Notes: a model not told the origin generated them from the letters alone. Positions 1 to 64,000 are shown, counted from the stretch's first letter. The stretch: DNA of 64,000 nucleotides from Promethearchaeota archaeon (GCA_016839555.1 JAEOUA010000012.1:288001-352000), one strand, 5' to 3'. Program-made: numbers and translations.

Positions 1-668
1 GTAAAAGATAAATTAGGAGCAAAACCCCCTTCGTCTCCTACATTAATAGCTTGTTTTCCATATTTTTTCGATAAAATCTCTTTTAGAATGTGATATACTT
101 CTGATACATATCTAATTGCAGCAGAAAATGAATTTGCTCTAGCTGGTAAAATCATAAATTCTTGAATAGCCAAATTATTTCCTGCATGCTCACCACCATT
201 TAAAATATTGCAACAAGGAATTGGTAAGAGATAATTCTCTCTTATAGTTCCATAACTCAATTCATAAAGGTATTTAAATAATGGAATCTCACGCAACTTT
301 GCTGCTAATTTTGCTGCTGCTAAGGATACAGAAAGAATTGCATTAGCTCCTAATTTACTTTTATTCTCTGTCCCATCGATTTCAATCATTTTAGAATCAA
401 TTAAATTTTGTTCTCGAATATCCATTCCTTTTAAATAATTCGCAAGTATATTGTTTACATTAGAAACTGCTTTTGCTACATGTTTTCCATTAAATTTTTT
501 TCCTCCATCTCTTAATTCAAGAGCTTCTAATTCCCCCGTAGAGGCACCAGAGGGAACTGCTGCTCTTGCGAAATTATTATCACAATAAATATCTGTTTCA
601 ACCGTTGGATTACCTCGAGAATCAAGAATCCATCGAGCCTTTATACTTGTAATTTTAAAATTTGTCAT
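1..668 (-). CDS. eno: Enolase (5' part; runs off the window edge)
   Basis: Not in the ORF track. Manual minus-strand translation from ATG at 668: [24 protein letters not shown]...VPSGASTG...[10 protein letters not shown]...NILNGGEHA...QEFMI...VGDEGGFAP. Confidence 0.97.
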
Positions 669-786
669 AGAAATCTCGCACTTATAAAAAATTGATTATT
701 AATTAAGAATTAAGAATAAAGAATAATAAATTCTTTATTTTTTACTTTATAATAACTAATTAATTAAATATTAAAAATCTGAATTT

Positions 787-1749
787 ATGTCCGAAAACCG
801 CCCTTGGGTTGAAAAATATCGCCCCAGATATTTAAATGATGTTGTTAATCAAAAAGGGATCATTAAACGGTTAAAAAAATTTTTAACAGATAAATCAATG
901 CCTCATTTAATCTTTGCAGGACCAGCTGGTACTGGAAAAACTACTTCTGCTCTTGCTATGGTCAGAGAATTATATGGGTCCAAAATAGCTATTAATGACA
1001 CATATCTGGAATTAAATGCAAGTGATGCGAGGGGAATTGATGTAATTAGAACTTATATAAAAGATTTTGCAAAAGCAAGGCCACCAGCAGATATATCATT
1101 TAAAATTTTGATATTAGACGAAGCTGATAATATGACATCGCCCGCACAGCAAGCATTAAGAAGAACGATGGAAAAATATACTCAAAATTGCCGAATGATC
1201 CTCATCTGTAATTATTCTAATAAAATAATACCCCCAATTCAATCCCGATGTGTTGTGTTTAGATTTTCTTCACTCAATAATGAAGACATAAAAGAAAGAA
1301 TAAAATATATTGCCAAGAAGGAGGGTATTGAATTAACCGCTGATGGTGCAAATTCACTATTAGATGTGTCAAGAGGAGATTTGAGAAGAGCTATTAATTA
1401 TTTACAATCTTGTGGAACTATATCCGAAAAAATTGATCAAGACCTGGTTTTTAGGGTAGCAGGAGAAGTGCCTTCTGAAAATATTAAAAAAATCTTAGAA
1501 ACGGCCTTAAATGGACAATTAACACTATCTATTAAGCTTTTAAAAGACTTAATTAAAGAATATGGATTATCTGGAATAAATTTTATAAAAAGTATTCATC
1601 GAGAAATCTATGATCTTAATATTCCTGAAGATATGAAAATAAAATTATCAAAAATTTTAGCAGAATTCGAATATCGGTTATCCCAAGGAGGCACTGAACA
1701 AATTCAATTAAAAGCTCTTCTTGCCCAAATCGTCTTGTTGCAAGAGTGA
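787..1749 (+). CDS. rfcS: Replication factor C small subunit
   Basis: PWVEKYRP, Walker A GPAGTGKT, ELNASD, DEAD, QQALRRTME, IQSRC motifs. Confidence 0.97.
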   Translation: MSENRPWVEKYRPRYLNDVVNQKGIIKRLKKFLTDKSMPHLIFAGPAGTGKTTSALAMVRELYGSKIAINDTYLELNASDARGIDVIRTYIKDFAKARPPADISFKILILDEADNMTSPAQQALRRTMEKYTQNCRMILICNYSNKIIPPIQSRCVVFRFSSLNNEDIKERIKYIAKKEGIELTADGANSLLDVSRGDLRRAINYLQSCGTISEKIDQDLVFRVAGEVPSENIKKILETALNGQLTLSIKLLKDLIKEYGLSGINFIKSIHREIYDLNIPEDMKIKLSKILAEFEYRLSQGGTEQIQLKALLAQIVLLQE

Positions 1750-2562
1750 AAATAAATTATATTGGAGAAAATATTTCATTTTTTGGCTAAAGAAAAAGTT
1801 ATTCATTCTCTTAAGAGATTTTTTATCAATTTTAAACATCACAAGCTTATTATCAAATTCAATATCCCACAAGATTAATCCTTTTGGATTTGCGGGCTGG
1901 TAAGATCTGAATTCCAAGGGATCAAGGAGTTTGATAAAACTGTTATAACTTATCTCCCCTTTACCTAACTCGATTAGTTTTTTAACAATTCTCCTTATTT
2001 GTTGTCGGAGAAAGCCTTCGGATTTAAAATCAATTATGATTATTCCATTTATTACATTTACATCAATTGCTTTAATCTCTCGTATTGTATTATTAATATC
2101 GGAATCTCTTTTAGAAAAATTTTGAAAATCGTGCGTACCTACTAATTTTTGACATACCCTTTTAACAATTTTCAAATTGAAATTGAATTTATTTTTTAAA
2201 TACCCTAATGGTTGAGGAATAATATATTTATAATGTCTCATTTGGGCATTAAATCTTGGAGAAAAATTTTCTGGAACTTGGGAATACGCCCATATACCAA
2301 TTTCTTTTGGCAAATTTGAGTTTAATTCCATTAAAATTGGTTTTTTCAAAGAATCTATTGCAAAAACCGCACCTCTTGCGGAAACGTATCTATCCGTTCT
2401 GCTGGCGGATTCAAATTTTGATGAGTAAGAATCTTTAATATAATTTCTTTTCTTTAACGTTTTAATTAATGTTTCATCTATGCTTAATGCTTTTTTTTGT
2501 CTTTGAGATCCAAAATATTTCTCTAGTCCGATATAATAATATTTAAAACAAAATCGAGTCAT
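1708..2562 (-). CDS. truA: tRNA pseudouridine(38-40) synthase
   Basis: GSQRQ, ASRTDRYVSA (catalytic Asp), GTHDFQNF, FLRQQIRRIV, PANPKGLILWDI; 3' end overlaps rfcS by 42 nt. Confidence 0.93.
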   Translation of the reverse strand: MTRFCFKYYYIGLEKYFGSQRQKKALSIDETLIKTLKKRNYIKDSYSSKFESASRTDRYVSARGAVFAIDSLKKPILMELNSNLPKEIGIWAYSQVPENFSPRFNAQMRHYKYIIPQPLGYLKNKFNFNLKIVKRVCQKLVGTHDFQNFSKRDSDINNTIREIKAIDVNVINGIIIIDFKSEGFLRQQIRRIVKKLIELGKGEISYNSFIKLLDPLEFRSYQPANPKGLILWDIEFDNKLVMFKIDKKSLKRMNNFFFSQKMKYFLQYNLFSLLQQDDLGKKSF

Positions 2563-2786
2563 TTTTTACTATTTTTTTATTTCCTATCAGTTTATATTTT
2601 TAAATATTTTTATTTTTTAATTCAATAACAGAAAATCATATATATAATAAATATTAATATTTTGACCCAATTAGCAATATTGTCTTATATAGTTTATAAA
2701 CAGCTAAAAGGGAACACAAAAAAGAAAATTTTATATTTTTATTTAACCTTTAAGAAACTAACTAGTTAATTGCCTATTATATTTAT

Positions 2787-5700
2787 ATGTCGAGTATTAT
2801 AAAATCTTTAAAAAATTTATCAGCACGAATCAATGCGAACCTTAAAATCAAAAAGAAAAACGTTTTGCTTTATGTTGCGGTTTTTTTGATTTTTGTTGTT
2901 GCTATCGGTATAAGATTGAGCCCATTGATTCGGGGCGAGATGCTTATAAAGGCATTCGATCCTTGGATCCAATTCTACAACACTCAATACATTGCGGAGC
3001 ACACTATTTATGAATATTTTCATTGGCATGATTTAAAAAGCTGGAACTATAATGGGGGAGTTGACAGATTTAATTTATATCCCGGATTAAACTTCACATC
3101 AGTAGCATTTTATAAAATTTTAAACTTTTTGGGTTTTTCCTTTACCGTTTACGAAGTTTGCTATTTTTTCCCAGCAATTATGGGTGGCTTGACTGTTCTA
3201 GCAGTATATTTTCTCGGAAAAGAAGTTTTAGATGAAAAATGCGGATTATTTGCAGCATTCTTTCTCGCATTTAGTCCAGGGCATATACAACGCACCGTTG
3301 CAGGATTTTATGATAACGAAACGGTTGGAGTTTTCGCTATTTTAATGATATTTCTTTTTTTCTTAAAAACAATTAAGACCGGAAAAATTTCTTACTCAAT
3401 CCTTGGTGGGATGTTTTTAGGGTACTTAAATCTAAGTTGGGGGGGAGCCACGTTTATGGACTTTATAATTCCTCTCATTGTATTATTATTAATAATATTG
3501 AATAAATATGATCAAAAAGTTTTAATAGCTTACGCCGGCATTCAAGGAGCCGGAATGATGATCTCTAGTATATTTATTAAGTTTGATTATACTAGACTAT
3601 TTAATTCTTTAGAAATTGGAGGTATGTTTTTATTCACCATCATATTAATTTTATATCACCGATTTTATATAAAAAAAGCAGAATATCCAAATTTATATAA
3701 AAAATTTATGTCCTTCGTCAAATGGCTATTAATTCCGGGTACCATTATTATGGCAATTCTAATTTGGGCATATCCAGATATAATACCATTTGGGTTTGGA
3801 GCAAAGTTTCAGAGCATATTAAACCCTTTGATTCGTGAGAATATTGCATTTGTCGCTTCAGTTGCTGAACACGCTCCGAGCGCTTGGAGTAGTATATATT
3901 ATAATACTTTAATCCCTCTAATGCTTATTCCTTTAGGGATCTATTTCTGTTTTAAAAGAAATGTTGCTGCAGATGTTTTCTTAATAGTTTATGTTTTATT
4001 AGCTTTTTATTTCACTAGCAGTATGGTAAGAATAATTTTAGTTTTTGCCCCTGCTGCTGCTTTAGTTGGTTCTTACGGTTTAGTAAATGTTTTAAAGGTA
4101 TTTGGGAGTTATTTGGGGACAAAAAAAGTTGGTTTTAGTCGAAAACGTCGTAAATTATCCAGAAAAACAAAAATGATGGGAAAAACAGAAATTTTTGGAG
4201 TATATATATTAGTTGGCTTTTTATGTATCGCTCAAATAGTACATGCAACTGATGTGGCAGCTACTCAAATGTCTTATAGTCAATTAACTCCTGGTGGGGC
4301 ATTATATGATTGGCAAGAATCATTAATGTGGATGAGAACAAATTTACCGGGGGATACCGTTGTTGTTAGCTGGTGGGATTACGGATATTGGTTAACCCCT
4401 ATTGGAAATGTAACAACGGTTTGTGACAATAATAATTTGGCAGTCTCAACTGATGGATTAGTTGGTATGGCATTTATGCAGACTAATGAAATCTATAGTG
4501 CAAAGGTACTCCGTTTATTAGGTGCCGATTATGTATTAGTATATTTTGGATATTTTTATAATGCTTTAGGTGGAGATGAGGGAAAATGGCAGTGGATGCT
4601 CCGCATTTGTAATAATTATTATGAACAATATCTTAAAATGGGCCTTTGGGAGCCAAATTGGGCACTAAATGCAGTCTTTGATGAGGCTCAATATATTAAC
4701 CAAACCAGTGGTAAATATCGAGATAAATGGTTTGACTCTATATTGGTGAGATTATTGTTTCAAGGGCTTCCAACTAGAGATACGGGTCAGTTTCAAGCAG
4801 GAACCATTATATATCATTTTCTTCAACAATTATTAAACTTGGATGATTATGGAAATACTTGGTTATCACATATCCCCACGGATGCATATGGTATTGCAGA
4901 TTATGATTTAGATGTTTTCAAAATGGCCCATCTTTCTCCAAATGGCTTAGTAAAAATTTATAAAGTAGATTATGCCCCCTTAGAATCAAATATAACAATT
5001 ACAAATCCAAAAGTTTTCAATAATGGTTATGGGATATGCGATGTAAAAAACACGGGTATAAGGCCATTATACATTACTAAAGCGTTTATTAATGGAAAAG
5101 AATATAATTTCATGTTAGATAATTCGAGTGATTATAAGCTTTCAATAGGAGAAGAAGATACCGTTTTAATTGACACTATTTCAAAAGGAACTATATTTAA
5201 TGTAAGTGACACTGTCCAAATAAAACTCACAGCTCAAACGGAAGATTATGTGTTCACAGAAACAACAAGCAATTTCTTTGTCAAAGAATCTACTGGTGAA
5301 GTTAAAATTATTAGAGAAAATAGCAAAGTATTATTTGATGAGATTACAGGGAAACAAGATGTGTATCTTGAAGTAAAAAATACTGGAAATGATGTGGTGC
5401 TTCTTTATGATTTTTATGTTAATTCACCTGTTAATAGTTTCGATGACGCAGAATATATAGAGAGTAATTTTCTTCTTAATCCAAACGAATCAGCATTAGT
5501 TTATTTACCAAATTCTCCAGTTAGCTTCTTACCAATAGGAACTGTAAATAATATAAGCGTAATCACATGGAATAATTTTACAGACAGTACACTATTTAGC
5601 TCAAATTTAAAGACAGAAAACTATGAATATAAATTGTCTATTATACCTCAAGAGAGAATAATATCACCAGAATTATCAACACAGGCAAATTCTTATACCA

Positions 5701-6383
5701 GAATTCATATTCCGATCTCTAATGATACTTATGCAAGAATAAATGAAACAACTTCGATTCATCTAAAAATCAAAAATACTGGCAATAACATATTTACATT
5801 AAGCGAAGTAGGACTGCTTGATGGTACATGGTCTTCAATAGATGATTCCCAATATGATTGGGCTCCAATTGATGATGATTATTTTATATCAAAAAACGAG
5901 GAAAAGATTGTTGAGATTAATGTCAGTGATGATATTTTTAATATTAATGATGAGGTTGGTGTTAAAATCATAGGATTATTTGATGGTGAAAAGGTTGCAT
6001 CTGATTGTGGATTTTTACATTTCATGAATTCTAGTGCAGATATCGAAATTATTGAGCAAGTAGATGGATATGATACTACTTTTGTCTATAACAATACTAG
6101 TGGTAATATTTTAATTAAGAATGTTGGAAATCAAACATTAACTCTGAATTTAAGCAATCCTAATTGGTTTTTAATTAATAATACCGCCCCAATGGATTTA
6201 ACTTTTATTCAAGGTGATATTCAACTTGGGATTCAAGATACCGCTCTGTTGTCCTTCAAAGTCAATGAATCAGAACCTGAAATAGGCGATTTACAAGTAG
6301 GAGATATTTTAAACATTAAGGTTCAAACAGAAGAAGGAATTTTTGAGACTATTCAGATTATTATTAGGGATGAAAATAGTTAA
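2787..6383 (+). CDS. aglB: Oligosaccharyltransferase AglB/STT3 with a long C-terminal extracellular extension
   Basis: Multi-TM N-terminal half with FDPW, GFYDNE, SVAEH; WWDYG; DEGK; ~470-aa beta-rich tail. Confidence 0.95.
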   Translation: MSSIIKSLKNLSARINANLKIKKKNVLLYVAVFLIFVVAIGIRLSPLIRGEMLIKAFDPWIQFYNTQYIAEHTIYEYFHWHDLKSWNYNGGVDRFNLYPGLNFTSVAFYKILNFLGFSFTVYEVCYFFPAIMGGLTVLAVYFLGKEVLDEKCGLFAAFFLAFSPGHIQRTVAGFYDNETVGVFAILMIFLFFLKTIKTGKISYSILGGMFLGYLNLSWGGATFMDFIIPLIVLLLIILNKYDQKVLIAYAGIQGAGMMISSIFIKFDYTRLFNSLEIGGMFLFTIILILYHRFYIKKAEYPNLYKKFMSFVKWLLIPGTIIMAILIWAYPDIIPFGFGAKFQSILNPLIRENIAFVASVAEHAPSAWSSIYYNTLIPLMLIPLGIYFCFKRNVAADVFLIVYVLLAFYFTSSMVRIILVFAPAAALVGSYGLVNVLKVFGSYLGTKKVGFSRKRRKLSRKTKMMGKTEIFGVYILVGFLCIAQIVHATDVAATQMSYSQLTPGGALYDWQESLMWMRTNLPGDTVVVSWWDYGYWLTPIGNVTTVCDNNNLAVSTDGLVGMAFMQTNEIYSAKVLRLLGADYVLVYFGYFYNALGGDEGKWQWMLRICNNYYEQYLKMGLWEPNWALNAVFDEAQYINQTSGKYRDKWFDSILVRLLFQGLPTRDTGQFQAGTIIYHFLQQLLNLDDYGNTWLSHIPTDAYGIADYDLDVFKMAHLSPNGLVKIYKVDYAPLESNITITNPKVFNNGYGICDVKNTGIRPLYITKAFINGKEYNFMLDNSSDYKLSIGEEDTVLIDTISKGTIFNVSDTVQIKLTAQTEDYVFTETTSNFFVKESTGEVKIIRENSKVLFDEITGKQDVYLEVKNTGNDVVLLYDFYVNSPVNSFDDAEYIESNFLLNPNESALVYLPNSPVSFLPIGTVNNISVITWNNFTDSTLFSSNLKTENYEYKLSIIPQERIISPELSTQANSYTRIHIPISNDTYARINETTSIHLKIKNTGNNIFTLSEVGLLDGTWSSIDDSQYDWAPIDDDYFISKNEEKIVEINVSDDIFNINDEVGVKIIGLFDGEKVASDCGFLHFMNSSADIEIIEQVDGYDTTFVYNNTSGNILIKNVGNQTLTLNLSNPNWFLINNTAPMDLTFIQGDIQLGIQDTALLSFKVNESEPEIGDLQVGDILNIKVQTEEGIFETIQIIIRDENS

Positions 6384-6556
6384 TTATCCTCATTTATTTT
6401 ATTTTTATGTTCTTTTTATATTAAAATAAGAACCTATATATTATGAGGATAAAAATCATAAGATATAATTCTTTTTTGTAAACAATTAGAACCTATTAAA
6501 TCTTTTATTTTTCATTTTATTGAATGAATTTATAAAATATTAGTTTTCAGATAAAT

Positions 6557-8554
6557 ATGAGTTCGGAATTTATAATCGAATCGGAATATCACCCAAAAGG
6601 GGATCAACCTCAAGCAATAGAAATTTTAGCAAAAAATATAAAAAACGGGAAAAAATTTCAAACGCTTTTAGGTGCTACAGGAACAGGTAAAAGCTTCACT
6701 ATAGCGAATGTAATAGAAGAAATACAGAAGCCCACCTTAGTTATGGCTCCTAATAAAACACTAGCTGCTCAATTATACCAAGAATTGAGAGAATTATTCC
6801 CAAATAACGCAGTTCATTATTTTGTCTCTTATTATGATTATTATCAACCTGAAGCCTTTATGCCTGTAACAGGAATGTATATTGAAAAAGATTTTAGTGT
6901 AAATGAAGAAATTGAGCGTTTACGATTAGCAGCTACACATGCTATTAGAACACGAAAAGATGTTATCATTATTGCGACTGTTTCGTGTATTTATGGAATA
7001 GGTAATCCTGAAGTTTGGACAAATATCGCATTAAATTTAGAAGTAGGACAAATTATTGAACGAAAAGAAATCCTCGATAATTTAATTAGAATGAATTACG
7101 AAAGAAAAAATATCGAATTTAAACCAGGAATAGTACGAGTTAAAGGAGATATTATTGATGTTTTTCCAGCTTATTTGGGAACAGCAATTAGGATCTCTTT
7201 ATTTGGTAATGAAGTGGAATCAATTAAAGAAATTCATCCAATATCTCATAATATAATTAGGGACTTACCCAATATTCGAATATTTCCTGCAACTCATTTT
7301 ATTATCCCAGAAGAAAATAAAATTAGCGCTTTAGAATCAATACAACAAGAACTAGAAAATCAATTAATAAAGCTCAAAAAAGAAAAGAAGTATGCCGAAG
7401 CTCAAAGGCTGGAGAGAAGAGTGAAGTTTGACCTTGAAATGATGAGGGAGATGGGATATTGTAAAGGAATTGAAAATTATTCTCGCCATTTAGATGGGAG
7501 AGATCCTGGAACACCCCCAATGTGCTTAATCGATTATTTTCCAAAAGATTTTCTTATCGTAGTTGATGAAAGTCATATAACTATTCCCCAAATACATGGG
7601 ATGATAGGAGGCGATCATTCTCGCAAAAAAAATTTGGTGGAATATGGCTGGAGGTTGCCCAGCGCGTTTGATAACCGACCACTTACTTTTGAAGAGTGGG
7701 AAAGTAAAATCGAATATATCATATTCATGAGTGCAACACCAGGAGATTGGGAATTAAAAAAAAGCGGGGGAATTTCAGCAGAACAAATAATAAGACCAAC
7801 AGGATTAGTAGATCCAAAAATAGAAGTTCATCCAGCAGAAAATCAAATTGATAACCTATTGGCAGAAATTAGAAAAATAATTGAAAAAAATGGAAGAATC
7901 TTAATCACAACATTGACAAAAAGAATGGCAGAGGATATAGCAGAATATTATTCTGAACTCAATATAAAAATTGCATATTTACATAGTGAAGTGGATACAG
8001 TTGAACGATTTGAAATATTACGTAAATTACGGGATGGGACATTTGATGTAGTGGTTGGCATCAATCTTTTAAGAGAAGGCTTGGATCTCCCTGAGGTAGA
8101 ATTAGTTGCTATATTAGATGCAGATAAATTGGGATTTTTAAGAGATGAACGTTCTCTGATACAAACCATTGGACGGGCTTCTCGGAATGTTAATGGGAGA
8201 GCATTATTATATGCAGATAAAATAACACCAGCAATGAAGGATGCCATTGATGAAACAAACAGAAGGAGGGATAAACAGTTAACTTATAATCAAAAACATA
8301 ATATCACGCCTCAAACCATCAGAAAAAACATATTGCGTTCTCTTTCAGAGGAAAAAGAAATTCAAGAAAAAGAGACTAAAAAATTAAAGAAGACAATTGA
8401 AGATAAAATCGAGGAAATAGGGGATATGGATATAATCATCCAATATCTTGAAAATAAAATGTTTTTAGCAGCTAAAGAACTTCGATTCGAAGACGCAGCT
8501 TATTTAAGAGATAAGTTAAATGCATTAAAGCAAGATTATAAAATAAAAGTATGA
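6557..8554 (+). CDS. uvrB: Excinuclease ABC subunit B
   Basis: GDQPQAI, GATGTGKS, YYDYYQPEA, DESH, GINLLREGLDLPEV, C-terminal UVR motif. Confidence 0.98.
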   Translation: MSSEFIIESEYHPKGDQPQAIEILAKNIKNGKKFQTLLGATGTGKSFTIANVIEEIQKPTLVMAPNKTLAAQLYQELRELFPNNAVHYFVSYYDYYQPEAFMPVTGMYIEKDFSVNEEIERLRLAATHAIRTRKDVIIIATVSCIYGIGNPEVWTNIALNLEVGQIIERKEILDNLIRMNYERKNIEFKPGIVRVKGDIIDVFPAYLGTAIRISLFGNEVESIKEIHPISHNIIRDLPNIRIFPATHFIIPEENKISALESIQQELENQLIKLKKEKKYAEAQRLERRVKFDLEMMREMGYCKGIENYSRHLDGRDPGTPPMCLIDYFPKDFLIVVDESHITIPQIHGMIGGDHSRKKNLVEYGWRLPSAFDNRPLTFEEWESKIEYIIFMSATPGDWELKKSGGISAEQIIRPTGLVDPKIEVHPAENQIDNLLAEIRKIIEKNGRILITTLTKRMAEDIAEYYSELNIKIAYLHSEVDTVERFEILRKLRDGTFDVVVGINLLREGLDLPEVELVAILDADKLGFLRDERSLIQTIGRASRNVNGRALLYADKITPAMKDAIDETNRRRDKQLTYNQKHNITPQTIRKNILRSLSEEKEIQEKETKKLKKTIEDKIEEIGDMDIIIQYLENKMFLAAKELRFEDAAYLRDKLNALKQDYKIKV

Positions 8555-8591
8555 AATTTTTCTTAATTTATTCATTGATTTATTTAAAGCC

Positions 8592-11456
8592 ATGAAAAAT
8601 AATCATATTATCATTAAAGGAGCGAGACAGCATAATCTTAAGAATTTAAATGTTAAAATTCCAAGAAATAAGTTTGTTCTTGTTACAGGAATTAGCGGGA
8701 GTGGAAAGAGTTCTTTAGTTATCAACACTTTATATGCTGAAGGACAGAGAAGATTTTTAGAATCCTTATCAAGTTATGCGAGACAATTTCTAGGTGAGAT
8801 GGATAAACCCGAGGTAGATTCAATTGAAGGCTTATCCCCAGCCATAGCGATTGAACAAAAACCATTATCAAAGAACCCAAGAAGCACTGTGGGAACTGTT
8901 ACTGAAATCTATGATTATTATAGGTTATTATATGCAAATATAGGCATACCACATTGTCCAAAGTGTGGAAAAGAGATCAAACCTCAAACTCCTCAACAGA
9001 TTATTGACCAAGTTTATAATTTATTAAGTGAAGGAGAAAAATTTCTTCTCAAGGCTCCAATAATTAGGGACAGAAAAGGGGAATATAAGGAACTTCTGCA
9101 AGATTTAAAAAAACAAGGATATTATAGGGTTGAGATTGATGGAATTCAATACACTTTGGATGAGGAGATAGACCTTGATAAAAATATTAAACATAACATT
9201 AATGTTATAGTCGATAGATTAATAATGAAAAAGGGGATTAAAACCCGTTTAGCAGATTCTATTGAAACAGCGCTGAACTTATCTGATGGTATATTAATCT
9301 TGGATATAGTAAACAAGGGGGAACAAAGATATTCAGAACATTATGCTTGCTTAGATTGCGGAATTTCTATACCTCCCTTAGATCATAAAATGTTTTCCTT
9401 TAATATTCCTCATGGTAGTTGTAAATATTGTAATGGACTTGGCACTGTTATGGAATTTGATTTTAGATTAATACTGGGGGAAGATTTAAACATTCCTTTA
9501 AATAAAAGTAATATTAGAAATATACCAGGATTTGGTACATTAACGGGATATTCATGGCAAATGATAAATCAAGTTGCAAAATATTATAACTTTGATACAG
9601 ATAAAACTTCTATAAAAAATATTGATCCCAAAAAAATTAGCAAATTATTATATGGTTCTGGGGATGAAGCTATTCATTTTAATTTTAAAAAAGAAGAATT
9701 TAATAGTAAATTCAATAAAAATGATACTCGTTCATCTTATAAATTTGTAAAACCTTTTGAAGGAATTATTCCCATGCTTCATAGGAGATATATGGAGACA
9801 AATTCCATGAGTGCTCGAGAAATATATGAGCAGTTCATGAACAGAATTAATTGTCCAAATTGCAACGGGCAAAAATTAAAACCAGAGAGCAGAGCAGTAA
9901 CCATTCAAGGTCTAAATATTTCTGAATTGACAGAATTACCAGTCAAGGATGAGCTTAAATTTTTTGATAAATTAGAATTAGAAGAGACTCAACAGAAGAT
10001 TGCAAAAGAAATCCTAAAGGAAATAAATGAACGATTATCCTTTTTGGTAAATGTCGGACTTGATTACATCACACTAAGTAGAAGGTCAGACACGTTATCT
10101 GTGGGAGAGGCTGAAAGAATAAGGCTTGCAACGCAATTGGGTTCAAGCTTAGTAGGGGTATTATATGTTTTAGATGAACCTAGCGTAGGACTCCATCAAC
10201 GTGATATTCATCGGTTAATTAATATGCTCAAAAAATTGAGGGATTTAGGAAATACCATAGTAGTTGTGGAACATGATGAAGAAATTATTAGCAGTGCTGA
10301 TCATATTATTGATTTAGGGCCCTTAGCTGGAGAAAAGGGAGGTAGGATCGTCGCTGAAGGAAATTTAGAAACAATCATGAAAGATAAAAATTCTCTCACG
10401 GGAAAATACCTTTCTGGAGAGAAATCAATTAAAGTTCCTAAAAATCGTCGAAAATTTGAAGATTTCATAGAAATTAAAGGCGTAAGACAACATAATTTAA
10501 AAGACATATCAGTAAAAATTCCATTAGGTGTATTCACTTGTGTGACTGGGGTTTCTGGGGCAGGAAAAACAAGTCTTATTGTTGAATGTTTATATCGAGG
10601 ATTAAAAAACCTAGTAAATAAAAGAAGTTCCAATGTAATACCTGGAGATTTTGATGAAATAATTAAATATGAAAAGATCGATAAAATTATTAATATTGAC
10701 CAAAGTCCGATTGGAAAAACTCCTCGCTCAGTTCCTGCAACATATTCAAAATCTTTTAATGATATCAGAAGAATTTTCGCTTCTTTACCAGAAGCTAAAA
10801 GGAGAGGATATCAAAAAGGGCGATTCTCATTCAATACCAGTGAAGGTCAATGTAAAAAATGTAATGGACGAGGATATATACAAAAGGAAATGTATTTTCT
10901 TCCAGATGTTTATATTAAATGTGATTTATGTAATGGGCGCAGATATGATGCGGAAACTCTTAATATAAAGTATAAGGGAAAAAACATAGCAGAAGTATTG
11001 GATATGACCTTTACTCAAGCATTAGAATTTTTTGATAGCTTTCCAAACCTTAAGCGAACGTTACGAACAGTAGAAGATGTTGGTTTAGGGTATTTGGAAT
11101 TAGGTCAGCCCTCTACAACATTAAGTGGAGGAGAATCCCAAAGATTAAAAATAGCCAGACAACTTAGAAAAAAAAGCACAGGTAATACTCTTTATATCCT
11201 CGATGAACCTACCACCGGGCTCCATTATCATGATATAAAATATCTTTTAAAAGTTCTCCAGAGACTAGTAGATAAAGGAAATACTGTGGTAATTATTGAG
11301 CATAATATGGAAATCATTAAATCTGCAGATTATATAATTGATTTAGGTCCAGAAGGAGGGGAAGGAGGAGGTAAAATAGTTGCAGAAGGTCCTCCAGAAG
11401 AAATTATTAATAATGAAAAATCATATACCGCTCAATATCTTAAAAAATACCTTTAA
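8592..11456 (+). CDS. uvrA: Excinuclease ABC subunit A
   Basis: GARQHNLKN, two Walker A motifs, LSVGE/LSGGE signatures, CxxC zinc fingers. Confidence 0.98.
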   Translation: MKNNHIIIKGARQHNLKNLNVKIPRNKFVLVTGISGSGKSSLVINTLYAEGQRRFLESLSSYARQFLGEMDKPEVDSIEGLSPAIAIEQKPLSKNPRSTVGTVTEIYDYYRLLYANIGIPHCPKCGKEIKPQTPQQIIDQVYNLLSEGEKFLLKAPIIRDRKGEYKELLQDLKKQGYYRVEIDGIQYTLDEEIDLDKNIKHNINVIVDRLIMKKGIKTRLADSIETALNLSDGILILDIVNKGEQRYSEHYACLDCGISIPPLDHKMFSFNIPHGSCKYCNGLGTVMEFDFRLILGEDLNIPLNKSNIRNIPGFGTLTGYSWQMINQVAKYYNFDTDKTSIKNIDPKKISKLLYGSGDEAIHFNFKKEEFNSKFNKNDTRSSYKFVKPFEGIIPMLHRRYMETNSMSAREIYEQFMNRINCPNCNGQKLKPESRAVTIQGLNISELTELPVKDELKFFDKLELEETQQKIAKEILKEINERLSFLVNVGLDYITLSRRSDTLSVGEAERIRLATQLGSSLVGVLYVLDEPSVGLHQRDIHRLINMLKKLRDLGNTIVVVEHDEEIISSADHIIDLGPLAGEKGGRIVAEGNLETIMKDKNSLTGKYLSGEKSIKVPKNRRKFEDFIEIKGVRQHNLKDISVKIPLGVFTCVTGVSGAGKTSLIVECLYRGLKNLVNKRSSNVIPGDFDEIIKYEKIDKIINIDQSPIGKTPRSVPATYSKSFNDIRRIFASLPEAKRRGYQKGRFSFNTSEGQCKKCNGRGYIQKEMYFLPDVYIKCDLCNGRRYDAETLNIKYKGKNIAEVLDMTFTQALEFFDSFPNLKRTLRTVEDVGLGYLELGQPSTTLSGGESQRLKIARQLRKKSTGNTLYILDEPTTGLHYHDIKYLLKVLQRLVDKGNTVVIIEHNMEIIKSADYIIDLGPEGGEGGGKIVAEGPPEEIINNEKSYTAQYLKKYL

Positions 11457-11551
11457 AAAACTTTTTTTAAATAGAATATAGGATTTAATAACAAGAATGA
11501 TTTATTAAGAAAAAAAGTTCTAAAATAGTTCTTTGCTGGTTTGAAGCGAAA

Positions 11552-11974
11552 TTAAAATCCTTTCCAGAATTTCTTTACAGAATCTTCAAAAATTTCCTTA
11601 ATTTCTTCTTCAAAAGACTCAAATATAGTTATATCATTATCCCAATCTTTTATATTGATTAAAGCGGGATATTTTTCAAAAAACCTATCTGAAATACTCT
11701 CTAATTGTTTACTAATTATTTCTTTCTTTATTTTCTTATTAGCACTTCCTATAAACAGTACATCATTTTTCTTGAACAGTATAAATTGTCGGGCGCTTAA
11801 TTCAAAATTAGATAATCCTCCGTCTGATACTTCTTCAGCGAAAGTATTTATAGCTGAAAGTAGAGCTCCAAAAAGTTGAGCCTCTACTTTTTGGTTGTAA
11901 ATATGGTTAAATAGTACTATTCCATCTTGCGTAATTATCCATAACTCGTCCATAATCGTTACCATCTTTACCAA
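11552..11974 (-). CDS. Longin/roadblock-like small protein (Asgard eukaryotic-signature type); start may be a downstream Met
   Basis: 140 aa; LWIITQDGIVLF...LFGALLSAINTFAEEV...LSNFEL...F..F pattern typical of longin-like folds. Confidence 0.7.
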   Translation of the reverse strand: MVKMVTIMDELWIITQDGIVLFNHIYNQKVEAQLFGALLSAINTFAEEVSDGGLSNFELSARQFILFKKNDVLFIGSANKKIKKEIISKQLESISDRFFEKYPALINIKDWDNDITIFESFEEEIKEIFEDSVKKFWKGF

Positions 11975-11996
11975 CCCTATTTTATAAAATTTAATT

Positions 11997-12725
11997 TTAC
12001 TTAATCAATAAATCTTTTAATTTTGTTGGGAGAAAAAACCCTAAATAATACTCAATAGCGCTTGATATTAAGATTATTCTTGTAATGATAAGAGAAAATG
12101 GATTATGTGTTTTTATTAATGCATCTAAGAGAGCCCCCAAGGTAAAAGATATCCAACCTAGGAGGAGAAATTTTCCTTTCCATTTAATTTCTTGTTCTTC
12201 TAATCTCATTGATTTAATAGAGAAATAAATTCCTGTGATTGCAAATATTATTACTCCAACTAATACAAAAATTCTCATCACACTCCCATGGGAAGAATCT
12301 AAAATATTAGCAGGGTTTATTGTTCCAACCCATTCTATTTTGATAACTAATAAAATCAGGAGTGCTAACTCCCAAACCGCAGCATAAATTATTGTAATTA
12401 TTAATATGTTTTTTTTTTGAAAAGGTGTTATAATTTCTGTAAATGCATATATCCAGCATACTAAGCTTAATGGAATAAAAATATTAGCTATAAGTAAATA
12501 GAAAGGATCTGGTATTTGAGTCGAGAAAAATCCATATGAAATGAATTGTATTACAACTCCCCACCATGCGCTAGATATAAAAATATAAGTTAGCCCTACG
12601 GCAATTAATTCATTCCTATTTAATTGTATTGCTTTATAGATAATCCTAAGACCCACAATTATAGCAATCAATACCCAAATAGCCCCAAAGATGCCTTGCA
12701 ATATTTGGAAATTCGAAAATACCAT
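11997..12725 (-). CDS. Integral membrane protein (~7 TM), unknown function
   Basis: About seven hydrophobic segments, no soluble catalytic domain. Confidence 0.7.
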   Translation of the reverse strand: MVFSNFQILQGIFGAIWVLIAIIVGLRIIYKAIQLNRNELIAVGLTYIFISSAWWGVVIQFISYGFFSTQIPDPFYLLIANIFIPLSLVCWIYAFTEIITPFQKKNILIITIIYAAVWELALLILLVIKIEWVGTINPANILDSSHGSVMRIFVLVGVIIFAITGIYFSIKSMRLEEQEIKWKGKFLLLGWISFTLGALLDALIKTHNPFSLIITRIILISSAIEYYLGFFLPTKLKDLLIK

Positions 12726-12967
12726 TTTAAAATCCCAAATTATTATTCTTAATATCTATAATTATATTAAATATCATTATTATTATTAATAAATATATTT
12801 AGACAAAACTAATAAATAAGACTTATATGACTTGTTTTTAGTTTGTATTTCCAAAAAATCCTAATCTTATTATTTAATAATAAGATTAAGTAATTTTGAA
12901 TCCTTTTTCTAATTGAAGATTACAGCAGAATAATAAATAATATAATTATTTAGGAACATGATAAAAG

Positions 12968-14773
12968 ATGTCAGATAACCAAAATAAACCAATAAGAGCA
13001 CCTATAGCCTGTATTCTTGGTCATATTGATCATGGAAAAACGAGTTTACTTGATTATATAAGAGGAACTGTGGTCCAACAAAGGGAAGCTGCTGGAATTA
13101 CTCAACATATTGGAGCTTCCTTCTTCCCAATCGAAGATATTAAAAATTTTTTAAAAAAATCAAAAGAAGAATTTGCAGAAAAGAAATTAAGACTTCCTGG
13201 TTTATTAATAGTGGACACACCTGGGCATGCAGCATTTTTAAATTTAAGGAAGAGAGGTGGGGCCGTTGCAGATATCGCTATCCTTGTTATAGATGTAATT
13301 TCAGGTTCTCAGCCAATAACCTGGGAAAGTGTTAGGATTTTAAGGGAAAGAAATACTCCATTTGTGATTGCAGCTAATAAAATAGATCGAATTCCTGGCT
13401 GGAAACCTATAAAAGATGCTGACTTTACAGATACTTACAAACAGCAAAAAGCTCATGTTCAAGAGTATCTTGATAAAAGTTTATATAGAATTATTGGAGA
13501 CTTTTTAGAGGAAGGTTTTAAAGGTATCGATAGATATGACAAAATTAAAGATTTTACCAAAAAAATTGCGATCGTACCTACTAGTGCAATTACAGGAGAG
13601 GGTATTTCCACATTGTTACTCGTTTTAATGGGATTGGTACAACAATACCTCACCAAAAATTTGCAATTTTCTAAAGGATCCGCAGAGGGAGTAGTGCTTG
13701 AAGTGAAAAAAGAACGTGGATATGGAAAGACTTTAGATGTCTTAATCTATAATGGAATTTTAAGAAAAGGAGATGATTTTATAGTGGGAGGATTAGAAAA
13801 ACCTGTAGTCTCGAAAGTCAGAGCATTATTACTTCCAAAACCTCTGGATGAAATAAGAGATCCTCGACAAAAATTTGATTCTGTCGAAGAAATAAGTGCT
13901 GCAGCTGGCATTAAAATCTTAGCTCCAGACATCGAAGATGTTGTTGCGGGATCTCCCTTTCGGAGTATAGCTAATCCTTCTGATAAAGATAGAATTTATA
14001 AAGAGATTGAGCAAGAAGTTGAAAGAATTAAAATAAAGACAGAAAAGGCAGGAGTAGTATTAAAGGCAGATACTCTTGGGTCTCTTGAAGCATTAGAAAA
14101 TCACTTTTCGAAACAAAGTGTAAAAATAAGCGTGGCTGATGTGGGACCAATTAAAAAAGCAGATATAATTAATGCTTCTATTGTAAAAGAATTTGATCCC
14201 TATTCTGCTGTTATATTAGGTTTTAATGTACCAATATTACCTGAAGCGAGAGAAGAAGCTCAAAAACAAAATATCAGAATCTTTACAAATAATGTGATTT
14301 ATCGGTTATTGGACGATTATCTTGAATATGCAGAAACAAGAAGAGCGAAAGATACTGCTGAAGCGTTGGATGAATTAACCTTACCCGCTAAAATAAAAAT
14401 GTTTCCCGAATATATCTTTCGGAATTCTAATCCGGCCGTTTTTGGAGTTAATGTGGAAGGAGGAACTTTAGAACCAAAAACATCCTTAATTACAGATAAG
14501 GGTAAAAAAGTGGGAAGATTGCACCAAATTCAAGATAAAGGGCAAACTATTGATAAAGCAGAAAAAGACGATGAAGTTGCGATAAGTATAAGAGGAATAG
14601 AAGTTGGAAGAGACATAGATAAAGATGAAACTATGTATGTTCGAGTGCCTGAATCTCATGTCAGGCAATTAATGTCTAAATTTTTAAATGAATTAAGAAC
14701 TGATCACAAAGAAGTTTTAAGAGAATATATAATGTTAATGAGAGAAAAGAATCATCCTTGGTGGGGAATGTAA
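12968..14773 (+). CDS. infB: Translation initiation factor aIF5B (IF-2)
   Basis: IRAPIACILGHIDHGKT, GITQHIGA, DTPGH, NKID, KADTLGSLEAL, FRNSNPAVFGV. Confidence 0.97.
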   Translation: MSDNQNKPIRAPIACILGHIDHGKTSLLDYIRGTVVQQREAAGITQHIGASFFPIEDIKNFLKKSKEEFAEKKLRLPGLLIVDTPGHAAFLNLRKRGGAVADIAILVIDVISGSQPITWESVRILRERNTPFVIAANKIDRIPGWKPIKDADFTDTYKQQKAHVQEYLDKSLYRIIGDFLEEGFKGIDRYDKIKDFTKKIAIVPTSAITGEGISTLLLVLMGLVQQYLTKNLQFSKGSAEGVVLEVKKERGYGKTLDVLIYNGILRKGDDFIVGGLEKPVVSKVRALLLPKPLDEIRDPRQKFDSVEEISAAAGIKILAPDIEDVVAGSPFRSIANPSDKDRIYKEIEQEVERIKIKTEKAGVVLKADTLGSLEALENHFSKQSVKISVADVGPIKKADIINASIVKEFDPYSAVILGFNVPILPEAREEAQKQNIRIFTNNVIYRLLDDYLEYAETRRAKDTAEALDELTLPAKIKMFPEYIFRNSNPAVFGVNVEGGTLEPKTSLITDKGKKVGRLHQIQDKGQTIDKAEKDDEVAISIRGIEVGRDIDKDETMYVRVPESHVRQLMSKFLNELRTDHKEVLREYIMLMREKNHPWWGM

Positions 14774-14964
14774 TTCTCTATCTTAGATTTTTAAATTTAA
14801 GTTTATTTCATAGCACACTTTAAACCTCTTATTTTAAAATTTTTAGAAAGAGGCGATAGCTATATGATATATAAAGAGTAGTATATTTTTATTTTAATAG
14901 AAAGATAAATAAGATTAAATGAGTGCTAATACCATAAAAACAAATAATTTAAGTAGAAGTCTTT

Positions 14965-16422
14965 ATGTTTGAGAATGATAAAATTTTTTCTGACATATTA
15001 AAGGGAATTAAACCCACGGCCAATGAATTAGCGTTAATAAAAAAAATTATAGTAAAATTAAAAAAACTACTTCGAGAGAAAGCTAGTGAATTAGATATTC
15101 CTTACAAATCAATAGAAGCTCAAGGTTCAACGGGAATAAAACAAACTCAATTAAGAAATGATTTTGATATAGATTTATTCGTTGGATTCGATTATGAACT
15201 ATATAAATCTAAATATACAGGATTAAGTAAAAGAAAAGCAAAAAGCAAAATTAAAGATGAATTTTTATGGTATTGCAATCACTGGTTAAAAGCCTCATTA
15301 ACGCCTCAAGAATTTCAAAATCCTCGATTATTGTATGCAGAGCATCCTTATATTCAAGTTGATTATATAATAGAAGATAAAAAAATAGAGATAGATATCG
15401 TGCTATATTTTGATTTAGATTCAGAATTTATTAAACATTATGGTCCAATTACAGCTGTAGATAGAACTCCCTGGCATGGAAAATTCGTCAGAGATAATTT
15501 GAATTCCAAACAAAAAGATGACGTAAGATTATTAAAACAATTTTTTAAAGCTTGTCATAGTTATGGAGATACAAGCCCAGTCGGTCGGATTGGATTTATT
15601 GGATATAGTGCCGAATTGCTTATTTATCATTTTCATGATATTTTAACGGTATTTCAAAATTTTAAAACGCTCCCTAATACTCCTCTTGACTATTTTCAAA
15701 GGGATAAAAAAAAATTGCGTAATATCCCTCATTTTCAAAATGATTATCTTATCATTACCGATCCTATCGATGAAAAACGAAATGTTGCATCTGCCATTTC
15801 GCAAAAAGCATATAAATACTGTAATTATCGAATTAATCAATTTTTAAAAAGTCCAAATAAAAAATTTTTTGAAATAGAAGAAATCCCAGAATTTTATCCA
15901 ACAGAAGAACTAAAAGTAGTGCCACACCTCTTTAATATCGAATTTATAAATACAGATGAGAGCGTTCATTATACAGAAAATAGAGATAAATTATATTCTT
16001 TAGCTTCCTTTATAATTACCCATGGAGAAAAAGAATTTGATCATGAGTCTAGATTTGGTGAGATTCTTTTTGAAGTCTATTTTATACCAAAAATTCAGGA
16101 ATATAATCTTGCATTATACTGTGAAAATCCAGAGATTTCACAATATTATGAAAGAAGAGGACCTCCATTGAAGCAAAAAAAACATTCCGAAAAATTCAAA
16201 CGAAAACATGATAATTTTTATATTAGAAATGGTTTTTTATGGGTAAAAACAAAACGAGAATATACCTCTTTTCTCAATTTTTTAATTAACATAATAAAGA
16301 ATAGAATCCCTGATAATTTACGAATTCAAAACATTTCAAACTCATTAAATGTAAAATCCTCTTCCGGTAAACAAGCTCTATATGTTTTAAATAATATGGT
16401 CTTGCCTTTCTATAGGGTTTAA
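14965..16422 (+). CDS. cca: Archaeal class I CCA-adding enzyme
   Basis: GS...DFDIDLF nucleotidyltransferase motif, YAEHPY, TAVDRTPWH, GYSAELLI, DPIDEKRNVASA. Confidence 0.93.
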   Translation: MFENDKIFSDILKGIKPTANELALIKKIIVKLKKLLREKASELDIPYKSIEAQGSTGIKQTQLRNDFDIDLFVGFDYELYKSKYTGLSKRKAKSKIKDEFLWYCNHWLKASLTPQEFQNPRLLYAEHPYIQVDYIIEDKKIEIDIVLYFDLDSEFIKHYGPITAVDRTPWHGKFVRDNLNSKQKDDVRLLKQFFKACHSYGDTSPVGRIGFIGYSAELLIYHFHDILTVFQNFKTLPNTPLDYFQRDKKKLRNIPHFQNDYLIITDPIDEKRNVASAISQKAYKYCNYRINQFLKSPNKKFFEIEEIPEFYPTEELKVVPHLFNIEFINTDESVHYTENRDKLYSLASFIITHGEKEFDHESRFGEILFEVYFIPKIQEYNLALYCENPEISQYYERRGPPLKQKKHSEKFKRKHDNFYIRNGFLWVKTKREYTSFLNFLINIIKNRIPDNLRIQNISNSLNVKSSSGKQALYVLNNMVLPFYRV

Positions 16423-16745
16423 TCTACTTTTAAAAGATTTTTGAAATATTATTTTAAGATCCTTAAAATCAATCCAATTAAATATTATTAATATCTCATT
16501 GAACATAATTCGTATATTATTATAGCTAAAAGAATCAATTTAATTGACAATGAAGGAAATACTCCTAAGAAACATTATCACGAAAAATTCAAATAAAATA
16601 TTATAAATAAGAGATTCTTAAAAAAGCTTTTATTTTTTAAATTAATAAGACTTTTTTGATATGATTCACTATCTTTTTTAAATTAAAATATTATTTTTAT
16701 TGAATATATTGAGTTTAAAATTAAAAATATAAATTGTGAATTACA

Positions 16746-18998
16746 ATGGTTAAAGTAAAGAATCCTGAAACAATTGCACATCTGATAACTAAAGGTTCTT
16801 ATGAGAAAAAGCGTATCTTTTCAATTGTGGCACATATAGATCATGGAAAAACAACTGCTACCGACTATTTAATGAGAAGGGCTGGATTAATGAGAGAAGA
16901 GGATGCTGGTCAATTGCAGATGACTGACTCAGATGAGGAAGAGCAAGCTAGAGGTATAACTATCTTTACATCTGTAGTTTTATTATCTTTTGACGATTCT
17001 AGACAACCTGATGACGAAGAGGAATACATTTTCCAAATTAATGATACTCCTGGTCATATTTCTTTTACAGGAGAAGTCTCCAGAGCTTTAAGAGGTTCTG
17101 ATGGATGTATTATTCTCGTTGATGCACTGGAGGGAATTATGACACAAACAGAAACAAACATTCATTTAGCCGTCGGTAATGAATTATGTAAACCTGTGTT
17201 ATTTATTAATAAAGTCGATAGATTAATTAGTGAGCTGAAGCTCAGTCCCGAAGAGACATATAAAAAAATTGATGATATTACTCGAGAAGTAAATGATCTC
17301 ATAAAGAAGGCTCGACCAGATTGGTCTGAATGGTCAATAGATTTTGCGAATAATTCTGTAGCTGTTGGGTCCGCAAAACATGGATGGGGATTTACCTACG
17401 AAATCTTAAAAGAAAAGGGGTTTACTCCAATAACAGTATTTGAAAAATATAATGAAGGAGATATCCCTTTTTTGCGAAAAAACTTGCCTTTAGATGAACC
17501 TATCCTTAGAATGGTCGTGGACCACCTTCCAGATCCAATAACTGCTGCGAAATATAGAATCCCCCATATTTGGTCAGGAGATCTTGATTCTGAATTAGGA
17601 AAAGCCTTAGTAAAATGCGATCCAAAGGGACCATTAACTGGTATGATAACAAAAATATTCTTAGATCCTAAGCAAAATTATCGGCCAACCCTCATTGGAC
17701 GAGTTTTTTCGGGCACGCTGGACGAGTCAGATTCAATTTATTTAGTTAACCAGCGAAAATCTCATAGAATTAAACGGTTAGGGGTAATGGAAATCACAGA
17801 TATTTTAGATATAAATCGAATACCCGCAGGAAATCTTTTTGCCCTTTATGGATTTATATGTCCTTCTGGAGAATCTTTTATTGCTGCTGATAGAGCACCT
17901 TCAGATAGGGAGAGTGCCGCAAAAATCCCTTCTTTTGAAAGAATAAGCTATGCATGTGAAGCAGTAGTATCAAGAAGCATAAAACCTATAGATCCTCAAG
18001 ATTTAGCCAAATTAGGGGAAGTAGTGGAAAAATGGTTAATGGCAGACCCAACTGCGGAGTTTAGATTAGATAAAGAGAGCAAAGAATATATCTTATCTGG
18101 AATAGATCCTCTTCAAATTGACATTTTGACAAAAAGAATTAATAATCAAGTACCAATAGATATTGGGGAGCCAATTATAGTCTACAGAGAGAGAATCAAT
18201 AAAAAAAGTAAAACTTTTCATACTAAATCTAGCAATGCACATAACCGAATAGAGCTATACATAGAACCTTTAGATGAAAAAACGCTTGAATTATTAGAAG
18301 CTGGAAGGATCACCGATCTTATGAATGAAAGTGCCCGAGCCGAGATCCTCAGAGAGGAAGCTGGTTGGGATTCAAAAGAAGCTAAAAGAGTAGTTGATGT
18401 CTATAAAGGGAATGTGCTTGTCAATGCCACCAAAGGATTGCAAAGATTTTCACGAGTAAGATCATATTTAACAGCTGCATTTCGAGATTGGGTGGAAGCA
18501 TGTATCTTAGCAAAAGAACCAGCAATGGGCATTAAAGTATTATTTACAGATATGACAATCCATGAGGATCCTGCCCATACCGGTTATAATCAAATTGCAG
18601 GCATGACATTTGCTGCCCTTTCCCTTTCAATGATAACTGCCGAACCACATATCTATGAACCAGTTCAAAAGATAGATATAAAAACACCCCGAGGAACAGA
18701 ATCTGGAGTACTTACTATCATCAATCAGCACCGTGGTAGAATTAATAACGTCAACCCGCAAAATGAATATGTCTTGATCGACGCGGAACTGCCTGCCGCA
18801 GAAATTATTGGAATTGCAGATGAAATTCGTTCAAGCACACAAGGCAAAGCCTTTTTCGGTTATGAGTTTTCTGGATTCGAGCAAGTACCCAGAAATCTTG
18901 AAAAGGATCTTATCCTAGACATTCGTAAACGGAAAAATATGAAAGTAGAAATGCCAGATATGAGTTCTTGGGAAAGATTTATATATAAAAGAAGTTAG
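16746..18998 (+). CDS. Elongation factor 2 family GTPase, possibly the Asgard EF-2 paralogue
   Basis: AHIDHGKTT, RGITI, DTPGH, NKVD; diphthamide loop reads HEDPAHTG rather than HRG; no ribosomal protein genes adjacent. Confidence 0.9.
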   Translation: MVKVKNPETIAHLITKGSYEKKRIFSIVAHIDHGKTTATDYLMRRAGLMREEDAGQLQMTDSDEEEQARGITIFTSVVLLSFDDSRQPDDEEEYIFQINDTPGHISFTGEVSRALRGSDGCIILVDALEGIMTQTETNIHLAVGNELCKPVLFINKVDRLISELKLSPEETYKKIDDITREVNDLIKKARPDWSEWSIDFANNSVAVGSAKHGWGFTYEILKEKGFTPITVFEKYNEGDIPFLRKNLPLDEPILRMVVDHLPDPITAAKYRIPHIWSGDLDSELGKALVKCDPKGPLTGMITKIFLDPKQNYRPTLIGRVFSGTLDESDSIYLVNQRKSHRIKRLGVMEITDILDINRIPAGNLFALYGFICPSGESFIAADRAPSDRESAAKIPSFERISYACEAVVSRSIKPIDPQDLAKLGEVVEKWLMADPTAEFRLDKESKEYILSGIDPLQIDILTKRINNQVPIDIGEPIIVYRERINKKSKTFHTKSSNAHNRIELYIEPLDEKTLELLEAGRITDLMNESARAEILREEAGWDSKEAKRVVDVYKGNVLVNATKGLQRFSRVRSYLTAAFRDWVEACILAKEPAMGIKVLFTDMTIHEDPAHTGYNQIAGMTFAALSLSMITAEPHIYEPVQKIDIKTPRGTESGVLTIINQHRGRINNVNPQNEYVLIDAELPAAEIIGIADEIRSSTQGKAFFGYEFSGFEQVPRNLEKDLILDIRKRKNMKVEMPDMSSWERFIYKRS

Positions 18999-19173
18999 GA
19001 ACATCATTTTTATAAGTTCCTTACCTTTTAATTTTCTATTTTAAATAAATTATAAAATCCAGAAAAAGCTTTATTTTCTAAGAATTTTTATTCTCATTTT
19101 TTTCTTTTTTATTAACATTATATTTAAGTTATCATGTTTTTTTCAATTCTATACTAAGCATTCATAATAATTA

Positions 19174-20700
19174 TTGAATAATATTTTCAATTGGGTAAAA
19201 TTCATGATAAAAAGTATAAATCCTGCTACTCTTGAATTGATCGGGGAAGTAGAAGAAACTCCCATTGAAAAGATTAATGAAATCTTTGAAAACTCCAAAA
19301 AAGCTCAGAAAATATGGGCAAAAGTACCTTTAAAACAAAGAGCGAGAAGAATTGCAGAAGTAAATAAAATTATTTCTAATCAATTCAATGAAATTTCTCT
19401 TTTAATATCAGAAGAGGTTGGGAAACCTCCATCTGAAGCCTTTGTGAATGAAGTATATAGTGTTATGGACTCAACCTTTCATTATTATTCTACAGTACAA
19501 GAATTTTTAGGAAAAACAAAAGAAATTCCTTTGAAATTCTACGAATCTTTGAAAAAAAAAAGTATTTTACTCCGCAAACCTCTTGGAGTTGTTTGTGTTA
19601 TAGGCCCCTATAACTATCCATTTACAATCCCATTCCAACAAATTGTACAAAGTTTAATGGCTGGGAATAGCGTAATATTTAAACCTTCATCAGAAACGGT
19701 TCTTGTTGGAAAAAAAATTCAAGAGATCTTTGATCAAATAGACATTCCCAAAAATCTTGTTCAAACAGTTTTCGGAAGTGGTTCCAAATTGGGAAATCCT
19801 CTTATTGATAATGCTCAAAAAATATTATTCACTGGTTCGACAGCTACAGGAAAAAGAATAATGCAAAGAGCTGCCAGAACGTTAACTGAAGTGAACTTAG
19901 AACTTGGGGGTAAGTCAGCAATGATTGTATTTCCAGATGCGGATCTAGATAGAGCAGTTAAGGCCGCTCGCTGGGGGGTTTTTACAAATTCAGGGCAGGT
20001 ATGTTCCTCCGTAAAAAGACTATATCTTCATTCCAGTATTTATGATAATTTTTTAAATAATTTAGTTGAATTGACAAGAAAATTAAAACAAGACATACCT
20101 ACAAAGCCAAATGTTGATGTAGGAGCAATGATAAATGAAGAACAATTAGGTTTTGTAGATGAGATGGTGAAAAAAGGGATAGAAGAAGGGGCAAAAGTAT
20201 TAATTGGAGGAAAACGAAATCCGAATCTTAAAGGATATTTTTATGAACCAACCATTTTAACAGCTACTAATAATATGAAAGTTGTCCAAGAAGAAATTTT
20301 TGGACCTGTTTTGGTCGTCCTAAAATTTGATGAGGAAAAAGAGGTAATCGAAATGGTAAATAATAACCAATATGGTTTAACCTCAAGTATTTGGACAAAT
20401 AATATATCATTAGGGAAAAAAATTGCCGAGCAACTAGATACTGGTTCGGTTATGATAAATGAAGTCGTATATACATTTGCTCTTCCCTCGACACCTTGGG
20501 GTGGTATAAAGAATTCAGGAATAGGTAGATCTCATGGAAAATTAGGTTTTTATGAGGTCACACGGCCATTACATATAAATATTGATCAATATGATGAACC
20601 TGACCTTTGGTGGTTCCCATATGATAAAAATTTTGATGAAATAGTTAAGAATTTTAAAACCATTGCTTCGAGTTTAGTCCTTAAAGATTCAGAAGAATAA
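19174..20700 (+). CDS. NAD(P)-dependent aldehyde dehydrogenase (probable start ATG 19204)
   Basis: PYNYP, KPS, FTGS, LELGGKS, GQVC, EEIFGPV, PWGGIKNSGIGR. Confidence 0.95.
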   Translation: MNNIFNWVKFMIKSINPATLELIGEVEETPIEKINEIFENSKKAQKIWAKVPLKQRARRIAEVNKIISNQFNEISLLISEEVGKPPSEAFVNEVYSVMDSTFHYYSTVQEFLGKTKEIPLKFYESLKKKSILLRKPLGVVCVIGPYNYPFTIPFQQIVQSLMAGNSVIFKPSSETVLVGKKIQEIFDQIDIPKNLVQTVFGSGSKLGNPLIDNAQKILFTGSTATGKRIMQRAARTLTEVNLELGGKSAMIVFPDADLDRAVKAARWGVFTNSGQVCSSVKRLYLHSSIYDNFLNNLVELTRKLKQDIPTKPNVDVGAMINEEQLGFVDEMVKKGIEEGAKVLIGGKRNPNLKGYFYEPTILTATNNMKVVQEEIFGPVLVVLKFDEEKEVIEMVNNNQYGLTSSIWTNNISLGKKIAEQLDTGSVMINEVVYTFALPSTPWGGIKNSGIGRSHGKLGFYEVTRPLHINIDQYDEPDLWWFPYDKNFDEIVKNFKTIASSLVLKDSEE

Positions 20701-20717
20701 TTTTATAAATTTAAAAC

Positions 20718-23021
20718 CTATAGATTTAAGATCTTTTTTAAAATAAATAATGCTCCCTTTTTATCGAGAGGTTCATTATTATTTCCGCATTTAGGACTCA
20801 TAATACAGGCTGGACAACCATCTGATGATTTACAGCTACAAGTATTGATTAATTTAAATGTAAGAGATAAGAGATTTTCAAGATTAAAATATAATTGTTC
20901 AGAAATACCGATACCTCCCCGATAAGCATCATAGATATAAATTACTGGTTCTTGTTTAACAGGATCAAAATCGATAGAGACTCCCCCTAAATCCCATCGA
21001 GAAATTTGCGCTAAAGCAGGAGCCATTGCTATTGCCGCATGCTCTATGGCGTGAATGGATCCACCTAAATTGTATCCCTCCATTTCTAATGCTTTTTGAA
21101 TCTCGTATGGAATATAAAACCAGCAAGCTTGAGTTTCATATTCGATGATTGGAATATCATCTAATGGAAAACGAGCCCTCGTCTCTTGAGTGAGAGTATC
21201 AATCTCTTTATAGGTATAATACTGATGCTCCACTTTTACATTACCAAATTGAGCTTCAATATTTCTATTAGGACCTGTTTTATTATTAAATAAAATTTCG
21301 AGAGAAGCAATATCTGTATGTTTTAATGATTGAGTATAATAATCAACATCCGCTTTTGAGATATAAACGCTTCTATCTTCCAGATCAAGCTCTTGGACTA
21401 TGTAAGTCTCAGCCTCATATAAATATATTGCTCCTGGATGCAAATCTCGAAAAACATAACTCTCATCTTCAGTTGTTAGCAAAACTTCTTTACCTGGGAT
21501 TCTTAAAATAACTTTATAGATTCGATCGGACAGATCATTCAATCCATATTTTTGATTGGGATAGAAGGTGCCTTTCCAATAATATAATTTTCCTCGCTTC
21601 ATTAAAAGCCCTTCATCGACCAATTCATTTACACATTCAATAAAAAGTTCTTTATTATTTACCCCAAATTTTTTATATTCATCAAGAGTTACAGGACTCT
21701 CTTTTGCTGCACAAGATATATGATTTTTTATAATGTATTTATTGTTTAAAGTGATAAGAATATCTTCTTGAATTGGCCCAAAGAGAATCTCTGGATTATG
21801 AATATAAAATAAATCAAGAGGATTTGCCATAGGAATGAAGGTTGCTATGGATAGTTCTTCACCGCGTCCTGATCGACCAACTTGTTGCCAGAAGCTTGAT
21901 AAAGTTCCTGGAAATCCCGAACATATAGTCGCATCTAATGAGCCAATATCAATGCCCAATTCTAATGCATTAGTAGAACTTATCCCTAAAATATTTCGAT
22001 TTTTAAAATTTTTTTCGATTAATCTTCTGGTTTTTTTACTAATTCCCGCCCTATAACTATGTATTTTATTTTTGATAGAAGGTAATGCTTCTCGAGTCCA
22101 TATAGCTTGAAGTTCTGCCATCTTTCTAGACAATGTAAAAGTTAAAGTTTGAATATTTTGTTTTAAATGACTAATGAATAAATTTTCTGTTTCCTGATGA
22201 GCAGATCGATATTTTCCTGAAGTTTCATCATAAGGAAGATCCCATAGAATTACTTTTTTCGCTCCCGAAGGAGAATTATCTTGATCAATTATAGTGAACT
22301 CTTCTCCAACTAATTTTTCAGCAAATTTTTTCGGATTATTTATTGTAGCACTAGATAAAATCCATAGTGGTTTTACACCATAATTTTCAAGCATTCTTTT
22401 TAACCGTCTAACCAAAAACGCAAAATTAGAACCAAAAATACCTCTATATATATGAATCTCATCTAAAATTATATAATTTAAATTTTCACAGATACGTCTC
22501 CATTTTCTCTTAAACCATGGGATATAAAAATGTAGACCATAAGGGTTGGTGATTATTATATTAGCCTCCGCCAAAACTTTACGTTTTTCTTCTGGCTCCA
22601 CATCTCCATCATATACTCCAACTCTTGATAGTTTAATATTGGTTTGATGCATTAAATTAGATAATATAGAATATTGGTCTCGCGCTAATGCTTTAGTTGG
22701 AAATATATATAGTGCTGTAGTCTTTGGATTTTCTAAAATTGATTGTAAGACCGATAAATTATAACATAAAGATTTCCCCGAAGCTGTAGATGTGACTATG
22801 GCGGTATTTTCACCATTCCTAATACTATTAATTGCTTCAGCTTGATGCCCCCACAATTTAATCTTATTATTATCCACCCATCTCTGGAGCCTTTTTTTAA
22901 GTGGTTTTTCAAGCTCACCATATTTAGCTTCTTTCTTTGGAATATGCTGAATATAAGAGATTTGATCCTTATAATAATCTTGTGATTTTATAGTCTCTAG
23001 AAATTTTTCGAAATTAATCAT
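20718..23021 (-). CDS. SF2 DEAH helicase with C-terminal DUF1998 (MrfA/YprA/Hrq1-like)
   Basis: TASGKS, PTKALARDQ, DEIH, TNALELGIDIG, QQVGRSGR, HAIEH, terminal CxC..GCPACIMSPKC. Confidence 0.92.
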   Translation of the reverse strand: MINFEKFLETIKSQDYYKDQISYIQHIPKKEAKYGELEKPLKKRLQRWVDNNKIKLWGHQAEAINSIRNGENTAIVTSTASGKSLCYNLSVLQSILENPKTTALYIFPTKALARDQYSILSNLMHQTNIKLSRVGVYDGDVEPEEKRKVLAEANIIITNPYGLHFYIPWFKRKWRRICENLNYIILDEIHIYRGIFGSNFAFLVRRLKRMLENYGVKPLWILSSATINNPKKFAEKLVGEEFTIIDQDNSPSGAKKVILWDLPYDETSGKYRSAHQETENLFISHLKQNIQTLTFTLSRKMAELQAIWTREALPSIKNKIHSYRAGISKKTRRLIEKNFKNRNILGISSTNALELGIDIGSLDATICSGFPGTLSSFWQQVGRSGRGEELSIATFIPMANPLDLFYIHNPEILFGPIQEDILITLNNKYIIKNHISCAAKESPVTLDEYKKFGVNNKELFIECVNELVDEGLLMKRGKLYYWKGTFYPNQKYGLNDLSDRIYKVILRIPGKEVLLTTEDESYVFRDLHPGAIYLYEAETYIVQELDLEDRSVYISKADVDYYTQSLKHTDIASLEILFNNKTGPNRNIEAQFGNVKVEHQYYTYKEIDTLTQETRARFPLDDIPIIEYETQACWFYIPYEIQKALEMEGYNLGGSIHAIEHAAIAMAPALAQISRWDLGGVSIDFDPVKQEPVIYIYDAYRGGIGISEQLYFNLENLLSLTFKLINTCSCKSSDGCPACIMSPKCGNNNEPLDKKGALFILKKILNL

Positions 23022-23074
23022 CTATATTTTCAAGATTAAATAATTTAATATATCAATTAAAAATATCAAGACAT

Positions 23075-23728
23075 ATGATTTATTTATTTTCAGTGAATTA
23101 TAAAAATTTAAACCTAGTTAGTGAAACAATTATGAGCCGAAAACATTATTTTGAAGAAAAATCGGAGATATGGGATAAGGAAGTATATCATGATCCTGAC
23201 AAATTAGTGCATATAATAAATCAATTGAAATTAAAACCAAATGATAATGTATTGGATGTTGCATCTGGTACTGGTGTTTTGATTCCATTCATCTTTGAAA
23301 AAATTAAGCTTAAAGGAAAAATTTGTGTAGTAGATTTTTCTAAACAAATGATTTCAATATCTAAAAAAAAACACCCCAAAAACAAATATCCCAATTTAGA
23401 ATTTAAAATTCAAGATATAATGGAAATAAATTTGAAACCAAAATACGATGCAATCATTTGCTATTCTTGTTTTCCTCATTTTCCAAATAAGGCTAAACTA
23501 TTAAAGCATTTATATAAAGGATTAAAATTAGGTGGAAGATTAATTATTGCCCACTCTGAATCCCGAGAAAAGATTAATAAACATCATAAAAAACTAAAGG
23601 ATTCAGTAGTAGTTCATGATATGCTTCCTCCTATGAGTAAAATTAAAAATATGATGGAAAAAGTAGGATTAAAAATTGGAAAAACTAAAGATGATGAAGA
23701 GATGTTTTATGTTATTGGTATCAGATAA
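23075..23728 (+). CDS. Class I SAM-dependent methyltransferase
   Basis: VLDVASGTG, VDFS, YDAIICYSCFPHF, LKLGGRLII. Confidence 0.88.
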   Translation: MIYLFSVNYKNLNLVSETIMSRKHYFEEKSEIWDKEVYHDPDKLVHIINQLKLKPNDNVLDVASGTGVLIPFIFEKIKLKGKICVVDFSKQMISISKKKHPKNKYPNLEFKIQDIMEINLKPKYDAIICYSCFPHFPNKAKLLKHLYKGLKLGGRLIIAHSESREKINKHHKKLKDSVVVHDMLPPMSKIKNMMEKVGLKIGKTKDDEEMFYVIGIR

Positions 23729-24008
23729 TAATTTTTTAATAGTATTTATAAAAAGATGTAATTTTATTAAGGGTATCAAAATCTATATCTTATTTTCAAG
23801 AAAAAATATAAAAAATCTAGGAAAAAATTCGGCTTAGGGTTTATGATTCTAAAATTAATAATTTAACTCAATATTATTTAACAAAATTAACGAGAAATGT
23901 AGGAGAGCAATAAAAATGAATAGTTGAATCTTAAAAACAAAAACTCTACCTTTAAATTAGTATTCGTCGTTGAGTTTTCATTTTATGTGAATGAAAATGT
24001 ATTAATAC

Positions 24009-24908
24009 TTACACGGTTTTTTTTAAATAATCCCAAAATTGTTGTTTCATCTTAGATAATTTCTTATCCTTCATTTTTAGAAAATAAATATCCCGTTTTG
24101 CTATTATAGGATATTTTTCTAATTGGATGGTTTTAATTAACCCTGCATCTTCAGCTTTTTTTGCTATCGCTTCACTTAAGACAGAAATATAATCAGATTC
24201 ACTGACAGCCGAAATAATGGAGTCATTATCATTTATTACTAATCTATAATTCAATTCAGAAGATTTAGGGAATTGTTGTTCAAAAATATCTCGGGTCCCT
24301 GAACCTTCTTCTCGTGATATAAAAGGATATTTTTTAAGCTCCACAAATTTAACATTCTTAACATTATTTTTGATTAAAATATGATCAGGAGAGCAAATAA
24401 AATACATTTTATCTTCTCCTATTTTAATATAATCAAAATCGTCTTTATCATTTTCCATAAAACTTCCCACTCCAGCAAAATCAGTCATATTTTTTTTTAA
24501 TAAATTAATAGATTTTTGAGAATTATTTATCAATGTTTCAAAACTTATTTGAGGATTAAGGCTCTTAAATTCGGTAATAAATTTTGGTAATATCTGAGAA
24601 CCTGGAAGCTTTGAAGTCGTTATAGTCATGATTTCTTTGATATTTTTACCCAAACTATGGATTTTTTGGATGCATTCATCATATAATTCAATAATTTTTT
24701 GAGCATACTCTAAAAACGCTTTTCCTTGCTCAGTTAGCTCAAAAGTTTTAGTAGTTCGATAAATTAATTTTACATTTCCTAATTCTTCCTCTAATTGGGA
24801 TATTCTATGAGATAATGTACTTTGGGAAATTGATAAATCATTAGCTAAAGCAGAAAAGCTTTTATATTGAGTTAATTGTATAAAATTTCTAATATATTCA
24901 ATATTCAT
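24009..24908 (-). CDS. LysR-family transcriptional regulator
   Basis: N-terminal HTH SFSALANDLSISQSTLSHRISQLEEELG; REEGSGTR in the effector domain. Confidence 0.92.
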   Translation of the reverse strand: MNIEYIRNFIQLTQYKSFSALANDLSISQSTLSHRISQLEEELGNVKLIYRTTKTFELTEQGKAFLEYAQKIIELYDECIQKIHSLGKNIKEIMTITTSKLPGSQILPKFITEFKSLNPQISFETLINNSQKSINLLKKNMTDFAGVGSFMENDKDDFDYIKIGEDKMYFICSPDHILIKNNVKNVKFVELKKYPFISREEGSGTRDIFEQQFPKSSELNYRLVINDNDSIISAVSESDYISVLSEAIAKKAEDAGLIKTIQLEKYPIIAKRDIYFLKMKDKKLSKMKQQFWDYLKKTV

Positions 24909-24988
24909 TCTTAACTATTACTATATTTTAAATTAAATTTATTCTTTATTACCTTATAATACTAATTCCTTTTTTTTGTGAAGTTTTC

Positions 24989-26359
24989 TTATCCTAATCC
25001 GAGTAAAGATAGGATCATAATTAATATCCCACAAAAGATTGCTAGAAATACAGCCCAATAAGGTTTTGGTTTAAGTTCTGGAGCAGTATCTTTCATTTCA
25101 AGATAGGATATTATTATAGGAAAAATAAATATTAAGCCGAGTATGGGACCAGTGAGCATGCTAGCTATAGAAAATAGCCACATAGGTCTTCCTATGAATA
25201 AAATAAAAATCGACGGAAGTATAGTAAAAAATATTAAACAAATTCTGTAAATTGTTGTTCTTTTAATATTAAATCGTTTATAAAAACCTAATCGCTCAAA
25301 ACTCTCTTCATAAAGTCTTGAAAATCCATAAAGTGGCCCTAATATTGAACTAAATAATGCCATCGTACCACAAAGAATAAATAATAATCCTGACCATTCT
25401 CCATAGATCTCAGTAAAAATAGATACCATTTGGGGAATTAAATCCCACCCTACGGGCTTTACTATGTTATAATATAGGGTCTGTGCTGCAGCAATCCAAA
25501 TCATGATTGAAAATACTGTTAAAATCGTAGCAGAAACAAGATTTTGATAGAAAATGACTTTTTTCCAACCTTTTAATCTAATTCGTTCCTCTTGAGTAAG
25601 CTCTTCAGGATTAATCATTTCACCTTCTGGAAGCTCAAACATTCCCATTTTTTTATCTTTTGCAAACCAAATATATGAAACAGTTGGACCGAAGCCAGAA
25701 CCTAGCACTACGAAGAGAACTGCTATAGTTTCAATATTTGAAGTTGTTTCAAGTCCTTCTATTGGACCTGGCAGAGCGGGGGTAAATCCAATAATCCATT
25801 CCTCCAATGAGGGCCAAAACAATAATCCCACTATTGTTATCAAAATTAAAAAAATCCATAATAAAATACTAGATATTTTTTCAAGTAACTTATAACTTCT
25901 GGTAAATACAATTATGAATCCTATTCCTATAATTATTAAAATCCATATATTAATTGGTAAAGGAATTAAAAAATTAAGGGTACCTGCTGTTTGCCCTAAT
26001 AAACCGGATAATAACATTGAATGAAACAAGCACCCTATCATAAGACAAAAAAACATCCATCTGAGCCATTTTTTATCCCAAGAAGTTTGTAGAAATGTTT
26101 TACCACGAATAACGCCATACTGGACTAAAAAAAACTGTCCAAAAATCTTTATAAAGGCGATAATTGGTATAAGATATAATCCTCTCATCCCTAAATAAGC
26201 CCCTAATAATGGAACAGTAATAAATTCTCCACCACCTATCTGTGTGGCTGTAAATACAAAGGCTGGACCCAGCCATTTTATAAACTCCCTAAAATTAAGA
26301 GGAGGCTGCGAAATTCTTGATTTATCTATATTATCTCTATTAAAGCGGGAAGTTTGCAT
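24989..26359 (-). CDS. NRAMP/APC-superfamily membrane transporter
   Basis: LGPAFVFTATQIGGGE start, ~11 TM helices, ALFSSILG. Confidence 0.8.
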   Translation of the reverse strand: MQTSRFNRDNIDKSRISQPPLNFREFIKWLGPAFVFTATQIGGGEFITVPLLGAYLGMRGLYLIPIIAFIKIFGQFFLVQYGVIRGKTFLQTSWDKKWLRWMFFCLMIGCLFHSMLLSGLLGQTAGTLNFLIPLPINIWILIIIGIGFIIVFTRSYKLLEKISSILLWIFLILITIVGLLFWPSLEEWIIGFTPALPGPIEGLETTSNIETIAVLFVVLGSGFGPTVSYIWFAKDKKMGMFELPEGEMINPEELTQEERIRLKGWKKVIFYQNLVSATILTVFSIMIWIAAAQTLYYNIVKPVGWDLIPQMVSIFTEIYGEWSGLLFILCGTMALFSSILGPLYGFSRLYEESFERLGFYKRFNIKRTTIYRICLIFFTILPSIFILFIGRPMWLFSIASMLTGPILGLIFIFPIIISYLEMKDTAPELKPKPYWAVFLAIFCGILIMILSLLGLG

Positions 26360-26474
26360 TATTAATTTAGATTAGAATTAATATTTATTAAAGATAATCA
26401 TTTTGATATCAAATCTTTATAACATTTTAATTAAAAAAGAAAAGAAAAAAGTAATTATTTTAATGGACAGAATA

Positions 26475-27680
26475 TTACTGGTGGAGCTGCCCGCTCACCC
26501 AATCGTAGTAAGCCATGTCCTCGAGTGCTTTTGGCATTTCTTTATAGAAATCGGCTATTACTTCTTTAAATGTTGAAGCAGAAATTGGATGGAACATCAT
26601 TGCTAAATCAAGCCCTACTAGCGTTAAGCATAAGGCATTCAAAATCTCCCAAATTGGACCTCTGTATTTTCTTGCACCCCATAGACCGCCTGATCGTTCC
26701 TCGCTCATCCATGCTTCTCGAGCACCCCAAGCGTTTGTTGTACCACCGCTTATTGGATAAGCTAAATCTTCTTCACCTAAAAGCCCAGCCATTCTCATTC
26801 TCTGATAGATAGAGAAACTATATTCTAAACCATATCCGAGAGTAGCGCATGTAGGATCCATTACAATTCTGTTTCGTGGTAATCCCAGTTCTAATGCGTC
26901 TTTATTCATCTTAATTTGATTATTCAAATCCAAAGAAGTCCATAATAAGCAGTTGTGATCATATTTTACAGCGAGAGGGATGACATCCTCCCATGTACCT
27001 TTATCTGCCGCAGAAAGGAGCAATACTTCATCCTGAGATACCTCAGAAAGTACTTTAAACATTTCTATATCCTTCTTTTTATTTCCTGAGCAACCTATAA
27101 GAATTGGGACATCAACTGCTTGAAGAATATCCTCAAAAATTTCTCTCGATTTTGAAACGGGCCAATCTAGAGTTCCAGGATCAATACCGAGTGAATGAAA
27201 TGTGATACATTCAGCTCCAAATTTTTTAACGGCAAATTTTGCCCATTCTGGTGGGTCCCCTAATACTTCTTTATACTCGTTTTTAATTGGTTTTGGAAGA
27301 TGCATCTTATCTCCCATATCAAATACATCATAAGTAACTAGAGGAGGATGAGGGTTTTGCTTTTCTAATCCCAAGAAATTATAGAAGGGAGGAACGGTTT
27401 CTCCTCCAATGGTACAAGTTTTTCCATTTGATCGAATAAATTGAATTTCTTGTATTTCTCCGGGATAGTCAGCTTTGACAGAAAATTTGGTTGGAGTCCA
27501 TTCTGCTTTTCCTAACTTACCTGGAGCAGGTAAACCTGCCGCCCGAGCAGCACCAGCCACAATAGTAGGCAGCATTTGAAATTCTAAATACTCAGCAAAC
27601 AAATCTACGTCTTGTAATTCCAGCTCATCCGTGTCTTTCATGAATTTAGCTAACTTTTTACTTAACTCTTCGAACGACAT
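26475..27680 (-). CDS. cdhD: CO dehydrogenase/acetyl-CoA synthase delta subunit (corrinoid FeS protein small subunit)
   Basis: IGGETVPPFY, DVFD, GCSGNKKKD, IVMDPTCATLGYGLEYS, NAWGAREAW, MMFHP. Confidence 0.93.
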   Translation of the reverse strand: MSFEELSKKLAKFMKDTDELELQDVDLFAEYLEFQMLPTIVAGAARAAGLPAPGKLGKAEWTPTKFSVKADYPGEIQEIQFIRSNGKTCTIGGETVPPFYNFLGLEKQNPHPPLVTYDVFDMGDKMHLPKPIKNEYKEVLGDPPEWAKFAVKKFGAECITFHSLGIDPGTLDWPVSKSREIFEDILQAVDVPILIGCSGNKKKDIEMFKVLSEVSQDEVLLLSAADKGTWEDVIPLAVKYDHNCLLWTSLDLNNQIKMNKDALELGLPRNRIVMDPTCATLGYGLEYSFSIYQRMRMAGLLGEEDLAYPISGGTTNAWGAREAWMSEERSGGLWGARKYRGPIWEILNALCLTLVGLDLAMMFHPISASTFKEVIADFYKEMPKALEDMAYYDWVSGQLHQ

Positions 27681-27992
27681 TTTAATATCACTTTTAATTC
27701 TTTAATTAAAAATACAAACTCTATAGGATTGAAAATTGTATATAATATTAAAAATTGACTAATGAAGACTGATCATAGGATAGAGGATTTCATTAGTTTT
27801 GCTTGGTTCTGGATCTTTGATTTAATATAAATATCCGAAATCGATAAAATCATTATAAATAGATAGTTACTAAATCACAAATCTAAATTATAAATTATAA
27901 AATATTTTGTTTTTTATTATTTTAAATTTAAAAATTCATAGAAATAATTAAAATTAAATAGAAGAATTTTAAGATAAAAAACAAATTTTTGA

Positions 27993-28538
27993 TTATAGAT
28001 CTTTTTTGACTAGCTTTTTCTTGTAGAAGACTATAGTTATTAATATCGAACCTATCATAACTCCAATTGTTATACCAAGTGGAAAGCCGGGGATTTCGGG
28101 AATATAGTATCTTGAAAGTGCAGCGGTTGAAAATATATAAAATATATCTTCTTCTGCACTTAATAGAAAAATTTCAATATAATAAATATTTAATATTGGT
28201 GCGGTAAAATTTAACACAGGGTTAACTCCAAAGGTATAATTTAAAAGGAATGGATTTACAAAAATTTTCGGATCAAGGGTTTCATCGGGTTTTAAATATG
28301 ATTCTGTGGGTCTAGCAGCAAAGATGAAAATTCCATACACTTCAAAATTTTGAGAAAAGGTTTGAATTTCTATAGTCTGATTAAAAAATATCGGTGAGAG
28401 ATAAAAAACGGGCGTTCCTTTATCTTCTTCATGCATCTGAGCATAAATAAATCCAGAGGTTGGTTTTATACAAAATAAGGGAAAAAGCAAGAAAAAACAA
28501 ATCAGCCCTAATAATATTGGTTTTTTATATTTTTTCAT
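27993..28538 (-). CDS. Exported protein with a C-terminal IPG-TM-basic sorting signal (Loki-CTERM-like)
   Basis: N-terminal signal peptide; C-terminal EIPGFPLGITIGVMIGSILITIVFYKKK. Confidence 0.65.
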   Translation of the reverse strand: MKKYKKPILLGLICFFLLFPLFCIKPTSGFIYAQMHEEDKGTPVFYLSPIFFNQTIEIQTFSQNFEVYGIFIFAARPTESYLKPDETLDPKIFVNPFLLNYTFGVNPVLNFTAPILNIYYIEIFLLSAEEDIFYIFSTAALSRYYIPEIPGFPLGITIGVMIGSILITIVFYKKKLVKKDL

Positions 28539-28606
28539 GTTTTTAAGTATTATTAGAAATATTTTTGATTTAATAGAATTTTTTTGTATATATATTTTTC
28601 TAATAG

Positions 28607-29101
28607 TTATTTTTCTAAAATTTTTTTCCCAAAATTGATAAGTCCTTCAGAAATGATTTCTTGTAAAAATTGAGGCATTTTTTTAATATGATGCTTCTTT
28701 CCCGTGGTAATATTTAAAAGAATTCCATCAGCTAAATCGATTTGCAATCTATCAGCAGTATTTAATTCAGAAACTTCTGAAAATTCAATTAAAGGTAATG
28801 CGATATTTATTGCATTTCTAAAAAAAATTCTTGCATAAGACGGAGCTATAATACATTTTATCCCTGCAGCTTTTAAGGCAATAGGAGCCTGTTCCCTACT
28901 TGATCCACTTCCAAAATTTGAATTAGCAACAAAAATTGAAGCATTTAGTTTATTTTTCTTTTCATGGAATTGAGGATCAAGATCTTCCATACAATGGGCA
29001 GCCAAATACTCAGGATCTGATTTACTTAAATATCGGGCGGGAATTATTAAATCTGTATTAATATTTTTTTCTTCATATTTTATTATGATTCCTTCTATGA
29101 T
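28607..29101 (-). CDS. leuD: 3-isopropylmalate dehydratase/homoaconitase small subunit; true start upstream of the ORF-track TTG, probably ATC (29101) or ATA (29098)
   Basis: Frame extends to IIEGIIIKYEEKNINTDLIIPARYL; NFGSGSSREQA, YARIFFRNAIN; GAGGAG 6 nt upstream of ATC. Confidence 0.88.
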   Translation of the reverse strand: MIEGIIIKYEEKNINTDLIIPARYLSKSDPEYLAAHCMEDLDPQFHEKKNKLNASIFVANSNFGSGSSREQAPIALKAAGIKCIIAPSYARIFFRNAINIALPLIEFSEVSELNTADRLQIDLADGILLNITTGKKHHIKKMPQFLQEIISEGLINFGKKILEK

Positions 29102-29153
29102 ACTTCTCTCCTCATTTAGTTAATTCTCATCTTATATTTAAAATTGTAATAAA

Positions 29154-30431
29154 TTATGGTGAAGTAATATAACCTTTAAGTGCTGAAGCAGCTGCAACTG
29201 CGGGGCTTGACAAATATATCTCGCTTTTAATATGCCCCATTCGACCTAGAAAATTCCTATTTGTTGTAGATAGTGCTTTCTCTCCTTCTGCAAGAATTCC
29301 CATATGCCCTCCTAAGCAAGGACCACAGGTAGGTGGAGATATAATTGCTCCACTTTCAAGAAAAATTCGAATATATCCCTTTTTAATTGCATTTAAATAT
29401 ATTTGTTGTGTTCCGGGAAAAACTATACATCTAACATGGGGGTTTATTTTCTGATTCCTCATAATTTCTGCTGCTATTTTTAAATCCTCTAAACGTCCAT
29501 TAGTACAAAATCCTATTACAACTTGGTCGATTTCTATTTTCATAGTGCTTACTTCAGAAATCGGTTTAGTATTTTCTGGTAAATGTGGAAAAGCTACTTG
29601 TAATTCAATTTGATTGCAATCTAGCGGTATCTCATCTTCATAAAATGCATCTTTGTCATTTTTATAAATATGATAATCAGCAATCTTTCTTTCTTTTAGA
29701 TATAATTCAGTAATTTTATCTGGTTCTATAATTCCATTTTTTCCGCCTGCTTCTATAGCCATATTGCACATTGTAAATCTATTTGCCATTGATAAATTTT
29801 TAATCACTTCTCCTGAAAATTCCATTGCTTTATATGTTGCGCCATCTACCCCAATCTTACCAATAGTATATAAAATTAAATCCTTTCCCGAAACCCATTT
29901 ATTTAATTTACCAGAATAGATAAATTTAATCGTTTCGGGCACTTTAAACCAGCATTGTTGTGTAGCCATTGCAACTCCTAAATCTGTGGATCCAACACCC
30001 GTGGAAAAGGCACCCAAGGCCCCATAGGTGCAAGTATGAGAATCAGCGCCTATAAATAATTCTCCTGTTTTTACTAGTCCTTGTTCTGGTATAAGACAAT
30101 GTTCAATACCCACTCTTCCTTGCTCAAAATAATTCGAAATTTGGTATTCATACGCAAATTCACGTAAAATCTTACACTGATTTGCTGAAGCAACATCCTT
30201 ATTGGGAGTAAAATGATCTGGCGTGAGAATGATTCTATCTTTATTAAACACACCCTTATTTGTTCCTTGTATAACTTTTTTAAAAACTTCTATAGCTATC
30301 GGAGCCGTTATATCATTTGCTAAACATTTATCTACTTTTGCTAAAATAAAATCGCCCGCAACCGCATTCTTATTATCAGTGTGATCTCTTAAGATTTTTT
30401 CTGAGATAGTGAATCCCATAAATATCCACAA
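29154..30431 (-). CDS. leuC: 3-isopropylmalate dehydratase/homoaconitase large subunit
   Basis: DHFTP, GADSHTCTYGA, IGFCTNGR, CGPCLGGH, STTNRNF. Confidence 0.92.
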   Translation of the reverse strand: MWIFMGFTISEKILRDHTDNKNAVAGDFILAKVDKCLANDITAPIAIEVFKKVIQGTNKGVFNKDRIILTPDHFTPNKDVASANQCKILREFAYEYQISNYFEQGRVGIEHCLIPEQGLVKTGELFIGADSHTCTYGALGAFSTGVGSTDLGVAMATQQCWFKVPETIKFIYSGKLNKWVSGKDLILYTIGKIGVDGATYKAMEFSGEVIKNLSMANRFTMCNMAIEAGGKNGIIEPDKITELYLKERKIADYHIYKNDKDAFYEDEIPLDCNQIELQVAFPHLPENTKPISEVSTMKIEIDQVVIGFCTNGRLEDLKIAAEIMRNQKINPHVRCIVFPGTQQIYLNAIKKGYIRIFLESGAIISPPTCGPCLGGHMGILAEGEKALSTTNRNFLGRMGHIKSEIYLSSPAVAAASALKGYITSP

Positions 30432-30781
30432 ATATTCAAATTCTAATAGTCTAAAGAGTAATTTATTGTTTAAAATTTTATTTGATTCCTTTTTAAATAA
30501 TTAGATTAATTACCATAAACTTAAACAATATTTAATTAATAAATCTTAAAAAATTCTAATTGAAATCAATTATTTTATTATGTAAATTTTTAAATTTTGA
30601 GATAAATAGTTTCATTGCAAATACGCCATTTTTAGGTTTTTTTCCTATAATTCTGAATTATTATTGTTCAATTTTACAATTTTATGAATATGATATATAA
30701 ATCTGAAAATTAATAACACCAGAATCAGAAAATCTATTATATATTATAGAAATTTTTTTCTATTAATTTTAATTTATTGAT

Positions 30782-31669
30782 TTGGAAATGGAAAAAATAG
30801 TAATAAAAGATTTCGCTTTTGAAAAATATCATGGCTTAGGCAATGATTACATATTAGTCAATGATATTGAGTGGAATATTCCAGAAAATAAAAAAATGGA
30901 ATTAGCACGTAAGTTATGTGAAAGACACTTTTCGATTGGAGCCGACGGATTGATCTATATATGTAATTCAAATAAAGTAGATATTAAAATGCGAATTTTC
31001 AATGATGATGGTTCCGAATCAGAGATGTGCGGCAACGGAATTCGATGTTTCTCAAAATATGTTTATGAGAATAAAATCGTCAATTCCAATCCAATTAAGA
31101 TAGAGACATTAAAAGGAATAATGATTTCAAAACTTTCTATTCAAAATGGTTCCGTAAAAATGGTGGAAATAAATATGGGGGAACCAATTTTAGATTGTGA
31201 ATTAATTCCTGTTGTGCCAGAAAATAATAAATTTGAATGTATAAATGAATCAATATTAGTAATTGATAAAATATTTAATTTTACTGCAGTATCCATGGGA
31301 AATCCGCATTGTGTAATAATGGTTGAAGAACAATTAGATGATAAGGATTTAAATAAATATGGGTCCGCAATCGAAAGCCATGAACGGTTTCCTAATAAAA
31401 CTAATGTGGAATTTATGAAGGTTATTAGTCCCGATGAATGTAACGTAAGGGTTTTTGAAAGAGCAGTAGGTATAACAAATTCTTGCGGAACCGGTAGCTG
31501 TGCTTCGGTTGTTGCTGGAACAATATTAGGAAAATTTAGGAAAAATTCACCGATTATAGTCCATAACGATGGTGGTGATCTAATTATTACATATACGGGT
31601 GAGGAAATATATATGAAAGGTTCTATTGAGAAAGTATTCTCTGGGAAAATAAAGAAGCTTGAATTTTAA
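30782..31669 (+). CDS. dapF: Diaminopimelate epimerase
   Basis: KYHGLGNDY, GADG, EMCGNGIRC, SMGNPH, TNVEF, CGTGSCA. Confidence 0.97.
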   Translation: MEMEKIVIKDFAFEKYHGLGNDYILVNDIEWNIPENKKMELARKLCERHFSIGADGLIYICNSNKVDIKMRIFNDDGSESEMCGNGIRCFSKYVYENKIVNSNPIKIETLKGIMISKLSIQNGSVKMVEINMGEPILDCELIPVVPENNKFECINESILVIDKIFNFTAVSMGNPHCVIMVEEQLDDKDLNKYGSAIESHERFPNKTNVEFMKVISPDECNVRVFERAVGITNSCGTGSCASVVAGTILGKFRKNSPIIVHNDGGDLIITYTGEEIYMKGSIEKVFSGKIKKLEF

Positions 31670-31739
31670 ATTTCTTAATAAGAAATATTTAAAAAGATAA
31701 ATTAAATATTTAGATTTTAAAAAGAGGCCTAAATATCGA

Positions 31740-33056
31740 ATGGAATATCAAGAATGGTTAAAGAAAAAAGATCTTGAATATAAAGAAGGAATATTATATT
31801 ATGATAATATGGACACTCAACAGCTCGCAAAAGATTACGGGACACCATTATATATAATTAATGAAAAATTAATTAGAAAAAGATACAATCAATTAAAAGT
31901 TGCACTTAATTCTGAATATAAAAACAACGAAATACATTATGCTGTGAAAGCTAATTCTAATTTGGCAGTCTTAAAAATTCTTAAATCAGAAAATGCCAGT
32001 GTTGATTGCAGTTCTGTAGGAGAAGTTTATTCCTGCCTTAAAGCTGGATTCCCCCCGGATAAAATAATATATACAGGAAATATGTTCACAAATGAAGATT
32101 TAAAATTTGCTGTTAAGAATAATGTTTTAATAAATTTAGATAGCATTAGTCAATTAAAACGGTTAGTAAATATCTATGATGAATTAGGCAAAAAGAAAAA
32201 TGCAATTTCATTCAGAATTAATCCTGAATTTGGGGCAGGACATCATTCACATACAATTACTGCAGGAAAGGATATAAAATTTGGAATTTTGGATGATCAA
32301 GTTGTTGAGGCATATTCCCAAGCTAAAAAATATGGATTTGAAAAATTTGGAACCCATATTCACATTGGGAGTGGTATCCTTGATCCATCCGACTATGAAA
32401 AAGCTATAAACAAATATTTTACAATAATTATGAATTTAGCAGATACATTAGATATAACCTTTGAATTTATAGATTTTGGTGGGGGTTTAGGAATACCATA
32501 CAAACCAGAACAAGAACCCTTAAATTTAAGACAATATATTCAAGTCATTATGAATCAATTTGAAAAAGTAATAAAAAGAGAAGATTTTGGGGGTCCTACA
32601 TTGAAAATTGAGCCTGGAAGATTTTTAGTTGCCGAAAGCAGTATTATTTTAACGCAAATTAATACTATAAAAGACAATGGCTATAAGAAATTCGCTGGAG
32701 TAGATGCGGGATTTAATACATTAATTCGACCTACAATGTATGGATCTTATCATCATATTATCCCTTGTAAGTTAACTAATGGTACCACAGAACAGTATGA
32801 TATTGCTGGACCTATATGTGAATCTGGAGATATCTTAGGAAAAGCGAGATTATTACCAACAGTTCATGAGCAAGATTATTTAGCGATTCTTGATGCTGGG
32901 GCATATGGTTTCACAATGGCAAGCGTCTATAATTTAAGGCCACGGCCTCCAGAAATTCTTCTTATAAATGGAAAGTCTTATCTAATTAGAGAAGGAGAAA
33001 CTTTCGAAGACCTCTTTCGCCTTCAAAAACTTCCAAAGCATTTGAAAAAAGTCTAA
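31740..33056 (+). CDS. lysA: Diaminopimelate decarboxylase
   Basis: YAVKAN (PLP Lys), HIHIGS, DFGGG, EPGR, GPICESGD, GAYG. Confidence 0.97.
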   Translation: MEYQEWLKKKDLEYKEGILYYDNMDTQQLAKDYGTPLYIINEKLIRKRYNQLKVALNSEYKNNEIHYAVKANSNLAVLKILKSENASVDCSSVGEVYSCLKAGFPPDKIIYTGNMFTNEDLKFAVKNNVLINLDSISQLKRLVNIYDELGKKKNAISFRINPEFGAGHHSHTITAGKDIKFGILDDQVVEAYSQAKKYGFEKFGTHIHIGSGILDPSDYEKAINKYFTIIMNLADTLDITFEFIDFGGGLGIPYKPEQEPLNLRQYIQVIMNQFEKVIKREDFGGPTLKIEPGRFLVAESSIILTQINTIKDNGYKKFAGVDAGFNTLIRPTMYGSYHHIIPCKLTNGTTEQYDIAGPICESGDILGKARLLPTVHEQDYLAILDAGAYGFTMASVYNLRPRPPEILLINGKSYLIREGETFEDLFRLQKLPKHLKKV

Positions 33057-33114
33057 AAACTATTTTTCCTAAAAAATAATAAAAAATTTATTCACAGCTT
33101 CCTTAATCTCAATA

Positions 33115-33251
33115 AGGTAAAATCATAAAATGGGTTTAATTAAAGTCAGGATACCCTTTAATTATGCCTTATGAAGACGTGACAAAAAGAAATCTAATTA
33201 AATAGATTAATGATTTTACTGATCTGCTCTGATGATTTTATGATTTTACCT
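33115..33251. repeat. Intergenic element bounded by a perfect 17-bp inverted repeat, with internal hairpins
   Basis: AGGTAAAATCATAAAAT (33115-33131) / ATTTTATGATTTTACCT (33235-33251); internal TAATTAAAG/CTTTAATTA and AATCTA/TAGATT stems. Confidence 0.75.
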
Positions 33252-33320
33252 CTTAATTATAATCATCATTTGCTAAATTAAATTGATAATTTTTAAAAAT
33301 CAAGTAAAATAAAAAAAAAA

Positions 33321-34142
33321 TTATAGCCCTAAAACTTCCCTTGTTGAATAAATTTTATTTTCTGGAGCTTTAACAATAAATTTTATTGCTTTAATGGCTC
33401 CCGCTGCTAAACAATCCCTACTGTGAGCTTGATGTTTAAATTCTATTCTCTCTCCAGGACCGGCGAAGAGCACTATATGATCGCCAACTATATCTCCTGC
33501 TCTAATTGAATGGACTCCAATTTCATTTTTAGCGCCAATTGCTCTTTTATTGGGTCCTTTATCCCTGCCAAATTTCGCAATTTTTTTAAAATCAGAATGA
33601 ATCGAATCAGCGATAATATTACCTATTGTTAAAGCAGTTCCACTCGGGGCGTCTAATTTCCGATGATGATGAGCTTCAATAATTTCAATATCCCAGTCCT
33701 TTAAATAAGGAGAAAGAACAGAGAGCACTTTAAAGAAAATATTTACCCCTGTAGCCATATTCGAGGAAATCACCGCGGGAGCTTGGTATTCTTTTACTAA
33801 ATTTTCAAATTGATTTAAAAACTCCTCGGATAAGCCAGTAGTACCAATAACACATCGAATTCCATTTTTAACACAAATTACGCTATTTTTTTCTGTTGCT
33901 TCTGCCACTGTAAAATCTACTGCTACATCAGGCTGAGTACGCGCAATAATATTTTCAAGTTCTCCCACATCATTAATTATTATATTATTTGGATCACTCG
34001 TTGCAGCAACACTTCCTAAAGAATCTCCAATCTTATCTACATCGCATGCAGCAACCACTTCAATATTAGAGTCGTCTAAAGCTAACCTACTTATTAAATG
34101 TCCCATCGAACCTGTGGGTCCAAAAATTAATAATTTTATCAA
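33321..34142 (-). CDS. dapB: 4-hydroxy-tetrahydrodipicolinate reductase
   Basis: GPTGSMG, VIGTTG, EAHHHRKLDAPSGTA, RAGDIVGDH. Confidence 0.97.
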   Translation of the reverse strand: MIKLLIFGPTGSMGHLISRLALDDSNIEVVAACDVDKIGDSLGSVAATSDPNNIIINDVGELENIIARTQPDVAVDFTVAEATEKNSVICVKNGIRCVIGTTGLSEEFLNQFENLVKEYQAPAVISSNMATGVNIFFKVLSVLSPYLKDWDIEIIEAHHHRKLDAPSGTALTIGNIIADSIHSDFKKIAKFGRDKGPNKRAIGAKNEIGVHSIRAGDIVGDHIVLFAGPGERIEFKHQAHSRDCLAAGAIKAIKFIVKAPENKIYSTREVLGL

Positions 34143-34168
34143 ATAAACACCTTTTTTTATTAATTTGA

Positions 34169-35092
34169 TTAGAAAAGACCTTCTAAAATATCAAGATCCT
34201 TTAGTACGTTTTTAATTTTCTTTTTATTATCTTTCAATGGAGGGGTAAGAGGCAACCTCATTTGTTCGCTCATAATGCCTAATTCTTCAGCCGCATATTT
34301 AACAGGACCGGGATTAGTTTCAATAAAGAGGACTTTAAATAAATCATATAATTCCAACTGCATTTTTCTAGCTTTCTCCCAATTTCCGGCGTTCATTGTA
34401 GTTGTAAATTCAACCATCCTTTTGGGAATGATATTAGAAGCAACACTTATAGCCCCCTTGCCTCCCAATGCCATAATATGATATGTCATACTATCATCTC
34501 CGCTTAAAACAATAAAATCTTCAGGAGTGGATTTAATAACTCTTGTTATTTGATCAATATCTCCGCTCGCACATTTAATCCCTATTATATTCTCTTTTTC
34601 ATGTGCTAATACTGAAACCGTTTCTGGCTCAAGATTTCTCCCAGTTCTACTTGGAACATTATATAAAACGATTGGAAGTGAAACAGAATCCGCAACCTTA
34701 GAAAAATGATCAATTAAAGAGTGTTGTACCGGTTTATTATAATAAGGAACAACCAATAGCAATCCATCTGCTCCTGCGTTCTCAGCATACTGGCTCAATG
34801 AAATTGCCTCATCAGTCGAATTACTTCCTGTTCCTGCCAACACAAAGGGATCTTTACCGCTTTTTTTTGCTTCATCAACCGCAATATCAATCGCATGTTT
34901 ATGTTCTTTATGAGAAAGTGTTGCAGATTCTCCTGTTGTGCCCATAGTTAATATATGGCACCCATTATCAATCTGAAATCTAATAAATTCCCTATATTTC
35001 TCCTCATCTAAAGAGAAGTCTTCTTTAAAGGGGGTGATCATTGCAGTTATAACATTTTTCAATTTATCTAATTTCATATTACTTTCTACCAT
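34169..35092 (-). CDS. dapA: 4-hydroxy-tetrahydrodipicolinate synthase
   Basis: GTTGES, AGTGSNST, PYYNKP, YNVPSRTG, GIKCASG, LSGDD, ETNPGPVK. Confidence 0.97.
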   Translation of the reverse strand: MVESNMKLDKLKNVITAMITPFKEDFSLDEEKYREFIRFQIDNGCHILTMGTTGESATLSHKEHKHAIDIAVDEAKKSGKDPFVLAGTGSNSTDEAISLSQYAENAGADGLLLVVPYYNKPVQHSLIDHFSKVADSVSLPIVLYNVPSRTGRNLEPETVSVLAHEKENIIGIKCASGDIDQITRVIKSTPEDFIVLSGDDSMTYHIMALGGKGAISVASNIIPKRMVEFTTTMNAGNWEKARKMQLELYDLFKVLFIETNPGPVKYAAEELGIMSEQMRLPLTPPLKDNKKKIKNVLKDLDILEGLF

Positions 35093-35273
35093 TTTTTCTT
35101 CTTTATAATTATGTTACTATTGCTTATAAGATTTATCGTCATTTTTAAAATTCAGTTATTTTTTTTATAAGATGTTTTAACTGGATTTAATTTTTCAAGC
35201 TTCTTTCCTTCCTTCATTCTATTATAATAAGTTTATTTTTAGACAAATATAATGAAATTTTTAAAAAAGAACA

Positions 35274-35699
35274 TTAAAAATACTTTTCTCCAAAAAAGAG
35301 AGAAATTTCTCTTTTTGCTGACTCTGGCGAATCAGAGGCATGAACCATATTTTCTGTGACAGATTTTACGGGCTCTTCCCTGAAGTCCCCTCTAATAGTC
35401 CCCTTTTTAGCTTCCTTAGGAATAGTTGCTCCCACTAATTCCCTAATATAAGGAATAGAATTTTCACCTTCAATTATAAGAGCAACAGAATTTCCCGATG
35501 TTATGAATTTAATTAAGCCTTCATAAAACTCCTTTCCTTTATGTTCTATATAATGATTTTCGGCTAATTCATGAGTTATTTTTAACATTTTAAGTGCCCT
35601 AATATTGAGATTTTTTTCCTCAAATCTGTTTAAAATCTTTCCAATTAATCCCCTGTGAACGGCATCCGGCTTAATTATAATCAATGATTTTTGAATCAT
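35274..35699 (-). CDS. ndk: Nucleoside diphosphate kinase
   Basis: IIKPDAV, GTIRGDF, NMVHASDS. Confidence 0.97.
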   Translation of the reverse strand: MIQKSLIIIKPDAVHRGLIGKILNRFEEKNLNIRALKMLKITHELAENHYIEHKGKEFYEGLIKFITSGNSVALIIEGENSIPYIRELVGATIPKEAKKGTIRGDFREEPVKSVTENMVHASDSPESAKREISLFFGEKYF

Positions 35700-35814
35700 A
35701 TAGAATTTCTATTTTGTTTTAATTAATTATTTTTTAGGAGAGAAAATTAAAAAAATTAAAAAAGATTTCTGGATAAGCTATTGGAAACAAAAAGAATTCA
35801 TAAAAAAAATTTAC

Positions 35815-37092
35815 TTACTGTTTATTTTCATTTGCCTTTTTTTTGGCAATAAAACCCATTCTACTTTGCAAGCCCCATAAAGGAATAAAACCATAACTAT
35901 ATTTTTGATTGAAGGAACTTTTGGTCTCATAAGTCGCTAAATTTAAGTCATATATCCCATATGGGGATTTTCGGGCTATCACTTCAGCAGATCCCTTAAA
36001 AAGCTTCATTGAAACACTCCCGGCAACTTTTATATTTATCTCATTAATGAAGGCTTCTAAAGCATCCCTCAGAGGATCTACCCATAATCCATCATATACT
36101 AATTCTGTCCATCTCTGATCAATTAACGATTTAAATGAATTTTCATGCTTAGTGCATACATATTTCTCTAAATCTTTATGGGCTTTTATTAATATTAACG
36201 CTGCGGGAATCTCATAAGTTTCTCTAGATTTTAATCCAATCGCACGATCTTCCATATGTTCTATTCTTCCTATTCCATGTTTGCAACCAATATCATGGAT
36301 CCTCTTGATTAATTCTACTCCCTCCATAGGTTGATCATTTATTCCTATAGGTATTCCTTCTTTAAAATTAATAGTAATATATTCTGGGTTGTTGGGTGCT
36401 TCCTCAGGAGGTACAGTCCATTCTTTAGAGTCCTCTGGAGGTTCAATGTCAGGTTGCTCTAAAATATCACATTCTGCACTACGACCGAAAAGATTTTCAT
36501 CTACGCTATACTTTTTATTTTGATTAGATATCGGAATATTATGTTGTTGGGCATATTTAATTTCTTCATCACGTCCCATATTCCACTCGATGAGTGGTTG
36601 AAGAATTTCCATTTCTGGTGCATAAGCTTGAGCTGTAGTATTAATTCGAATTTGATCATTTCCCTTTCCAGTACATCCATGAGCAAGGACTTCAATGCCT
36701 TCCTTTTGTGCAATTTTTACTGCTTCTATTGCAATTAGCGGTCTGCCGATAGCTGTACTTAAAGGATAAATCCCTTGATAAAGTCCATTTGCTTTAATAG
36801 TAGGAAAAACATATTCATTAACAAATTTTTCTTTCAAATCTACAGTAAAGTGTTTAATAGCTCCCAATTGTTTTGCTTTATCCTCAATTTGTTTAAAACG
36901 TGAGGGATCCGCGAATTCTTGCCCTAAATCTGCGGTAAAAGTGTATATTTGGGCATGATATTTTTCTTGGAGCCATTTAAGCATACAGGAAGTGTATAAT
37001 CATATATATGGAATTCATATATATTCTAACCCTCCTGAATACATAAGTAAGATCTTATCATATTTATCCTTTTTAGGTCCTAATTCACTCAC
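35815..37092 (-). CDS. argG: Argininosuccinate synthase, split gene: exon 1 37092-37026, exon 2 36995-35815 (415 aa after removing the 30-nt insert)
   Basis: GTG start gives MSELGPKKDKYDKILLMYSGGL|D-TSCMLKWL. Downstream TADLGQ, HGCTGKGNDQIR, YSVDENLFGRSAE and KSRETYE are intact. The ORF-track ORF (36984) lacks the essential SGGLDTS motif. Confidence 0.93.
36996..37025 (-). other. Putative 30-nt bulge-helix-bulge mRNA intron in argG
   Basis: Pre-mRNA ...GAG-GGUU-AG^A-AUAUAUAUG-AAUUC-CAUAUAUAU-GAUU-AU^A-CAC...; two 3-nt bulges around a 4-bp helix, 9-bp intron stem; excision gives UUA GAC ACU (LDT). Confidence 0.75.
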
Positions 37093-37170
37093 AATTATCA
37101 CTTAATTAAGAAATAAATTCATATATTCTAAAATAATTTCTAAAATATTAATATTGATTAAAAAAAGAAT

Positions 37171-37197
37171 AAATACTTTAATTAAAATAAAGTATTT
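37171..37197. promoter_or_regulatory. Inverted repeat in the divergent argG / histidine kinase promoter region (possible operator)
   Basis: AAATACTTTA-N7-TAAAGTATTT, perfect 10-bp arms but very AT-rich. Confidence 0.35.
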
Positions 37198-37259
37198 TTC
37201 GTTATAGTATTAAATTATTTAAAGTTCTATACTTATTGCCTAGATTGGGTTTTTAGTTT

Positions 37260-39140
37260 ATGAAACAAAACGAGAAAGATTTCGAATTTCCTGAAAAAGC
37301 TTATAAAATAATTTTCAGAAATTTTCCAAATCCTTTATACATTTGGAAAAAAGTGGGCAAAGATCTTATTTTAGTTGCTTTTAATGAAGCTAGTTTTAAA
37401 ATAACCCAAGGGGGAATTGAAAAATATCATGGTATTAAAGCATCAGAATTATATAAGCAAAATCCAACAATATTAGAAGATTTAAATAATTGTTTTAATC
37501 AAAAGACTTCTTTTTATAAAAAATTAAGTTATAAATTCAAATCTACCAATAAAATAAAGACTTTATTAGTATTTTTCAATTTTATTCCACCAGATTTAGT
37601 TTTAATTTATACCCAAGACAAAACAGCTGAAGAAGAAGCTGAGTTAGCACTTAAAAATTCCGAGAGAGAAAAAGCCCTCATACTAGAGAGTATTTCAGAA
37701 GTTATATCTCTTCAAGATTTAAATCATAATGTCATTTGGATGAATAGACCAGCTTCAAAGTTAATAGGATTAAATCAAGATGAATTAAAGGGGAAAAAAT
37801 GCTATGAAATCTGGTATAATAAACAAAATCCATGTGAAGATTGTCCTGTGGAAAAAACTATTCAAACTAAAAAAGTTGAAGAGAGTGAAATTAATACTAT
37901 TGATGGTGAAGTATGGACTATTAGAGTTTTTCCTGTGAAAAATGAACAGGATAAAATTATCGGAATCGTGGAAATTGCTCAAAATATCACAGAAAAGAAA
38001 AAGGCTAAGCAAGCTTTAAAAGAATCAGAGCAAAAATTTAGATTAATTAATGATCAATCGCTTATCGGTATTTGTATACTACAAGACGATATCTATAAAT
38101 ATGTAAATGAACAATTTCTTCAAATAATAGGATATTCACGAGAAGAAATCAAAGATTGGAAGCCTGGAGACTATTTAAAAATAATTCATCCCGATTATCG
38201 AGATTTTATTAAAATTATATCCGAAAAAAGAAAAAGTGGAAAAACTGATTACAAGAAACATTGGGAACTTAAAGGTGTTAGAAAGAATGGAGAAGAATTT
38301 TGGGGTGAAATATATACTAAACCGATTACGTTTAAAGGACACACAGCTGATTTAATTACCACTATAGATATAACAGAACGTAAAAACACAGAATTAAAAT
38401 TAAGAGAATCAGAAAAAAATTATCAAATAGCATACAATCGAGCTGAATTTTATAAGGATATTTTTGCTCATGATATTAATAATATCCTTCAAAATATACG
38501 GTCTGCCAGTGATCTATTGGAGATTTATCAAAAAGACAGAGATAATACCAGGAATGAACAGGAAATGATTGATATTATTAATTCACAAGTTTCAAGGGGC
38601 GCAAATTTAGTTTCAAATATTAGAAAGTTATCTCAACTCGAAAAGACTCAAATCTCTCTGAAGTTAATATCCGTAAAAGATATGTTGTTTAAAGCAGTTT
38701 CTGCTATTAAAGATATATATAGTGTGAAAATAATTGAAATTTACATAGATCAGCCTGAAAGTGAAATTAAGGTTTTTGCTAATGAATTTCTTTTGGATAT
38801 TTTTAAGAATATACTCTATAATTCAATCGAATTTAATGATAATGATATAGTAAAGATTGATATAGTTATTTCTAAAATAAATCACATGGGAAAAACCTTT
38901 ATTCAAATGCAATTTATAGATAATGGAATAGGTATTAATGATGAGAGGAAGGAAAAAATTTTTGAGAGGAGTTTTTCCAATAAAGAAAAGGGAAAAGGTA
39001 TGGGATTAGGTTTATCTCTTGTTAGAAAAATATTGGAAGCGTATCAAGCAACTATTAAAGTGGAGAACAGAATAAAGGATGATTATAGGAAAGGTTCAAA
39101 TTTCATAATACTTTTTCCCGAAAAAATAGAAAAAAGTTAA
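37260..39140 (+). CDS. Cytoplasmic multi-PAS sensor histidine kinase
   Basis: Three PAS/PAC-like repeats (including KCYE...PCEDCP), H-box FAHDINNILQ, N-box, DNGIGI, GMGLGLSLV. Confidence 0.93.
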   Translation: MKQNEKDFEFPEKAYKIIFRNFPNPLYIWKKVGKDLILVAFNEASFKITQGGIEKYHGIKASELYKQNPTILEDLNNCFNQKTSFYKKLSYKFKSTNKIKTLLVFFNFIPPDLVLIYTQDKTAEEEAELALKNSEREKALILESISEVISLQDLNHNVIWMNRPASKLIGLNQDELKGKKCYEIWYNKQNPCEDCPVEKTIQTKKVEESEINTIDGEVWTIRVFPVKNEQDKIIGIVEIAQNITEKKKAKQALKESEQKFRLINDQSLIGICILQDDIYKYVNEQFLQIIGYSREEIKDWKPGDYLKIIHPDYRDFIKIISEKRKSGKTDYKKHWELKGVRKNGEEFWGEIYTKPITFKGHTADLITTIDITERKNTELKLRESEKNYQIAYNRAEFYKDIFAHDINNILQNIRSASDLLEIYQKDRDNTRNEQEMIDIINSQVSRGANLVSNIRKLSQLEKTQISLKLISVKDMLFKAVSAIKDIYSVKIIEIYIDQPESEIKVFANEFLLDIFKNILYNSIEFNDNDIVKIDIVISKINHMGKTFIQMQFIDNGIGINDERKEKIFERSFSNKEKGKGMGLGLSLVRKILEAYQATIKVENRIKDDYRKGSNFIILFPEKIEKS

Positions 39141-39387
39141 AATTATAATTTTAAGAAAAATTTCTTATATGGATTAATTATTTACTTTATTTTATGAAGA
39201 TTTATATTTTTAAATTTATTCTAATCGAATACTAAAAAACAGCCTAAAATTAATAAGGAAACAATTGAAACACATTTAAATGAAAAGGATAATAATTTAA
39301 GTGTAAGAAATCTGTTAATATTAAAAAAACAAATAAATAATGTATTTTTAGATAATATATTTAACTGCCATGGAGTAGTATAAAAAA

Positions 39388-39759
39388 ATGCCTTCGATAT
39401 TTATTGTAGAAGATGATAGATCAATTAAGGTTCTATATGAAAAATTTCTTAAACTCCATGGGTTTGATGTAATTGAGACTGCTACTAACGGAGTTGAGGC
39501 TGTTGAAAAATTCAAAAGTTTTAAAATAAAACCCGATATCATTCTTATTGATCATAGAATGCCAATTAAAAATGGTCTAGAAGCATCTAAAGAAATCATT
39601 AAACTTGATAAAAATTGCCATATTATTTTTGCGAGCGCCGATAAAACAGTTAAAGAAAAAGCGCTATCCTTAGGCATTGCTGCTTTTTTAGAAAAACCAT
39701 TCAGTCTTGAAAAATTAATAGATTGTTTGAATACTTTATTTGCTAAAGCTCCCTGCTAA
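39388..39759 (+). CDS. Single-domain response regulator (REC)
   Basis: IVEDD, ILIDHRMP (phospho-Asp), FASA, KPF. Confidence 0.93.
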   Translation: MPSIFIVEDDRSIKVLYEKFLKLHGFDVIETATNGVEAVEKFKSFKIKPDIILIDHRMPIKNGLEASKEIIKLDKNCHIIFASADKTVKEKALSLGIAAFLEKPFSLEKLIDCLNTLFAKAPC

Positions 39760-39813
39760 GAAGATTTTTTATTAAAATCTTTTTGGATTATTTAATAATT
39801 TAACTCAATAAAT

Positions 39814-40851
39814 ATGAAGGTAAATTATTTAGATAAATTTAAAGGTACATTAATTGGTCTAACGATTGGAGATATATTAGGATATCCCTTTAGGGGTAAA
39901 TTAAGAACTGACATTGCTTCTGAATTCAGCTTTTTTGAAAATAATAATAATTTTGAGGATTTTGAAACCTTTTTATTAAAAAATAAAAAAAAATTCAAAT
40001 CATATACGAATAATACTCAATTAGCTTTACATTTTTCGGAAGCATTGATAAAAGGAAATGGATTTGATATCAAACAAATTTTAAGAGAATTCCTTATTTG
40101 GTTAGATGATCCTCCTATAGGAAGTTGCTATGGCACCCTTTCTACTATAAAAAAGATTAAAAAAGGAATACGATGGGATAAAGCAGCCTCAAATAGTGGT
40201 GGTAGTGGTACATTATCAAGGGTAGTTCCTATTGGACTTTTTTATTGTAGAGATCTAAAACAATTAGACATAATGGCCGAAAAGTCGAGTTTTATAACAC
40301 ATTCACACAACGCAGCATCTATAGGAGCAATACTGCTCGCTAGAACAATAGCTTATCTACTTACAAAAATAAAGGAGATGCCGTTTTCCATCGAAGATTT
40401 CTCCAATAAATTGATTTCTTCGATTTTAAATATAAACGGGAATGATAATATTAAAGAAGAATATATTGATAACCTATATAAATTAATAAACAATCTTTCA
40501 GTTTCAGTTGAGTCAGGATTAATAAAATTTTCTCAAATTGGAGTAAATTCGCCCTATTTTATAGAAGAATTTTTAGGAAAAGCATTTATACATCCTTATT
40601 CGATGAGTACTATAATTTGCTCATTATTCCTTTTTCTAAAAAATAGAGCCTCATTTAAAAAATGTATTTTAATTTTTGCAAGTGCCGGAGGAGGCAGTAC
40701 AGTTGGAGCAATCGGAGGAGCCCTAGCTGGAGCTTATTTTGGATATTCTGAAATCCCAAACAATTTACTGAAATTCATTAAAAATCACAAAAAAATTTTG
40801 ACTATAGCAGAAAGACTTTATAATAAATTTGAAGCTAATAAATATAAATAA
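39814..40851 (+). CDS. ADP-ribosylglycohydrolase-family protein with degenerate catalytic motifs
   Basis: GTLIGLTIGDILG, ITH, GAIGGALAGAYFGYSEIP fold motifs; TDD replaced by TNN and DxD absent. Confidence 0.85.
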   Translation: MKVNYLDKFKGTLIGLTIGDILGYPFRGKLRTDIASEFSFFENNNNFEDFETFLLKNKKKFKSYTNNTQLALHFSEALIKGNGFDIKQILREFLIWLDDPPIGSCYGTLSTIKKIKKGIRWDKAASNSGGSGTLSRVVPIGLFYCRDLKQLDIMAEKSSFITHSHNAASIGAILLARTIAYLLTKIKEMPFSIEDFSNKLISSILNINGNDNIKEEYIDNLYKLINNLSVSVESGLIKFSQIGVNSPYFIEEFLGKAFIHPYSMSTIICSLFLFLKNRASFKKCILIFASAGGGSTVGAIGGALAGAYFGYSEIPNNLLKFIKNHKKILTIAERLYNKFEANKYK

Positions 40852-41020
40852 ACAAATTTAGTAAAAGGAAAAAGCAATAAAAAATTTCTTAAGAATTGAA
40901 AAGCAATTAAAAATTAAATATATATATATAAATTTTAGCTAATTCTAATAAAAAAGTTAAAAATTAACAAAGAATTACCTAATAATATCTTATTCGAATT
41001 TTTAATTCAACCCCTTTTTT

Positions 41021-41124
41021 GGGAGGGTAGTCTAGCTTGGTAAGAACTAGTATCTAAAGTTAGCTCCCAAACTGATTCCTGGTTTGGGACCAGGAGGTCG
41101 CGCGTTCGAATCGCGTCCCTCCCA
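41021..41124 (+). tRNA. tRNA-Pro(UGG) with a 30-nt intron (41043-41072) in the D-loop region; CCA not encoded
   Basis: Acceptor GGGAGGG/CCCTCCC, anticodon arm CCTGG-TT TGG GA-CCAGG, T arm GCGCG-TTCGAAT-CGCGT; removing 41043-41072 gives a 74-nt cloverleaf with GGTATGAT; followed by a T-run. Confidence 0.93.
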
Positions 41125-41313
41125 TTTTTCTCCCCTTTCATAAATTTACGAATTAAGTATAAATTAAAAAGGAAAAAAAGAAAAAAAATTTATCAGATAA
41201 TGGAAAAGTAAAGTTTTATTAAATTCCTAAAATTCTTATGAGTAACAATTATTATCCTAATCATTTTTGTTTAATATTATGGATATTTGTTAAAAAAAAA
41301 ATTGGTTTTAAAA

Positions 41314-41577
41314 TTGGTAAAAGGAACAGTAAAATGGTTTGATTCTAGAAAAGGTTTTGGCTTTATACAATCGGAAGAAGGTAATGATATATTTGTTCAT
41401 TATTCAGCAATAGTTGCAAACGATGATAATTATAAGTCTCTTAATGAAAACGATGAAGTTGATTTTGAAATTGTACAAGGACAAAAAGGACCCAAAGCAG
41501 AAAAAGTAGTCGTAACTAAAAAAGCTGAAAACCAGAGAGGCAGTCTGTATAGTAGTGGAAAAGGTTTTCGTATTTAA
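41314..41577 (+). CDS. Cold-shock domain protein (start TTG 41314 preferred over 41287)
   Basis: [32 protein letters not shown]. Confidence 0.93.
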
Positions 41578-41737
41578 CTTTCTAAAAATTCATTTCTTTA
41601 AAAGAATTAATCATTTAGTATAGTTTTAATATAAATTAGCAAAATCTCTTTTTACGATTATATTTTAATCTTAAATCTTTTTTTTTATTCATTCAATATA
41701 CTTAATCCAAGATAATTTAATTATAAGTTTATAAATG

Positions 41738-42094
41738 TTAACTTTCCTCAATAGGAGCCTTAAAAATTACAGTTATAAAGAACTCAATCATTAACCCGAA
41801 AAGGGCGTTTATAATAGGAATTCCTAGAATAACTAACAACTCAACACCCATAATTATATCATATAAAAAGAATGGTAAGCCAATAATTTCTCCTAATAAT
41901 AATCCATGAATAAACCATTTCATTCGCAAAGCAGAGATTCCAATTACAAATCCTATCAAAGTTCTATTAACTATGATAAACAAAAAGCGTAATATATCGA
42001 CTTGAATATTTAAAATGATGGTCCCTAAATAACATATAATACCAGCAACAACTCCAAAAAGGGTAGCTATCATAATTCTCTTTAAATAAGCCAT
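41738..42094 (-). CDS. Small 4-TM membrane protein
   Basis: Four hydrophobic helices, NRTLIGFVIG; AGGAG SD upstream. Confidence 0.7.
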   Translation of the reverse strand: MAYLKRIMIATLFGVVAGIICYLGTIILNIQVDILRFLFIIVNRTLIGFVIGISALRMKWFIHGLLLGEIIGLPFFLYDIIMGVELLVILGIPIINALFGLMIEFFITVIFKAPIEES

Positions 42095-42278
42095 TATTAA
42101 AATCTCCTTTTATTATTTCGTTATTAATTCGAAAATAATATAATAATAATAATTAACACAACAAATATATATAAGATATATTTTAAAAATTCAAAATAAA
42201 ACTAATTTTATTCACAAATTATATTATTTTTATTATTATATTAAAGATAATAAAAAGAAAGAAAGAATCGATAATTAT

Positions 42279-42821
42279 TTAAGACTTTTTTTTAATAAGT
42301 GAATTAATTCCAGCTATTAATGCCCAGCAAATTGCGATTATAAGACATATAAACTTAAATAGAGCAAAAAAGGAATGGATGATCGCTATCACATCTGGAA
42401 AACCCGTAGGATTTGCCACCGTTATTAGGATAATTGCATTTTCCAACGCATCTAATATTGCTCCTAGAATTCCTATCATAGCTATAATAATTCCACTTTT
42501 AGCCCATTTTGAGGCTTCTTCATATTTTCTACTAATTAGCAATGCTAGAGAAAAAGCAAGTAATCCATAGCTAGCCATAAATCCATAATCAAATAGCTGT
42601 GCGACTATATAAGAGCCTAAATCCGGTGTGGCTGAATACCACTCTTTAAGTTTTTGTCCACTAAAAGATAATTGACTTGTGGTGAAGTCAACAGGAAAGC
42701 CTGATATTGTATAAAAGTACATCATTAAAGGTATGGCAATAATAAACCCAATTATAGCCAGAATTAATAATATCTTAAGAATCTTCTTTGAGGGCCATGA
42801 GGATAATCTATCTAAAATCAT
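42279..42821 (-). CDS. 4-TM membrane protein of unknown function
   Basis: Hydrophobic helices with DYGF and DALEN motifs. Confidence 0.7.
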   Translation of the reverse strand: MILDRLSSWPSKKILKILLILAIIGFIIAIPLMMYFYTISGFPVDFTTSQLSFSGQKLKEWYSATPDLGSYIVAQLFDYGFMASYGLLAFSLALLISRKYEEASKWAKSGIIIAMIGILGAILDALENAIILITVANPTGFPDVIAIIHSFFALFKFICLIIAICWALIAGINSLIKKKS

Positions 42822-42854
42822 AATGAATCACATAAATATTGTTTAAGGTTGTAT

Positions 42855-43913
42855 TTAAGCATTATTTTGAGCTAATATCTTTTTAACTTCTGCTGAAACT
42901 TTCTCCATCTTTCCGTCTTCGATCCAATATCTTATCTTTTTTGATTTAAGGAGGGATTGGATTTTTTCGTTTAAATTGAGTAATTTTTGCTTCTCTTCCT
43001 CGGATAATTGTGGGACTTCTTCCTCCACTCTTTCTTTTACTTCCTTGATTTCTTCCATTATTACTGGAATTTCAATTTGTTCCTTTCCTTCTTCAATTAC
43101 TCTTCTTCTTATTATTTCTTTAATGTTCCTAATCCAACCCTCTATCCAGGGATAATTTCCTTGTTTCTTAGGATCTTCAATATTTATATCGCTACGTTCT
43201 ACAATAATAAGATTATCAGGACAAGAATTTTCACAAGCACCACAATAAAAGCATTCATCCTCATTACATGCTATTTTACCATATTTTTTTACTTCTTCAG
43301 CAGTTTTGGGAATAAAAAATGATTCTACGGGACAAATATTCACACACGCTTTACATCCCGTCGGATCACATTTCCAAAGCATATGTTCTTTAAGAATTAC
43401 TTCTCCACTAATAGGGGAACTTATTTTAAAACACTGTGTAGGACATTCTTGCTGAATTTTATAATAATCTTTGACTCTGTTCCTTTCTCGAGCATCTAAA
43501 CATAATTGACAAATTTCATTAGATTTATCCTCAATACATTTCTCCTCTTCAATTTCGTAAAAATGTGAAAGATGGGGATATTCATCCATATTAATTTGCC
43601 CTTCCGGCATAATGTGTTCATGAAATGCATCATTAGGACAAACAATAGCGCATAACATACAATAACAACATTTATCATGGTCTATCATGATTTTTGGATT
43701 TGATTCATCTATTAGACCCTGAGCTATCTCTGGAACAGGACCAATTTCTATGGCATCGACAGGACATACTAACTTGCATAAACTACATCCAATGCACTTC
43801 TCTATATCATAAGTTAATTTTTTATTCACATCCTTGAATTTCCATTTTAAAATGAGTTTATTCGGTTCTATGTCCATCCCTTTTTCTATTTCATCCTCTT
43901 CCTTCTGATCCAC
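42855..43913 (-). CDS. Polyferredoxin (FwdF/MvhB-like multi-[4Fe-4S] protein)
   Basis: CIGCSLCKLVCP, CCYCMLCAIVCP, CKACVNICP, CFYCGACENSCP. Confidence 0.88.
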   Translation of the reverse strand: MDQKEEDEIEKGMDIEPNKLILKWKFKDVNKKLTYDIEKCIGCSLCKLVCPVDAIEIGPVPEIAQGLIDESNPKIMIDHDKCCYCMLCAIVCPNDAFHEHIMPEGQINMDEYPHLSHFYEIEEEKCIEDKSNEICQLCLDARERNRVKDYYKIQQECPTQCFKISSPISGEVILKEHMLWKCDPTGCKACVNICPVESFFIPKTAEEVKKYGKIACNEDECFYCGACENSCPDNLIIVERSDINIEDPKKQGNYPWIEGWIRNIKEIIRRRVIEEGKEQIEIPVIMEEIKEVKERVEEEVPQLSEEEKQKLLNLNEKIQSLLKSKKIRYWIEDGKMEKVSAEVKKILAQNNA

Positions 43914-44271
43914 TTTATCCTTTTTTGCTTTGGAAATAAAAAGGTCACCTTCTAATATTTTCTATTAGTAAAATACTACATTTCTACTTATTTTTATTGT
44001 TTTGTTTTTATTCTAAAATTAATATTTGAATTATTTTCTATAAACGCTTTAAAAGTGAATAAAAAATCATGATATAATTTCTGTTTGATTATAAAAGATT
44101 ACACTAAAAAGATTTTCTTGAAATCTTTATTTAATTTTATAGATCTTTCCAATTCTATATCTCTTGTGGGCAGCTAAACATAATTGAATGATAAATTATT
44201 TAATATCGTATTCTTATTGTATTATTTCATATTAAGAATAATAATTAAGAATTTTAATTCATAAGTACATT

Positions 44272-45792
44272 TCAATTAAGATCAAATAAATGTGGAAATT
44301 TTTCTCTTACATCTTTTAAGAATGTAGCAGGATAATGTTTCATATTATTTATTGCCATCGTAATAATAAAGAAATATTTTTGCCTTATCTCTTTCATATC
44401 TTCTCTTTGACCAATTCTATTTTTGGAAATAGTTTTAAAAAGATCTAAATGGAAATCTCGAAAATTATATGTGATATCTATAAAATTAACCTCATTTGAA
44501 GGATTTAGAAGAAGTGCTGTATATTTTTGGTTTTCAAACTTCCACCATTCCTTAAAGAAAAATTTGGTACCATATTTAGTTTCATATTTCTTCATATTAT
44601 CATAAGTTTCTGATCCTGGCCACCATCCATATCTAAAAATATGGGGAAGTAAGTAATGTTTATTTCTTACTAAAGCTCTCAAGAATTCTATTGTTTGCGA
44701 TAATGTTTTATTTGTCTCTCCTGGGTGTCCAATAATTGTATTAATACTGTGAAATATTTGATTTTCGTCAAGTTTCTTAGAAGCATAAACAATTTGTCTC
44801 AAATATTTATTTGGTTGTCGAGTTTTATTTAAAATCTTAAGCATCTTCTCACAACCTCCATCCATCCCAAATTCAATCATAAATTTTAGTTTTTTTATAT
44901 AAGTGATTTCCTTGTCTGGTTTAAATAAATCTAACCTAGTTTGTGCACCATAATATTGTTCAGGGGCTTTTTTTATTAATTCCTTATATAGTTTTATACG
45001 AAAATCATAATTTCCAAATAATGGATCTGAAATAGAAACAACATAAAATAGATTTTTTCTATCCCTAAATCTCTGGTTTATCGATAAAATTGCGTTTAAA
45101 GCTTCATTTAAGGGTAATCTTCTAACTGTGCGATAACATTTAGTTAAATTATTATTTGGATCTTGACAAAAATTACATCTAAAGCTACATCCTCTACTCA
45201 AGAATAAGGGAAAAAACACATAAATATTTGGATTTGGATTTTTAATATAATCAAGAGATTCTGCCAGCGACCAATCTATGTTTACGAATTCATTTACCGA
45301 TAAAGGTTCGCAATTTATTATTTTGGGTTTTATTGGACGCTTGAAATTAATAAATAATTTCTTTAACAATTTATATAGCTCTACTTCTGCCTCTCCTGCA
45401 AATATATAATCAAAAGGAGATTCTGGATATGAAAAATCATTTGGATAAATGGAAGGATGGCGCCCTCCTACAAATATGCAAGAATTCGGGTATAATTTCC
45501 TTATAGTATTTCCCAAGAAAATTGAATCTAAATATAAACTAGATGAATAACAGCTCACCCCAAAAAATTTAAAATCATCATAAATACTTAAATAATCATT
45601 TAATTTTTTTTCTCTGTTTTCTAGATTAATTTTTTGTGCAAGATCTAAAATTTCAACATGGATATCTAAATGCTTCTTAAGATAAGTAGCAATAAATAAT
45701 ATTTGGCTTGGAGGATGAGCGAAGTCTGTTCGTTTTGGTGTATTACAATCCATAGGATAAATTAAAAGTAATTTATTTTTAATTTTTGACAC
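44272..45792 (-). CDS. Cobalamin-binding radical SAM protein
   Basis: N-terminal B12-binding domain (VGGRHPS, GEAE), SRGCSFRCNFC, IIGHPGET. Confidence 0.9.
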   Translation of the reverse strand: MSKIKNKLLLIYPMDCNTPKRTDFAHPPSQILFIATYLKKHLDIHVEILDLAQKINLENREKKLNDYLSIYDDFKFFGVSCYSSSLYLDSIFLGNTIRKLYPNSCIFVGGRHPSIYPNDFSYPESPFDYIFAGEAEVELYKLLKKLFINFKRPIKPKIINCEPLSVNEFVNIDWSLAESLDYIKNPNPNIYVFFPLFLSRGCSFRCNFCQDPNNNLTKCYRTVRRLPLNEALNAILSINQRFRDRKNLFYVVSISDPLFGNYDFRIKLYKELIKKAPEQYYGAQTRLDLFKPDKEITYIKKLKFMIEFGMDGGCEKMLKILNKTRQPNKYLRQIVYASKKLDENQIFHSINTIIGHPGETNKTLSQTIEFLRALVRNKHYLLPHIFRYGWWPGSETYDNMKKYETKYGTKFFFKEWWKFENQKYTALLLNPSNEVNFIDITYNFRDFHLDLFKTISKNRIGQREDMKEIRQKYFFIITMAINNMKHYPATFLKDVREKFPHLFDLN

Positions 45793-46134
45793 CAGTTATA
45801 AAATTTATAATTGAAACTTATCAAATAAATCTCAATTTTTATTTATAAAAATAACACAAAAATAATAGTTCCTTTAGTGATAAAAAAAAGGAATAAAATA
45901 TAATTATTTGATATAGTTTTATAAAAATGTGAAGTTTTCAAATAATTCAATAAAACTTAAATAATTTCGGGAAAATAACCAAGTAAATATTTTGGTATTA
46001 AAAATTCTCTTATATTTTGTTATTTAAAGAGATTTAAAATTATTATATAAAAAGGAAAAAGAAATTAATTGAATTAAAGAATTAAATATTAAAAAAGAAA
46101 AATTATTACAAAATAAGCTTATTTTATTATATCA

Positions 46135-46590
46135 TTATTCCAATTTATATTTAGTTAAGAGCGTTGGGTCAGTATTTTCAGTAGATTTAGTTAATTCTGC
46201 TGCTGCCTTGGAATAACGCATGGCTAATGCTATCTCTCCATCTATTTTTAATTTATTTGCCATTAATGCTTTAATAGGATCTAATTCTTGAAAAGCAATT
46301 TTTTTCCAAGTATACATTGGAGCACTCACGGAAAGGATGGGCTCTCTTGGAGGGTCCTCATTTGGTCTTAAGACTTTTATCTCTATACATTTTCCAACTT
46401 TTAAATCTAAAAATAATTTTAAATCATCTTCCACTTCTCCAGAACCTTCCATCAAATATAACATCGCTCCCTCTTGATCAATGCCCCAATTTTTAGCCGC
46501 CTCTTCATAGTCTTTATTATTATTTAAGGCTTCACAATATTCTTTGGCCCATTTTTCAGCTTCTTCTTTTAAATCTTCGAATTTTACCAT
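46135..46590 (-). CDS. SCP2 sterol/lipid-binding domain protein
   Basis: WAKEYCEALN..YEEAAKNW; LDPIKALMANKLKIDG. Confidence 0.85.
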   Translation of the reverse strand: MVKFEDLKEEAEKWAKEYCEALNNNKDYEEAAKNWGIDQEGAMLYLMEGSGEVEDDLKLFLDLKVGKCIEIKVLRPNEDPPREPILSVSAPMYTWKKIAFQELDPIKALMANKLKIDGEIALAMRYSKAAAELTKSTENTDPTLLTKYKLE

Positions 46591-46899
46591 TATATTCCTC
46601 TTTTAATTATAATTTAATTTGTGTATGTTTAATATTATATTTAAGAGAATTTAAAGGTTAGTGATGATCAACATTGCTCATAACATAAAATTTAGATCTT
46701 CAACTAAATAAAAATTGAGAATCTTTTTCTTTTTCTTCTTTCCTTTTTTTATTTTATATAAACATTGATACAAGATTTTAAAAATAATACAATTCAAAAA
46801 TAAGGAATAAATTTTTTTTGAGGCTATTGGTAATAAAAATAACATTAACGCATTATAAATATTAATTTTCTCTATAGTAAACATAAAAAAATTGATAAT

Positions 46900-47820
46900 T
46901 TGATGGTTTACCTTTCCCAAGAATTTCTTAACAATAGAATAACAAAATTAGAAGCAATTGTAAATAATTCATTTGATGAAGCTAAAAGAGTTGAAAGTAT
47001 TTATATCTTAAAAGATCTTGCGGTTAAGAATGAAGAATTTTTTACTTTTTTTGAAAATTTATTAATTTCAGATGCTAATCCCAAAATTAGGAATTTAGCG
47101 GTTAAAATTATAAAGAATCATTATCTAGAAAAAGCTTTTGAGCCGATGTGTTGGGCATATAAGCATGAAAATTCAATTGAATGCATATTAAATATTATCT
47201 CTACTCTTGGTAAGATTAATAATCAATTATCAAAAGAATATTTAGTTGAAAAATTGTTTCCAATAAAAATCCCACAATTTCGTAATTATATTGATAAATT
47301 ACTAGAAAGAAACGAAATTTATAACCTTAGTTCCAAAAATCTTGCCAATTTACTTAAAAATTATCATATTATAAACGATTTTATCTCTAATTTTGAACTA
47401 ATTAAATATAAGATCAAAGATGGACGCATTATCGATTTAGATTTCTCTTTTACGTATAATAATGGATTCACCCAAAGCATTATCGAACAATTACCTCGAA
47501 TTATCGAAGACTTAAAAGATCTCCGTTCATTGAATTTAAAATATAACAAATTAAAAATGGTTCCCAACTTTATTAAAAAATTAAAATCACTTAAATATTT
47601 GAATTTATCTAATAATCAAATTAATATAATACCCCATTACATTTCTGAAATGAATTTATTGGAACATTTAGATTTAAGCTGGAATTATTTGAATACTATG
47701 CCCCCCCAAATAAGTCTTCTCAAAAATTTAAAAATTTTAAATTTAAAACATAATAAAATTCAATGTTTGAGTGAACCTTTAATCGAATTAAAAAAACGGG
47801 GGCTAAATGTTCAGATATAA
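46900..47820 (+). CDS. HEAT-like N-terminus plus leucine-rich repeat protein
   Basis: Four LxxLxLxxNxL/I repeats (LRSLNLKYNKL, LKYLNLSNNQI, LEHLDLSWNYL, LKILNLKHNKI); N-terminal ENLLISD..PKIR. Confidence 0.85.
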   Translation: MMVYLSQEFLNNRITKLEAIVNNSFDEAKRVESIYILKDLAVKNEEFFTFFENLLISDANPKIRNLAVKIIKNHYLEKAFEPMCWAYKHENSIECILNIISTLGKINNQLSKEYLVEKLFPIKIPQFRNYIDKLLERNEIYNLSSKNLANLLKNYHIINDFISNFELIKYKIKDGRIIDLDFSFTYNNGFTQSIIEQLPRIIEDLKDLRSLNLKYNKLKMVPNFIKKLKSLKYLNLSNNQINIIPHYISEMNLLEHLDLSWNYLNTMPPQISLLKNLKILNLKHNKIQCLSEPLIELKKRGLNVQI

Positions 47821-47846
47821 TTATAACTTAAATAAAAAATAAAAAC

Positions 47847-48347
47847 TTAGGAATAATAAGAATAACTAGCTTTATCAAATCCTTTCACATATTCGATAAC
47901 TATTCCATCTGGTCTTTTTTGAGGAGGAACATAGGTAATATGTAAATCTGGAAAATATGCTCCAATTCCTTTCTTTGCTAAAATCATTGCGGGATGGTCT
48001 GCTTCCTTAAATATAGCTTCAGTTACTTTTAAAGTAGCCAATCTGCATGCCTCTTCATCAATAATTCCTAAAGAATGAAGATATTCATGTAAAAGAATAT
48101 GATAGGCATACGCCCAAATAATATTATGCGGTTTATCTTTCAATATTAATCGTAAAGCAGTTTTATTCATGATAATTGAGGTTCCAGGATGAAAATGCAT
48201 GCCCCCAATAAAGCCTCCTCTATACATGCCTAACTCTGCCAGGCCTAAGCTTAATCCAGCTCTCTGCCTACCATATACATGCTTTACATCTCCCTTGACC
48301 CTTTCAAAAATTTCCACTAATTCACTTTTAAACTCTTTTAGTTCCAT
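47847..48347 (-). CDS. Small putative zinc metalloprotease (HExxH)
   Basis: HILLHEYLHSLGIIDE; AGGTGA SD. Confidence 0.75.
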   Translation of the reverse strand: MELKEFKSELVEIFERVKGDVKHVYGRQRAGLSLGLAELGMYRGGFIGGMHFHPGTSIIMNKTALRLILKDKPHNIIWAYAYHILLHEYLHSLGIIDEEACRLATLKVTEAIFKEADHPAMILAKKGIGAYFPDLHITYVPPQKRPDGIVIEYVKGFDKASYSYYS

Positions 48348-48412
48348 AACCTAATATCACCTATTTCATTGGATATAATACTACTAGACATGTGTCTATA
48401 GAGAAAAAAAAA

Positions 48413-49198
48413 TTAAATGTCAAAAAACCAATCTTCATCAGTTGAGACAATGAAATCCATTGCTTTTGATAAGTCTCTTAATAGATGTTCTATAGAAGAT
48501 CTATGAGTCGCTCGAGAAATTCTATCTATATCAGAAAAAAACAATTCATCTAGAAGATTATCTATATTTATTTTTTGATTAAACTTTGCTGGTTGAAAAA
48601 ATAGAGTATATAAAATTTCTTTCTCTAAATTATCAAAGGTTGTCTTTTCTTGCTTAAGTTTATCTTTATATTTTTTTGCTATAAGATTTTTGAGTTCTAT
48701 TATAATGCCTTCCTTCTTTTGAAGCAATTCTCTCCGTTTTCTTTCCAATTCACATATATTATCTTCTATATTTTTAATTCGTTCACCTAAAAATTTAACC
48801 TTCTCATTAGGGGATTTAATCTTCTTATATATATTAGAATCTATAGCCTCCTTTAAGAACATTGCTTCTGAATCCGGTTTTATGTTAGTTGTTTTATAAT
48901 CAATATTATAATAATCTGGAGAAATATCCATTGTTAAAGAGAGATTTGACACTATCCTATATTTACCGCCTCTCTTTTCAGGATAAATTTTTTCAATGAT
49001 ATTAAAATTTTTTAAAATTTCTAATTGACTATGAACTGCTTGTCGAGAAATCCCTAATGCTTTATGTAATTCGGAGGTTGAATGAGGCACTTTTGCTAAT
49101 TTTGCTAAAATGACGCGCCTTGTAGGATTTCCCATTATTTCTAATAAATCATCTAAACTCATTTTTAAATTTGTTGATTCTTTCTCTTCTAACACCAT
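48413..49198 (-). CDS. ArsR-family winged-helix regulator with coiled coil (Phr/HSR1-like heat-shock regulator candidate)
   Basis: MGNPTRRVILAKL..PHSTSEL..ALGISRQAVHSQL; coiled-coil middle region; operonic with cdc48 and hsp20. Confidence 0.8.
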   Translation of the reverse strand: MVLEEKESTNLKMSLDDLLEIMGNPTRRVILAKLAKVPHSTSELHKALGISRQAVHSQLEILKNFNIIEKIYPEKRGGKYRIVSNLSLTMDISPDYYNIDYKTTNIKPDSEAMFLKEAIDSNIYKKIKSPNEKVKFLGERIKNIEDNICELERKRRELLQKKEGIIIELKNLIAKKYKDKLKQEKTTFDNLEKEILYTLFFQPAKFNQKINIDNLLDELFFSDIDRISRATHRSSIEHLLRDLSKAMDFIVSTDEDWFFDI

Positions 49199-49243
49199 TT
49201 TTATAATCCTCCTTATATTATTTAAAAATATTAAAAATTACTA

Positions 49244-51469
49244 TTATCTATATAATTCTTCTGATGGTTCTTTTGCTACACTGTCATATACTTTCTGTGC
49301 TTTTTTCGCACCTTTTAATACTTTATCCATTGCTTGCCGAAAATCATCTGGTCCAATTTTTATAGCTTTTAGATTTTCTTCAGTATGAGTATCTAAGGCG
49401 GGATCAGCAATTGCTTTTCTTATTCTAATCAAAGTTGCCTCTTCGCATATTGCAGCAATATCTGCTCCCGTAAATCCATCTAATTCTTTTGCCATATTTT
49501 CTATTGAAATACTCTCTTTTAAGGGCTTCCCTCTTAGATGTATTTTAAATATTTCTTTTCTTGCTTTTTCATCGGGCATCGGAATCTCAATATGTTTTCC
49601 AAATCTTCCTGAACGCAATAATGCGGGATCTAACATGTCCGCACGATTAGTTGCTGCTAATAAGATTACATCTTTTAAACCCTCAAGGCCATCCATTTCA
49701 GTTAATAATTGAGAGACAACTTGTTCCATAACACTAGATCCGATGTTTCGACCGCGCACACCAGCAATCGCATCGATTTCATCAAAGAAAATTATACATG
49801 GAGCTGCTGAACGTGCCTTTCTGAAAGTTTCTCTCACTGCTTTTTCGCTCTCTCCCACCCATTTGGATAAAAACTCTGGACCTTTAACAGAAATAAAATT
49901 TACTTCACTTTCATTTGCTAATGCCTTAGCGATCAAAGTCTTACCTGTTCCTGGTCTTCCATATAACATGATTCCATTAGGTGGCTTGGATTTTAAATGT
50001 TTATATAATTCAGGATATTTTAATGGCCATTCAACAACTTCCCTTAACTCATCTATTACTTCATTTAAGCCTCCTATATCATCCCAAGTCTCACTAGGCT
50101 GAGTTATTAATACTTCTCTTAATGCTGAAGGTTCAATTCCAAGTAATGCTTCTTGAAAATTTTCATTTGTTATTTTTAATCTCATTAATACTTCCTGTGG
50201 AATGGGTTTATCTAAATCAAGACTAGGTAATATCTCTCGAATTGCTAACATTGCTGCCTCTTTCGCGAGCGCTTGAAGATCAGCCCCGACAAATCCATGC
50301 GTTTTTTCAGCAATTTGTCGTAGATCTACATCCTCATGATGAGGCATTCCACGTGTGTGAATTAAAAGTATTTCATATCTTCCTTCTGTGTCTGGGACAC
50401 CTAATTCAATCTCTCTGTCAAATCGACCAGGCCTTCTCAATGCAGTGTCAACATCATTTACTCTATTGGTAGCTGCTATTACTATTATTTTACCTCGGGC
50501 TTCTAATCCATCCATAAGCGATAATAATTGAGCCACAACTCTTCGCTCTACCTCACCAGTAACTTCTGCTCGTTTGGGCGCTATTGAATCTAATTCGTCA
50601 ATAAAAATTATAGAAGGAGCATTTTCTTTCGCTTCTTCAAATACTTTCCGTAAATTTTCTTCACTTTGCCCATAAAATTTGCTCATTATTTCCGGGCCAC
50701 TTATCGTAATAAAATGAGCATCGGTTTCATATGCTACTGCACGAGCTAATAGAGTTTTTCCTGTTCCTGGTGGACCATGAAGTAATACTCCTTTTGGAGG
50801 ATCAATTCCTATTCGTTTAAAAATTTCTGGATGCTTAATTGGTAATTCTATCATTTCTCTAATTTTTTGAATTTCATCTGCTAGTCCTCCAATATCCTCA
50901 TAGGTTACCCTAGCATTTTCAAGTTCTATTAATTCTTTATGACTCTTTTCACTTAAGATAATTTCTGTATCTAAATGAATCCTCACCGCATCTGCTTTAG
51001 GACTAAATCTTACAACAATCAAATCTACTCGTCGACCATAGGCATAAAAACTTAAAATATCATTCTTTGTAATGACTCTATTTTCTAATTTATTTGCTAA
51101 TTGTTGGGAATTCCTTAGAATTACGGCCTCTTCTAATCCGGCAAATACAACTATTTTTGCAAGAGCCGCATCTATCTTTCGAATCACTACAATATCATCT
51201 ATCGAAGCTTTCAGATTTCTTCTTAGTGATGCATCCATCCTTATGATATTTGTCTCACTATCCTCAGCTTTTCCAGGATATAATAATGCAGCAGTACTTT
51301 CTAAAGTTTGAGGATGATTAATTTCTATAACATCTCCAGTTTTCCACCCTTGGAGATCTACAAGCGCCGGATCAATTCTTACTCTTCCTCGACCTGCATC
51401 TTGCTTGAAGGCATCTTTTACACGGACTTTTCTGCCTGAGCGCCCTCCCGCTTCAGCCATCTCACTCAT
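49244..51469 (-). CDS. cdc48: Cdc48/VAT AAA+ ATPase
   Basis: N-domain, two AAA modules ([32 protein letters not shown]), C-terminal LYR (HbYX). Confidence 0.96.
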
Positions 51470-51524
51470 ATTTTTTATCCTTTTGTTTATTTATATTATT
51501 AATATTAAAATTTTATAATTAAAT

Positions 51525-52172
51525 CTATTTCTTTTTACATTTAAAGAACACTATTCCATTATTTATCTCTAATGTGTCGTTTAATATTGAACTCTTACAA
51601 GGTAATTGAATTATTTTATTATATCTTTTCTTATCGTTTTCCGCATTGAAATTTAATAACTTATTTTGATCATCTAAACTTATGAAAATATCACTCTCTT
51701 TAATTCCTGGAGCCTCTATTATTACTTCGAATTTATCATCCAAATCGATTAATTCGACATTTGGTTCAGTAAATTCTTTTTTATCCGAATTTCCTTGAGG
51801 CTCTTTTAATGATAGGTTTTTTGCATCTACAATTTTTTGAGGATTTTCTTGATTTATGTTTGATTGAAATAATTTATTAAAATTTGGATGGGGTCCCCCA
51901 ATAAATTTCATTCGTTTTAAATAATCTTCCAGTTTATCTTTATTAAAATTACCGTGAATTTTTATATCTGGCTTATCCATGCCCTTTTCATAATGATAGG
52001 AAATCTTAAAGCCTTTATCCTCTGGATCCAACCCAAATTTCTCTCCTAATCCACTACTAGGGAAAATATAAAATTCGGCATCAAATACATCTGAATCTAT
52101 ATTGAATTTATTCTTAATTCTCTCTATAAATTCATCGTATTCATCATCATCTTCATCAAACTCATCAGACAT
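51525..52172 (-). CDS. Small heat-shock protein (Hsp20/alpha-crystallin domain)
   Basis: GFKISY..GMDKPDI..GN N-region; EPNVELID..FEVIIEAPGI..YNKIIQLP..NNGI. Confidence 0.8.
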   Translation of the reverse strand: MSDEFDEDDDEYDEFIERIKNKFNIDSDVFDAEFYIFPSSGLGEKFGLDPEDKGFKISYHYEKGMDKPDIKIHGNFNKDKLEDYLKRMKFIGGPHPNFNKLFQSNINQENPQKIVDAKNLSLKEPQGNSDKKEFTEPNVELIDLDDKFEVIIEAPGIKESDIFISLDDQNKLLNFNAENDKKRYNKIIQLPCKSSILNDTLEINNGIVFFKCKKK

Positions 52173-52205
52173 ATCTTACACCTTTTTTTAAAAAATATTA
52201 TATTA

Positions 52206-52240
52206 TGTCAATAAATACTTTACAACTCAAGATTTATAAA
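52206..52240 (-). promoter_or_regulatory. TATA box (TTTATAAA 52233-52240) and candidate operator of the hsp20-cdc48 operon
   Basis: Imperfect palindrome TGTCAA-N7-TTTACA (52206-52224) between the TATA box and the start codon. Confidence 0.45.
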
Positions 52241-52411
52241 TCGATTTTACTATTTAAATATTACCTTCAACTTTTATAAGAAAATATATACTTTTATTTA
52301 TGCTTAACAAGCTACAAAAGAACTCCAACATACACATAAAAAACCTCCTTTTAATGATTTGAGTTTTCATATATTTTTTATTTTTAACCAATTTTTATGA
52401 TCTGTTTAAAG

Positions 52412-54394
52412 TTATTCATAATATTTTTTTATTAAATCTAAAATCTCGGATCTTCTTAGATTGAAGAGTCTGAAAAATAATATATCTATAAGCTTCTTTA
52501 CTTGAATTTGATCTTTATTTTCAATCATAGGTTCTAAACTAAACTTCTCTCCAGAAAGCTCATTCTCTAAAATATTTTCTGCGGGCTCTAATTTATTTAA
52601 TATTAATTTACTAAAGGAATTATTATTTTCTTGTTCCGAGTAATTATTCCATATAATCAATAATGAACTAAGGTATTCGATAAATGAAATAATGGTCTTT
52701 TGATCCTTTGAAGAAAAAATTTCTAAATTCGGAATAGGCAAATTATTTTCTAATTTGGTTTTACTTCTTTTTATTGTTATATTTTTTGCTCTATATAAAA
52801 AATAAACGAGTTGTGAGTTTAAATACGCTAAGAGAAAGAAATAATTAATCTTTTTTTCGGGTTTTTTAGGCCATAAAAAATATGTATCAGAAGTCGCAAA
52901 ATAGGAATTTTCTGTAAAGCCAAAAATATTAGAATTGGAAATATAGGGGAAAAAAATCTTTTTCTTTTTTTCATAGAAGGATTCAAGATCTACCAATTTT
53001 TTTTCTTTTTTATTAAACATTTTTATTCTATCTCCTCTTCGTGGAAAAAATATCCATGAAGGATTTTCTTTCGCGTTGATTAATCTTTCCTGTAATACTT
53101 TTTTAAACTGTTGTAAATATTTTGTAAGATTAGGGTAGTTATTTGAAAAATAGAGATCAATCTCTTTATCTGATTTATGAATTATCTCATATTTATTGAA
53201 ATAAATTACGTATCCTACAAATTCTTCTTTATCATACCCATATTTCTTTATGGCACTACTTTTATATAATTTTTTTAATCGCTGTTTTTCACTTTCTAAT
53301 AATTTCACATATTTTTCATCAATTTTAATATAGTACTCGTTATTCTCTATTTTAATTTGTTTTCCTTCCTTTAGGACAAATATCTCATCTGTAATGAAAA
53401 TTAATCCATTTCTAATAAGAAAATAATCTTTTAAATAAGAAATATTCCCATTTTTAACACAAAACATTTCAATCTGGTTCACAATTTTTTTTATATGTGT
53501 TGGATAAAGTAAATTCCATGATTGATTATGTTTTAAATTATTATTTGTCAAGGCAGAAAAATATGTTGTATAATATGGAGATGGACGATGGTTTATGATT
53601 TTTTTTGTAATATTTTGATTATATTCCAAATTTGTGTTAAATAAATCTTGTTTTTCCTCTATTTGAATTATATTAATAGATTTATTTTCATGGGCTTGTA
53701 TCTCTTGTTGATTTTTTTTCTGTAGAATAAAAATGCAATTATGTTGTCCTAGTGCATTTTCGAAAATTAGGAGATTCGATAAATCAATATATTCAAGTAA
53801 AAGACATTGATTTAGCACATGGGGCTTCAAATATTTAATACCAGTCTTTTCTGATTTTGTTATCCAGTAGTTGGTGGTAATATATGATAATAATCCTCCT
53901 GGGCTTAATTTTTTTATTCCCATATGAATAAAATAATAAAAAATATCCATATTTCCAACGAAATATTTCTTGCAAATATCAAATTCTTGTACATATTGTT
54001 GAAATAGAGATGAATTATAATTCTGCCCTAAATAAGGGGGATTTCCAATAATAATATCAAATTTTTCCTTAGTATCCGCTCCCAGAAAATTCTTAAATTT
54101 AAAATTTACCTTAGGAAATTTTTTGAGTAAGAAAGGTTTAAAAGATTCATCTAATTCATAAGCGGTTATATTGGAAGCTGAAAATCCATACTTGATAAGC
54201 CGCTCTAAGAAAGCACCTCTCCCAACACAAGGCTCTAATACCTTAATAGATCCTAAATCCGGAAAAGTTTTATCTATATTTAAATTCTTGAGATAATGAA
54301 TTACTCTTGAAATCATTAGATCAGCAATATAGTTTGGAGTAAATATTTGACTTATTGATTTATTGGGAGATTCCATCTGTTTTTCAAAATACAT
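52412..54394 (-). CDS. N6-adenine DNA methyltransferase (TaqI/Eco57I-like), no cognate endonuclease adjacent
   Basis: QIFTP, VLEPCVGRGAF, FDIIIGNPPY, C-terminal LAYLNS/LPIP TaqI_C-like region. Confidence 0.88.
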   Translation of the reverse strand: MYFEKQMESPNKSISQIFTPNYIADLMISRVIHYLKNLNIDKTFPDLGSIKVLEPCVGRGAFLERLIKYGFSASNITAYELDESFKPFLLKKFPKVNFKFKNFLGADTKEKFDIIIGNPPYLGQNYNSSLFQQYVQEFDICKKYFVGNMDIFYYFIHMGIKKLSPGGLLSYITTNYWITKSEKTGIKYLKPHVLNQCLLLEYIDLSNLLIFENALGQHNCIFILQKKNQQEIQAHENKSINIIQIEEKQDLFNTNLEYNQNITKKIINHRPSPYYTTYFSALTNNNLKHNQSWNLLYPTHIKKIVNQIEMFCVKNGNISYLKDYFLIRNGLIFITDEIFVLKEGKQIKIENNEYYIKIDEKYVKLLESEKQRLKKLYKSSAIKKYGYDKEEFVGYVIYFNKYEIIHKSDKEIDLYFSNNYPNLTKYLQQFKKVLQERLINAKENPSWIFFPRRGDRIKMFNKKEKKLVDLESFYEKKKKIFFPYISNSNIFGFTENSYFATSDTYFLWPKKPEKKINYFFLLAYLNSQLVYFLYRAKNITIKRSKTKLENNLPIPNLEIFSSKDQKTIISFIEYLSSLLIIWNNYSEQENNNSFSKLILNKLEPAENILENELSGEKFSLEPMIENKDQIQVKKLIDILFFRLFNLRRSEILDLIKKYYE

Positions 54395-54559
54395 CTAAGA
54401 GAGCTTTTATATTTTATGTTAATTAGAAATGAGTTCCTTATAAATAATTTACTATTTCCTTCACTAAAATATATTCTATATTAAAATACTAATAAACATC
54501 CTTTTTTTCAAATTTAGAAAAAGGAAAAAATTTAGAAAAATAAAAAACAACTAAAAAGT

Positions 54560-56077
54560 TCATTCATGATGATGATGCTTATGCTTGATATTTACTGGTT
54601 GTAAATTGCCGATAGCCCATCCTGTGACCTCATTTAAGGAGGGGTGAATCACCATCGAGTCATAGATTGGCATAAAAGAACCAGCATCAGGGCATGCCCG
54701 CTCTAATTTTGGTATTGCTTCAGGAGGCTCCGATTCTGGAAATTGACATGAGTATCCCGAATTCATTAAATATACAAAAGGTTGAATAAGGATGGCAGCA
54801 TGAGGACCTATAATATTAGCGCCTAAAATTTTGTAGGATTTATCAACAACTAATTTTACTAATCCATTTTCAATATCATCTTTTGTGATTCCCATCGCAA
54901 ATCCTTTCGCAACAGAAGAATATCTTTTTTTAGCAACAAAAATCTCATATCCTTTCTCAATGGCTTCTTGTTCCGTCATTCCAACGTGTCCAATTTGAGG
55001 ATAACTAAAAATTGCCCAGGGAACTGCTGAATAATCTACACTCCGTTTTTGATCTGAGGGACCAAAAATATTATAAGTCACCAGTTCCGATTCATAATTT
55101 CCTTTATGGCGAAATTGATACTTTCCACTATTGGCATCACCAATACACCAAATATTTTCCTTAGATGTCTCTAAATACTCATTAGTTTTAATCCAGCCCT
55201 TTTCATCGAGTTCTATTCCTGTTTTTTCAACTTTCAAGAGATCGGCATTTGATCTTCGCCCCGTTGCAATTAATATTTCTTCCGCACTGACTCCTTGTTC
55301 CTCCTCTGAATGTGTGTCTTGAATGATAACTACCTTTTTTCCCTTTTTATTTTTTACTTCCACGGCTCTTTTATTAAGCAATATATTCATATGTTTCTTA
55401 AAATTGGTTTCTAAAATCCTACTCACTTCTGGTTCTTCGGTCGAGACTAAACGAGGAAGCATTTCTATAATAGTCACCTTGGTACCTAGTGCTGAAAAAA
55501 TATGGGCAAATTCAGCGGCAATAATCCCTCCTCCAATTATTATTAAGCTTTTCCAAGGGTTTTTGGGAAATTTTTCACCGAAAAAGGTCTCACTAGTAAT
55601 ATAATCGATTTCTTCAATCCCTTTTATAGGAGGTATAAAGGATCGAGCTCCTGAGGCAATTAAAAACCTTTCACTTTTAAATTCTGCCATCTTTTTATCA
55701 TCTGAATTGAGAATTTGCATTTGATATTCACCGGTAAACTCCCCTCTTCCCCGATATAATCTTAAATTTGGAACCTGAGATAAACCCTTTTCCATTTCTT
55801 TTGATTCATTAATTTGACTCCACATTCTTTCAGAGATCAGATCCCAATCGATACCTTTTATCTGAAATTGAACTCCCACATTAGATGCATGATTCGCTTC
55901 TCTAATGATATCCGCGGGATAAACTAATACTTTTGAAGGGATACAGCCTCGCGTTAAACAAGTCCCTCCGATTTTGTCATTTTCGACTAAAGCACATTTT
56001 AAATTCATGTTAAGAGCTGTGTTTAACACATTTAAACCTACTCCACTACCTATAACAACAAAGTCATATTCGTCCAT
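54560..56077 (-). CDS. Flavoprotein disulfide reductase (dihydrolipoamide dehydrogenase/mycothione reductase-like)
   Basis: GSGVG, GGTCLTRGCIPSK, GGGIIAAE, ATGR, IGD, HPSLNE; His-rich C-terminus. Confidence 0.9.
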   Translation of the reverse strand: MDEYDFVVIGSGVGLNVLNTALNMNLKCALVENDKIGGTCLTRGCIPSKVLVYPADIIREANHASNVGVQFQIKGIDWDLISERMWSQINESKEMEKGLSQVPNLRLYRGRGEFTGEYQMQILNSDDKKMAEFKSERFLIASGARSFIPPIKGIEEIDYITSETFFGEKFPKNPWKSLIIIGGGIIAAEFAHIFSALGTKVTIIEMLPRLVSTEEPEVSRILETNFKKHMNILLNKRAVEVKNKKGKKVVIIQDTHSEEEQGVSAEEILIATGRRSNADLLKVEKTGIELDEKGWIKTNEYLETSKENIWCIGDANSGKYQFRHKGNYESELVTYNIFGPSDQKRSVDYSAVPWAIFSYPQIGHVGMTEQEAIEKGYEIFVAKKRYSSVAKGFAMGITKDDIENGLVKLVVDKSYKILGANIIGPHAAILIQPFVYLMNSGYSCQFPESEPPEAIPKLERACPDAGSFMPIYDSMVIHPSLNEVTGWAIGNLQPVNIKHKHHHHE

Positions 56078-56289
56078 AATATAATAGCGATTTATACTAT
56101 TTTTAAAGTTTATACTAATAATATAAAAAAAACGAATAACACTTTTCCTTTTAATCTTATAATAGTATATTAATTAGTCAATTAAGACTTAGAAAAAGAT
56201 TAAATAATCACATATAATAAATTAAATTTCATTAAAGGAAAAAAAGGAAAAAAAAAGTTTAATTTTTTAATCCTATTATTTTTATTGCA

Positions 56290-57213
56290 TTAATTTGACG
56301 CTTCGATTATAGATTTGAGTTTGGGAAATATTGCAGGATAATGCACAGCCATGCAATGAATTCCATCAAGTAGCCCCTTTCTTCTCAATTCTGTAATGAA
56401 TGGTTTGAAAAATTCATAATTAGCTTGGGCATATGCGTCTTTTTGCTCCTTTTTGTCCGTTATTTCTTTCTTTATTGATTTCCATTGAGCTAAAATATCT
56501 GGTGGAACACTTACTCCTGGAACAAACTCATCAAAACCTTTCGCAATTCCATAACTTTTCATCGGAAAAATCCCAAGCAATACAGGTACTTTATACTTTC
56601 TTATTTCCGTGAGAAATTCTATGGTTCTCTCAAGATCATATACTACTTGAGTTTGCAAGAATTCCGCACCTGCTTCTGCTTTTCTTCCAATTTTTAGAAC
56701 TTCTGCTCCCATAGGATCTGCATTTGGATTCGCAGCAGCCCCCACATGAAGTGTTGGAGGGCATTCAATCTCTTTTCCATTTATAGAACCCTTATCAACC
56801 ATTTCCCTAACGAGACTACATAAAGTAGCAGAATCTAAATCAAATACAGGTTTTGATTCGGGCATGTCGCCCATTGCTGGATGATCACCGGTAAGGGAGA
56901 GAACATTTCTAATTCCTAATGCATGAGCGCCCATAATCATTCCCGCAATCCCTAATTTATTAACATCCCTTACCGTTAATTGCCAAATACATTCTAAATT
57001 TGCCTCTTTTTGAATGATATGAGTTGCTGCCATAGAGTTAATCGTGACAATACCCAATGGTGAATCAGTAACATTTGCCCCCACAACATAAGGCGCCATT
57101 TCCCTAGCTTCTTGAATTGTATGGGAAAGGTCGCAGGTCTTCTCAGGCTCAAGCTCACCTGTAAGGATGAACTCTCCTTTTTCTAACATTTCTCCTAATT
57201 TTGAATACGCCAT
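56290..57213 (-). CDS. metF: Methylenetetrahydrofolate reductase
   Basis: TGELEP, NVTD, QLTVRD.N, LSLTGDHP, AGAEFLQTQVVYD. Confidence 0.9.
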   Translation of the reverse strand: MAYSKLGEMLEKGEFILTGELEPEKTCDLSHTIQEAREMAPYVVGANVTDSPLGIVTINSMAATHIIQKEANLECIWQLTVRDVNKLGIAGMIMGAHALGIRNVLSLTGDHPAMGDMPESKPVFDLDSATLCSLVREMVDKGSINGKEIECPPTLHVGAAANPNADPMGAEVLKIGRKAEAGAEFLQTQVVYDLERTIEFLTEIRKYKVPVLLGIFPMKSYGIAKGFDEFVPGVSVPPDILAQWKSIKKEITDKKEQKDAYAQANYEFFKPFITELRRKGLLDGIHCMAVHYPAIFPKLKSIIEASN

Positions 57214-57227
57214 TTTTTTTAATCACC

Positions 57228-57899
57228 TCATCTAAAAACAACTTCTCTTTGATGACCAGATTCACTCCAATCCCGTGGAGGTCGTAATTTTGCAAATAAA
57301 TCAAGCCTTCCCAAATCTTTTAGTCGATTATATATCAGAACCCAACCACAATCTTTTTCATAATTGCCCACTTCACATTTACCTTCAACCATGCCACCAC
57401 ATGGGCCGTTCATGAGCGCCTTCGCACAGGTGGTAATTGGACAAATTCCTCCGGTCTCATTAAGCAAACAATCCCCACATCCTTGACAGCGCATATAAAA
57501 TCGGCCGATCCGTTCTGTCATTCCCATAAACTCCGTATTATTAGGAATTATTACCGGAATTTCGGGATGTGTTTTTTCTAAAACTTTAATTATGGATTGA
57601 ACTCCAAGTCCACAGCTTAAAGTTAAAATTGCATCTGCTTGAGCGAGCTCATCTTCAATTTTGCGCAAATCTTTTCTCATTACTCTATTATCACATACAT
57701 CCTCGCTCACTATGCCAGTTAGGACTTGAATTCCCTTTTTCTCAAGCTTTTCAGTCCATTCTTCTAAACCTTCGGTACCTCCAGTTTGACAGAGAGCCGC
57801 ACATACGCCACATGAAACAATAACAGCCTTTTTTACATTATATCTTTCAAGAGCGTCAAAAACTTCCTCTTCAGGCTTTTTTGTTGTAATTACAACCAT
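57228..57899 (-). CDS. metV: MetV-type Fe-S/Zn partner of MTHFR
   Basis: CGVCAALCQTGG, SCGLGVQ, CQGCGDC, CPITTCAKALMNGPCGG, CEV, CGW; directly upstream of metF. Confidence 0.88.
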   Translation of the reverse strand: MVVITTKKPEEEVFDALERYNVKKAVIVSCGVCAALCQTGGTEGLEEWTEKLEKKGIQVLTGIVSEDVCDNRVMRKDLRKIEDELAQADAILTLSCGLGVQSIIKVLEKTHPEIPVIIPNNTEFMGMTERIGRFYMRCQGCGDCLLNETGGICPITTCAKALMNGPCGGMVEGKCEVGNYEKDCGWVLIYNRLKDLGRLDLFAKLRPPRDWSESGHQREVVFR

Positions 57900-58164
57900 G
57901 ATTTTTTTATACCTTATAAATTTGTATTTTAAAATCTAATATAAAGATGATCAATATTAATAATTTGATTAAGAAAATAATTAACTGCAATTAAGGTTTA
58001 TTCTTATGGATAGTAACACAAAAATTATAGCTATGAAGAATAAAAAAATTGTCAAAAAACGATAATAAAATAAACAAAGTTATTTAATTATGAAAATGTC
58101 CCAATTTTGTAAAAATTATATTTTAATTATGCTTAACTAGAACTATAATAAAACAAAATAGATT

Positions 58165-59316
58165 ATGTGTCCAAACTTAACAAATAGGGAAAGGTTTCTA
58201 AATACTTTCGCTAGGAAAAAAATTGATCAAATTTGCTATTCTCCCAGGCTATATTACTGGTATTTAGGAAATAAACTATATAATAAGAGAAAGCGGCACT
58301 TAGAACAGCTAAAATCAAGGATTCCCGAGCGATTTTTGAAGAAGAGTCAATTGGAAATATATAATATGCTCCATGCTGCCCCGCGATATTCTGCGGAAAC
58401 ATTATATCTTCCTCTTTTCGAAACAGAAGTCGATCCCAAAGCAGGAATAGAGAAAAAAACAATAAGAGGTTCCAAAGAAAGTGAAACTATTACTAAATAC
58501 ATTACTCCTTTGGGAAATTTAACCCAAACAACGGCAATTGGAGGCGGGCTTGGGATTCATTATACCGAATTTCCAATAAAAGATGTCGAAGATATAAAAA
58601 TTATGAAATATATTTTTGAAAATACAAAATGTGTGTTTAATGAAAAGAACTATAAAAATGCAAAAGATATGTTAGGGGATAAAGGGGTATTGAGTGATTA
58701 TTTATTATCCTCTCCATACCAAAAATTAGTCAAGGAATTAATGGGTTTTGTGAGAACAACAATTCTCTTAAAGCGTAAACCAGATGAGATGGAAGATTTT
58801 TTTATGTTTTTAGAGAAATGGGATGACGATATGTATGAACAAGCTGCCAAGTCTCCGATATCAATTATAAATTTTGGGGAAAATATCGACTGCAATTTAT
58901 CTCCGCCCCCTCAATTTGAGAAATATCTCATACCTTATTATGAAAAACGAGTGAAGCAACTCCATAAAGCTGGAAAATACTGCCATATTCATATGGACGG
59001 GTCATTAAAAGATGTGCTCCCATATTTTGCAGACTTACCATTTGATGGATTAGAGGCATTAACAGCCCATCCGCAGGGAGATGTATCTTTAGAAGAATTA
59101 CAAGAAGCAATTGGCGATAAAATTTTATTAGATGGGATCCCTTCGATCCTCTTTTTACCCCAATATTCTAATGATTATGTAAGGGATTATGCTCAAAAAG
59201 TCTTAGAACTTTTTTCCCCCAGGCTAATCTTAGGTGTTTCCGATGAATTAAGTCCAAATGGCGACATTCGCAAAATAGAAATGATTGGCGAAGTAGTCAA
59301 GACATTTGAGCCATAA
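58165..59316 (+). CDS. Uroporphyrinogen decarboxylase/cobalamin methyltransferase (MtaA/CmuA-like) superfamily protein
   Basis: TNRERF start, YITPLG, LSPPQFEKYLIPYY, HIHMDG, LILG. Confidence 0.8.
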   Translation: MCPNLTNRERFLNTFARKKIDQICYSPRLYYWYLGNKLYNKRKRHLEQLKSRIPERFLKKSQLEIYNMLHAAPRYSAETLYLPLFETEVDPKAGIEKKTIRGSKESETITKYITPLGNLTQTTAIGGGLGIHYTEFPIKDVEDIKIMKYIFENTKCVFNEKNYKNAKDMLGDKGVLSDYLLSSPYQKLVKELMGFVRTTILLKRKPDEMEDFFMFLEKWDDDMYEQAAKSPISIINFGENIDCNLSPPPQFEKYLIPYYEKRVKQLHKAGKYCHIHMDGSLKDVLPYFADLPFDGLEALTAHPQGDVSLEELQEAIGDKILLDGIPSILFLPQYSNDYVRDYAQKVLELFSPRLILGVSDELSPNGDIRKIEMIGEVVKTFEP

Positions 59317-59351
59317 CAAAACGTTCTCTTTTATTTAAATTCATTTTCTTC

Positions 59352-60974
59352 TTATTTCAAGGAATCAAGCATTAACCGTTCAAACTGTTCAGGTGGACAG
59401 CCTTCTTTTTCCATAATTTCTTTCATTTTTTTCATCATAATTTTCTCTAACTCTTCTGCCTCTGGCAAACCCGCAAGATTATTCTGAAAATTTGGATCTT
59501 TTACTCGATCAAATAAGTAATTCCGTAGAAGCTCCTTTTTAGAACCTTTTCCCGCGAAGTAAAATGGTGGTAATGGAATTTTCCATTGAGGTATATTTAC
59601 TCCTGGAATAAATCGTCCCGATTCTACTTTATTCATCATATCTCCTAACATCTCCTCAAGTATATCATATTCAAGATTTATTCCATAACGTTCCGTAAAC
59701 CCGCTAATGATTGAGGGAGACATAACCATAGGAAAGGTTGATGAATAAACACATAATTGTTTCTTTGGATTATAACCTTTAATATATGTAGTATCCCAAG
59801 TAGTTAAGTTCACTCCATCACCAAAACTTCCGTAAAGAATATGATCTCGTATTTTTGTTGTTTCACCTTTAAGCACTGGTAATAAAGATTTACCGTGTGG
59901 CGAAATTTTTTCATCGATCTCCGCGCCTAAAGCTTCCAATATTGTTGCTCGAATATCAACAATCGTCGAAAAAGTCGATTCTATTCGTTTACCTCCTTCA
60001 ATTTCAGGATGGTAAATAATTAAGGGAATATTAGCTACATCTTCGAAAATTGGATGTTCCTTCCCGTATTGCTTAATTTTATTATCAAGCTTGGCAAGTG
60101 CGTGTCCATGATCTGTCGTAAAAATGATCATAGTGTTTTCCCACAGATTATATTGATCCATTTTTTCCCATATTTTCCCTAACCACCTATCCACCATTGT
60201 TACCTTTCCGCAATACTGGTTTCTGATAAATTCTAATTCTTCGTCTGAAGCTTGATTAAAAAAGGATTTCATAATTCGACCATTTTGATAAGGTGGCCAA
60301 CATGTAAACTCATCATTATATGAACCATACATAGATCTATAAGGTTCAGGGATGTAGAATGGCTCATGAGGATCAAAACTTTCCACATGGAGGAAAAACT
60401 TTTCATGAGAATGGTTTTTATCCAACCAATCGGCAGCAGCTTGCATGAGTTTCGGGCTATGCCAGTCTTTTTCTTCCTTGAAATGCTTCACATTTCTATA
60501 ATATTGGGAAAGTACTTCATTAGGTTGTCTCCATTTTAAATACGATTTAACCCATTGGGGAAACTCCTCTGGATCCTCAAGAGGTTCGATAGTTGCGGTG
60601 TCATGTTCATGCCCCCGAATGAGGTTTGAGTACATATAATTTTCATGATAACCATATATACCTGTTCTTGGCTCCCAGTAATGATAATGATCTGTAATTA
60701 ATGCGGTTACTGCTCCAAGCTTTTTTGCCTCTATTGGAAGAAGTCTGTCAAAGGGTTCTACAGGACCCCAAAACTTCCATAAAAAATCATTTTTTCTACC
60801 TGAAAATAATTCACGTCTCGCTGGCACACATGGTGCTGAACAAAGGAAATGGTTTTCAAAAACTGTACCTTTCTCAGCAAGTTTTTGCATATTTCGAGTT
60901 TCTACTACCGTATTTCCATAAGGCTCTATATACATCTTATTTAAGCTATCAAGTAAGATTAAAATAACATTCAT
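59352..60974 (-). CDS. Sulfatase (Cys-type)
   Basis: NVILILLDS, CVPAR (CxPxR), FDPHEP, TTDHG, IPLII. Confidence 0.92.
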   Translation of the reverse strand: MNVILILLDSLNKMYIEPYGNTVVETRNMQKLAEKGTVFENHFLCSAPCVPARRELFSGRKNDFLWKFWGPVEPFDRLLPIEAKKLGAVTALITDHYHYWEPRTGIYGYHENYMYSNLIRGHEHDTATIEPLEDPEEFPQWVKSYLKWRQPNEVLSQYYRNVKHFKEEKDWHSPKLMQAAADWLDKNHSHEKFFLHVESFDPHEPFYIPEPYRSMYGSYNDEFTCWPPYQNGRIMKSFFNQASDEELEFIRNQYCGKVTMVDRWLGKIWEKMDQYNLWENTMIIFTTDHGHALAKLDNKIKQYGKEHPIFEDVANIPLIIYHPEIEGGKRIESTFSTIVDIRATILEALGAEIDEKISPHGKSLLPVLKGETTKIRDHILYGSFGDGVNLTTWDTTYIKGYNPKKQLCVYSSTFPMVMSPSIISGFTERYGINLEYDILEEMLGDMMNKVESGRFIPGVNIPQWKIPLPPFYFAGKGSKKELLRNYLFDRVKDPNFQNNLAGLPEAEELEKIMMKKMKEIMEKEGCPPEQFERLMLDSLK

Positions 60975-61128
60975 GATATGTCAATTAACCTTATTTATAT
61001 AAAAATGTTTTCGATAAATTGTAGGTATTAATAATTAACCCAATAGAAAATATCAACTGGGATATTTAAGATTTGCCCGAAATTCATTTAAAAATAGAAA
61101 TAATAAAAAAATAAAAATGATTAATAGC

Positions 61129-62646
61129 TTAACCTAACAAAGAAGGGACTATTCGCGATAACGCAACTGCCAAACCACTGATAACCGAAACAAGAGAAGA
61201 TACTTTCTTCAGTCTATCCTTAGTGTTTGCCGTAACGATTATATTTCTAGTTTTTCCCTCAATAATTTTCCCATCTTCATCTTCAAGGAAAATTTGAATA
61301 GTCTGTTCCCCCTTTTGTCGGGGCTCTAAGGTTAGCCATGCTGTATCACCATTTTCTAACATCGTTGATAGAACTCTTGTAATATCCGTGTCTGCATCAG
61401 AAGTTAAAAGAATAGGCTTATCTGGGATTGTAAAGGATCCTCTTCCTTCTACTTTAAGGTTCAAAAGAATTGTTTTCGGCTCAAATCCCGGAGCTTCTAT
61501 ACGCAATCGATATGTTTTTTCTTCTTGAGAGTTATTATAGAGAAACACCATAATATTAGCCTGTCCATTATTAAATACAATTTCTTGAGCGGCAGAATCC
61601 ATATAGATTGGATCTTTTGAAATTCTACTAATATTATCGGCAAGTTCCAATTGCAGCCTATCGATGATATTAAAGAATCCGGGATTATATTTCTTAATAA
61701 AATCGAATAGTTTGTAAATATCATTCGCGGAAAAATACCAATCTCCTTCCATAAAAAAACCTTTTTCGATATCAAAATTATCAGAATCGACATTTAAAAC
61801 CTCCTTAAATTCTTGTTCTAATTGCTTGTTTGTTAATACTTCCTGGTAATGAAGGTAATATAGGAAGAAAATCTTTTCTAATGCGAAGGTTATTGGTAAT
61901 TCCTCCTCTTCTTGCTGTTTTATCTTTTTAACAAATGTAGGATTAAGAATTTCATTCAATCCATTAATAAATTCATCCCATTTCAGATATGTTACTGGAT
62001 CCAGATGATTCGCTAGTATTTCGGCAAAAAGATTATCAAGAAAGATTTGATGGGTGGTAGGTTTGAAAAAGTCTTGAAGTCCATTTACATCATGCATATT
62101 TAAGTTTAAACTCCGTATTAAAAAGGCCAATCCTAATCCCACTAGCGCAGTACTCATCGCAGCATATCCTAATGTTAAGTTTCCAAGAAAAAGCATGACA
62201 AAAAATAAAATAACCGAAATAATACATATTATTGCGATTATTCGAAGCAGTTTCACGACTTTTAAAACATTATTTGTCAACATTTTAAAACCGTCTAAGC
62301 TATCAATGGGTCTGCCACGTATTCTTTCAAATTTAATTCGAAGTTTAAGAGCTTGATTAGTTTTAAATGCCCCAAGTAATAGAATTATAGAATTCAGAAA
62401 ATAAAATGCGAGAATTAATAAGTAAATAATTGTAAGGGTTTGATAATCTAAAGGTTGTTGCGCAAAACTGGTTGCTGTTGGAAGCTCTGGAAAGATAAAT
62501 ATTGTGAGAATAGTAATGATTGCAAGGAGTATTGGAAAGATAAATAAAATGAGCCTTCCAATCGTGGTAATATATTTGGTTAAAAATACTTGTGATTTCT
62601 CTACTTTTATTATTTTCTCCAATTTTTCTTTAGAAGAATCATTCAT
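61129..62646 (-). CDS. Membrane protein with a large soluble domain, unknown function
   Basis: 505-aa ORF; four N-terminal TM helices, beta-rich C-terminal part, C-terminal hydrophobic tail. Confidence 0.7.
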   Translation of the reverse strand: MNDSSKEKLEKIIKVEKSQVFLTKYITTIGRLILFIFPILLAIITILTIFIFPELPTATSFAQQPLDYQTLTIIYLLILAFYFLNSIILLLGAFKTNQALKLRIKFERIRGRPIDSLDGFKMLTNNVLKVVKLLRIIAIICIISVILFFVMLFLGNLTLGYAAMSTALVGLGLAFLIRSLNLNMHDVNGLQDFFKPTTHQIFLDNLFAEILANHLDPVTYLKWDEFINGLNEILNPTFVKKIKQQEEEELPITFALEKIFFLYYLHYQEVLTNKQLEQEFKEVLNVDSDNFDIEKGFFMEGDWYFSANDIYKLFDFIKKYNPGFFNIIDRLQLELADNISRISKDPIYMDSAAQEIVFNNGQANIMVFLYNNSQEEKTYRLRIEAPGFEPKTILLNLKVEGRGSFTIPDKPILLTSDADTDITRVLSTMLENGDTAWLTLEPRQKGEQTIQIFLEDEDGKIIEGKTRNIIVTANTKDRLKKVSSLVSVISGLAVALSRIVPSLLG

Positions 62647-63311
62647 CTATGAAATTACACCTTTAATAATTAAATAAGATTATGTTTAGATCTAATTAAG
62701 TTACTGAAAAAAATAAAGATTATCAGTTCAAAAAAATCCGATCTAAACTATGTTTTTTACCCTTTTAGGAAAGAGAAGAAGAACTTTTTGTATCACTTTA
62801 TAAGAAATTTTTTTAAATTTAGACTTTTTTAGAGCTTATTATTTAATAATATTGATTAATAATCTCCTTTTTTCTAAACTATCAGAAATTATTTCTATTG
62901 ATCTTGATAATTATTTCTGTATGAATGCATAATTTCTAACATTTTTCTTATATTATTTTGGTCGTGTGGATCGGGAATCAATCGAAAGATCTTGTTATAA
63001 TTCCCTTTCCATTACCAAGAAATCCATTTTAATTACCTTTTTGTTCAATATACATTGAAAAAAATTCCAATATTTGTAAAATACAAGCCTTCAAATGAGC
63101 GTTTTTCGTAATCTGAAATTCAGCAATTTTTTTCATCATAAGAAAGACGAAAAAAATCATTTTTACGAAATATTAACTGATTTATGTGATTCGGATGAGA
63201 AAATAACCCCAAAACATTTATAAAGGAAAATATCCCTATTTTAAAATAGTAGATAAAAATAAAAAATAATAAAAAAATAAAAAAAAAAATAAAAAAAGGA
63301 GGAAAAAAATA

Positions 63312-63668
63312 ATGTTTGAAAAAATGGATGAACAAAAAAGTATACAAAAAGAAAAAGAAGTCTTAATATCTGATCAACAAAGAAAGCAAATTTATGAATT
63401 GGCGAACAATGTCGGTATTAGAACTATTGATGAAATATGCCCTGTTTTATTTGATTGCGTATTAGATTCTGCTCAAGGACGATTGAAAAATGAATTAGGT
63501 AAAATGATTTTTCACCTTCAAAAAAATGAGAGATTAAATACGCGCATTGGGCTTGAAAGATTGATTGATGCTGCATTACAAGTTAATCCTGAAAAAATGT
63601 TTCGAATTCTTGAATCTGCTGGTGGAGAAAGCAAAGAACTCGCAGATAATATAAGAAGTGTTCTCTAA
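63312..63668 (+). CDS. Hypothetical helical protein
   Basis: 118-aa ORF with AGGAGG SD and natural composition. Confidence 0.7.
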   Translation: MFEKMDEQKSIQKEKEVLISDQQRKQIYELANNVGIRTIDEICPVLFDCVLDSAQGRLKNELGKMIFHLQKNERLNTRIGLERLIDAALQVNPEKMFRILESAGGESKELADNIRSVL

Positions 63669-63812
63669 TTGTAAAAATTTTTTTTGATTTTTTCTTTTTA
63701 AACGTGTTATTTTTTAAATTTTTAAGTTAAATTTTATAATATGCAATTCTTACTTTTAAATAACAGACTTATTTATTAAGAATAATTCTAATTTCTTATT
63801 TGAGATTATTAC

Positions 63813-64000
63813 ATGAGTCAAAAAAACGGTAATGATAAAGATAATCGTGCTTGGGAAGCTTATCAAAAAATTAAAAGCGCCCTTGATGGGTTATATGAAA
63901 TATTAAGTCTCAGTTTCGAAGAAGATAATCTCTTTTATCAGTGTGGAATAGATAATCTCGAAAGATTAAAGGAAACTATCGTAGATATCCTCTCTCATGA
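63813..64000 (+). CDS. Hypothetical protein (5' part, runs off the window edge)
   Basis: Open frame from ATG 63813: MSQKNGNDKDNRAWEAYQKIKSALDGLYEILSLSFEEDNLFYQCGIDNLERLKETIVDILSH. Confidence 0.65.
   Translation, partial: MSQKNGNDKDNRAWEAYQKIKSALDGLYEILSLSFEEDNLFYQCGIDNLERLKETIVDILSH

What the first reader, a model, noticed from the sequence alone, without database searches (positions are those of the whole stretch)
36985..37040. Candidate tRNA-type (BHB) intron inside a protein-coding gene (argG) of an Asgard archaeon
Seen: the minus strand reads TAT TCA GGA GGG TTA G[AATATATATGAATTCCATATATATGATTAT]AC ACT TCC TGT ATG. The bracketed 30 nt (36996-37025) hold two in-frame TGA stops and split the Asp codon of the invariant ATP-binding YSGGLDTS motif; the rest of argG shows no decay. 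The RNA can fold into a 9-bp intron stem (AUAUAUAUG/CAUAUAUAU), 3-nt bulge AGA, 4-bp central helix GGUU/GAUU (three G-U pairs), 3-nt bulge AUA, then an imperfect exon-exon helix (CAGGAG with CUUCCUG). Established: archaeal splicing endonuclease EndA cuts after the second nucleotide of each BHB bulge, and the known archaeal mRNA intron is the crenarchaeal cbf5 one. Applying the cut rule (AG^A, AU^A) removes exactly these 30 nt and restores UUA GAC ACU (L-D-T). Inference: argG expression needs EndA/RtcB mRNA splicing. I do not know of this in Asgard archaea or in an amino-acid biosynthesis gene. The weak central helix could make splicing conditional, and so regulatory.
Basis: partly seen in the sequence, partly recalled or inferred. 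Interest (0 to 1): 0.93.

Follow-up and report, generated by a model that had tools for sequence, protein, structure and literature searches.

The report
tRNA-type mini-intron splitting Asgard argG
The only argininosuccinate synthase gene of this Asgard (Promethearchaeota) archaeon is broken inside its ATP-binding motif by a 30-base insert shaped like a tRNA intron; 11 related assemblies keep an insert at the same spot while the gene stays under selection, so the mRNA very probably has to be cut and re-joined by the tRNA-splicing enzymes, which papers document for one archaeal protein gene (cbf5).

Summary
On the minus strand, argG is interrupted at 36996-37025 by 30 nt with two in-frame TGA codons, splitting the Asp codon of YSGGL-D-TS.

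The intron reading is strongly supported, but only by comparison: no RNA data could be obtained.

- **Same-site inserts:** 11 other independent assemblies carry one. Six are genomes of four other genera in the same family and five are metagenome contigs. Ten inserts are homologous 30-mers and one is a divergent 32-mer that shifts the frame.
- **Splice rule:** the bulge-helix-bulge (BHB) cut rule restores G|AC in all 12. The 11 loci whose contig covers the whole gene give a full 407-410 aa frame.
- **Structure:** the stems co-vary, with 95.5% of cells paired against 22-60% in slid controls. The loop varies freely.
- **Selection:** intron-bearing genes are under purifying selection, with dN/dS 0.07 for the window against its nearest relative.
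- **Genome:** one argG, two EndA paralogues and one RtcB. The insert is single-copy.
- **Other genes:** at least four more genes in this genome carry 28-31-nt inserts in conserved motifs.

Papers document only cbf5 as a spliced coding region. This scan has already reported the same argG intron in other genomes (e1-5519056, e1-5519047).

The parts
37026..37101 (-). argG exon 1. The start is GTG at 37101 or 37092. It ends with the G of the split Asp codon and encodes ...KKDKYDKILLMYSGGL + G.
   Evidence: The stop TAA at 37104-37102 closes the frame upstream. The exon-1 peptide is conserved in all 12 intron-bearing loci, with mostly synonymous differences.
37032..37036 (-). 5' strand of the exon-exon helix h (AGGAG). 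It pairs with 36990-36994.
   Evidence: helix 1: 85.5% of cells paired over 11 sequences. In the window 4 of 5 positions pair, with one A x A mismatch.
37028..37031 (-). 5' strand of the central 4-bp helix H (GGUU; exon nucleotides).
   Evidence: H is paired in 100% of cells across all 12 sequences. In the window the pairs are G.U, G.U, U-A, U.G.
37025..37027 (-). 5' bulge AG^A. The predicted 5' cut lies between 37026 and 37025.
   Evidence: The bulge is AGA in 10 of 12, GGA in L121 and UGA in G024. The cut after its 2nd nucleotide gives ...UUAG.
36996..37025 (-). The 30-nt intron: 1 nt + 9-bp stem + 5-nt loop + 9-bp stem + 4 nt of H' + 2 nt. It holds two in-frame TGA codons.
   Evidence: It is single-copy in the genome. 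Homologous inserts sit at the same site in 11 other assemblies.
37002..37024 (-). Intron hairpin h': AUAUAUAUG (37024-37016), loop AAUUC (37015-37011), CAUAUAUAU (37010-37002).
   Evidence: it is part of the MFE fold. helix 3: 99% of cells paired, and 4 pairs show changes on both sides. The loop columns vary freely.
36998..37001 (-). 3' strand of the central helix H' (GAUU; intron nucleotides).
   Evidence: Relatives have GAUC, AAUC or GGAC here, matching their own exon strand.
36995..36997 (-). 3' bulge AU^A. The predicted 3' cut lies between 36996 and 36995.
   Evidence: Joining ...UUAG to ACACU... gives UUA GAC ACU = L-D-T. The same rule restores GAC in all 12 loci.
36990..36994 (-). 3' strand of the exon-exon helix h (CACUU).
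   Evidence: helix 1.
35815..36995 (-). argG exon 2: AC of the Asp codon, then TSCMLKWLQ... to the stop at 35815-35817.
   Evidence: The 389-aa ORF matches the NCBIfam argG equivalogs NF001770 (1.3e-140, profile positions 20-394 of 401) and TIGR00032, so it lacks only the N-terminal positions that exon 1 supplies. Pfam PF00764 matches at 3.6e-54.

Best explanation
The 30 nt at 36996-37025 are an archaeal bulge-helix-bulge (BHB) intron inside the argG coding sequence.

How it most likely works:
1. The gene is transcribed with the insert.
2. The pre-mRNA folds into an exon-exon helix (h), a 3-nt bulge, a 4-bp helix (H) made of 5'-exon GGUU paired with intron GAUU, a second 3-nt bulge, and a 9-bp intron hairpin (h').
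3. The two-subunit splicing endonuclease EndA cuts after the second nucleotide of each bulge (AG^A and AU^A).
4. RtcB joins the exons to give UUA-GAC-ACU. This restores the Asp of the SGGLDTS ATP-binding loop and a ~410-aa ArgG. The intron is released, probably as a 30-nt circle.

Shown here: the insert, its conservation at one site, structural covariation, purifying selection on intron-bearing genes, and the presence of EndA and RtcB.

Inferred: the cutting and joining themselves.
For: **Same-site inserts.** argG carries an insert at this site in 6 other genomes of 4 other genera of the same family and in 5 metagenome contigs. Ten are homologous 30-mers. One (G024) is a different 32-mer that shifts the frame, so it can only be tolerated if removed.

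**Splice rule.** The BHB cut rule restores G|AC in all 12. The 11 loci whose contig covers the whole gene give uninterrupted 407-410 aa frames after removal; L142 is open for 297 aa up to its contig end.

**Covariation (11 sequences).**
- 95.5% of cells pair, against 22-60% when the partner columns are slid.
- H pairs in 100% of cells and h' in 99%.
- 4 pairs show changes on both sides (11 cells; 0 of 500 shuffles reach this).
- The loop columns vary freely.
- Adding the 32-mer gives 6 pairs with double changes, including 2 in H.
- G045, L121 and G024 have a strict helix h next to the 3' bulge.

**Purifying selection while carrying the intron.**
- Window against L113: dN/dS 0.070 at dS 0.50.
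- Three g5 genomes: 0.06-0.07 at dS 0.13-0.16.
- Intronless pairs give 0.09-0.12.
- Branch lengths are not inflated.

**Genome content.**
- One argG only.
- Two EndA paralogues. One is closest to the Aeropyrum pernix EndA chain 3p1z_B (5e-40). The other is divergent and, by eye, lacks the catalytic His.
- One RtcB.
- A published analysis reports that Asgard archaea have the broad-specificity (alpha-beta)2 EndA with the L1 loop (PMC5829648).

**Other genes in this genome.** The same 1+9+5/6+9+4+2 architecture splits conserved motifs in an HDAC-like gene, an AMP-phosphorylase-like gene and a porB-like gene. A 28-nt insert splits DEAGR^GP of RNase HII.
Against: - There is no RNA or read-level evidence.
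- The strict BHB fold is not the predicted MFE. In the window its predicted occupancy is about 6e-6, the lowest of the family. H has three G.U pairs and helix h has a mismatch next to the bulge, so this is a relaxed motif.
- argH was not found in this 92%-complete assembly; the only Lyase_1 gene is purB. The pathway context in this particular genome is therefore uncertain.
- The covariation rests on 12 related sequences, and the structure was derived from them.
Confidence: 0.85

Rival explanations
1. Recent pseudogene. A small palindromic insertion killed argG, and the gene is decaying or dispensable. Many relatives have no argG at all.
For: - There are two in-frame stops inside an essential motif.
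- argG is found in only 48 of 154 genomes of the order.
- argH was not found in this genome.
Against: - There is no other lesion in any of the 12 intron-bearing genes.
- dN/dS is 0.06-0.07 between intron-bearing genes at unsaturated dS, including the window's own lineage.
- The insert has persisted across five genera with stem-preserving changes.
- Exon 1 is still conserved as protein.
- Intron-bearing G008, G010 and G024 do have argH.
Confidence: 0.04
2. Assembly or sequencing artefact: a hairpin-shaped chimeric insertion that is not present in the real genome.
For: The insert is an AT-rich palindrome in a metagenome-assembled genome, and the raw reads could not be inspected.
Against: - Homologous inserts sit at the identical site in 11 other assemblies from different projects. 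Examples are the Promethearchaeota MAGs AMARA_1S, TEKIR_6S, LW60_4, bin106 and Meg22_1012_Bin_233, plus JGI metagenome contigs.
- One of these, L113, is a 93%-identical relative that differs from the window in the loop and at a single synonymous exon base in H.
Confidence: 0.01
3. The insert is real and tolerated, but is dealt with in some other way: ribosomal bypassing (T4 gene 60 type), stop-codon read-through, or use of the internal ATG to make a truncated ArgG from MLKWLQ.
For: - A stable hairpin with a stop codon is what gene 60 bypassing uses.
- An ATG lies 11 nt after the insert.
Against: - There are no matched take-off and landing codons, and Asp cannot be restored by hopping in most of the loci.
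- The stops differ between loci (TGA, TAA), and G024's insert shifts the frame, so read-through is excluded.
- A product starting at MLKWLQ lacks the SGGLDTS ATP-binding loop, yet exon 1 remains under protein-level constraint.
- The helices that co-vary are exactly those that define BHB bulges at the needed junction.
Confidence: 0.03
4. It is a BHB intron as in the best explanation, and in addition its unusually weak central helix makes splicing inefficient or conditional, so that ArgG output is regulated.
For: The window has the weakest H of the 12 (three G.U pairs) and the lowest predicted BHB occupancy, 6e-6 against 1e-4 to 8e-2 in the others.
Against: - No ligand, sensor or alternative conserved structure was found.
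- The difference from the closest relative L113 is one synonymous A-to-G change that still pairs.
- Nearest-neighbour energies say little about an enzyme-bound motif.
- Four other genes in the genome carry introns of similar design, which suggests a general feature of this genome. It does not point to an arginine-specific switch.
Confidence: 0.07

Closest known systems
BHB intron in the cbf5 (aCBF5 pseudouridine synthase) pre-mRNA of Crenarchaeota (Watanabe 2002; Yokobori 2009, PMC2738675)
   Same: - It is a short intron inside a protein-coding region.
- The cleavage motif is often relaxed.
- The host has the hetero-oligomeric EndA.
- The distribution is patchy, implying gain and loss.
- It was reported in 2020 as the only other BHB intron in an archaeal mRNA (PMC7714728).
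   Different: - It is in a different gene (an amino-acid biosynthesis enzyme) and a different phylum (Promethearchaeota/Asgard).
- The design here is uniform: 30 nt with a 9-bp hairpin.
- This one is among several such introns in the same genome.
- Splicing is demonstrated for cbf5 and only inferred here.
BHB intron in the 5' UTR of HVO_1309 mRNA, Haloferax volcanii (PMC7714728)
   Same: An mRNA is a substrate of the tRNA splicing endonuclease, and removal is needed for normal expression.
   Different: That intron lies in the untranslated leader, so it does not interrupt codons. The host has the homodimeric EndA that needs strict BHB motifs.
[quoted passage not shown]
   Same: - The motif geometry, size range and presumed enzymes (EndA, RtcB) are the same.
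- This genome's tRNA genes are rich in introns.
- A tRNA-Pro-like gene with a ~30-nt D-arm insert lies 4 kb away.
   Different: The exon context is an mRNA with no tRNA body. The exon halves of the motif are constrained by codons (SGG / DTS).
HAC1/XBP1 unconventional mRNA splicing in eukaryotes (IRE1 cut; ligation by Trl1 in yeast and by RtcB in animals). From my own knowledge, not tested here.
   Same: It is spliceosome-independent. An endonuclease cuts at paired stem-loop sites in an mRNA, the exons are joined by tRNA-ligase chemistry, and splicing is needed to obtain the functional reading frame.
   Different: The nuclease is different (IRE1, not EndA/TSEN). It is stress-regulated, and there is no BHB motif.

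Membership tests
Archaeal BHB (EndA-cleaved) intron | [quoted passage not shown] | tested here: met
   - GGUU/GAUU is flanked by AGA and AUA.
- H is paired in 100% of cells in 12 orthologous introns, with 2 doubly changed pairs.
- Caveat: this is not the MFE fold, and its predicted occupancy is low in the window.
Archaeal BHB (EndA-cleaved) intron | Flanking helices h (exon-exon) and h' (intron) | tested here: met
   - h' is 9 bp and 99% paired, with 4 compensatory pairs.
- h pairs at 4 of 5 positions in the window, with an A x A mismatch next to the closing G-C, so the motif is relaxed (HBh'-like).
- h is 4-5 contiguous bp in G045, L121 and G024.
Archaeal BHB (EndA-cleaved) intron | Cuts after the 2nd nucleotide of each bulge yield a functional exon junction | tested here: met
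   The rule restores UUA/UUG/CUU-GAC-ACN (L-D-T) in all 12 loci, including the 32-nt one. The 11 loci with complete coverage give full-length frames.
Archaeal BHB (EndA-cleaved) intron | The host encodes a splicing endonuclease able to cut relaxed motifs, plus an RNA ligase | tested here: met
   - There are two EndA paralogues. The alpha-like one matches 3p1z_B at 5e-40; the second is divergent.
- There is one RtcB, at 2.8e-169.
- The L1 loop was not checked in this genome. It is reported for Asgard EndA in PMC5829648.
Archaeal BHB (EndA-cleaved) intron | Spliced RNA and excised (circular) intron observed | not testable with these tools
Pseudogene | Relaxed selection or accumulating lesions | tested here: not met
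   - dN/dS is 0.058-0.089 between intron-bearing genes.
- The insert is the only lesion.
MITE / small insertion element | Multiple genomic copies, target-site duplication | tested here: not met
   - The insert is single-copy in the window and in the 3.74-Mb genome. Only chance matches of 20 nt or less were found.
- No flanking direct repeat is visible.
Programmed translational bypass (T4 gene 60 type) | Identical take-off and landing codons flanking the gap | tested here: not met
   The gap splits a codon (G|AC), and no conserved matching Leu codon precedes the 3' exon in the 12 loci.

The most novel reading that the evidence does not exclude
The argG intron is one of a genome-wide set of EndA/RtcB-spliced mini-introns in the protein-coding genes of Promethearchaeota. 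In this genome its unusually weak central helix makes splicing rate-limiting or condition-dependent, so tRNA-type splicing acts as a post-transcriptional control on an amino-acid pathway in the closest prokaryotic relatives of eukaryotes.
Probability: 0.08. Interest if true: 0.93.

Novelty: new member of a known kind. Interest (0 to 1): 0.82.

Why it matters
- **Rarity in print.** Papers document mRNA coding-region splicing by the tRNA-splicing enzymes for one archaeal gene, cbf5, in Crenarchaeota. [quoted passage not shown] At least four other genes of the same genome are interrupted in the same way.
- **Biology.** If splicing is confirmed, these organisms routinely need protein-only mRNA splicing to make functional proteins. 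That bears on how split genes and mRNA processing could have arisen before the spliceosome.
- **Annotation.** Such genes are mis-annotated as truncated or as pseudogenes. The ORF finder here starts argG at MLKWLQ, so pathway reconstructions for Asgard genomes are biased.

Tried and rejected
- **First translation.** My first translation started one base out of frame and is void. It is replaced.
- **Genome-wide scans.** A loose BHB-plus-ORF-fusion scan gave thousands of hits with no length peak. It is dominated by adjacent genes and off-frame openings, so it cannot serve as a census. Only a strict scan (9-bp stem, loop of 3-8 nt) gave readable hits.
- **Fold prediction.** MFE folding does not return the strict BHB fold in 10 of 11 sequences. 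One constrained value (L137, P > 1) is an artefact of forcing an impossible pair.
- **Alignment of the 32-mer.** MAFFT misaligned the 32-nt intron's hairpin, so its h' was judged by eye.
- **Taxon range.** Among the genomes sampled, none of the 38 argG genes outside family f1 shows an insert in the N-terminal domain.
- **Literature.** Searches for Asgard mRNA introns found nothing.
- **Explanations considered and rejected.** Bypassing, read-through, a truncated start, a MITE and an artefact; see the rival explanations.

Full report
**1. Observation**

The minus strand of the window reads GTG...AAG GAT AAA TAT GAT AAG ATC TTA CTT ATG TAT TCA GGA GGG TTA G, then 30 nt (AATATATATGAATTCCATATATATGATTAT, 37025-36996), then AC ACT TCC TGT ATG CTT AAA TGG.

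- Exon 1 translates to ...KKDKYDKILLMYSGGL after a TAA stop at 37104-37102.
- The frame from 36993 gives TSCMLKWLQ... and stays open for 392 aa.
- Read straight through, the insert gives EYI*IPYI*LY, with two TGA codons.
- The downstream ORF matches the argG equivalog models from profile position 16-20 onward (NF001770, 1.3e-140). Only the N-terminal ATP-binding loop is missing, and exon 1 supplies it.
- The region folds much better than shuffles (z = -4.3).
- The insert is single-copy in the window and in the genome.

**2. Organism and gene copy number**

- The window lies in a 3.74-Mb, 12-contig, 29.6% GC assembly that is 92% complete.
- Its argG relatives at 74-83% identity are MAGs titled Promethearchaeota or Promethearchaeia, that is Asgard, Loki-type.
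- The genome holds a single argG.

**3. Comparative test**

Searching argG in 154 genomes of the order found 48 with the gene. Seven of these, all in the window's family and spread over five genera, carry an insert at exactly this site. A metagenome scan added five more.

- One added contig, L113, is 93% identical in protein to the window's gene. Within the motif it differs from the window in the loop and at one synonymous exon base.
- Ten of the eleven relatives' inserts are homologous 30-mers.
- G024 (Meg22_1012_Bin_233) has an unrelated, GC-richer 32-mer that shifts the frame.
- Among the genomes sampled, none of the 38 argG genes outside this family has an insert.

Applying the BHB rule (cut after the second nucleotide of each bulge) restores Leu-Asp-Thr in all 12. 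The 11 loci whose contig covers the whole gene give uninterrupted 407-410 aa frames; L142 is open for 297 aa up to its contig end. Because the assemblies come from different projects and samples, a misassembly is excluded.

**4. Structure**

I aligned the eleven 30-nt introns with their exon flanks and scored the structure h(5)-H(4)-bulge-h'(9)-loop-h'-H'-bulge-h.

| Measure | Result |
|---|---|
| Cells forming standard pairs | 95.5% |
| Same, with 3' partners slid by 1-3 columns | 22-60% |
| H cells paired | 100% |
| h' cells paired | 99% |
| Pairs with changes on both sides | 4 (11 cells; 0 of 500 shuffles as high) |

- The five loop columns vary freely.
- With the 32-mer included, six pairs show double changes, two of them in H (GAUU/GAUC against GUCU/GGAC).
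- G045, L121 and G024 also have a strict exon helix next to the 3' bulge (GGGUG/CACCU or GGUG/CACC). This uses the synonymous choices GGU and ACC.

The window's own motif is the weakest. H is G.U, G.U, U-A, U.G, and h has an A x A mismatch. The strict BHB fold is not the MFE in 10 of 11 sequences, and its predicted occupancy in the window is about 6e-6, against 1e-4 to 8e-2 elsewhere. So this is a relaxed (HBh'-like) motif. Published work assigns cleavage of such motifs to the (alpha-beta)2 and epsilon2 types of EndA (PMC5829648; PMC2738675).

**5. Is the gene alive?**

| Comparison | dN/dS | dS |
|---|---|---|
| Window against L113 (both intron-bearing) | 0.070 | 0.50 |
| Three intron-bearing g5 genomes | 0.058-0.074 | 0.13-0.16 |
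| L025 against L124 | 0.058 | 0.12 |
| Intronless pairs | 0.087-0.12 | 0.14-0.47 |

- Terminal branches of intron-bearing genes are not longer than those of their intronless neighbours.
- Exon 1 stays conserved as protein, and most of its differences are synonymous.

The pseudogene reading is rejected.

**6. Evolution**

On the argG tree the intron needs at least 4-5 changes, and each intron-bearing gene nests among intronless genes of its own genus. Six other genomes of the window's genus lack the intron. The shared sequence of the 30-mers suggests one origin with repeated loss, or spread by recombination. I cannot separate these two routes.

**7. Machinery**

- The genome encodes two EndA paralogues of 198 and 208 aa.
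- The first is closest to the Aeropyrum pernix EndA chain 3p1z_B (5e-40). It also matches 2cv8_A and 2zyz_B.
- The second is divergent. By eye it lacks the His that follows the conserved Tyr. This fits a two-subunit enzyme and is an inference.
- There is one RtcB.

**8. Context in the same genome**

My strict scan and family searches recovered other inserts that split conserved motifs.

| Gene | Place | Length | Motif split |
|---|---|---|---|
| HDAC-like | C10:447264-447293 | 30 nt | D.D.HTG^DG |
| AMP-phosphorylase-like | C12:205678-205708 | 31 nt | DKHS^TGGVPGNK |
| porB-like | C6:79408-79438 | 31 nt | |
| RNase HII | C12:~69955-69982 | 28 nt | DEAGR^GP |

The first three share the argG design (1+9+5/6+9+4+2 nt) but not its sequence. 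Earlier notes of this scan list these and others. They also report the same argG intron in other genomes. I used those notes as leads and tested them only as stated here.

**9. Rivals**

- **Bypassing** fails: there are no matched take-off and landing codons, and Asp is not recoverable.
- **Read-through** fails: the stops differ between loci (TGA, TAA), and one insert shifts the frame.
- **A start at MLKWLQ** would drop the ATP-binding loop while exon 1 stays constrained.
- **A MITE** fails: the insert is single-copy with no target duplication.

**10. Caveats**

- argH was not found in this assembly; the only Lyase_1 gene is purB. Intron-bearing G008, G010 and G024 do have argH.
- The covariation comes from few, related sequences.

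**11. Novelty**

The literature I could search names cbf5 as the only coding-region BHB intron and HVO_1309 as a 5'-UTR case (PMC7714728, PMC2738675). It holds nothing on Asgard mRNA introns. This is a new member of a known kind, in a lineage and at a frequency that a specialist would find surprising.

Noticed in passing
window 41021-41124 (+): A tRNA-Pro(UGG)-like gene (GGGAGGG...CCCTCCCA) carries a ~30-nt insert in the D-arm region, 4 kb from argG. The find_trnas tool reports no tRNA in the whole window. ARAGORN with introns allowed mis-calls it tRNA-Phe(aaa).
   Followed up: partly
G000 C10:447264-447293 (-), outside the window: A 30-nt insert with an in-frame TGA splits the D.D.HTG^DG motif of a histone-deacetylase-family gene. 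It has the same 9-bp-stem, 5-nt-loop BHB design as the argG intron, and the Pfam match is split exactly there.
   Followed up: partly
G000 C12:205678-205708 (+) and C6:79408-79438 (+), outside the window: 31-nt inserts with 9-bp stems and 6-nt loops split DKHS^TGGVPGNK of an AMP/thymidine-phosphorylase-like gene and the NTGIQ.SGGTPP region of a porB-like gene.
   Followed up: partly
G000 C12:~69955-69982 (+), outside the window: The only RNase HII gene is interrupted by 28 nt between DEAGR and GPVLGP. The insert shifts the frame.
   Followed up: partly
G000 whole genome: argH was not found. There is no ASL_C2 match, and the only Lyase_1 gene is purB (TIGR00928, 2.7e-149). Relatives with the argG intron (G008, G010, G024) do have argH. 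Either argH lies in the missing 8% of the assembly, or ArgG works in an incomplete pathway here.
   Followed up: partly
argG loci L001-L054: argG itself is patchy: it is found in 48 of 154 genomes of the order, for example in 6 of 54 genomes of genus g11 and 4 of 42 of g2. The intron is patchy within genera: 1 of 7 in g1, 3 of 9 in g5, 1 of 4 in g3.
   Followed up: partly
window 35274-35699 (-), 34169-35092 (-), 37260-39140 (+): By the look of their translations, the neighbours of argG are an Ndk-like ORF, a DapA-like ORF, and a divergently oriented PAS/histidine-kinase-like ORF. No other arginine-pathway gene was recognised by eye among the ORFs listed for 35000-38500.
   Followed up: no
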